Source of the DNA: an uncultured archaeon
GTDB taxonomy: Archaea > Asgardarchaeota > Thorarchaeia > Thorarchaeales > Thorarchaeaceae
Reading direction: 5' to 3'
DNA length: 32,000 nt
NCBI GenBank assembly: GCA_964648855.1
Contig: CAZYLT010000011.1
Coordinates: 60,001-92,000 of the forward strand
Made by a program: the position numbers and the translations under genes. Below, one piece after another: positions 1 through 32,000 of the stretch (positions within the stretch are counted from its first letter, which is position 1; the number at the start of each line of letters is the position of its first letter). The notes below the pieces were generated by a model. The model did not search any database, was not told where the DNA came from, and saw nothing but the letters and a program-made list of their open reading frames with translations.

Positions 1-1426
1 TTTGCAAACCGGAAAATAGCCTTAACACCCCAAAAACAAGGATTCCAACTGTCATGAATATTAGCATAGAAGTGACAGCAACCCATGGGGGAATCTGCCC
101 CCTTCTAGAATCCAAGTACGCTCTGGGGTCAGACACCATTGCACGAATCTCCTCTTTTATCGCCTTAATTGAGAATAACTGCCCTCTTACTCTCATGAGC
201 CTATCAAGTTCAGAGGGCGAATGTGGGTCTTCTATGACTACACCCTGATATTCATTGAATTCCGTATTCTGCTCATTGACCGAACGTTCAAACTCATCGC
301 GTGATAATTCGTCAGGACTTCTACTCGTGACAACATCCCCAAGAATAATAGATGCAAACACTCCTAGCGCAAGATAGAGAATCTCTGGTCTAGTGAGATG
401 TTCTCCAAAGGGAATGAATGCAGCACCCTCAATAGCCAGCCATATGACTAGAGAGGCGAGGCTTCCCGCTGCCATGACTAAGACCCGCTTCCATCCAACA
501 AAGAACCCAATGGCTGCAATTAATGGTGAATTGCTAATCCCTATCCAATCCGGGACAATGGGGTTCACTGCATGAGGAAAAGAGCTGAACGTGGCTGGTG
601 CTTGTGTTCTAGAACTGACTACATACTCTGCAGCTCGTGTGGCCGCAGTCCAAGATGCCGCAGCTCCAAGGCCTGCTATTACCGCTGTCTTTGTGTCTAC
701 ATCTGCACCAAGGCAATTGATGCACTCCGCCTGAGGCAAAACTTGCGGCCAGGGCTCATTCATGAATCTATCCCTAAATGGCACCATTAGAATCAGTCCA
801 AATATCGCGCTCGCTCCTGTCACGAAGGCTATAAATTGATACGTAATTAGCGATGAAGCGATACTCGGCTGAAAAATGGCGATGGCCGGAAAAGTGATTA
901 GAACGCCAATGGAAACCATGGACGAGCTATTGGCTATAGATACGACCACTGCATTTTCTTCCGGAGTGTATTTTCCAAACATTGTCAAAATCAAGAAGCC
1001 CAGTAATTCCGCCCCAACGAAATAGACAACACCCAGCTTCAGCGCGAGATAAATGCCCAAGAAAGTCATGACTACTCCAACTATAACGCCTGTAGTCAAC
1101 GCTCTCTTAGTCAAGGGAAACTTTGGCTTACTGGTAACAAAACCGTATATTGCCAAGCTACCTGCAGCCATTACAACAATCTCTGAAAACGCACCCAAGA
1201 CTAGCGATAATGAAACATAAAGCACTACTCCTAGGCACAGCAGACCTAGGCTCTTTTTATCAAGGGGCCCCGTAACCAAAGAACCGACCAGAAGCACAGA
1301 TTCGATCACTATTGTGGTGATGACACCATAGTCCGTCCTACCCTGAAAGAGAACGATAAGTGCATAGAAAAGCCCTGCAATATATAAACCTAGCAAGAGA
1401 GCTCGGTCTGACTTGGGCTTCTTCAT
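1..1426 (-). CDS. OPT/YSL family oligopeptide transporter (3' end outside the window)
   Basis: Not in the ORF track because it has no stop in the window. Manual translation from ATG 1426: MKKPKSDRALLLG...FPLTKRALTTGVIVGVVMTFLGIYLALKLGVVYFVG...KYTPEENAVVVSIANSSS...LITFPA...EPWPQ. The LTxRA, YxxLKxG and EN motifs match OPT-family N-termini; many TM segments. Confidence 0.8.
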   Translation of the reverse strand, partial: MKKPKSDRALLLGLYIAGLFYALIVLFQGRTDYGVITTIVIESVLLVGSLVTGPLDKKSLGLLCLGVVLYVSLSLVLGAFSEIVVMAAGSLAIYGFVTSKPKFPLTKRALTTGVIVGVVMTFLGIYLALKLGVVYFVGAELLGFLILTMFGKYTPEENAVVVSIANSSSMVSIGVLITFPAIAIFQPSIASSLITYQFIAFVTGASAIFGLILMVPFRDRFMNEPWPQVLPQAECINCLGADVDTKTAVIAGLGAAASWTAATRAAEYVVSSRTQAPATFSSFPHAVNPIVPDWIGISNSPLIAAIGFFVGWKRVLVMAAGSLASLVIWLAIEGAAFIPFGEHLTRPEILYLALGVFASIILGDVVTSRSPDELSRDEFERSVNEQNTEFNEYQGVVIEDPHSPSELDRLMRVRGQLFSIKAIKEEIRAMVSDPRAYLDSRRGQIPPWVAVTSMLIFMTVGILVFGVLRLFSGLQ

Positions 1427-1529
1427 CCTTTAATCCATCTCCAAGGAGAGCATGACACCAAACAGAACACACTCTCTGCTGCTGAATAGTCATATCATGA
1501 ATGGGCCAGAGTTCAGTGGTCAGATGTCG

Positions 1530-1841
1530 TTATTTATTGTTTATGCCCATCCGTAGTTTTTCCTCGACCTCCGATGGGGACATCCCGTGTATCACTAACG
1601 TTTTCTCCTTCGATAGATGACCTGAAGCAATGACAACCTCACTACTAGAAACTCCCAAGAGATTGGACAGTCTTTTTACCAGCTCTGCATTGGCTTTTCC
1701 TTTTCGGGGTGTACTCCTAAGATTAAGAACGATAAGGTCTTCGGCCATTTCTCGAACGAGATTTTCTTCGTTCGAGTTGGGTCTCACGACAATGCGCAGG
1801 AATGTTCCCGTGTCAGCTTCCCAAATGGTTTTATCATTCAT
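1530..1841 (-). CDS. DUF167/UPF0235 (YggU-like) protein
   Basis: LRIVVRPNS...PRKGKANAELVKRLSNLLGV...IASGHLSKEK matches DUF167. Start trimmed to ATG 1841 (MNDKTIW) because the longer ORF overlaps the divergent gene. Confidence 0.85.
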   Translation of the reverse strand: MNDKTIWEADTGTFLRIVVRPNSNEENLVREMAEDLIVLNLRSTPRKGKANAELVKRLSNLLGVSSSEVVIASGHLSKEKTLVIHGMSPSEVEEKLRMGINNK

Positions 1842-1956
1842 ATCTCTCAAATCATACTTGGAATATTTGAATCTGTTCCGTCGTGAATTGTTTTTTATAC
1901 AATACCTGCGGCTACAACTACGGAATTGAACAGATATTCTATGGAGTAAATTCGAA

Positions 1957-2337
1957 ATGTCTGATCCTATTATGGAAGCATACACACAAGCATATGAAGC
2001 GTCGAACCAGATGATTCAAGCCTTTGGAGTAATCAAGTCCGATGGGTCTGTTCTCTGGCAAAGCAATAACTGGGATTTGAGTGGTGATGCCCAGCAGCTA
2101 ATCTCTGCTGTAAACAATCAATCAGCAAGTGTGAAACAGAATGATGTGAAATATAGTACCATCAGAACAAGTCCTGAGAGCTTGGTTGCTAGGAATGTCC
2201 AAGGAAATGGAACTCTTATCCTTGCGAAGATTGAAGACGATAAATGGGTTGTTGCATGGGCGGGTGCTGATGCGGCACCTGACAGTGTCTATGTGGATGT
2301 GGATCGCGCAGCCAAAGCACTGAAAGGACAAATATAG
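1957..2337 (+). CDS. Asgard-type profilin (copy 1)
   Basis: 126 aa. Pattern GVIKSDGSVLWQSNNWDLS...VKYSTIRTSPESLVARNVQGNGTLILA...VVAWA fits Loki/Thor profilins (QTxNWDL, KY, ERIIGTNVxGKGH). Confidence 0.85.
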   Translation: MSDPIMEAYTQAYEASNQMIQAFGVIKSDGSVLWQSNNWDLSGDAQQLISAVNNQSASVKQNDVKYSTIRTSPESLVARNVQGNGTLILAKIEDDKWVVAWAGADAAPDSVYVDVDRAAKALKGQI

Positions 2338-2422
2338 AAGCGCCTTGCAGACCGACTATATGGCACGTCTTTCTGCGTACATGCAACCCATTATCTATCT
2401 GATAAGGATGTGAACAAGAAGT

Positions 2423-2794
2423 TTGAGCTCTCGGATCGAGGATATTTGGAGTTCGTTATACGCTAGCAATCCTAAGATCAAAGCTCTAGCTGTCATTGAG
2501 TCTTCCAGTGTTGTTTGGCAAACATCAAATTGGAATCTTGTTGAAGACGGCCCCACAATTGTCGAGATGGCAAATAGTGGAGCTCCGACAATTATGCAAG
2601 GTGGAATGGAGTACTCTCATTTAGAATCGTCGGAAGATTACTACGTGGCTACAGCTGGTGAAAAGGGGCACCTACTAATCTCGAATGTCGATAAGAATCG
2701 GTCTATGGTCGCGTGGGCCGCGCCGGATTCTGACCCGGAGCTTGCCATAGTTGACCTCCAGTATTATGCCATATCCTTATGCAAGCAAAGCTAG
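2423..2794 (+). CDS. Asgard-type profilin paralog (copy 2, divergent)
   Basis: 123 aa, TTG start after GATGTGA. Colinear with copy 1: YASN, VWQTSNWNL, MEYS, GEKGHLLIS, VAWAAPDSDP, VDL. Confidence 0.75.
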   Translation: MSSRIEDIWSSLYASNPKIKALAVIESSSVVWQTSNWNLVEDGPTIVEMANSGAPTIMQGGMEYSHLESSEDYYVATAGEKGHLLISNVDKNRSMVAWAAPDSDPELAIVDLQYYAISLCKQS

Positions 2795-2831
2795 AAGACT
2801 GCCTAATTTGGATACCGGCAAACGGCACTGT

Positions 2832-3569
2832 CTATTCATTGGCGAAGATAATCTCGCGTATACGTCTGTGAAGATTTATGTAATCTTCTTGACCAACCGA
2901 ATGTATTTCAATAAGAAATTCGAACAAATCAAGCAGGTCTTTGTCGGCTAAATCGCCTCTAATCATATTTGCGACTTCTTTCCGTGGTTGCATCTCTAAC
3001 TTGTATTTCTTAAGCAGCAGCTCCACTAGTTCTTGTTGATGCTCCTGACTCAAACTCACATCAAACTTCTTTATGAGTTTCTGGACATATTCTTTGCTTT
3101 TCTTTTTGAGCACCTTTTCATCGGCGTCAAGCATTCCTGTTGTGAGCACGAACCCCTTAGCTGTCCTCTGATAGTAATCCGTAGTTCGTTTCCCTGTTGT
3201 GACCGTGCCATACTTGATTACGTAGTCGGCATCAATGAGTTTAGGGAGGTGGTGATAGACTTGATTCTTGGTTATTTCTTCCGCTCCCTCCACCTTCGTT
3301 GACTGTTTCACGATTTCAACCACGGACAAAGCATGTCGCTGGACTTCACGTTGGCGGATGATTAAATCCCCCGTCTTCTCATCCCGTTTCTCTGTCGTGA
3401 CAGTGTCAGGCATTCCCTCCCTCAGTACTCTAAGAATTGAAAGCCTTGCGCTATCATCCAGCTCAGCAGCTCTCTCCGGATCCTTTATGAAAACGATCTC
3501 TTCCTGAGGTTTCTTCCCCTCTTCCGTTAATTCGATACCTTCTAGGCTATCTGGAATGTCTGCGTTCAA
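2832..3569 (-). CDS. Winged-helix (ArsR-like) transcriptional regulator with helical C-terminal domain
   Basis: LDDSARLSILRVL...LSVVEIV...TKNQVYHHLPKLIDADYV...YYQRTA is an ArsR/HTH_20 pattern with an insertion. Start placed at TTG 3569 after GGAAGGA (ORF track start 3605). Confidence 0.8.
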   Translation of the reverse strand: MNADIPDSLEGIELTEEGKKPQEEIVFIKDPERAAELDDSARLSILRVLREGMPDTVTTEKRDEKTGDLIIRQREVQRHALSVVEIVKQSTKVEGAEEITKNQVYHHLPKLIDADYVIKYGTVTTGKRTTDYYQRTAKGFVLTTGMLDADEKVLKKKSKEYVQKLIKKFDVSLSQEHQQELVELLLKKYKLEMQPRKEVANMIRGDLADKDLLDLFEFLIEIHSVGQEDYINLHRRIREIIFANE

Positions 3570-3702
3570 TGTCCTTCCGTCCACTTCTACTGCAGCTAGG
3601 CACAATTTTCTAGCACTTAAGTATAGAAAACACGGATTATAAGGTTAACGATTGAATTACAAACGTACATTATGTTATTTTGTTGTGACACAAATAGTTT
3701 TG

Positions 3703-3720
3703 TGTATAAAGGTTTATACA
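3703..3720. promoter_or_regulatory. Perfect palindrome TGTATAAA-GG-TTTATACA, candidate operator
   Basis: 8-bp inverted repeat with 2-bp spacer, between the divergent wHTH gene and the peptide ORFs; TATA-like TTTATAT at 3738-3744. Confidence 0.6.
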
Positions 3721-3777
3721 ACAAACCATGCGTAATATTTATATGTGTTTGGCACACTATAAAGTACGTGAACAAAA

Positions 3778-3885
3778 ATGGCTGAAGCAAAGAATGCAAC
3801 CAAAATGAGTCATCTGAAAACCAGGCCAATGGGCAACGTGCAAAACACTGAAGCTCTTGGTTATGCATACCAATATCGGAGGTAA
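3778..3885 (+). CDS. Small peptide 1 (35 aa, MAEAKNATKMSHLKTRPMGNVQNTEALGYAYQYRR)
   Basis: ATG preceded by GTGA and by a TATA box ~35-40 nt upstream; homologous to the next ORF at both ends. Confidence 0.6.
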   Translation: MAEAKNATKMSHLKTRPMGNVQNTEALGYAYQYRR

Positions 3886-3890
3886 ACTAC

Positions 3891-3971
3891 ATGGCTATTG
3901 CTAAAGACAAAAAGAATGAGAGAAAACACATCTCCACCAATGCAATCCTTTACTCTTACTTCAGAAGGTAG
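3891..3971 (+). CDS. Small peptide 2 (26 aa, MAIAKDKKNERKHISTNAILYSYFRR)
   Basis: GGAGGT RBS 7 nt before the ATG, overlapping the end of peptide 1; shares MAxAK and TxAxxYxY..RR with peptide 1. Confidence 0.65.
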   Translation: MAIAKDKKNERKHISTNAILYSYFRR

Positions 3972-4073
3972 TTCGTAATGGTATCCCCATATCAATCAAA
4001 TCGACCGGAAGACAGAGATAACGATTGTCACTCAGTAGACCCCAATAGAGGGCGTGACCTCTCATGCAAAGAA

Positions 4074-4101
4074 GTGCTCATGCTCGAAGCGACATGAGCA
4101 C
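4074..4101. terminator. Hairpin GTGCTCATG-N10-CATGAGCAC followed by a pyrimidine tract
   Basis: 9-bp perfect stem, then CTTCTCTTTTC; lies between the convergent peptide ORFs and the methyltransferase. Confidence 0.5.
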
Positions 4102-4137
4102 AGGCTTCTCTTTTCAAACCTTACTTTAACATACTAT

Positions 4138-4947
4138 CTACTTCTTGAAGACAATTCGATAGAACGTATCATTCATGATATAGTCTACTTCAACATCCCG
4201 TGCCTTGCCTGGAAGGTGCTCAAGTGGAGGTCTAGTATCGAAAAGAGCGTTTTCTTCAATAATGGCTCTTCCCCTAGATTCATTTCTGATCTTCGGTGAT
4301 ATCCCCTCGTCAATTACAACAACAGTCCCTTCATTTACTGTAACTCTAAGCATTTCCTGTAGGGCGTCTTCCTTTTCAGAAAATGTATTCAGTCCACCTG
4401 TATGTACTACAGTATCGAAGTAGTCACTCCGAAACGGGATCTTGAATACGTTTCCCTTTACAAGATTGACATTCAAGCCGACTTGTTTGAGCTTTGACCT
4501 AGCAACCTCTAGCATCCCGTCTGAAACGTCCAACCCGTGCATCGATAGTTTGGATACTTTATCTTTCATAGCATTTCGAAGCGCGATGAAATTGGCGCCT
4601 GTACCGATACTAACATCGAGGATATTGATTTGACCTGTGTTTGGCAAAAACTGAACAAGGTCTTCTCGTTCTTTCATCATGTCAACCTGCAGCCAGCCGT
4701 CATAGCTTTGTACCGCTTCATCATACTTACTTGCCACGTTATCGTATTCAGCAACCCATTTTCTATCCTTATCCTTCAGGGGGGGATACAACAAATCAAC
4801 AATCGAATTTTCAATACTCCAGTAGTGCCCCTTTTCGCACGTTACTCCTCCTGTAACAATGGACTCGTTCTGCTCCAATATCTCAGTAAGATGCATCTTT
4901 CTGCTGCATTTTGGACAACGTAAGGCATCTAAATCCTCAATTTTCAG
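4138..4947 (-). CDS. Class I SAM methyltransferase (UbiE-like) with N-terminal Trm112-like Zn ribbon
   Basis: ILDVSIGTG, GLDVS, FDTVV motifs. The frame stays open upstream of ATG 4896 and adds LKIEDLDALRCPKCSRK, which pairs with CEKGH; probable CTG start at 4947. Confidence 0.8.
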   Translation of the reverse strand: MKIEDLDALRCPKCSRKMHLTEILEQNESIVTGGVTCEKGHYWSIENSIVDLLYPPLKDKDRKWVAEYDNVASKYDEAVQSYDGWLQVDMMKEREDLVQFLPNTGQINILDVSIGTGANFIALRNAMKDKVSKLSMHGLDVSDGMLEVARSKLKQVGLNVNLVKGNVFKIPFRSDYFDTVVHTGGLNTFSEKEDALQEMLRVTVNEGTVVVIDEGISPKIRNESRGRAIIEENALFDTRPPLEHLPGKARDVEVDYIMNDTFYRIVFKK

Positions 4948-5042
4948 AATGAATCACGCCTCACAGAGTCTTATTGCCTGCTTCAATATCAATTTGACCT
5001 CACGTCCTAATAGATGGGATAACATATCCTACGACTCAAGTT

Positions 5043-5342
5043 TTATTCGACAGGAAATTCCCTTTCCTCTGGGTGATCAAGAACAAATCTAATTTCATAA
5101 AGCCTATCTGCGATAGCCTGTCCCCTATCCGTCAGAGCAAGATAGGGGCTTCCTGCTCCCCCCTTATACTCGTTGGCAAGTTGTAATTCTACCAATCTAG
5201 ACTTGATGGCTTCGAATGAAGCCTCGGGGTCATCAACGAGATCTTGCAGACGGGAAATGAGGTCCCGTTCGAACTTGTCACTCCATTTTAATGCAAACAG
5301 GAGTTCAAGGACGGGTCTTTGTATCAGGTATTCGAGAGACAT
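5043..5342 (-). CDS. Small winged-helix (MarR-like) protein
   Basis: 99 aa; RLVELQLA...YLALTDRGQAIA wing motif (LTxxG). Confidence 0.6.
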   Translation of the reverse strand: MSLEYLIQRPVLELLFALKWSDKFERDLISRLQDLVDDPEASFEAIKSRLVELQLANEYKGGAGSPYLALTDRGQAIADRLYEIRFVLDHPEEREFPVE

Positions 5343-5416
5343 CTCTATCGTTTTCTATTACTTTCTTGTCAAATATGAAGTAAACGCTCCCATACCATCC
5401 TGCTTCAACGCTCGTC

Positions 5417-6418
5417 CTATTCAGATTGGAACTCTCTTAAGGACTCATTGGAATATCTCTTATTGGGATCTTCGTCCGGTGTCAAATCAAATGGATCTCT
5501 TGTCCAACTTAGGAGTCCCAAGCTGACTGGGATGATATTGACTAGCATTAGACTTAGGGAGAAAGCTACAATGATGGCAGGGTCGATATTGATCAGTCCA
5601 AATAAGAATAGAAATACCCCCTCTCTGATTCCAAGACCCTGAATTGAAACAGGTATAGCAGTTGCCATCGTAGATAATGCCAGTGCGACATTGATGAAAA
5701 CCCAGTTGACATTAATCCCAAATGACCAAGCTAAAACTGTTGCTTGAAGCGTATATGTTAGCCACGCAACTGCTGAATACCCCAGACTCAACAGGAGGTT
5801 TCTCTTTCCTACTGACCTGATTACTGAAGGTAAAGTAAAGAGAAAGCTTCCCCTAAATCCTGACGATAGTAGCGTATCAACTCTTGCCTTGAAGAACCAT
5901 GTCCAGATTGTCTTTTTTATGAAATAGTAAAAGAAGATGAATCCTGCAATCCAAACCAGAGCAAAAAATAACCCGAGAATGGTTATGTCGATTTCTAACA
6001 GAATGAGTAGTGCAATGCCTCCTAAGGAATAGGGAACAATAATCGAGATAATTGCATCTATGAAGATACTGAGCGTGGACTTGTCAGCTGGATTGCCTCT
6101 TGCTTTCATGTATGGAATGCGAATGAAGTCGCCCAGACTCCCGGGAATAGCTAGATTAGCCAGCTGTGCTATGCTTAGTGCTTCAGTGGCCTCGGTTGTT
6201 TTGAGTCTAAGCCCAAGGCCCTCCGATATGATTTGCCAACGAGCTCCCTTTAGTACCATTATCGGAATTATCAGAAAGGCGATTCCAAGAATAGTGACTG
6301 GGCTGACCGATAGAGAAGCGTTGACCATTGCGGTGAAATCGATAGTTGTGAGTATGTAGATGAACAACCCAATTCCTATGAAGCGAATTAGGTGTCTAGC
6401 TAGCATACCCCTTTTCAT
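5417..6418 (-). CDS. Lysylphosphatidylglycerol-synthase TM domain / putative flippase (UPF0104)
   Basis: KGARWQII, NLAIPGSLGDFIR and PVSIQGLGIREG signature motifs; multi-TM. Confidence 0.85.
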   Translation of the reverse strand: MKRGMLARHLIRFIGIGLFIYILTTIDFTAMVNASLSVSPVTILGIAFLIIPIMVLKGARWQIISEGLGLRLKTTEATEALSIAQLANLAIPGSLGDFIRIPYMKARGNPADKSTLSIFIDAIISIIVPYSLGGIALLILLEIDITILGLFFALVWIAGFIFFYYFIKKTIWTWFFKARVDTLLSSGFRGSFLFTLPSVIRSVGKRNLLLSLGYSAVAWLTYTLQATVLAWSFGINVNWVFINVALALSTMATAIPVSIQGLGIREGVFLFLFGLINIDPAIIVAFSLSLMLVNIIPVSLGLLSWTRDPFDLTPDEDPNKRYSNESLREFQSE

Positions 6419-6729
6419 ATCAATCCCTCAAGGTCTGACCCACTCTGTTTGTATCTCATTCCCTATATTGGTGAATTCAGCAATGAAGATAGTGAGAATA
6501 TTGCTATTTCAATTCATCCAATGGGTACCAATAGACAGAGTCCGTTGAATCTATGAATGATATGCTCCCACTAAAAGCGGTATTAACTACCATATCAGTG
6601 GTAGTTCATGGATTGAGGGCAGTTTTTGAAGTTGAAATTACCATCTATTTGGTTACATGGAGCATATGTCTCAAAAACCGCCTACCTATTATACTGGTTT
6701 TTGCATCAAATGACTCAGCACTTGCCCAT

Positions 6730-8115
6730 ATGAAGAGGTGTCTGAAACTGCACGAAGAGGAAATCGAACCCGAAATTACAAGAGAACATGACCTCGAAGG
6801 AACCGAGTCTGTCCAGGATTCTGCAAGCGAGATGCGATGGTTGTACGTCCTAGCAATTGGCCTGGGATTCTTTACCACAGGAATCAGCTGGAGTGTCTAC
6901 AACAGCTATCTCCCCGCAGAGTTCCTTCCAACCTTCATTGTTGGTGATCTTCAAAATACCATAATTGGTGCTATAATGGTATTAGATAACATTCTGGCTG
7001 TTCTTATTCAACCATATATTGGGGCCAAGTCTGACAGCACTAGGACGAGATGGGGACGAAGGATGCCCTATATCATGGTTGGAACTCCTCTTGCTGCTGC
7101 CTTTTTCACGCTAATTGCATATGGATGGGCTGTCTTTGGTTTCTGGTTCATGCTGGCCATCATAACTATCTTCAATATTTCAATGGCTTTCTATCGAGCT
7201 CCTGTTGTAGCTCTGATGCCGGACTTGGTATCTTCAGAACATCGAACAAAAGCAAATGGCATCATTAATCTGATGGGTGGCATTGGTGCAATCTATGCCT
7301 TCGCGATTGCATCTCGTATATTCAAAATAAACAGCTCTGCATTGGGTGCCTTCCTTGGTGTGACTGCCGCACAAGTTGGGCCTATTCTTACTTTCCTGTC
7401 TACTTCCATCATCATGGTTGTGGCAGTAATCATCCTCTTTTTCGCCATCAAAGAACCAGAAGTAGCTCCTGTGGATGCGGACAAACCACGAGAAATCGGA
7501 ATTGTTGAGGCATTTCGTGAGGTTTCCTTCTCCGAGGACAAGTCGGCTGCAGCGATACTTGGTGCCATTTTCATGTGGTTCTTTGGGTACAATGCAATTG
7601 AAACTTGGTTCACAAAATACGGGAATGAAATTCTTGGTTTTGCTGTTGAAGATGCTTCATTTCTTCTCACAGGCATTGCTCTGTCTTTTGTGATCTTCGC
7701 AGTCCCTGCAGGATTGTTAGCTGAAAAGGTAGGGAGACGGAACACGATACTTGTAGGCCTTCTGATTATGCACGCAAGCCTGATTGCGCTCTGGTTTTCA
7801 GCCGACTATAATACCATTCTTGGGATATTCGCTGTGGCCGGAATTGGTTGGGCATTTGTGAATGTGAACAGCATTGTTATTATGTGGGAGTTACTTGGAA
7901 AAGCCCGGATTGGAGCTGGTACTGGGCTCTACTACGCAGCCAGTATGGGCGCAGCAATAGTAGGTCCATTCATAGCAGGAGTATTCTTCGACCTTACGTC
8001 TATCAGCCTGCTATTTCCACTATCTCTCATTTTCTTCATTCTCGCCTTTGTCCTAACTATTGCTGTAAGGACCGGCGAAGCGGGGGATGAAAGTAAGAGT
8101 GAAATGGCCGCATAG
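6730..8115 (+). CDS. MFS transporter (SLC45/GPH-like sugar permease)
   Basis: QPYIGAKSDSTRTRWGRRMPYI and ALMPD motifs; 12 TM. Start likely ATG 6730, or CTG 6748 after GAGGTG; the ORF-track extension to 6553 looks non-coding. Confidence 0.85.
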   Translation: MKRCLKLHEEEIEPEITREHDLEGTESVQDSASEMRWLYVLAIGLGFFTTGISWSVYNSYLPAEFLPTFIVGDLQNTIIGAIMVLDNILAVLIQPYIGAKSDSTRTRWGRRMPYIMVGTPLAAAFFTLIAYGWAVFGFWFMLAIITIFNISMAFYRAPVVALMPDLVSSEHRTKANGIINLMGGIGAIYAFAIASRIFKINSSALGAFLGVTAAQVGPILTFLSTSIIMVVAVIILFFAIKEPEVAPVDADKPREIGIVEAFREVSFSEDKSAAAILGAIFMWFFGYNAIETWFTKYGNEILGFAVEDASFLLTGIALSFVIFAVPAGLLAEKVGRRNTILVGLLIMHASLIALWFSADYNTILGIFAVAGIGWAFVNVNSIVIMWELLGKARIGAGTGLYYAASMGAAIVGPFIAGVFFDLTSISLLFPLSLIFFILAFVLTIAVRTGEAGDESKSEMAA

Positions 8116-8121
8116 GTTTTT

Positions 8122-8149
8122 GAGGGTGGCATCTTTTTTATCCACCCTC
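8122..8149 (+). terminator. Hairpin GAGGGTGG...CCACCCTC with T-rich loop
   Basis: 8-bp inverted repeat 6 nt after the MFS stop codon. Confidence 0.5.
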
Positions 8150-8268
8150 TCTAGCTTCTTCCCAGCATAGTATTCACCCGAATACGTTGAATGGTTTTGA
8201 ATTTGTTTTTGAAACATCATCACGCAATGTGAGAACCATTAATAGCAGTAATAGAAGTAAAGGTCATA

Positions 8269-8988
8269 ATGAAAGACCGGAAACACACTATTTGTGAAAT
8301 CTGTGGTCAGCCCATCACTGTAGATGAGACTAGAGTCAACGCTTCTGGTTGGCTTGGCTCACTGGTGGGATACGGTGGAGATGTTCACTACTCTTGTGCT
8401 GCTCGCATTGCTAATGATCGAGCCTATCTTTCTGGCGAGCCGCCGTGGGACATAGGACGCCATCATCCTGAGTTAGAACGATTGGTGGAATCAGGAGAAT
8501 TAGAAAGAGGGCAAGTTCTTATTCCTGGAGTTGGTCTTGGTCAGAATGCGATTTATCTTGCTAACCACGGATTCGAAGTGGTTGCGGTTGACATATCCCA
8601 GGAGGCAATCAAGAAGCTAAATCAGAGAGCATGTACAGCAAATGTGAAGATACGTACTGTAGTCACCGATTTCATAACAGATGACAAGAGAATCGAGGGG
8701 TCTTACGATTACGTTTTCGAACGGTCCTTCCTTCAGACTCTTCCGCCAATGCTGAGACTGAAATATTTTCAAAGAGTTGCTAAAATCTTACGACCAGATG
8801 GGATGTACATAGGTATTATTCGTGGCCCTAGACATCCGCCGGCTACTAACCAACCGTACTCATTCGAGCGAAAGGAGATTGTGGATTTGATTACGCCCGA
8901 TTTCCAGAGGCATGAGATTTCCAAAACCGTTTCTGGACAAGGCGATGGTGTCCGAAATTACTGGTTAGTAAAAGCTTACATCAACTAG
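8269..8988 (+). CDS. Class I SAM methyltransferase (TPMT/TehB-like) with N-terminal CxxC...HxxC Zn finger
   Basis: PPWDIG, VLIPGVGLGQNAIYLA, AVDIS, YDYVFER, LRPDG; N-terminal CEIC...HYSC. Confidence 0.8.
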   Translation: MKDRKHTICEICGQPITVDETRVNASGWLGSLVGYGGDVHYSCAARIANDRAYLSGEPPWDIGRHHPELERLVESGELERGQVLIPGVGLGQNAIYLANHGFEVVAVDISQEAIKKLNQRACTANVKIRTVVTDFITDDKRIEGSYDYVFERSFLQTLPPMLRLKYFQRVAKILRPDGMYIGIIRGPRHPPATNQPYSFERKEIVDLITPDFQRHEISKTVSGQGDGVRNYWLVKAYIN

Positions 8989-10105
8989 ACACCTTGTTTG
9001 CTTGAGGTGAATAGACACCATCACATTCTTCATCTCTACTGCTTCCAACAAATATCAACAGGCCGAGCGTTGACATGAATGCTGCAAAAATCATTATTGC
9101 ATGATAACCGGGCCAAAGTGCAAACAGCACAGTAGCGATAATCGGGCCCAAAACCCCTGATATTGACATGACAGATGTTAGAAGGCCGGAGGCGGTTGAT
9201 CTGTCCAAGTTTCGTTCTGTGACGTACTTGAGCGCTCCAACATAAAGGCAAGACCAGGCAAAGCCAAGGATGATTTGTGTTGGGATGACCTGCAGCACGT
9301 TCGTGACGAAAACAAGCGAAGTGAAGGTTAAAGCCGAGCCAACAAGTCCGGTTGCAACAAGTGTTCTACATCTGAATCTATCTGTGAAACCAGCCATGAA
9401 TATGACCTGTGAAACTGCATTTGTCGCTTGAATCATGCCAATTAGGAAGTAATCCGCACCAATATCGAATAGGAATAATGGCCAAAGTGTCCATAGAGCA
9501 GAGGCACTGCTATGGCGGATTAAGACTGCAGTGTATACTGACCAATTACGTTTCAGAGTTTCAATAGGAAATAGAGGAACATCTACTGCTGGATGATGCA
9601 CAGTGGGCAGCGTCATTGTGCAGACAAAAGCCAGCGCAAAGAATAGAGTAGATACCAAAAATGAATTGTATATTCCAAAACCTGCTGCAAATCCTGCAGC
9701 TACCGTTCCAATGCCCCATCCAACAGCTCCGAAAGCGGCGAATTTTCCCATCTTGATATCCGACTCAAATGCATACGCCGCAAGAGCTCCCGGATACATT
9801 CCGATGCAGAAGCCGTTTAGAATGCGAATAACAAATAGGATTGACGGATCTGAGGCAAACAGCAGAAGTGTAGAGCTTACAGTGCACAGAAGGAGTCCTC
9901 CCCTCAGGATAATCCGCCTCCCATAAATATCCCCAGCTCTTCCGAAGATATAGGATGAAACAAATGCTGCAATAGCATAAGCACCAACAATGAATGTGAT
10001 ATAGAACTCATCTGTGCCAAGAAACTCTCTAGCAAGAATTGGTATGTAGGTGCCAGCTGAGAATACAGCCGCACCCGCCATCATCTGGATTGTCTGAGTA
10101 CGCAA
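8981..10105 (-). CDS. MFS transporter
   Basis: Motif A (GRAGDIYGRR), 12 hydrophobic segments. Confidence 0.85.
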   Translation of the reverse strand: MRTQTIQMMAGAAVFSAGTYIPILAREFLGTDEFYITFIVGAYAIAAFVSSYIFGRAGDIYGRRIILRGGLLLCTVSSTLLLFASDPSILFVIRILNGFCIGMYPGALAAYAFESDIKMGKFAAFGAVGWGIGTVAAGFAAGFGIYNSFLVSTLFFALAFVCTMTLPTVHHPAVDVPLFPIETLKRNWSVYTAVLIRHSSASALWTLWPLFLFDIGADYFLIGMIQATNAVSQVIFMAGFTDRFRCRTLVATGLVGSALTFTSLVFVTNVLQVIPTQIILGFAWSCLYVGALKYVTERNLDRSTASGLLTSVMSISGVLGPIIATVLFALWPGYHAIMIFAAFMSTLGLLIFVGSSRDEECDGVYSPQANKVSS

Positions 10106-10556
10106 CAGGCCATCACTAATTCAAAGACAAAAGCAGCCATCTAATTAAGCGTATGATTATGTCAATTGGATTTATGGCACTATCCTGCAATAAATGACCA
10201 TTGTCACATACTCCTTGCTGTCGGAGGACTTTATGAGGAGAACGGGTGCAGATGATGAAATACAAGATGGTCTGTCCGTCGACTACATATGTAGGATGAT
10301 TTTGAACGACTTGACATCAATCACAAAGATGAGACTCCCTTGGCGGTCAAACATGTATCCTGACATTAAGCAAAAACATCATGTAGAGTGAACGAATTGC
10401 CTGTTTTCAATACATCGTTCTCCTGCAATCTACTACATCCCCAGAGTAGACTATAGGGTACTTTATCAATGCCTCCACTCCAAGGCAATCTCTTCATCAG
10501 AAGTGATGAACTCATTCAGCCTTATTCACGGGCTGCCTGCTTGGTGTCGTAGTCTA

Positions 10557-11876
10557 TCACTCCTCACATTTGAGTGGCGGATATCGATTTCCAATACGTT
10601 GATTCCAGGTTCTGCGAAATGCCTTAGATTTCCACACATTATATACTACAAAGCCGATGATAAGCCACCCTGCGCCAATAAGGAGGGCATCAACTCCCAG
10701 AAAGAGTATTAGTATCAATGGTACGACTATTCCCAAGTATGTGAGGTAAGGAAAGTAAGGGACCTTGTAGGCTCTCTTGAGATTAGCAAATCTTTTTCTT
10801 AGAGCCAAGACTGAAAGGCACACCATAGAAACTACGAGCATATAAGCGAAATTTGATATTTCAGCTATTGCTGTAACACCTTCAGATATGATGAGCGCTA
10901 AGCAGATGATTGCAGTTATGGCGACTGCGTTGGTTGGCACGTCTCTCTTGGACAGCCTAGCAAAGAATTGTGGCAAGAATTCATCTCTGGCCAAGGCATA
11001 CGCGTTTCTCGAGGCTGCCATGAGTGCCACATTCAGTGTGGAGAGTGTCGCAAGAGCAGCTGCAAACACCAATAGGTTTCTCCAAATCCCAACATCAAAG
11101 AACTGAAGGAGTGCAACCTCAGGATTGATTATTTCTCCGGCGCTTACAGCACCAGCAAAGACGAAGGCGAATCCTGTGTAGAGAATGCCAGAGATGACCA
11201 CAGATGCTATCAATGCCTTTGGGATTGTAATCCTCGGTTCCTTGACCTCCGCCGATATTGTGGTTATGGTTTCGAATCCAATGTAACAGAGAAATACAAT
11301 ACTGGTGGCAGGCAATAACGCAAAGACACCATTTGGAAACATGTTTTGATAACTAGAGATGTCAGTGATCAATACCCCCCTTCCAATGAATATGATGAAC
11401 ATGATGATTAGGGCCGCAGTGATAATCTTCTCAGCTTCTATGACCTTTGTTACCCCTGAAAAGTTGATGGCAGCGAAAATTAGAAAGGTGATCACGGCTA
11501 CGGGAAGTGCAGGAACGGTTGTTCCGCTGGTTATGTAGAGCGAAAAAGCTGCCGCACTGAAAGAAGCATAGGCCATATTGCCCATCCAAATAAGCCAACC
11601 TACGTAGTATGCCGAACTGCCGAATGCTTCCTCAACAAAGCAGAATCCTCCTCCTTCAACAGGATACATAGCAGCCATCTCGCCATAGTGCATGGCGATA
11701 GCCACTGCCAGAATAAAATTGAAAATGAATGCAAGAATCACGGATGGGCCCGTTATTGCCGTTGCGTCTCCTAGCAGGACAAACACACCTGCGCCCATTG
11801 TTGCTCCAACGCCAAGCATCGTAAGTCCTAAAAGACCAACGTTCCTATGAAATTCCTTTTCTTGAATAACTGACAT
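10557..11876 (-). CDS. APC family amino acid permease
   Basis: GATMGAGVF, GPS, EMAAMYPVEGG, YIGFE, EVKEPRITIP, ALARD..LP, RAYKVP motifs. Confidence 0.92.
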   Translation of the reverse strand: MSVIQEKEFHRNVGLLGLTMLGVGATMGAGVFVLLGDATAITGPSVILAFIFNFILAVAIAMHYGEMAAMYPVEGGGFCFVEEAFGSSAYYVGWLIWMGNMAYASFSAAAFSLYITSGTTVPALPVAVITFLIFAAINFSGVTKVIEAEKIITAALIIMFIIFIGRGVLITDISSYQNMFPNGVFALLPATSIVFLCYIGFETITTISAEVKEPRITIPKALIASVVISGILYTGFAFVFAGAVSAGEIINPEVALLQFFDVGIWRNLLVFAAALATLSTLNVALMAASRNAYALARDEFLPQFFARLSKRDVPTNAVAITAIICLALIISEGVTAIAEISNFAYMLVVSMVCLSVLALRKRFANLKRAYKVPYFPYLTYLGIVVPLILILFLGVDALLIGAGWLIIGFVVYNVWKSKAFRRTWNQRIGNRYPPLKCEE

Positions 11877-11972
11877 ACCTGTCTAAAAAACACGCAATTA
11901 ATATATTCTTCGTTGGTAGAAATACCATTACTGAGAATTGTGGCAAGTATGAAGATGATTGGCTGGGCCATC

Positions 11973-13022
11973 TCATCTACAATCTTTCAGTAGAAACTCA
12001 TACACCAATTTCAGCGTATTCTTCACGTCATTCAGCCTGATAGTTTCGAAACTGCTATGTGAATATCGGCAAGGAACCCCAACGGCTGCAACCTTTTGAC
12101 CTTGAGAAGCGATTCTATAGCCGTCTGTTGCATAGTTATGATACACAGCTCTTTGGAATTCAATATTGTTGTCACGTGCGGTATTCGACAATGCTTCGGT
12201 TATCTGATGGGAGTAAACGATTTGGCTATCTTTGATGACAATCACTGGTCCCTTGCCCAGACCGACATTTGCTTCTCCCTGTGTTCCTGGATAATCGTCT
12301 GCTAACCCGATCTCTATTACAAGTACGGCATCAGCATCTATCTCATCAGCGATGGCAGTCGCACCCTTGGCTCCTATTTCCTCCATAACTGTAGAAACAA
12401 AAGTTACTGTTGGTTTCGAGTCTTCAGAGACCTCCGAAAGCAGTTGTGCCAGCCGCACCATGATAGCCAGTCCAATTCTATCATCAATGCATTTTCCAAC
12501 CACGTTTTTCCCGATTAATGTAGTTTCAGTATCATAGACAACATGGGTTCCAATATCAATACCCTTCTCATTGACTTCTTCTGATGATTGTGCTCCAATA
12601 TCGATAAAGACTTCATCCCAAGATGGTATCTTCTTTTTTCCTTTTGCCCCTGCGATGTGGGCTGTTTTCACACAGAAGCAACCGGGTATCATCCCTTGCT
12701 CAGCCATGAACAACACCCTTTGGCCAGGCATAAGACGCATATCCGGTTGATATCCTTGGGTATTCCATTTCGCCTGTATGAACCCATTGTCATCAATATT
12801 GCTCACCAAGAATCCTACTTCATCTGCATGAGCTACAATAACATAGTGCCTTCTTGTACCCCCCATTGTGGCCGTTAAATTGCCAATCTTGTCTGTTTTA
12901 ATCTCATCGCAATACTGAGATAATTCATCTCTAACCCGTTTCTGTACAATCTCTTCGCGGCCTACTGGTCCTGGCAACTCACATAGTTCTTTGAGCGTCG
13001 CAAATATATCCTCAGACAACAA
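11973..13022 (-). CDS. M42 family (TET) aminopeptidase
   Basis: AHADEVG, DDRIG, EEIG and YSHS metal ligands (IEIG in place of the usual xD). Start at TTG 13022 or 13019 after GTAGGG, with TTTATA ~30 nt upstream. Confidence 0.9.
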   Translation of the reverse strand: MLSEDIFATLKELCELPGPVGREEIVQKRVRDELSQYCDEIKTDKIGNLTATMGGTRRHYVIVAHADEVGFLVSNIDDNGFIQAKWNTQGYQPDMRLMPGQRVLFMAEQGMIPGCFCVKTAHIAGAKGKKKIPSWDEVFIDIGAQSSEEVNEKGIDIGTHVVYDTETTLIGKNVVGKCIDDRIGLAIMVRLAQLLSEVSEDSKPTVTFVSTVMEEIGAKGATAIADEIDADAVLVIEIGLADDYPGTQGEANVGLGKGPVIVIKDSQIVYSHQITEALSNTARDNNIEFQRAVYHNYATDGYRIASQGQKVAAVGVPCRYSHSSFETIRLNDVKNTLKLVYEFLLKDCR

Positions 13023-13116
13023 TATCCCTACCGATTCAATTTGGTTGAACATATAAATACGATTCATTGATGTAGACTCGCATAGCAGAAGAACCTCAGA
13101 ATAACAAAATACAAAC

Positions 13117-13257
13117 ATGTCCGCCAATTCAACACAGTCCATCTCTCAGTGTGAACAAATTCAATCAATGATTATCAGCGTACGCACGATTGTCCTTTTG
13201 GTGGTAGCAATCCTTTCTCTAGCACTGGCGTTATATGGTGTCAGATATGGGCACTGA
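13117..13257 (+). CDS. Putative 46-aa single-TM microprotein
   Basis: MSANSTQSISQCEQIQSMIISVRTIVLLVVAILSLALALYGVRYGH; uninterrupted hydrophobic stretch filling an intergenic gap; below the ORF-track cutoff. Confidence 0.4.
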   Translation: MSANSTQSISQCEQIQSMIISVRTIVLLVVAILSLALALYGVRYGH

Positions 13258-13372
13258 TGCTATCCTCTTCCTTTGAGATTTGCAGTTACTTACTACCATG
13301 TATATCCGGATATTATAGAGCGATTATTCAGCTATTACCTGAGCATATATACCGTCATACACACCATATTGT

Positions 13373-13828
13373 ATGGCATTCGAAGACATTCTAATCGGAC
13401 TTGGAATTGGGCTCCTAATTTCATTTTTTATCTATGTTATAATGGCAATCCGTCTGCGCCATCGTATATCCCAAGTAGAATCCGAATTCCAGAAACTTTG
13501 GGCTCAGCAGGAATCGAGTGTCAGAAAGGATGCTGCTAATAGAAGCCGATATGTTCTCAAGGGGAAAATTGCAGAGCACATGGTCCCCATGCTGAGTGAT
13601 ATATTCACTTACGATCCGTCTGATGCCAGATTCATTGGCTCTCCTATCGACTATCTCATCTTTGATGGCTATACTGAAGTGAAGGACACCAAGTCAGGGT
13701 GTCCGATAACAGTGGTATTGGCTGATATCAAGACCGGTGATGCTCGATTAAACAGGACAGAAAAGAGAATTAAAGAGGCAGTGGAGGCGGGCAGGGTCCG
13801 GTGGGAAACCCTTAGGGTAGATTTCTGA
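13373..13828 (+). CDS. Membrane-anchored endonuclease related to archaeal Holliday junction resolvase (Endonuc_Holl)
   Basis: N-terminal TM helix, then SRYVLKGKIAEH, DARFIGSPIDYLIFDG, ADIKTG. Confidence 0.85.
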   Translation: MAFEDILIGLGIGLLISFFIYVIMAIRLRHRISQVESEFQKLWAQQESSVRKDAANRSRYVLKGKIAEHMVPMLSDIFTYDPSDARFIGSPIDYLIFDGYTEVKDTKSGCPITVVLADIKTGDARLNRTEKRIKEAVEAGRVRWETLRVDF

Positions 13829-13925
13829 ACAGGAATTTTCTTCTTAATCGGTTCCCCGATTGGCAAGTAATTAGAACAGGTGTTCTAGCTAGTCTTAGGA
13901 AGAGTGATTTTTTCTGCAGAAATTA

Positions 13926-14255
13926 CTACTCGTGGAAACAATCTCGCATTAGTGCTTTCATCAATGCATCTCTTATGGTGCCTTCGTCAGGAAGGCCCAA
14001 AATCTTCTCGTGGCAAATTGCAATCGTTGGGAGACCAAGGATTTCCTCCTCATATACACTCTCCTCGTTTTGTCCCACATCTATTTCCATCACAGACTTC
14101 TTAGACATTCCAAATTGAGTCAAGGTGTCCGATAGGATCTCATGTGCAGCATCGCAAAAGAAACAGTAGTCGCTCCTATAGAAAGTGATGCAGCTGGACT
14201 GGTCGCATCCTTGTTTAGAATTCAGTGCTGTGGTGGCAAGCGCACTTGATTTCAT
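13926..14255 (-). CDS. Thioredoxin/glutaredoxin-like protein
   Basis: CFFC active site, EIDV, GLPT cis-Pro motif. Confidence 0.75.
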   Translation of the reverse strand: MKSSALATTALNSKQGCDQSSCITFYRSDYCFFCDAAHEILSDTLTQFGMSKKSVMEIDVGQNEESVYEEEILGLPTIAICHEKILGLPDEGTIRDALMKALMRDCFHE

Positions 14256-14343
14256 TCAGGTACCTCCCGGATTGTACTGTGCAGCTGTAGTACACGCCTG
14301 AATATATAGGGCTAATTGGTGTGAATACAAAATATTAGGCCAA

Positions 14344-14847
14344 TCAATCTGCTTCGTTTCTAGCTTCAAAATCCTTATGTAGCTTTTTTGCGAGGCTTAC
14401 TCCAAATTCAAATGCCCGTTCCCGTTCTCCATCCGCCAGAGGCCCTTTTCTTCCCTCTACCTTGCATGAAAGGCCTGACATCACACACTCGATTCCAGGC
14501 AACTTATCTTCAATAATCTTCTCAAGTTTGTTAAGTGCAACGCCCCTGTTACCTCCGGTATAGGTGTCAAATGCAGCTCCTATTTTGCATTTTGGGTGAA
14601 CTATTGATGCCCTTTCTATGAATTTGACAAGGTTATTGGCTGGCTTTTGGTTATGGTTAGGACAACCGAGGAGAATCGCATCATAGGCAAGTAACTGATC
14701 TGTATGAATCTCACTAGGCTTGACAACTCTAACTTCAGTATCCCCAGAATTGCTGATTCCCTTACCTATCTCTTCAGCAATGAGTTTCGTATTACCATAG
14801 ACACTCTCGTATACAACAATAGTCTTGAACATAGGAACTCGTTGCAT
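14344..14847 (-). CDS. Flavodoxin family protein
   Basis: YESVYGNTKLIAE FMN loop, LGCP, AAFDTY, RAFEFG. Confidence 0.88.
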   Translation of the reverse strand: MQRVPMFKTIVVYESVYGNTKLIAEEIGKGISNSGDTEVRVVKPSEIHTDQLLAYDAILLGCPNHNQKPANNLVKFIERASIVHPKCKIGAAFDTYTGGNRGVALNKLEKIIEDKLPGIECVMSGLSCKVEGRKGPLADGERERAFEFGVSLAKKLHKDFEARNEAD

Positions 14848-15024
14848 CCAGCATTACTCCCCCTATTTGAGTTGCTCGGCTTTAACTATGTATTTTCATG
14901 AATATTCCATATCTCCGGGGCCAGTTCATTCACTTGGGAATTTGTAAATAACACTTATTACCCATCGTGCTTTCTCCCGCCCAGCGAACCATAATTCGCG
15001 TACGCAAGTCGGGAGGACTATGAT

Positions 15025-17946
15025 TTGAAGTACCACAAGTTCACTCTATTTTTTGCAGTATCCTTCCTTCTCATAGGCGTGGCTATAGTTTCACCAACCT
15101 TTGCTGCCAGGCCTCCGAAGGACACAACACCACCATCAGTCACTATCACCAATCCCAGCGATGGGGAAATAGTGTCTGGGATTGTCACAATCACATTTTC
15201 AGCTACTGATGAGAATCCCGTTGTAGGCTATGAGATTCTCATAGATGGACAACTGTATTCTGAGGACCAGACCTATGATTGGGATACAACTATAGAGTCA
15301 GATGGTGACTACTCCATAACATGTAGGGCAAGAGACAACTCAAGGAATTGGGGTGAAGACTCGATCTTGGTCACTGTTGACAATAGCGGTGAAAACATTG
15401 CTCCATCAGTCACCATTACGAACCCCACTGATGGTTCAAGTGTTTCTGGAATAGTAAGCATAACTGTATCCGTAAATGATGAGGAAACACTTACGCCAGA
15501 CATATACATTGATGGAACTCTTGTCGCCTCAGCATCCACCTATGATTGGGACACTACTGGTTATACAGATGGCTCACATGAGATATTCGCAGAGGCAACT
15601 GATGCAGGTGGACTCACTGGTTCTGATACAAGCACGGTATCGGTGGATAACAGTGGATTGGAGGAACCCGTCTCTGATGCCATCAAAGTGATGACCTACA
15701 ATATCGAGGCATCTGGTGCCAATGAGGATTGGAAGCAGGTAGTAAAGGAGGAAAACGCGGACATTCTCATTCTCGTAGAAACAGGGACATGGGACGACAA
15801 TGGAAATCAAATTCTCAATGACGTAGTGAATGAGTTCAATTCTTACTTCTCAGATGAAACACCATATGTTGGCTACTGTGCTCAGGACATCACCTATTCA
15901 ACTAGTGGCGAAGCAATTTTGAGCAGATATCCAGTCTTGGAGTTCAATCAAATCCCAATAGTTCCTCTAGACGATGGATCAGACTATGATGTCACTCACG
16001 ACTTTGTAGAAGCCGTGTTGGATATTGATGGAACAGTCGTTCACGTCTTTGGTTCACACCTGAAGGCAATGTCCGGTTCGGAAAACGAATGGAGACGAGA
16101 ACGAGAAACGGAAGGAATAATCAATTACATGGACAATCTTGGCAATATTCCCATTATGTACGTGGGTGACCTCAATTCATTCTCTCCTGATGATACGGGT
16201 GACTTAGCCCCGATGGGCGATTTAGGATATGGCCCCATGACAATGAAGCTCTATTCATCGGACCCCACTTACGGTCAATACTCGTCCGATGTACATACGT
16301 TCACGGATGTCTTCAGAACTCTGAATCCGACGGATCCAGGCTATACATATGGCCATCAAGACACACAATACACCTCGAGAATTGACTTCTTGATTGTCAA
16401 TTCATTCTTCAATGACAAACTCATCAATTCAACCTGTGGTGACACGCTTACTGCAGACACAGGATCTGACCACTACAGTGTTGACCTATTCGTAAACTGG
16501 AATTCAACATCGGAACCGGATACAACTCCGCCCACTCAAGTCACAGGCCTTGGAGCCACTACTGTGAGCATGTCACAAATCGACCTATCTTGGAATGCCA
16601 ATACGGAGGACGACCTATCACATTATCGCGTGTACCGAGATGGCGTTCTTGTTGCACAAGTGTACGACACTCAGTACAGCGATACCGGCCTTGAGCCCAG
16701 TACCACTTACGCTTACGAGGTTTCAGCTCGTGATACAAGTCTAAACGAGGGGCCGAAGTCTGACCCTGTCACTGCAACTACAGATGAGGGCGGAAGTGCT
16801 ACTCTGGTTGTGCTCAACGAATTCCTACCAGACCCCTATACACTATACTCTGAAGAATGGATTGAGCTTTACAATCCACAGGATTTGGACGCCGACTTAT
16901 CTGGATATATATTGGATGACATCACTGATGGCGGAACCAATCCGTACACAATTCCTGCGGGTACAACAATTCCTGGGAAAGGATTCTTGGTCTTCTATCA
17001 GGGGGTCACTGGAGTAGGCCTGAATAATGCAGGTGATACTGCCAATCTCATTCAACCTGATGGGAGCACCATCCAAGACTCCTACAGCTATACATCATCC
17101 ACAAATGACGTCAGCTACGGTCGAGAAACCGATGGTGGGTCAACTTGGACCACTTTCACATCGCCTACGCCAGGAGCCTCAAATGGAGGGACATCCGGAA
17201 GTGGTGATGTCGTAGTGCTCAATGAGTTTCTACCTGACCCATATTCGCTATATAGCGAAGAATGGATTGAACTCTATAATCCAACGGATAGTGAAGTTGA
17301 CATCTCAGGTTACGTATTAGACGACATCACATCGGGTGGGACTAGTGCCTATGTCATTCCAGATGGAACTGCGATACCAGCATACGGGTTCATAGTATTC
17401 TATCAGGGGACAACTGGAATTGCATTGAATAACGATGGTGACACAGCGAACTTCCTCAAGCCGGATGGAACAACCGTCCTTGACTCCTATAGCTATTCGT
17501 CATCAACTGATGATGTGAGCTATGGTCGCGAAACTGATGGTGGGTCAACTTGGACAACATTCACATCACCTACGCCTGGCGAGAGTAATACCGGACAGAG
17601 TTCAAACACGAAGGTCCATGTGTCAAGTATCTCTTTCTCCACACGGTATTCCTCTAATGGACGAACCGAATACCTCGATATCACCGTAACTGTGGTTGAT
17701 GAATCTGGTTCTCCTGCTGAAGGGGTCACGGTTGACGGAACTCTGCTGTTGCCAGATGGCTCAAGTGAGAGCTATAGTGGTGTGTCTGACCTCAACGGTG
17801 AGGTCACCTTCACCTACTATTTCAGACCGAACCAATTCCTTCGCTCAGGAGATTATACATTCACTGTTGACAACCTCTCCGGAACCGGCTTTGAGTACGA
17901 TTCAGCTGCTAATCTAGAAACTTCTGATATTTGGACAAAACAATAA
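15025..17946 (+). CDS. Secreted multidomain protein: signal peptide, 2x Ig-like, EEP nuclease/phosphatase, FN3, 2x lamin-tail domain, Ig-like
   Basis: Signal peptide ending near TFA; PSVTITNP repeats; EEP motifs TYNI, LVE, HLKA, GDLNS, RIDF, SDH; FN3 LSWNA/YRVYRDG/LEPSTTY; LTD motifs LNE..P, EWIELYN, LNNxGD, PTPG. Confidence 0.85.
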   Translation: MKYHKFTLFFAVSFLLIGVAIVSPTFAARPPKDTTPPSVTITNPSDGEIVSGIVTITFSATDENPVVGYEILIDGQLYSEDQTYDWDTTIESDGDYSITCRARDNSRNWGEDSILVTVDNSGENIAPSVTITNPTDGSSVSGIVSITVSVNDEETLTPDIYIDGTLVASASTYDWDTTGYTDGSHEIFAEATDAGGLTGSDTSTVSVDNSGLEEPVSDAIKVMTYNIEASGANEDWKQVVKEENADILILVETGTWDDNGNQILNDVVNEFNSYFSDETPYVGYCAQDITYSTSGEAILSRYPVLEFNQIPIVPLDDGSDYDVTHDFVEAVLDIDGTVVHVFGSHLKAMSGSENEWRRERETEGIINYMDNLGNIPIMYVGDLNSFSPDDTGDLAPMGDLGYGPMTMKLYSSDPTYGQYSSDVHTFTDVFRTLNPTDPGYTYGHQDTQYTSRIDFLIVNSFFNDKLINSTCGDTLTADTGSDHYSVDLFVNWNSTSEPDTTPPTQVTGLGATTVSMSQIDLSWNANTEDDLSHYRVYRDGVLVAQVYDTQYSDTGLEPSTTYAYEVSARDTSLNEGPKSDPVTATTDEGGSATLVVLNEFLPDPYTLYSEEWIELYNPQDLDADLSGYILDDITDGGTNPYTIPAGTTIPGKGFLVFYQGVTGVGLNNAGDTANLIQPDGSTIQDSYSYTSSTNDVSYGRETDGGSTWTTFTSPTPGASNGGTSGSGDVVVLNEFLPDPYSLYSEEWIELYNPTDSEVDISGYVLDDITSGGTSAYVIPDGTAIPAYGFIVFYQGTTGIALNNDGDTANFLKPDGTTVLDSYSYSSSTDDVSYGRETDGGSTWTTFTSPTPGESNTGQSSNTKVHVSSISFSTRYSSNGRTEYLDITVTVVDESGSPAEGVTVDGTLLLPDGSSESYSGVSDLNGEVTFTYYFRPNQFLRSGDYTFTVDNLSGTGFEYDSAANLETSDIWTKQ
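16807..17589 (+). repeat. Intragenic tandem duplication of a lamin-tail domain (period 405 bp)
   Basis: VVLNEFLPDPY...SPTPG occurs twice, starting at 16807 and 17212; near-identical protein with many synonymous changes. Confidence 0.9.
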
Positions 17947-18172
17947 TAGCACAACAAAGATGCCGGGGCCTGCCAAATCCTTAGCCGGTCTCGGTCTCTT
18001 TCAACCATCTCTTCATCATACCGTAGAGCAAATCCACCTGCTCATGTGTCAATTTATTGAGCGACCCTGTTATCCAATTCTTCTTCATTTTAGCACTTAC
18101 ATATTCTTCTCGAAGATTCTTTGGCTTTGATTCCTCCATCCGAAAACCTCATCCAGCTTATTTCCAAATGAC

Positions 18173-18697
18173 CTATGTCCACATGTGTTTTGGGTCGAAG
18201 GGATCAGCAGGGCTCATATTTTCATCTCGTACTAGAACATCGTTCTCGAGACTCAGAGCTACAATCGGCTTCGACCCGGAGAATGCAGTGGTGCCCTCTA
18301 TCAAGTATTTGAGAACATGTATGTTTTCCCGCAGGAAGATTTTAGTGTCATTATCAAATGGTTCCTCTGATATTATGAATGCATAGTCTGGAGTAATGAC
18401 CTCTGCATATCGTTTCAGTCTATAGACTTCTTTGAGCGTAGGACGGTTACTTACAATCTCAACAAGCACAGTTCTCTTCGATGCTGATGGAAGTGGTTTC
18501 TCAATAGAAACTTCGCCCACTATCTCCGGGTACTGTTCCCAGGATTCAATCACAGGTTTAGCCAATTCCTTCGCTGCTTCTCTAACCTTTTCCCTAATCA
18601 CATCAGGGTGCGTATACAATTCGCAGCTGCCCACCGCTTCAAAGCTTTTCTTCAGTTGGGCTTCGACTCTCTTCATTAGCTCCTCTTCTATGGTCAA
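18173..18697 (-). CDS. Hypothetical protein, possibly degenerate PD-(D/E)xK fold
   Basis: 174 aa with GGAGA RBS; YPEIVG...VLVEIV...LKRYAEV...YAFIIS resembles the restriction-endonuclease fold. Confidence 0.55.
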   Translation of the reverse strand: MTIEEELMKRVEAQLKKSFEAVGSCELYTHPDVIREKVREAAKELAKPVIESWEQYPEIVGEVSIEKPLPSASKRTVLVEIVSNRPTLKEVYRLKRYAEVITPDYAFIISEEPFDNDTKIFLRENIHVLKYLIEGTTAFSGSKPIVALSLENDVLVRDENMSPADPFDPKHMWT

Positions 18698-18819
18698 TCT
18701 GTGATTCTCCTGCTATTCAATAAAAATGCGCTCGACTATAGGCATTATGGTCCGTGACTTGCAGCAAGTCTGCGTTGAACATATTAGGTGCGAATTTCTC
18801 TGAGCAAATTGTGATTGAC

Positions 18820-19212
18820 ATGGATCGAACGAAATATTACAGATTGATGTACTTAGTTGCAGCCATTTGGAATTGGGTGCTTGCCATTACCTTTCTGATT
18901 CTACCTCGAATTAACATAAACTACTTCTCACTTGCAGGCGACACCATTCCTCCAACACTCCTATGGTTTGATTGCTTCATGGGGCTTGTCTTTGCCTTCG
19001 GAATTGGATTCTATCTTATCAGCGTGAACCCTCAGAAGAACCATGGACTAGTTCAAATTGCTGCCTTCGAGAAGGTCTGGGTGTTTGTAATCGGATTCTC
19101 ATACTTCTTGATAGGAGAAGCATCTCTTCTTTTGGTTGGAGTGGTTGTTGGCGATTTGATATTCGGTCTTCTCTTCATAGATCATCTATTGGCTACACGT
19201 AGAGCATCTTAG
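18820..19212 (+). CDS. Hypothetical 4-TM membrane protein
   Basis: ATG 18820 after GTGATT; four hydrophobic segments. Confidence 0.7.
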   Translation: MDRTKYYRLMYLVAAIWNWVLAITFLILPRININYFSLAGDTIPPTLLWFDCFMGLVFAFGIGFYLISVNPQKNHGLVQIAAFEKVWVFVIGFSYFLIGEASLLLVGVVVGDLIFGLLFIDHLLATRRAS

Positions 19213-19319
19213 AAGGGATAAGAAACTTATAGGGACGGAACGAATATGAATCACAGAAAAATCTGACATCTGTTCTCTTTTCTCCGGAATCGCAGGTAAA
19301 TGGCGGTAGGTCACAAACA

Positions 19320-19535
19320 ATGGTATTCGTGCCGGAAACGGTGGTAGAATTGCTAATTGAAAGAGCCAGAAACTCATCGGAAATCAGTAGACTGGCTCAA
19401 GATATTTCCTATGCTCAAGACCGAATGGATGACTCTGAGGCAATGTTGTCAGATGTTCAGAGTCCCCTCTCAACATGGGATAGAATCAAGGTCTTTGACA
19501 AAACGACTGAGGAGATTCAAGAAGAAGCTGTTTAG
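19320..19535 (+). CDS. Hypothetical small acidic protein
   Basis: 71 aa, AGGT upstream, fills the intergenic space; no motif recognised. Confidence 0.45.
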   Translation: MVFVPETVVELLIERARNSSEISRLAQDISYAQDRMDDSEAMLSDVQSPLSTWDRIKVFDKTTEEIQEEAV

Positions 19536-19583
19536 TTCCTTCTAGCAGCAGTAAACTCATTGAACTCTGCGTGGGAATGTCTG

Positions 19584-20822
19584 CTATGTCGGGAGACTTT
19601 CATTTCCTTTTTTCCGCTTTTCCTCTTCACCTAACTTGCTTCTCGAAACTGGAATCAATGCCAAGAGGGGTAGTGATATCAAGGAGAAGAAGAATGGATT
19701 CAGATTATCCATATTCTCCTCGGCGCCGACCGATGTAGCTACAATCCCGCCGATGACCGAAAAGAAGCCGGAAAAGGACCTTGCACTCTCAACAATTCCT
19801 TGTGCTTCTCCTCTCCGTGTTTCTTCGGAATGTCCTGCGGCAAGTGAGACCGAGGACACTGCAATCAACGGCCAAACAGGAAAGATCCAAACGAGGGCAG
19901 CGGTTAGTGGATGATTAAGAATGCCAAGAAGGAAGAGTGCCACGTTTCCAAAGATGCCGAGTTTTAATGCAAATGAATCGCCGATACGGTCCGTAAGCTT
20001 TCCATATGCAAATGCCCCTATTGCCCCTGCCAGTCCACTCAAGGCTGAGATCACACCGATCCAGAAACTCTCTCGTCCGTAAATAATGTACATCTTGATC
20101 TGGAAAATCGGTAGGAAGACCCCTCTGCCCACGCTCACCAGCAGAATTGCCAGTGTGATGTATAGCAAGAGTGGTTTCATGTTTCTCAACCCCTCAATTA
20201 TGCCTCTTCTTGCTGGCTCTTCTGTTGTTACATCACTCTCTTGGAATATCACCTGAAAAACGACCATGGACAGAAGATGTATGCCTCCGGTGAATATGAA
20301 GATCCAATACAGAGGCACAATCTCCCAAAAATAGCCAATGATGAGAGCACCTATTCCCCATCCAGCCGAAGAAAAAAGAAAGAAAGACCCGATATTCGAT
20401 GCCCTGCCTTCTTCCTTAGACATGAGAGTGATTACTGCATTCCTGACAGGATTATACATTGACGTAAACAAGGCTGCGAGTGTATACATGAAGAGGATAA
20501 AGATGAGATTCAATAATCCAGGTTCTCCAACAAATTGCGTGAGAGCAAAGAGTACCGTAAAAATCGCCTGACCAAGAATGGAAATGACTAGCAGCTTCTT
20601 CTTTGATGAGAACACATCGCTAACCCATCCCCATACCCATGAGAGCAGGATGGCAGTCACTGCTACAAGGGTCCGGCACAGTGAGCTTGCAATGAATCCG
20701 TATAGGTCATAGACGTACAGAGGTATGAACGTGAAATAGAGTGAGTTGACAAGACCTGAAGTGAGCTGCATGGGAATGATTGCTGCCCCACTTCTAGTAA
20801 AGACAAGTGACTTCTCTTCCAT
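19584..20822 (-). CDS. MFS transporter
   Basis: WGWVSD and GKLTDRIG motif A copies; 12 TM; ATG 20822 after GAAGGGG. Confidence 0.85.
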   Translation of the reverse strand: MEEKSLVFTRSGAAIIPMQLTSGLVNSLYFTFIPLYVYDLYGFIASSLCRTLVAVTAILLSWVWGWVSDVFSSKKKLLVISILGQAIFTVLFALTQFVGEPGLLNLIFILFMYTLAALFTSMYNPVRNAVITLMSKEEGRASNIGSFFLFSSAGWGIGALIIGYFWEIVPLYWIFIFTGGIHLLSMVVFQVIFQESDVTTEEPARRGIIEGLRNMKPLLLYITLAILLVSVGRGVFLPIFQIKMYIIYGRESFWIGVISALSGLAGAIGAFAYGKLTDRIGDSFALKLGIFGNVALFLLGILNHPLTAALVWIFPVWPLIAVSSVSLAAGHSEETRRGEAQGIVESARSFSGFFSVIGGIVATSVGAEENMDNLNPFFFSLISLPLLALIPVSRSKLGEEEKRKKGNESLPT

Positions 20823-20955
20823 GTTCGCCCCTTCATGCAAGAATTAGCGTTTGCATTCCTCTTTTTAAGCGGACTGTTTTTGATACCATGTCTGTCAATT
20901 CTGGGCTTCCCATTTCTTCAAAATATATGCATTATCACAAACTTTATTATCGAAT

Positions 20956-20977
20956 GTGATATCGCTAACGATATCAC
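20956..20977. promoter_or_regulatory. Perfect palindrome GTGATATCG-CTAA-CGATATCAC, candidate PadR operator
   Basis: 9-bp inverted repeat ending 23 nt upstream of the PadR gene. Confidence 0.7.
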
Positions 20978-21000
20978 TAAAGACATAAGGTCGTTACAAC

Positions 21001-21753
21001 TTGCAGCCGAATTTGCGTGAAAGACTCAACGAAACCATTGAGCTCTTTCGAGAGAAGGGAGCTACGAATAAGGCAGACGCCCTGACCCTGGAAGATCTGG
21101 GCTTGCCAAAGATGTTCGAATATTTGATATCATCTCCCATGGCATCTAATCTACCCTTCATAGAAGAGGACGGGAAATACTACCTTGATGAGAAACATGC
21201 TGATGATATCCAAGAGGGCATGGTTTCAGGTATTCCGTTCACCAACTGGGTAAAGCAGACCGGAAGAGTCCCTCGGGGATACCTGCGTTATAGGGTATTG
21301 CTTATGCTAAGAGACAAGCCGATGGCTGGGTCTGAGATCTCAGATCAAATTGAGAGAGATACATCCGGACAATATAGACCCAGTCCGGGATCCATCTATC
21401 CGCTGCTTCAGCAGCTGAACGAACGAGGGATTATTGAAGAACTGCCACTGGTGGATGGGAAAAAGAGGTACAAACTTACGGAGTTTGGGCAGGCATTTCT
21501 TGATGAACAGACTGGAATGTTTGAACAGATGAGGAATCGACTCATATCTGGTCCAATCCCTGCTCCTCCATTCTTAGAGCTTCCAGATGATATTAAGTAT
21601 CTCAGCGAATCTGCCAGGCATCTCTTTAGGCGAATGATGGAGCTAGCAATAGAAATCTGTGAGAATCCAGACCCTGCATTGGCTAAAGAAGTAGACTTAC
21701 TCTTCAAGAAGACCACACAGAAACTGGATGAAATTCTAGAGCGCATAAGATGA
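21001..21753 (+). CDS. PadR family transcriptional regulator with extra N-terminal domain
   Basis: VPRGYLRYRVLLML..KPMAGSEI, RPSPGSIYPLLQQL, YKLTEFG. Confidence 0.88.
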   Translation: MQPNLRERLNETIELFREKGATNKADALTLEDLGLPKMFEYLISSPMASNLPFIEEDGKYYLDEKHADDIQEGMVSGIPFTNWVKQTGRVPRGYLRYRVLLMLRDKPMAGSEISDQIERDTSGQYRPSPGSIYPLLQQLNERGIIEELPLVDGKKRYKLTEFGQAFLDEQTGMFEQMRNRLISGPIPAPPFLELPDDIKYLSESARHLFRRMMELAIEICENPDPALAKEVDLLFKKTTQKLDEILERIR

Positions 21754-21793
21754 ACGGCTGCGAGTTGTGACCTGATCAAAGAGGTCGAAAGAA

Positions 21794-22477
21794 ATGAGTA
21801 CAGTACTGAATGTAAAGAACGTAGTAAAGACATATCGACTTGGGGAAGTTCCTGTTCAAGCTCTAAGAGGTATAAGTTTTGAATTGCATGAGGGAGAGTT
21901 TCTGGCCGTACTAGGGCCCTCAGGAAGTGGCAAGTCAACCCTTCTGAACATGGTTGGTGCCTTAGATAGGCCCACGACTGGGAATGTCATCATCGATGGC
22001 GTTGATATATCAGAGTTGGATGATAATGGACTGGCAGACCTGAGAAAGAATGTTGGCTTTGTATTTCAATTCTTTAATCTCATTCCACGATTAGACGCAC
22101 AAGGAAATGTGGAACTCCCCTTGATGATAGCTGGTGTTTCTCTAGATAAGAGACGAACACGGGCAAAAGTGGCATTGGAGAAGGTTGGGCTTGCTGACCG
22201 TAGGCACCACAAACCGTCGGAACTGAGTGGTGGAGAACGCCAACGGGTGACCATGGCTCGTGCCTTAGTAAACAATCCTAGCTTTCTGCTGATGGATGAA
22301 CCGACCGGCAACTTAGATTCAAAGACTGCAGCTGGTGTCATGGAGCTGGTTGCTGACTTGAACAGCAAAGAAAATGTGACTATCATCATGGTAACTCATG
22401 ACCCAGAAGCGAGTAAGTTTGCTCGCCGTACGGTTAGAATGCGTGATGGATTAATCATTTCAGATGAGGTGAATTAA
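21794..22477 (+). CDS. ABC transporter ATP-binding protein (LolD/MacB type)
   Basis: GPSGSGKST, GFVFQFFNL, LSGGERQRV, DEPTGNLD, VTHD. Confidence 0.95.
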   Translation: MSTVLNVKNVVKTYRLGEVPVQALRGISFELHEGEFLAVLGPSGSGKSTLLNMVGALDRPTTGNVIIDGVDISELDDNGLADLRKNVGFVFQFFNLIPRLDAQGNVELPLMIAGVSLDKRRTRAKVALEKVGLADRRHHKPSELSGGERQRVTMARALVNNPSFLLMDEPTGNLDSKTAAGVMELVADLNSKENVTIIMVTHDPEASKFARRTVRMRDGLIISDEVN

Positions 22478-22478
22478 G

Positions 22479-23741
22479 GTGAAAATACGTGACACATTAT
22501 CCTATTCATTTGGAGCTATCCGTCTTCGGAAACTGAGGTCAGGCCTCACGACTCTGGGAATTGTTATTGGCATAGGAGCGATTGTTGCCCTGCTCTCCTT
22601 CACACAAGGCTTTCAGGTCGCGATCTCAGGACAGTTCCAGGAGGGTCTCTCGACGGATGTTGTAACCGTGTCTTCTGGTTCAGGCGGCTTCTTTGGATTT
22701 GGTGACGACGACTCGGATTTTTCGCTCTATGCCAATGATACAAATCTCATCAATGAGGTCGATGGCGTTGTCACATCTTCTGCATCCGTATCAAAGACCG
22801 TCACTGCGGAGCTTGAAAGCATGGATAGAATACTCAGTCTGACAGGTGTGGACTTTGAGTCGTATGAGCAAACCTACTCGACATTTGTTGCAGCATATGG
22901 CAGTATTCCTGATAACCCGGCTGAAGATCAAGTCGTCGTTGGATATAGTTTCTATGACCCCTGGGGCAATGGTACTCATCCTGTTGAATTGGGCGACATA
23001 ATCAATGTTTACTATACTGTAAGAAATGGAACTCAATTAGTACCCATCAATAAGACATTGAGTGTTATTGGGATCTTAGAGGAAATCGGTGCCTTTGGTT
23101 TTGGCCCATCTGATAGTGGAATGTACGTACCGCTTGAAGCAGCTCTAGCCTATTTTGATACCGAAGAAGTGAGTCAAATAGCCGTGAAACTCGAGAACGA
23201 TGATGATGAGTTTATCGAGAGGGTTTCCGATGAAATAGAGGAATTGTTTCTCAACGAGGTGACAGTCACTTCAGCAACAGCATTGCTTAGTACAATCTCA
23301 ACTGCACTAGCAACCGTTGAACTTCTTCTTGCAGGAATAGGCGGCATCTCATTACTTGTCGCCGGAATTGGAATCATGAATATCATGATCGTTTCCCTCA
23401 TGGAGAGAACCCGCGAAATTGGCATTCTGAAAGCTCTTGGAGCAAAGAGTCGGTCTGTTCTTGGAATATTCCTTGGTGAGGCACTGATTATTGGGCTCAT
23501 TGGGGGAATTCTTGGTATTGGACTTGGTGCCTTTCTGGCAAATCTATTCGGTGGCGTCTTCGGCGGAGCTGGTGGTATGAGTGGTTCTCCTGCCGGTGCT
23601 ATAGGTATAACTCCAGTCGTAACACCTCTCTTGGGTTTTCAAGCGTTGATATTTGGGGTATTGGTAAGTGTGATATTTGCAATCTATCCTGCCCGACGTG
23701 CATCGAAACTTGAACCAGTTGATGCCCTACGATCTGAGTAA
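22479..23741 (+). CDS. ABC transporter permease (FtsX/MacB type)
   Basis: RSGLTTLGIVIG, ERTREIGILKALGA, PARRASKLEPVDALR. Confidence 0.95.
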   Translation: MKIRDTLSYSFGAIRLRKLRSGLTTLGIVIGIGAIVALLSFTQGFQVAISGQFQEGLSTDVVTVSSGSGGFFGFGDDDSDFSLYANDTNLINEVDGVVTSSASVSKTVTAELESMDRILSLTGVDFESYEQTYSTFVAAYGSIPDNPAEDQVVVGYSFYDPWGNGTHPVELGDIINVYYTVRNGTQLVPINKTLSVIGILEEIGAFGFGPSDSGMYVPLEAALAYFDTEEVSQIAVKLENDDDEFIERVSDEIEELFLNEVTVTSATALLSTISTALATVELLLAGIGGISLLVAGIGIMNIMIVSLMERTREIGILKALGAKSRSVLGIFLGEALIIGLIGGILGIGLGAFLANLFGGVFGGAGGMSGSPAGAIGITPVVTPLLGFQALIFGVLVSVIFAIYPARRASKLEPVDALRSE

Positions 23742-23750
23742 ACTCGCAGT

Positions 23751-23773
23751 CCCGAGGTTAGCCCTCGGGTTTT
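23751..23773 (+). terminator. Hairpin CCCGAGG-TTAGC-CCTCGGG followed by T-tract
   Basis: 7-bp stem 9 nt after the permease stop codon, followed by a T run. Confidence 0.7.
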
Positions 23774-23844
23774 CTCCCTGTTGTATTTGGCAGCCCACTG
23801 GTCGGAGAATAATATGGTTCCATCCATTTTGGTATTGAGGGGTA

Positions 23845-23940
23845 ATGAAAAAAAATCGAATACTTGTCCAAAGTGCGGCGGAACTAATTTGCAGAACGCC
23901 AATACCCTACGGGAGGTCGAAGTGTCCAGAATGTGGATAG
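23845..23940 (+). pseudogene. Possible frameshifted small CPxCG zinc-ribbon gene
   Basis: TCPKCGGTNL in one frame and SKCPECG in another, about 60 nt apart; A8 run after the ATG. Confidence 0.35.
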
Positions 23941-24089
23941 GATGTCGACCACTATGAGTGAAACCCTGAAGCCAACATAGTTGCATCAAATCTTGTGCTA
24001 CAACAATCGCCCTTGAGGTCAATCTCTTGGTCAGTTATGCATATTAGCATGAACCGATGGGTTTCTATTAAGCAACGTATGAATATGAA

Positions 24090-24428
24090 TTGGTGGATAT
24101 TATGACTATGGTTTCGTATAAGCTGTATTTGGAAGATTCCGGCGATGGATATGGGATGAAATTTGCTCTTGAAACTGGATACAACAAGCAACTAGTGAAG
24201 TCTATCAAGAGAATGGATTGGAAGCTTTCTCATAGGGGATGGGACCAATACAGTAAGGTATGGAGATTTGACATCAACGACTATGTGGTTGAGGAGCTGC
24301 GAATATTGGGCGTCGATGTCCCGGACCTTGAAAAGTGCAAGGCAGCTGAAAAAGCTCTGACTAGCGCTGAAAGTGACTTCTCTGACGATACATTCCCCAT
24401 AGAAGGCGAACTTGAGGTTTTCGAGTAG
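24090..24428 (+). CDS. Hypothetical protein with HARP-like motif
   Basis: GYNKQLVKSIK...WDQYSKVWRF pattern; start may be ATG 24102 or 24108. Confidence 0.55.
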   Translation: MVDIMTMVSYKLYLEDSGDGYGMKFALETGYNKQLVKSIKRMDWKLSHRGWDQYSKVWRFDINDYVVEELRILGVDVPDLEKCKAAEKALTSAESDFSDDTFPIEGELEVFE

Positions 24429-24603
24429 TTTTCTGGGATATTTGCATTTTACATACAGTATTCCTAGCTGACTAGGTTGTATCTCCGTTTCCCCAAAGAT
24501 ACCGGCGAATAGAACACCGCTTCTATCAAGAATCTATCAGGGTATGAAGAGATGCTCGAAGATGAGCAAGCCAAAATTCCGAATCACCCCAAGTGTATAA
24601 ATC

Positions 24604-24649
24604 TAAACTATAATAGTTAACAAATATCTTTATTAACTATAATGGTTTA
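24604..24649. promoter_or_regulatory. Paired palindromic boxes TAAACTATAATAGTTAA / TTAACTATAATGGTTTA
   Basis: Two copies of AACTAT-A-ATRGTT 29 bp apart, upstream of the DUF3307-like/SatD pair. Confidence 0.55.
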
Positions 24650-24694
24650 CTATTTAGGTGAAGAACAGGTATTGATGCTTCTGGATGTGGTGAA

Positions 24695-25186
24695 ATGAAA
24701 GATTCACAAAGACTTCTTGGTATATTGATGACTCTCTTCAGCATTCTCTTCATAGTTCTACTAAAGGTGTATCCCCTTGAGTTACTGCTTGCTCCGTTCT
24801 ACGTTATTCTCTTCAATTTTTTTCTGACTCTCTTTCTTCCTGGACTGATTATTGACTTGGTCTTTTCCTGGCTAGGAAGGGGCGCCAACAACAATATCTC
24901 TGAGATGTGTGGTGGTCTGCGATATGGAGGGTACCTCATCGGATACACAGAACGGGGTCTGATATACCTGGCATTTATGATAGCCTATTTTGAAGATACG
25001 ATATCCTTCGTGTCTGTACTGAGTTTTCTCTCAGTTATTGTCGCCGGGAAGGCAATCTTCAGGTATTCAAGTCGAGGAACTGATGATAGAGCCTGCGCAG
25101 ATTGGTATATTCTTGGCACATTGATGAGTATCACCATGGCTCTAGCATTAACATGGTTTGGTTTCAGATTTCTACTGGCAGGATGA
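24695..25186 (+). CDS. DUF3307-like membrane protein (C-terminal-half type)
   Basis: GYLIGYTERGLI, AGKAIFRY and DWYILGTLMS match the membrane proteins usually paired with SatD. Confidence 0.7.
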   Translation: MKDSQRLLGILMTLFSILFIVLLKVYPLELLLAPFYVILFNFFLTLFLPGLIIDLVFSWLGRGANNNISEMCGGLRYGGYLIGYTERGLIYLAFMIAYFEDTISFVSVLSFLSVIVAGKAIFRYSSRGTDDRACADWYILGTLMSITMALALTWFGFRFLLAG

Positions 25187-25193
25187 ATCTGCA

Positions 25194-25832
25194 ATGATTG
25201 CGACCATATTCGACATTGTTGCTTCGAAGGATTTAGGTCGCGAGAAACGGGCAGCAATGGACAAAAACCTTCGAGATATTTTGAATCAGGTCAATGACCG
25301 ATTCGGTGATTATTGTGTAGCCCGACCAGCTCTAACACAGGGAGATAGCATTGAGTTGCTTGTGGACAGCTGGCAGCCTATAGTATTCCTCGCTCACAAG
25401 CTTTTGATGAAAGGAATCGAGTTTCGTGTCGGCTTAGGAACCGGTAAAATCACCCTCAAGAAGGACATTGCTGATGAATGCGATGGGCCTGCTTTTTGGA
25501 ATGCCAGAGATGCACTTGATGAGGTCAAACAAATGAAATATATGTCCCGAGTCGCCGGGTTCAAGATTGATGACAAGTCCTCAAAAAATGAGGAAATGGA
25601 TGTAATTAATTCAGTTCTATTTCTCACGACACTGCTCAGTCAAACGACCACTCAACTTGAGCACTGCTACTACTATCTCTGGGAGGATAAGGGGCTCTCC
25701 GAGATCGCCGCCGTTACAGAGACCTCTACAGCTAATGTGAGCAAGTCTTTGAGCAAGACGCCGTGTTATCTTCTGGATAGGGTAATGAAGTATCTCAGTA
25801 ATCTGCCCAATAATATTTCCAAAACAGCGTGA
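25194..25832 (+). CDS. SatD family protein (nucleotide-cyclase-like fold plus C-terminal HTH)
   Basis: IFDIVAS, TQGDSI, RVGLGTG, DGPAFWNAR, C-terminal LSEIA..TETSTANVSKSL; ATG 25194. Confidence 0.8.
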   Translation: MIATIFDIVASKDLGREKRAAMDKNLRDILNQVNDRFGDYCVARPALTQGDSIELLVDSWQPIVFLAHKLLMKGIEFRVGLGTGKITLKKDIADECDGPAFWNARDALDEVKQMKYMSRVAGFKIDDKSSKNEEMDVINSVLFLTTLLSQTTTQLEHCYYYLWEDKGLSEIAAVTETSTANVSKSLSKTPCYLLDRVMKYLSNLPNNISKTA

Positions 25833-26177
25833 TGAACGCATCGATCGGCTCTCACAGGAGCATCAAATGACGACTATTATACGATACAGATGCTGTACTT
25901 CAGGCGAACATAGGCACTACTCTTGGTTGCTCTGATTCCGGGTGCTCCATGGCGTACCTCGCGGTTAGCTACATCAAAATATGGGGTTGAAAGTCAAAGA
26001 GAATTTATCTCAGACTTTTCTGCAACCGTGAAGACTCCTTGATTACCTGGGATTTGCAATATTGCTACGCCCAAAAATATCCACGTATTCTCCGATAGAG
26101 GGTAGTCATATACAGTTCTTGTGAGATTCCTGTCGCTTTTGCAGGAAGCTTTAAGTGAGTTGCAGATTGCTGCGGAG

Positions 26178-26379
26178 ATGGAGAAATTTACAGTGAGGAA
26201 TTGCGTTCATCCGAGGCGGTTGCGTTCATCGAAACCGTCCTACAAACTAGTCTAAGAGATGGAACTCCTCCTTCAGTGTTTTCTCCGAATACGTTTTGTT
26301 CCAGAGTTAGCGACTCAGTGAAGACTAGGTTCTACTGCTGCTCTGGTTCATGCTATTTTTCATCAATGTTGGTGATAGA
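26178..26379 (+). promoter_or_regulatory. his operon leader with 25-aa uORF (26178-26255) and alternative pairings
   Basis: BRE/TATA-like CAGGAAGC-TTTAAG at 26142-26155; ATG 28 nt from the TATA start; MEKFTVRNCVHPRRLRSSKPSYKLV. Confidence 0.35.
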
Positions 26380-27363
26380 ATGACAACTGTACGACTTGCT
26401 ATTCCAAATGGACACTTGAGTAAAGAGACGATGGATGCCTTTACCCGCGCAGGGTACAAGATCTCCGGACAAGAACGGACATACACACCTATCATCAACG
26501 ACCACCATATCGAAGTGAGAATACTCCGCCCTCAGGAGATCCCGATTTTTGTGGCAGAGGGCTTGCAGGATATCGGTGTGACCGGCATGGACTGGATCAA
26601 GGAGACCGACGCAGATGTGGAGGTCATCCTTGACCTAGAGTACTCTCGTGTGCGGATTGTGGTTGCAGTGCCAGAGGGGCTAAAAGAAGTCAACACTCTG
26701 GCAGAGCTTTTGAGAGAATTTGCTGACAGAGGCAGGCCACTGAAGATTTTCACCGAATACCTGTCCTTAACCGCTAAGGCATTGATTGAGAATCCGATGT
26801 ATAGGGACCTCTACGGTTCGATGAAGCCCACGATAGTGACGCCCTGGTGGAGGAGCGGCAGCAATCCTGATGTGGGAATCTACCTGTCCTTCGGCGCAAC
26901 AGAAGCAAAGCCCCCGACGTTGGCAGATGCCATAGTGGAGGTTGTTGACACTGGCACCTCCCTACAACAAAACAACCTGAAGATAATTGAAACTCTCTTG
27001 GATTCCACGGCAGTGCTTGTCGCCAATCCTGATTCGATAAGGAATCCAGCCAAACAGGAGAAGATCTGCGATGTCATGACACTCCTCGGCGGAGTTGTCG
27101 AGGCACGAGAGAAGCTGCACATCTTTGCAAATGTGGCATCAGAGAACCTAAAGGAACTGCTTGCTGAACTTCCTGCCCTTCAGAAGCCAACTATCAGTTC
27201 GTTGTCCGAGGGTGGATGGGTGGCGGTTAATACCGTGATTGACAGGGCACTGTTTCTCGAACTGGTTCCGACACTACGAAGACTAGCACAAGGACTTGTG
27301 GTGTATGAGCCACGGCAAGTGCTCCCACTAGATGATTTGAAGATTGAGGGGATGCCCCAATGA
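26380..27363 (+). CDS. hisG: ATP phosphoribosyltransferase, long form
   Basis: LRPQEIP, DIGVTGMDW, FTEY, SFGATE, EVVDTGTSLQQNNL, C-terminal LPALQKPT regulatory domain; GGTGA RBS before ATG 26380. Confidence 0.95.
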   Translation: MTTVRLAIPNGHLSKETMDAFTRAGYKISGQERTYTPIINDHHIEVRILRPQEIPIFVAEGLQDIGVTGMDWIKETDADVEVILDLEYSRVRIVVAVPEGLKEVNTLAELLREFADRGRPLKIFTEYLSLTAKALIENPMYRDLYGSMKPTIVTPWWRSGSNPDVGIYLSFGATEAKPPTLADAIVEVVDTGTSLQQNNLKIIETLLDSTAVLVANPDSIRNPAKQEKICDVMTLLGGVVEAREKLHIFANVASENLKELLAELPALQKPTISSLSEGGWVAVNTVIDRALFLELVPTLRRLAQGLVVYEPRQVLPLDDLKIEGMPQ

Positions 27364-28664
27364 CGCCTTCTGAGATAACCAAAATTTGGGACTCGAAGAA
27401 GAGCTCAGAACTGAATGTCAAGAGAGGATGGCCATTCACAGAGGAAGTTTCCTATCCCGTTGAGCAGAAAGTACGTGGAATTCTCAACAGAGTGAGAGAG
27501 ATGGGCGACAAAGCTCTGATGCAATACACGAGGTGGTTCGATGGGATTGACTTACAGCCATCAGAGATGAGATTGACTGCTGAGAAAATTTCGCTGGCCT
27601 ACGAGCAAGTAGGAAGAGCAGAGATAGATGCCATGAGGGTGACCTCTGAAAGACTACGAGAGGTTGTTGAAAGAACTCGAGATGCCTTATCATTCTCCAT
27701 TGACCTCTCGGGCACCACAATCACCCAAAGGCTCGAGCCCCTCACTGATGTGGGCTGTTATGTTCCGGGTGGTGAAGCAGCATATCCAAGCTCCCTCCTG
27801 ATGTGCGCCATACCTGCTCAGGTTGCGGGTGTGAAGAGGATAGCTGTCTGTACTCCCCCCAGAGAGGACGGGGTTAGTCCGATGACTCTCATCGCTGCAG
27901 ATATGTGCAATGTGGAAGAAATCTATCAGATTGGAGGCGCTCAGGCCATTGCAGCGATGGCTTTTGGCACAGAGAGTATTCCACCAGTTCAGAAGATTGT
28001 GGGTCCGGGCAATAAATACGTGGCACTTGCAAAAAGAATGGTCAGTGATAACACGCTCATTGACATGCCAGCCGGACCCAGTGAGTTGCTGGTCATCGCA
28101 GATGAGAGTGCCAATGCCGGGTCTGTCGCCTTGGACATGATCTCACAAGCAGAACACGGAGATGACGCGGTCTCAATCCTGGTCACAATATCGGAAGGTT
28201 TCGCCAGCGAAGTTTTGGCTGAGCTTGAGATCTTAGTTGGTACTTCTCCCCGGCAGAAACACGTCAGAAATTCGTTAGGAGAGAATGGAGGTATCTTCTG
28301 TGTGGACACTCTGGATGACTGCATCACGTTTGCAAATGACTTTGCGGCAGAGCATGTCCAAATCATGACTAAGAACCCTAGAGAAGTTGCTGAACGCATT
28401 AGAAATGCAGGGCTTGTTCTGCTTGGAGAATATACCCCAGTTGCTGCCAGTGACTATGGACTGGGAGTCAATCATGTCTTACCAACTAAGGGTTATGCTA
28501 AGTTGTACTCGGGTCTATCAGTACTTGATTTCGTGCGTCTTGTTCGCATTGTCGAGTTGAGTAAGGAGGGGCTGGAAGATATTTCTGATGCACTGTGCAC
28601 TCTTGCCAAGGCTGAGGGTCTTTCCAACCATGCCCGTGCGATTCAAGGGAGGTTTGGATTATGA
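27360..28664 (+). CDS. hisD: Histidinol dehydrogenase
   Basis: YVPGG, GGAQAIAA, GPGN, DMPAGPSE, SQAEH, AAEH, DY..GVNHVLPT. Confidence 0.97.
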   Translation: MTPSEITKIWDSKKSSELNVKRGWPFTEEVSYPVEQKVRGILNRVREMGDKALMQYTRWFDGIDLQPSEMRLTAEKISLAYEQVGRAEIDAMRVTSERLREVVERTRDALSFSIDLSGTTITQRLEPLTDVGCYVPGGEAAYPSSLLMCAIPAQVAGVKRIAVCTPPREDGVSPMTLIAADMCNVEEIYQIGGAQAIAAMAFGTESIPPVQKIVGPGNKYVALAKRMVSDNTLIDMPAGPSELLVIADESANAGSVALDMISQAEHGDDAVSILVTISEGFASEVLAELEILVGTSPRQKHVRNSLGENGGIFCVDTLDDCITFANDFAAEHVQIMTKNPREVAERIRNAGLVLLGEYTPVAASDYGLGVNHVLPTKGYAKLYSGLSVLDFVRLVRIVELSKEGLEDISDALCTLAKAEGLSNHARAIQGRFGL

Positions 28665-29758
28665 CCGACAACCGGTCGCCCTACATGTCACGTAAGATGT
28701 CGCAGCTTCGAGCATTTCCAACATACTCTTCTGAAACAACGAAGATCTGGAAGGGGCAGGAACTCCTCTGTTTGGATAGTAATGAAAACCTGCAGTTACC
28801 TCTATCTCTGCTAAAGAGAGTGATGCAGGAAGCCATTGACCTCATTGACCCGCGGATATATTCCGCGAACTTGCAGGATGACTTGGCCAAGCAACTAGCT
28901 GAGTATTTGGGAGTTGATCCATCCAGCATCATCTTCGGTTCTGGAGGTGACGGGCTCATCCAGATGCTAGCGAGTTCCTTTATGACGGATGGCGAGTCGG
29001 CAGTGGTGGTTGAACCATCATTCAAAATGTATTCCAAGAATCTGAGGATGTTTGGACGCACCGTCAAGTCAGTGTACCTCGGTGACGAGTTCAAGATGGA
29101 TGTGGATAAAATCATCAAGTCTTTGAGAGGCGATAACGAGGTTGTGTTCATCTGCTCCCCCAATAATCCTACAGGAAATCAATTCCCCCTGGATGATGTG
29201 CTTGCCATAACAGAAGCAACTCAAGGACTTGTTGTTGTAGATGAAGCATACGCTGAATTCGCAGATTATACACTGGTTGAGTCGTTATGGAACTATGACA
29301 ACCTGGTGATACTGCGGACCTTTTCAAAGGCATTCGGGCTCGCGGGGTTACGCATTGGGTTTGCCGTCACCGATGATGCCTTTGCTGATATTCTGCGAAA
29401 ACACGTTCTTCCTCCGTTTCCTGTATCTACGTTCTCCATGTTGGTTGCGAGGCTGCTTCTGGAAAATATTGAGGAGGTTAGGAAGTCCATCAAAGACGTG
29501 CGGGTAGCACGGGTTAAATCCCAATCGTATCTTGGCTCTATTGACGGTATACGCTTGTTTCCCTCGGATGCCAATTTCCTATTAATCCGAGTCCCTATCT
29601 CATCTGTTGATGCACAAGATAGACTACTGGACTGTGGTATCAAGGTCAGAGTTGTTGACTGGATCGAAGATGGTGCCAATTACATCCGATTGACAGTTCC
29701 TCCGCTTTCTGAGGTGTCGCGTGTCAAAGACTGCTTCGAGGAGGCATTTGGTCAATGA
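28661..29758 (+). CDS. hisC: Histidinol-phosphate aminotransferase
   Basis: LDSNEN, SPNNPTG, DEAYAEF, RTFSKAFGLAGLRIG. Confidence 0.95.
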   Translation: MTDNRSPYMSRKMSQLRAFPTYSSETTKIWKGQELLCLDSNENLQLPLSLLKRVMQEAIDLIDPRIYSANLQDDLAKQLAEYLGVDPSSIIFGSGGDGLIQMLASSFMTDGESAVVVEPSFKMYSKNLRMFGRTVKSVYLGDEFKMDVDKIIKSLRGDNEVVFICSPNNPTGNQFPLDDVLAITEATQGLVVVDEAYAEFADYTLVESLWNYDNLVILRTFSKAFGLAGLRIGFAVTDDAFADILRKHVLPPFPVSTFSMLVARLLLENIEEVRKSIKDVRVARVKSQSYLGSIDGIRLFPSDANFLLIRVPISSVDAQDRLLDCGIKVRVVDWIEDGANYIRLTVPPLSEVSRVKDCFEEAFGQ

Positions 29759-30336
29759 GGACAGCAAAGCTTGAGCGGCGCACCAGTGAAACAACCGTTA
29801 GGATATCTGTGAATCTAGATGGACAGGGAAATGCAGACATCCAGTGTAGGCCTGAACTCGTGAAGCATATGCTCACGGCGTTTACGGTCCACAGTGGCAT
29901 TGATCTGCAGATTCAAGCGGAGGGAGACCTCCAGCACCACATTATTGAGGATATTGCCCTCTGCCTAGGGAGGGTTATCCGTGAATGCATAGACGATATC
30001 GATGAGATTGCACGATTTGGTCATGCTTTGATACCCATGGACTGTTCTCTGGCACTGGTGGCTATTGATGTCTGTAATCGCCCTAATGGGGTGATTGATG
30101 TGGGTGCTGTCGAGAACAGGGTAGAAGACGCTCAAGTGCAAGACATAGTGCACTTCCTTGGTACGCTTTCATCCTCCTTGGGAGCCACTCTGCATGTGAA
30201 GGTACTGTATGGCGAGAATGACCATCACAAATTGGAGGCGGTATTCAAAGCTCTGGGCAGGGCATTGCGAGATGCGCTTCGACTGAGAGGTACGAATGAA
30301 GTTCCATCCAGCTCGAAAGGGGGTCTCCAGCTGTGA
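29755..30336 (+). CDS. hisB: Imidazoleglycerol-phosphate dehydratase
   Basis: RRTSET, HML, HHIIED, PMD, NDHHKLEAVFKA, SSKG. Confidence 0.96.
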   Translation: MRTAKLERRTSETTVRISVNLDGQGNADIQCRPELVKHMLTAFTVHSGIDLQIQAEGDLQHHIIEDIALCLGRVIRECIDDIDEIARFGHALIPMDCSLALVAIDVCNRPNGVIDVGAVENRVEDAQVQDIVHFLGTLSSSLGATLHVKVLYGENDHHKLEAVFKALGRALRDALRLRGTNEVPSSSKGGLQL

Positions 30337-30935
30337 GGGTTGGAGTACTGGACTACGGTGCGGGCAATATCTTCAGCATATTGAGTGGACTGAAGCGAGC
30401 TGACATGCCTGCGGAGGTGTTCAGAGACCCCCATTCTCTCCCCTCATTTGATGGCATTGTAATTCCAGGTGTCGGCAGTTTTTCCCAAATTACCTCGGCA
30501 CTCGACAGATTCCGCGAGGGTATACTAGATTTTGCGAATTCAGGGAAGGTAGTCCTCGGAATCTGTTTAGGAATGCAAGTCTTACTCGATTCAAGCAAAG
30601 AGGGTAGTGGTGATGGTCTCGGACTGATAAGTGGGGTAGTTAAACGGCTTCCTCCCAAAGTAAAGATACCCCACATGGGGTGGAACAACGTAGAGATATG
30701 GCAGACAAATCCGCTGGTTGATGGGCTATCCGAGTCACCATATTTCTATTTTGTACACTCCTATTATACAGCTCCCGATGACTCATCCTGCATCGTGGGA
30801 ACCACCCAATACGGCCTGGAGTTTGCTTCAATTATAGGAGAGGACACACTCTTCGGTGTACAGTTTCATCCTGAGAAATCCGGAAAGGACGGGGCACAAG
30901 TTCTGAGGAACTTCAGGAGGTTATTGCAGAGATGA
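30333..30935 (+). CDS. hisH: Imidazole glycerol phosphate synthase, glutaminase subunit
   Basis: DYGAGN, PGVG, GICLGMQ, PHMGWN, YFVHSY, QFHPEKS. Confidence 0.97.
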   Translation: MRVGVLDYGAGNIFSILSGLKRADMPAEVFRDPHSLPSFDGIVIPGVGSFSQITSALDRFREGILDFANSGKVVLGICLGMQVLLDSSKEGSGDGLGLISGVVKRLPPKVKIPHMGWNNVEIWQTNPLVDGLSESPYFYFVHSYYTAPDDSSCIVGTTQYGLEFASIIGEDTLFGVQFHPEKSGKDGAQVLRNFRRLLQR

Positions 30936-31666
30936 ACCACGTGAGGATATATCCCGCAGTTGACCTGATGGACGGTTCTGTAGTAAGGCTCTACAGAGGT
31001 AAGCCGGACAACAGGGTCGACTACGAACATCTGGGGTCTCCTTCAGAGATTGCGGAGATGTGGGAAGACCAAGGGGCAGAGATGCTCCATATCATCGACC
31101 TCGACCAAGCTCTTGGAAGAGGGGATAATCTTGATGAGCTGAAAAAGATTATTCGCAGAATCGATATACCTGTTCAGTTCGGAGGTGGACTGCGAGACCT
31201 GCAATCAATCTCTAACGCCTTGAACAGTGGAGTGGAGCGCGTAATTATTGGTACACTTGCAGTCAATGAATCTGGGATTATTCAAAAGCTTGACGATATC
31301 TATGACTTAGAGAGAATTATTTTTGCCCTTGACTACAAGCAAAACGAAGTTGTATCGGAAGGATGGGTCGCCAAGACACGACTGAGCCCGCGAGACCTTC
31401 TCAGCAGATTTCGTCAAGAGGGGGCAAAGCGGTTCCTTCTAACATCAGTTACTCAAGACGGTACCCTGAGAGGTCCTGATCCGTATTTGACCGAAATTTG
31501 CGGAACCAATCTCTCCGATATCATCATCGCAGGCGGAGTTAGCTGCACTGAAGATATCAGGAACCTAGCACGAATAGGTGTTGAGGGCATCGTTATTGGA
31601 AAGGCACTCTATGAAAAGAGGATTCTACTCCCAGAAGCAATCCAAGAGGCTAGGTGGTGGATCTGA
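30932..31666 (+). CDS. hisA: ProFAR isomerase
   Basis: [35 protein letters not shown]. Confidence 0.95.
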
Positions 31667-32000
31667 TGGCACTCACAAAACGGATCATCCCTTGCCTAGA
31701 TGTCGAGAATGGACGGGTGGTGAAAGGAGTTAACTTCCTGAATTTGAGAGATGCAGGCGATCCTGTAGCACTCGCAATCGAGTACTGTGAGAGAGGGGCG
31801 GATGAGTTGGCATTTCTTGATATCACGGCATCTGTTGAAAATAGAAGACCGCTCCAGCAAATGGTTCGCAAAGTAGCTTCAGACCTCACCATACCATTTA
31901 CAGTGGGCGGCGGCATCCGGGCCGTTGAAGACGCGCATGCACTTCTCTCAAATGGAGCCGATAAGGTAGCTGTAAACACTGCCGCAGTTGAATCACCTGT
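31666..32000 (+). CDS. hisF: Imidazole glycerol phosphate synthase, cyclase subunit (partial)
   Basis: Manual translation: [34 protein letters not shown]...[13 protein letters not shown]...PFTVGGGI...[11 protein letters not shown]. Confidence 0.96.

Follow-up and report, generated by a model that had tools for sequence, protein, structure and literature searches.

A PH1932-like ArsR-type regulator gene divergent from a three-micropeptide operon in Thorarchaeaceae, with a conserved inverted repeat as its candidate operator

The DNA analysed here is a stretch of 32,000 nucleotides from an uncultured archaeon of the family Thorarchaeaceae (hereafter the window). It carries a leftward regulator gene and, divergent from it, a run of very short rightward genes that ends in a hairpin and a pyrimidine tract. 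An initial annotation had described this place as a regulator-operator-peptide cassette comprising the regulator, a perfect palindrome, a TATA box, two peptide open reading frames (ORFs), a hairpin and an OPT gene some distance away, and every one of these features is present where it had been placed. The features relevant to the present analysis are the following.

2-1426, minus strand: OPT gene (Pfam OPT), about 2.3 kb from the cassette
2832-3605, minus strand: PH1932-like ArsR-type winged-helix regulator, 257 aa, TTG start
3636-3643, minus strand: TATA-like box, CTTATAAT in the minus-strand reading, about 30 nt upstream of the regulator start codon; candidate regulator promoter
3683-3693, no strand assigned: palindrome TTGTG-A-CACAA, the core of a full form GTTTGTG-A-CACAAAC; candidate second, weaker operator site
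3703-3720, no strand assigned: perfect palindrome TGTATAAA-GG-TTTATACA, whose right arm belongs to the conserved repeat at 3711-3727
3711-3727, no strand assigned: M1, 17-bp inverted repeat GGTTTA-TACAA-CAAACC; candidate operator of the adjacent regulator
3738-3744, plus strand: TATA box of the peptide operon, TTTATAT, read from sequence and identical in the sister species
3778-3885, plus strand: micro-gene 1, 35 aa, pI 10, start MA-x-AK, end A-L-G-Y-A-Y-Q-Y-R-R
3891-3971, plus strand: micro-gene 2, 26 aa, pI 10.3, paralog of micro-gene 1
3978-4097, plus strand: micro-gene 3, 39 aa, acidic, pI 4.7, conserved end E-V-L-x-[LW]-E-A-T
4074-4115, plus strand: terminator-like hairpin (9-bp stem, 4074-4082/4093-4101) and pyrimidine/T tract (4105-4115)

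The regulator belongs to the PH1932-like branch of the ArsR/SmtB superfamily, both by sequence profile and by fold. A profile built from 20 regulator orthologs matched PH1932 (PDB 1ULY/2CWE) in hmmsearch (E = 3.4e-11, residues 98-239). The AF2 model of the protein (mean pLDDT 82.8) consists of an N-terminal extension, a winged helix-turn-helix (wHTH) domain with an inserted beta-hairpin and a four-helix C-terminal domain, and Foldseek ranked 1uly/2cwe first (E of about 2e-8, probability 1.00), followed by VanR/PadR. Because profile, model and fold search all point to a PH1932-type wHTH with C-terminal helices, the original description of the protein as an ArsR-like wHTH regulator with a helical C-terminal domain was right. 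Pfam reported PadR and HTH_20 below threshold only; the PadR (PF03551) score is 19.5 bits against a gathering threshold of 27, which leaves the protein outside that family. No TPR domain was detected by Pfam or in the AF2 model and its Foldseek relatives. Inspection of the ortholog alignment by eye revealed no cluster of invariant Cys or His residues beyond the recognition helix, and the helical C-terminal domain is conserved and includes invariant residues. Of 24 genomes from the same family, 23 yielded an ortholog. The start codon is TTG in the window and ATG at the equivalent place in the sister species, in which the block around the minus-strand TATA-like box is identical.

Two groups of proteins serve for comparison. 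PH1932 of Pyrococcus horikoshii, an archaeal ArsR-type wHTH protein with an extra C-terminal helical domain, has the same two-domain layout, but identity is only about 19% and the Thorarchaeota protein is longer by some 40 residues at its N-terminus and by the beta-hairpin insert in the wHTH. No target or ligand of PH1932 was found described in the literature searched, and therefore this relative offers no functional guide. The PadR/VanR repressors (e.g. Bacillus subtilis PadR on operator DNA, PDB 5X11, and VanR with vanillate, 5Z7B), the next-best fold matches, likewise combine a wHTH with a C-terminal helical domain. These proteins bind inverted repeats as dimers and are often autoregulated and divergent from their targets. 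However, the fold matches are weak (E 0.004-0.02, TM 0.2-0.3) and imply no phenolic-acid ligand.

The three micro-genes are coding, as judged from synonymous variation, codon-position bias, the placement of ribosome sites and the chaining of stop codons with Shine-Dalgarno sequences. Orthologs of micro-gene 1 are present at 18 loci, where the choice among synonymous codons varies at the invariant Ala, Tyr and Arg positions (Ala is GCT, GCA, GCC or GCG, and TAT and TAC for Tyr stand at 8:8). Differences in the micro-genes between same-genus pairs are distributed over the three codon positions as 63/59/103. GGTG-type ribosome sites lie 6-8 nt upstream of each micro-gene start. In the window, micro-gene 1 is preceded by GTGA (3768-3771), the Shine-Dalgarno sequence of micro-gene 2, GGAGGT (3878-3883), is built from the Arg-Arg-stop codons that end micro-gene 1 (CGG AGG TAA), and the ribosome site of micro-gene 3, AGGT (3966-3969), overlaps the stop of micro-gene 2 (which ends in AGG TAG). 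A reading of the region as a non-coding RNA or a leader peptide was ruled out by the codon-level conservation together with the chained ribosome sites. An Rfam scan of the window and of the gap, and a tRNA scan of the window, found nothing.

Each micropeptide has its own conserved end. In the family consensus, peptide 1 (about 35 aa) ends in A-[IL]-x-[YF]-A-Y-x-Y-R-R and peptide 2 (26-30 aa), found at 13 of the 18 orthologous loci, in S-T-x-A-I-x-x-S-Y-x-Y-R(R). Peptide 3 is acidic, about 38 aa long, and its gene also varies synonymously. The full set of family hallmarks, namely the order basic paralog, basic paralog, acidic peptide, together with the end motifs, Tyr-rich in the basic pair, the chained ribosome sites and the hairpin, is present at this locus. 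Only two peptides had been recognized originally; both of those ORFs (3778-3885 and 3891-3971) are present, but the third conserved micro-gene (3978-4097) had been missed. No model in Pfam or NCBIfam matches the micropeptides, and an ESM Atlas search returned no usable match.

The omission of micro-gene 3 also bears on the hairpin and pyrimidine tract, which exist as first listed but sit within its last codons. The hairpin overlaps the final seven codons of micro-gene 3, including the Val-Leu-Met codons, and 4 nt past the stop. Most of the 15 genomes examined retain a hairpin with a T-rich or pyrimidine tract behind it, although one shows no clear T run, and the stems contain compensating substitutions. 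In two genomes (G007 and G019) the hairpin is displaced, yet the end motif of the peptide is conserved; thus, both constraints are real. With a TATA box, the micro-genes and the hairpin and tract all in place, the earlier proposal of a complete transcription unit that encodes only peptides is supported for this predicted unit. The sequencing runs listed as containing this DNA were all DNA runs, from microbial-mat metagenomes that may be the source sample, and included none from RNA.

The perfect palindrome at 3703-3720 had been put forward as the operator. It occurs once in the 3.1-Mb genome and is not conserved: the gap is 91% identical to that of a same-genus genome, and the palindrome is the least conserved stretch and is no longer palindromic there. 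The window contains five perfect inverted repeats whose arms are 8 or longer and whose loop is 4 or shorter, against 2.8 expected, and the chance of such a palindrome in a 172-nt gap at 28% GC is about 6%; it is only weakly improbable and not clearly more than chance. The element that is conserved only overlaps its right arm, with GGTTTATACA in common. The left arm (3703-3710), which directly abuts the conserved repeat, is TTTATACA in the minus-strand reading. Because the repeat, read on the minus strand, is directly continued by TTTATACA, the perfect palindrome seems to have arisen incidentally where a TATA-like box borders on the real repeat. Genome scans should therefore allow for striking perfect palindromes that come from a TATA box next to the true operator.

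The general idea of an inverted repeat at the core promoter holds, although the conserved one is GGTTTR-N5-CAAACC. Across genera, where it takes the form GGTTTG-N5-CAAACC, this element is the only part of the gaps that can be aligned, and its fullest form is GTTTGTG-A-CACAAAC. Of 20 orthologous gaps, 17 contain a site with no more than one mismatch, as a rule directly beside the TATA box, and in most genera the TATA box follows the repeat directly (CAAACC and then TTTATAT). Additional copies are found: a second is frequent in the stretch from the TATA box to the ribosome site, and a third is placed beside a leftward TATA box before the regulator gene. The CAAACC half-site in front of the TATA box was considered as a mere BRE; this was ruled out by the equally conserved GGTTTG half-site 5 nt upstream and by whole copies situated away from TATA boxes. 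Within the 3.1-Mb genome, four sites have at most one mismatch, three of them inside long ORFs, so that 3711-3727 is the only intergenic copy; a search of this genome for other promoter-placed copies, as a regulon would have, found none. The second palindrome, TTGTG-A-CACAA at 3683-3693, is matched once in the window against 0.03 expected and is unique in the genome. It differs from the sister-species sequence at one base, and genus g3 is among those that show the full form.

The micropeptide family extends well beyond the regulator-linked copies. A profile of peptide 1 matched 77 of 87 genomes of the class, often several times per genome. In a phylum-wide sample it matched 44 of 48 Thorarchaeaceae genomes and none of 152 genomes from 24 other Asgard families. 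The family is usually multicopy. In addition to the copy in the window, this genome has two complete cassettes on other contigs (C2 and C19), which share an identical 85-nt promoter, and another genome has five near-identical cassettes in which the repeated unit extends from about 90 nt before gene 1 through the terminator. In one dispersed cassette of another genus (L053), gene 3 is replaced by a gene for an MFS_3 'secretion effector' exporter.

Comparison of the promoters in four genomes reveals two switches, one for the regulator-linked copy and another for the dispersed copies. All four regulator-adjacent cassettes carry GGTTTR-N5-CAAACC and lack the other palindrome, whereas 11 of the 14 dispersed cassettes carry GTCACAA-W-TTGTGAC at a fixed position of -84/-85 and lack the repeat. 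There are exceptions. One dispersed cassette in genus g3 bears the GGTTTR-N5-CAAACC repeat, and a locus in genus g9 combines two copies of the repeat with the other palindrome after them, upstream of a Tyr-rich micro-ORF that is more divergent. Such copies, far from any regulator, fit action of the regulator in trans and also a different binding protein.

We propose, with a probability of roughly 0.58, that the regulator is an autoregulated repressor acting locally, on a single copy of a multicopy three-micropeptide operon that is confined, among the genomes searched, to Thorarchaeaceae. A single promoter (TATA box at 3738-3744) would drive the three translationally chained genes, and transcription would end at the hairpin and T tract. 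A dimer of the regulator is predicted to bind the repeat at 3711-3727 and perhaps also the weaker site at 3683-3693. On a 17-bp inverted repeat, a dimeric winged-helix protein finds half-site centres about one helical turn apart. The repeat sits between two divergent core promoters, in most genera at the BRE position beside the TATA box and with its second copy over the start-site region, where the bound protein could block TFB/TBP or the polymerase. A repeat so placed has the geometry usual for archaeal repression, and it is on account of this match that we read the regulator as an autoregulated repressor and infer repression instead of activation. The regulator would thus keep both the peptide operon and its own gene repressed until some signal releases it from the DNA, the peptides being one candidate for that signal.

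Several observations suggest that the repeat belongs to the regulator, of which it would be the operator. A regulator ortholog without neighbouring peptides (L075) retains GGTTTTTTATACAAACC about 55 nt upstream of its start, regulator paralogs with other neighbours (L071-L073) have GTTTG-N6-CAAAC-type repeats in their own upstream regions, and the repeat is found at every regulator-adjacent cassette compared above. The two proposed targets are not equally well supported in every genus. In that of the window, 10 nt separate the repeat from the peptide TATA box, which it does not abut, and one half-site has a mismatch, so that regulation of the peptide promoter is less certain than it is in other genera. 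The repeat does abut the leftward TATA-like box, and for this reason self-control is better supported in this genus than control of the peptides.

The alternative that best survives is that the arrangement reflects synteny only, such that the regulator controls itself or other genes while a different factor binds the repeat at the peptide promoter. The divergent pairing of regulator and micropeptides is widespread (at least 18 genomes of at least 14 genera), as the proposed cassette would predict, and the same small ORFs recur on the opposite strand upstream of nearly all regulator orthologs. However, the pairing lies inside a block whose gene order (OPT, DUF167, profilin, profilin, regulator, peptides, methyltransferase) is conserved across the family, and adjacency alone is therefore weak evidence. 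The occurrence of the repeat at cassettes with no regulator nearby and the N6 instead of N5 spacing of the repeats upstream of the paralogs would also suit a separate binding factor. Against this stand the persistence of the repeat with the regulator after loss of the peptides (L075), its absence from most cassettes that lack a regulator, and the location of the sole intergenic copy of this genome in this very gap. We consider this synteny-only reading unlikely, and continue to favour an autoregulated local repressor as the explanation.

What the peptides do is a separate question from how they are controlled. All three have GRAVY values between -0.9 and -1.1, with a longest hydrophobic run of 2-4 residues, which bears out the initial remark that they lack a hydrophobic signal sequence. 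No hydrophobic or export segment was found in them, and both termini are conserved instead of a leader and a core. Given this hydrophilicity and the missing export signal, an intracellular role is most likely for the peptides, which probably act together. They are best viewed as a basic pair, each member with an aromatic-ladder end, and an acidic partner, most likely made in fixed proportion. A complex prediction for the three peptides, entered as alignments and with the acidic one as partner, gave no answer (score 0.02) and has no bearing on whether they bind one another. That they bind nucleic acid or the ribosome is a guess, offered with low confidence.

The peptides could in principle be the regulator's own signal, binding its C-terminal domain either inside the cell or after export and uptake, but this seems rather improbable. 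If it were true, the regulator-linked copy would be a sensor or feedback node that couples many dispersed cassettes to one transcriptional switch, and the locus would represent a peptide-responsive Asgard circuit built on an ArsR-type instead of a TPR-type receptor. In the intracellular form of this idea, which the initial annotation had named as its fallback, one or more micropeptides would bind the helical C-terminal domain and either release the regulator from DNA or lock it there, acting as anti-regulators. The breadth of the pairing across genera, the invariant residues of that domain and the absence of export features in the peptides are all compatible with such feedback. However, dispersed cassettes are more numerous than the regulator-linked copy and rely on another switch, and there are regulator paralogs, as well as one ortholog, without adjacent peptides (cassettes were sought beside the paralogs and none was found). 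We judge intracellular feedback of this kind distinctly improbable.

A role outside the cell fares worse. Several short, cationic, leaderless peptides per operon, in multiple copies per genome and in one case (L053) joined to an MFS exporter gene, recall the leaderless multi-peptide bacteriocins of the aureocin A70 type, in which case the peptides would be exported antimicrobial or pump-associated products and the regulator a producer-side control. Those bacteriocins are cationic, hydrophobic or amphipathic and membrane-active, and have immunity or ABC transporter genes beside them. The peptides described here are, in contrast, strongly hydrophilic, with no amphipathic or hydrophobic helix and no Trp-rich core, and one of the three is acidic. 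The neighbours of the peptide operon are the methyltransferase and the regulator, and neither the ORF list nor Pfam revealed an immunity or ABC transporter gene at the locus. An antimicrobial function is accordingly very improbable.

The initial annotation had likened the locus to the Rgg/SHP and other RRNPP circuits of Firmicutes, in which exported peptides are taken up again, here by the OPT protein, and sensed by the regulator; the likeness lies in a regulator divergent from very short peptide genes with an oligopeptide transporter gene near (here 2.3 kb away), and the exporter gene of L053 keeps export as a minor option, but the analogy fails because there is no TPR receptor and no hydrophobic pro-peptide from which the peptides could be processed, which leaves such a quorum circuit barely credible. 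The locus further differs from those systems in its three chained genes and in the many regulator-less copies per genome. Its link to the transporter does not appear to be specific: the OPT gene is set off from the cassette by DUF167 and two profilin genes within the family-wide synteny, and most cassettes are far from any OPT or regulator gene.

The regulator and its candidate operator thus form an ordinary kind of system with a new member, whereas the micropeptide operon is undescribed in the literature searched; no description of this system was found in publications on Thorarchaeota small proteins or micropeptides and on PH1932. Gene regulation in Asgard archaea is almost unstudied, and here the sequence by itself suffices to name a transcription factor, its likely 17-bp operator and a target operon. 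The assignment of switches to copies provides a first handle on when the peptides are made, and the presence of two switch types, sometimes in one promoter, points to a small regulatory network around them. The target is, moreover, a multicopy family that gene callers do not annotate. A search of 1.84 billion protein representatives for this family returned only 20 matches, all of 33-49 aa, and the ten of these protein clusters that were examined are either unnamed or labelled 'hypothetical protein'.

Two complete three-micropeptide cassettes are dispersed elsewhere in the genome from which the window derives (G000), with no regulator near either of them. Their promoters, of about 85 nt, are identical and begin with the palindrome GTAACAA-T-TTGTGAC. 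The more general form of this element, GTMACAA-W-TTGTGAC, occurs only four times in the whole genome, of which two instances belong to these cassettes:

C2:39109-39520, complete cassette L043
C19:15984-16390, complete cassette L044
C1:229925, palindrome upstream of a 435-aa ORF
C5:159731, palindrome upstream of a degenerate peptide-like micro-ORF

A composite promoter lies at about positions 1500-1800 of loci L086 (G009:C4) and L087 (G023:C8), where two repeats of the GGTTTG-N5-CAAACC type are followed by a GTCACAA-W-TTGTGAC palindrome and then by the TATA box of the palindrome. The micro-ORF downstream is more divergent and ends in ...E-N-L-Y-Y-E-Y...

In the dispersed cassette of locus L053 (G015:C45, 1501-3067), two basic micropeptide genes precede the gene for an MFS_3 transporter (‘transmembrane secretion effector’, 453 aa), which replaces the acidic third peptide and whose start overlaps the preceding stop. 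In loci of two genera, the second micropeptide gene carries CTG in place of ATG:

L024:10091-10180 (+), second micropeptide gene with CTG
L028:8584-8679 (-), second micropeptide gene with CTG

This CTG occupies the position at which the others have ATG and precedes the conserved A-L-A-K, which suggests a non-canonical start codon in both loci.

Convergent to the peptide operon of the window is a methyltransferase gene, followed by a conserved ORF that has no family match:

4138-4896 (-), UbiE-like class I methyltransferase
5043-5342 (-), conserved 99-aa ORF just past the methyltransferase

The methyltransferase holds the same position in most of the 20 related loci; approximately 13 of the matches are full-length, two are fragments and one is weak.

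The regulator at 9043-9765 of locus L041 (G002:C16) is more divergent, with 40% identity, but retains the repeat and TATA box upstream. It stands opposite one single micro-ORF that starts with M-A-L-A-K and has a different, non-Tyr-ladder end. In locus L072 (G006:C53, 1660-6029), a regulator paralog is located immediately 5ʹ of a gelsolin-repeat gene oriented in the same direction, with an actin gene close by and a PAS histidine kinase gene divergent from the paralog. The window ortholog adjoins two profilin genes, and thus both regulator lineages have actin-cytoskeleton neighbours.

Follow-up and report, generated by a model that had tools for sequence, protein, structure and literature searches.

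Tandem micropeptide genes of Thorarchaeota form a multi-copy family with two types of promoter

Introduction

The small-protein modulators AcrZ (acting on AcrB), SgrT (acting on PtsG) and MgtS are mostly encoded in single copy and are often transmembrane. Short peptides are also made from tandem genes: psm-alpha and aureocin A70 are short operons of tandem paralogous leaderless peptides of 20–35 amino acids, with a link to a transporter. The alpha/beta-type SASPs of endospore formers come from dispersed multi-copy small genes with one promoter type and strong terminators. In Rgg/SHP and ComR/ComS, a peptide-sensing regulator is encoded beside a short gene for a peptide with an aromatic C terminus, and operators lie between the two.

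Here we describe a family of tandem micropeptides in Thorarchaeota that resembles each of these systems in part; a literature search returned no description of it. Like AcrZ, SgrT and MgtS, its members are shorter than 50 amino acids, are co-regulated with a membrane protein that they may tune and carry a short conserved element that could serve for docking. They differ in being soluble and basic and in having tandem paralogous genes, spread over several operons of each genome, and they show no sequence match to these modulators. They are tandem, paralogous, leaderless and cationic, as are the products of psm-alpha and aureocin A70, but have no full-length amphipathic helix, ABC exporter or immunity gene, and their operon is conserved throughout the lineage and includes an acidic third peptide. 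The genomic layout matches that of SASP genes in its dispersed multi-copy small genes, single promoter type and strong terminators, whereas the peptides are not homologous to SASPs, are half as long, are made from polycistronic operons and have no known sporulation context. As in Rgg/SHP and ComR/ComS, a gene for a short peptide with an aromatic C terminus adjoins a regulator gene with which it shares operators (43 of 54 loci); unlike in those systems, that regulator is an ArsR/PH1932-like winged-helix protein without a TPR domain, and three of the four operons in the genome are unlinked to it and have another operator.

For the regulatory circuit, the nearest parallel is the BacR–BacE/BacF bactofilin switch of Bacillus subtilis, in which BacR is a small DNA-binding protein (DUF4004) and for which an envelope-stress context has been suggested (PMC13649987). 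The parallel is one of analogy and carries no weight as evidence: here too, a small DNA-binding protein is linked to a bactofilin-type gene that it is predicted to activate. The Asgard candidate is HTH_45/Sso10a-like rather than DUF4004, and the Bacillus circuit involves neither micropeptides nor MFS transporters. We found no published description of a shared Asgard regulon of bactofilin-like protein, MFS pumps and microproteins.

Results

A three-gene operon of micropeptides

The preliminary description of the window, by which we mean the whole 32,000-nucleotide stretch of DNA analysed, reported a tandem pair of homologous short open reading frames (ORFs) 5 nt apart, each with an element resembling a ribosome-binding site. 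Both ORFs (A1 and A2) and both elements (GTGA and GGAGGT) are present and real, but the unit was incomplete: a third ORF, B, coupled through its own Shine–Dalgarno (SD) sequence, had been missed.

3778..3885, + strand: A1, a basic type-A micropeptide of 35 amino acids with the C-terminal motif S/T-T-x-A-h-x-Y-A-Y-x-Y-R; AF2 helix at residues 24–33
3891..3971, + strand: A2, a type-A micropeptide of 26 amino acids, paralogue of A1
3978..4097, + strand: B, an acidic/neutral type-B micropeptide of 39 amino acids ending L-T-x-x-E-V-L-x-W/L-E-A-T
3768..3771, + strand: SD-like GTGA of A1; predicted very short leader; same position in relatives
3878..3883, + strand: SD of A2, GGAGGT, overlapping the Arg-Arg-stop codons of A1
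3966..3969, + strand: SD of B; overlaps the final Arg codon of A2 and its stop
4074..4114, + strand: hairpin over the stop of B with a T-rich tract behind it; probably a terminator or a 3' stabiliser

A1, A2 and B form a three-gene operon in which A1 and A2 are the first two cistrons; 5 nt separate A1 from A2, and B begins 6 nt past A2. The operon is flanked by a divergent winged-helix gene (257 amino acids, 2832-3605, − strand) on one side and a convergent class I methyltransferase gene (4138-4896, − strand) on the other. The methyltransferase has an N-terminal Cys/His knuckle, lies in convergent orientation to the operon in about 40 loci and carries neither of the operators described below. 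There are four type-A loci in the source genome: the window copy and three dispersed copies (on C2, C19 and C5).

Spread of the family and selection on the peptides

Taken on its own, the pair A1 and A2 is only marginally alike (Smith–Waterman score 25, shuffle p 0.033), and it is the relatives that prove the homology proposed earlier. A type-A profile matched 83 of the 86 genomes of the Thorarchaeota family, with about 556 matches in total and several copies in each, and none of 191 genomes spanning 27 other Asgard families. The type-B profile matched 65 of the 86. Next to orthologues of the window regulator, small ORFs occupy the same divergent position in 20 of 22 loci, as had been anticipated for relatives. 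The commonest layout among 116 distinct operons is A-A-B (74). In some of the operons linked to the regulator, an additional and more divergent peptide, A0, comes first (L008:1206-1292, L022:1095-1202); the window operon does not have it.

Over 210 copies, the type-A motif reads S-T-x-A-[ILV]-x-[YHF]-[AS]-Y-x-Y-R. Its Ala occurs in all 210, a count that is partly invariant by construction because this residue anchors the alignment; it is also the sole invariant column in an unbiased alignment. His or Phe often replaces the Tyr at +3. A motif expression in the preliminary description picked out only these two ORFs in a six-frame search of the genome, but in its strict form it fits just 42 of the 210 members. 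Codon entropy across the motif is 1.03, 0.73 and 1.66 bits at codon positions 1, 2 and 3, and all four Ala codons and all four Thr codons are used. The ratio dN/dS is 0.19–0.21 in the type-A motif and 0.36 in the basic middle; for type B it is 0.21 in the motif and 0.49 in the variable part. The type-A middle varies in both length and sequence, and selection is focused on about 11–12 C-terminal residues. On these substitution patterns A1 and A2 are under purifying selection as peptides, and the earlier argument from codon differences to selection on the peptide holds, given the third-position entropy and the low motif dN/dS.

Neither type matched an entry in Pfam, NCBIfam, PDB, Atlas or Rfam, and the family is thus as unrecognised as first reported. 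A scan of 1.84 billion protein representatives gave 47 matches, all of them family members save one repeat protein. No significant homology was detected between A and B. We conclude that this is a peptide family without a known relative, for which a mode of action of a known kind is likeliest.

Two of the dispersed copies, L031/L153 (C2:39108-39200 and C19:15983-16075), share about 100 nt of identical sequence across the promoter and first codons while their peptides have diverged, which points to recent duplication or gene conversion of these unlinked copies. The third, L154 (C5:159806-160151), has a divergent type-A peptide with a GTG start, followed by a 67-amino-acid ORF and then an MFS gene, and is under operator II.

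Translational coupling and a 3' hairpin

Each ORF's stop overlaps the SD of the next, and at most junctions the start follows 4–9 nt later, usually at a distance of 5–7 nt. This bears on the conserved 'RR' C terminus of the preliminary description. Where another type-A ORF comes next, the terminal Arg codon is AGG in 89 of 91 cases, and since this codon overlaps the next SD, the second R is mostly a by-product of the SD. Arg at +8 has mixed codons and 199 of the 210 peptides have Arg as their last residue, which indicates some residual selection on Arg, and the earlier claim survives in part.

The hairpin over the stop of B has a mean z of −4.5, with z<−2 in 98% of 87 copies; 83% of its bases are paired, compared with 23–46% in slid controls, and compensatory pairs are present. 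The remaining operon transcript is not unusually structured (whole-transcript fold z −1.5). We read the window operon as a putative short polycistronic mRNA with a terminator, for which a length of 330–350 nt between about 3765 and 4115 is predicted, and its expression is predicted from the promoter, SD coupling, terminator and dN/dS.

A2 and B share a frame across the TAG in 54 of 68 cases (window 3969-3980 and homologues), and alternative-code gene callers therefore fuse them: the 69–90-amino-acid 'A+B fusions' in the protein scan come from gene calling in which TAG was translated as Gln. An AF2 model of one such fusion showed two separate helices (pTM 0.31). Pyrrolysine or amber read-through is unsupported, as the genome gave no TIGR02367 (PylRS) match over the cut-off and no CTA tRNA among the 17 tRNAs detected. 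We attribute the in-frame TAG to descent and SD spacing.

Properties of the type-A peptides

Type-A peptides have a net charge of about +5, are polar and are not amphipathic along their length. They show no signal or transmembrane stretch (best 11-residue Kyte–Doolittle window, 95th percentile 1.44), and AF2 confines their helix to the C-terminal stretch, at a pLDDT of about 80. The conserved residues are Ala, Thr, Ile and Tyr; Lys and Arg are not conserved by position. Complex prediction with the type-A alignment and the alignment of the bactofilin-like protein described below scored 0.00, a result that we counted neither for nor against binding. Resemblances to histone alpha-3, to a bactofilin rung and to a regulator helix that might be mimicked were unsupported by HHalign or PDB search. 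An HbYX tail, as in proteasome activators, was also rejected: the C-terminal hydrophobic-Tyr-X occurs in 29 of the 210 peptides and in neither window peptide.

Operator I and the divergent regulator

The intergenic region between the operon and the divergent gene contains the following features.

2832..3605, − strand: ArsR-like (PH1932-like) winged-helix regulator, candidate repressor of the window operon and of itself
3650..3664, no strand: second class I operator, one mismatch, beside the TATA-like box of the regulator gene
3681-3695 and 3697-3711: weaker class I sites
3712..3726, no strand: class I operator GTTTG-N5-CAAAC, one mismatch
3738..3743, + strand: TATA-like box of the peptide operon

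The regulator matches PadR/HTH_20/ArsR-type models weakly and also PH1932, with a PH1932-like C-terminal domain; no TPR-like domain was found, and it is not of the ligand-sensing RRNPP/TPR type. In regulator-linked operons, GTTTG-N5-CAAAC palindromes abut the TATA box and often also lie near the start, and the regulator promoter carries them too. Promoters split sharply: operator I is present in 43 of 54 regulator-linked operons and operator II in 0 of 54, with operator II in 55 of 60 operons not linked to the regulator. In archaea, sites on the BRE imply repression. At both promoters the palindromes overlie or adjoin the BRE/TATA, from which we infer repression by the divergent winged-helix protein. 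The BRE position in archaeal promoters was taken from PMC6316755. For both operator classes, it is linkage that suggests which regulator pairs with which operator. In one relative (G009), class I operators also precede a 3-hydroxyacyl-CoA dehydrogenase-like gene and occupy one further intergenic position (L209, L203); the window regulator may therefore control a few additional genes.

Operator II and a regulon of bactofilin-like and MFS genes

The dispersed operons share GTCACA-N3-TGTGAC and, with it, a pair of direct repeats; these elements lie immediately upstream of a weak BRE and TATA, an activator-type layout. Four strong intergenic sites of this kind occur in the source genome, at three peptide operons and a bactofilin-like gene. 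The window copy has no operator II; the C2, C19 and C5 copies do, and they are unlinked to the window regulator. The bactofilin-like gene (L152:5015-6253, on C1) encodes a glycine-rich protein of 413 amino acids that matches PF04519 above the cut-off. Usually adjacent to it is a very conserved HTH_45/Sso10a-like gene (L152:4606-4905, C1:229614-229904; 100 amino acids). Operator II upstream of the bactofilin-like gene is kept in 28 of 28 loci with intact upstream DNA, usually right behind the HTH_45/Sso10a-like gene. This candidate activator is single-copy and has a similar family range.

In Thorarchaeota, a co-oriented MFS gene lies 3' of 13 of 27 operons without B and of none of 87 with B, a contrast that reflects perhaps two or three events because related genomes are not independent and relatedness inflates the statistic. 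These MFS genes belong to two subfamilies, and four of the gaps are −4 to +5 nt; as background, MFS-sized membrane ORFs make up 45 of 2,545 ORFs.

Operator II, the bactofilin-like gene and the HTH_45/Sso10a-like regulator recur together in other Asgard families; the large family f9 had the gene pair and promoter motif in 0 of 15, and the motif is absent from viral contigs. In family f12 the motif occurs in 19 of 19 genomes (control 0), where it fronts the bactofilin-like gene, an MFS gene of a Thorarchaeota subfamily and one to three copies of a 29–30-amino-acid peptide (L271:1591-1680, L270:1349-1438 and relatives). This peptide is basic and has an aromatic tip and an invariant Phe-x-Cys-Arg; its genes have a triple operator II promoter upstream and a GC hairpin with a T tract downstream. 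In family f5 (Heimdallarchaeia; includes Heimdallarchaeota AB_125) the motif fronts MFS genes and Lys-rich peptides of 32–40 amino acids with hydrophobic tips, one of which is annotated only as hypothetical (OLS32538.1).

L322:1573-1674, L327:1574-1669, L328:1352-1453, L343:1574-1693 and L324:1192-1452: f5 peptides, including a longer relative of 87 amino acids

HHalign detected no homology between the f12 or f5 peptides and type A (probability <1%); an ungapped profile test of type A against the peptides of other lineages gave weak C-terminal matches. A long peptidase-like ORF also stands behind the motif in f5 (L326, L334, L346).

Discussion

The window is best explained as carrying a single copy of an operon whose three cistrons are translated into small proteins that are mostly disordered. 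Our preferred reading, held tentatively, is that type-A peptides work inside the cell as effector microproteins, docking through their C-terminal helix on a partner in the operator II regulon. On this view the divergent winged-helix protein would repress the window copy, whereas a small Sso10a/HTH_45-type protein would bind the repeats upstream of the weak BRE and so switch on the dispersed copies along with the bactofilin-like gene and MFS transporters, probably in an envelope-stress or cell-state response. The type-A peptides most likely remain cytoplasmic. Their C-terminal 12 residues are predicted to form a short helix with the invariant Ala, an A-x-x-x-A small face and Ile/Tyr flanks, and this helix would dock on and tune a protein of the same regulon, for which our first candidate is the co-transcribed MFS transporter and our second the bactofilin-like scaffold or its regulator. 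Added affinity for membranes or acidic surfaces may come from the basic tail. B, acidic and helical, could serve as a partner or counter-peptide, and its gene also bears the terminator. Because the helix has a small-residue face with Ile/Tyr flanks, protein docking fits better than a nucleic-acid-binding patch; the many copies and tandem paralogues suggest a need for high dosage or an abundant target, and the window copy brings these effectors under an additional, local regulator, so their synthesis can respond to either of two signals. Of the four functions proposed in the preliminary description, short-linear-motif ligand is thus the best reading, with signalling peptide as a rival. Counting against docking, the A-A-B operons (74 of 116), the window included, end in the hairpin without a transporter; the operator II peptides of other families are non-homologous, so a shared target is itself conjectural; and the transporter-modulating small proteins AcrZ and MgtS are mostly hydrophobic single-pass peptides. 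Co-regulation with a putative target is seen in the paralogous operons, through operator II and MFS coupling, and not in the window copy.

The peptides might instead be leaderless signals or antagonists, secreted by the coupled MFS in the manner of psm-alpha or aureocin A70 products and possibly sensed by the divergent regulator, as happens in Rgg/SHP. Several features would suit such a role: tandem paralogous cationic peptides of 26–36 amino acids, the MFS coupling of B-less operons, and a regulator whose C-terminal domain is PH1932-like and whose operators occupy both promoters. We nevertheless consider export rather unlikely, given peptides that are polar and not amphipathic along their length, a near-universal presence in the family (83 of 86) where bacteriocins are patchy, no conserved immunity gene, protease or ABC exporter beside the 116 operons and a regulator outside the ligand-sensing RRNPP/TPR type. 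We give a similarly low probability to abundant protectants that bind nucleic acids or ribosomes during dormancy or stress, much as SASPs or hibernation factors do. The charge of about +5, the Tyr/Arg-rich tip, the stable 3' hairpin and several dispersed, homogenised copies under one promoter (with the C2/C19 identity of about 100 nt) speak for this role; yet the basic residues are not conserved by position, the invariant residue is Ala, no SASP, histone or ribosomal family was matched and the MFS coupling is left unexplained.

Three further explanations carry much less weight. It is very unlikely that the ORFs are ribosome-arrest or attenuator leader peptides governing a downstream gene, a role proposed earlier for this locus. 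The C-terminal conservation and Arg-rich ends of type A do resemble arrest motifs, and 13 B-less operons run on into MFS, some of them translationally coupled, but the next gene is convergent in the window and on the opposite strand in 50 of 53 regulator-linked loci, the hairpin ends B-containing operons with no conserved gene downstream, and SD overlap explains the terminal Arg. The other early proposal, a RiPP precursor whose YxY core is cross-linked in trans (cittilin/biarylitide-like), can draw on the basic N-terminal part, the Y-x-Y-x-Y tip and the class I methyltransferase adjoining in about 40 loci. It nonetheless seems highly improbable: the genome (94.6% complete) has no P450 (PF00067), the 116 operons have no conserved radical-SAM, YcaO or protease neighbour or other modifying enzyme, the operator II regulon contains no enzyme, and the methyltransferase is convergent and has an operator in 0 of 35 loci. 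Conservation moreover falls at the C terminus and the 'leader' is variable, whereas most RiPPs show the opposite pattern, and Tyr +3 is often His or Phe. Least credible of all is an untranslated locus, a non-coding RNA or repeated DNA element with incidental ORFs. The B C terminus does overlap the conserved hairpin and the entire cassette is duplicated around the genome, but third-position-biased variation, a dN/dS of about 0.2, open frames behind SD-bearing stops, the lack of an Rfam match and the lack of a stable whole-transcript fold (z −1.5) argue against it.

Nearly every Thorarchaeota genome has several copies of these genes, most of them uncalled or unnamed, which points to a probably abundant class of proteins that has been overlooked. 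Promoter analysis yields two candidate regulator–operator pairs and a regulon common to several Asgard families, and as all components are small and can be synthesised or expressed, the question of the partner is approachable without culture. Beyond intracellular docking lies a bolder idea, which we judge distinctly unlikely: that an old Asgard regulon of HTH_45-type activator, bactofilin-like solenoid and MFS pumps recruited its own multi-copy basic microproteins of 30–40 amino acids in at least three lineages, including Heimdallarchaeia, with hydrophobic tips that act directly on the bactofilin-like filament or its switch. If so, relatives of eukaryotes would have a hidden peptide layer of cytoskeletal control, and in the window copy those effectors would have come to answer a second signal.

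A separate observation concerns the neighbourhood of the window regulator. Positions 1957-2337 encode a profilin (PF00235), in tandem with a gene at 2423-2794 that is alike in size and has no Pfam match. We saw no link between the peptides and these tandem genes, which are syntenic with the window regulator in about 24 loci.
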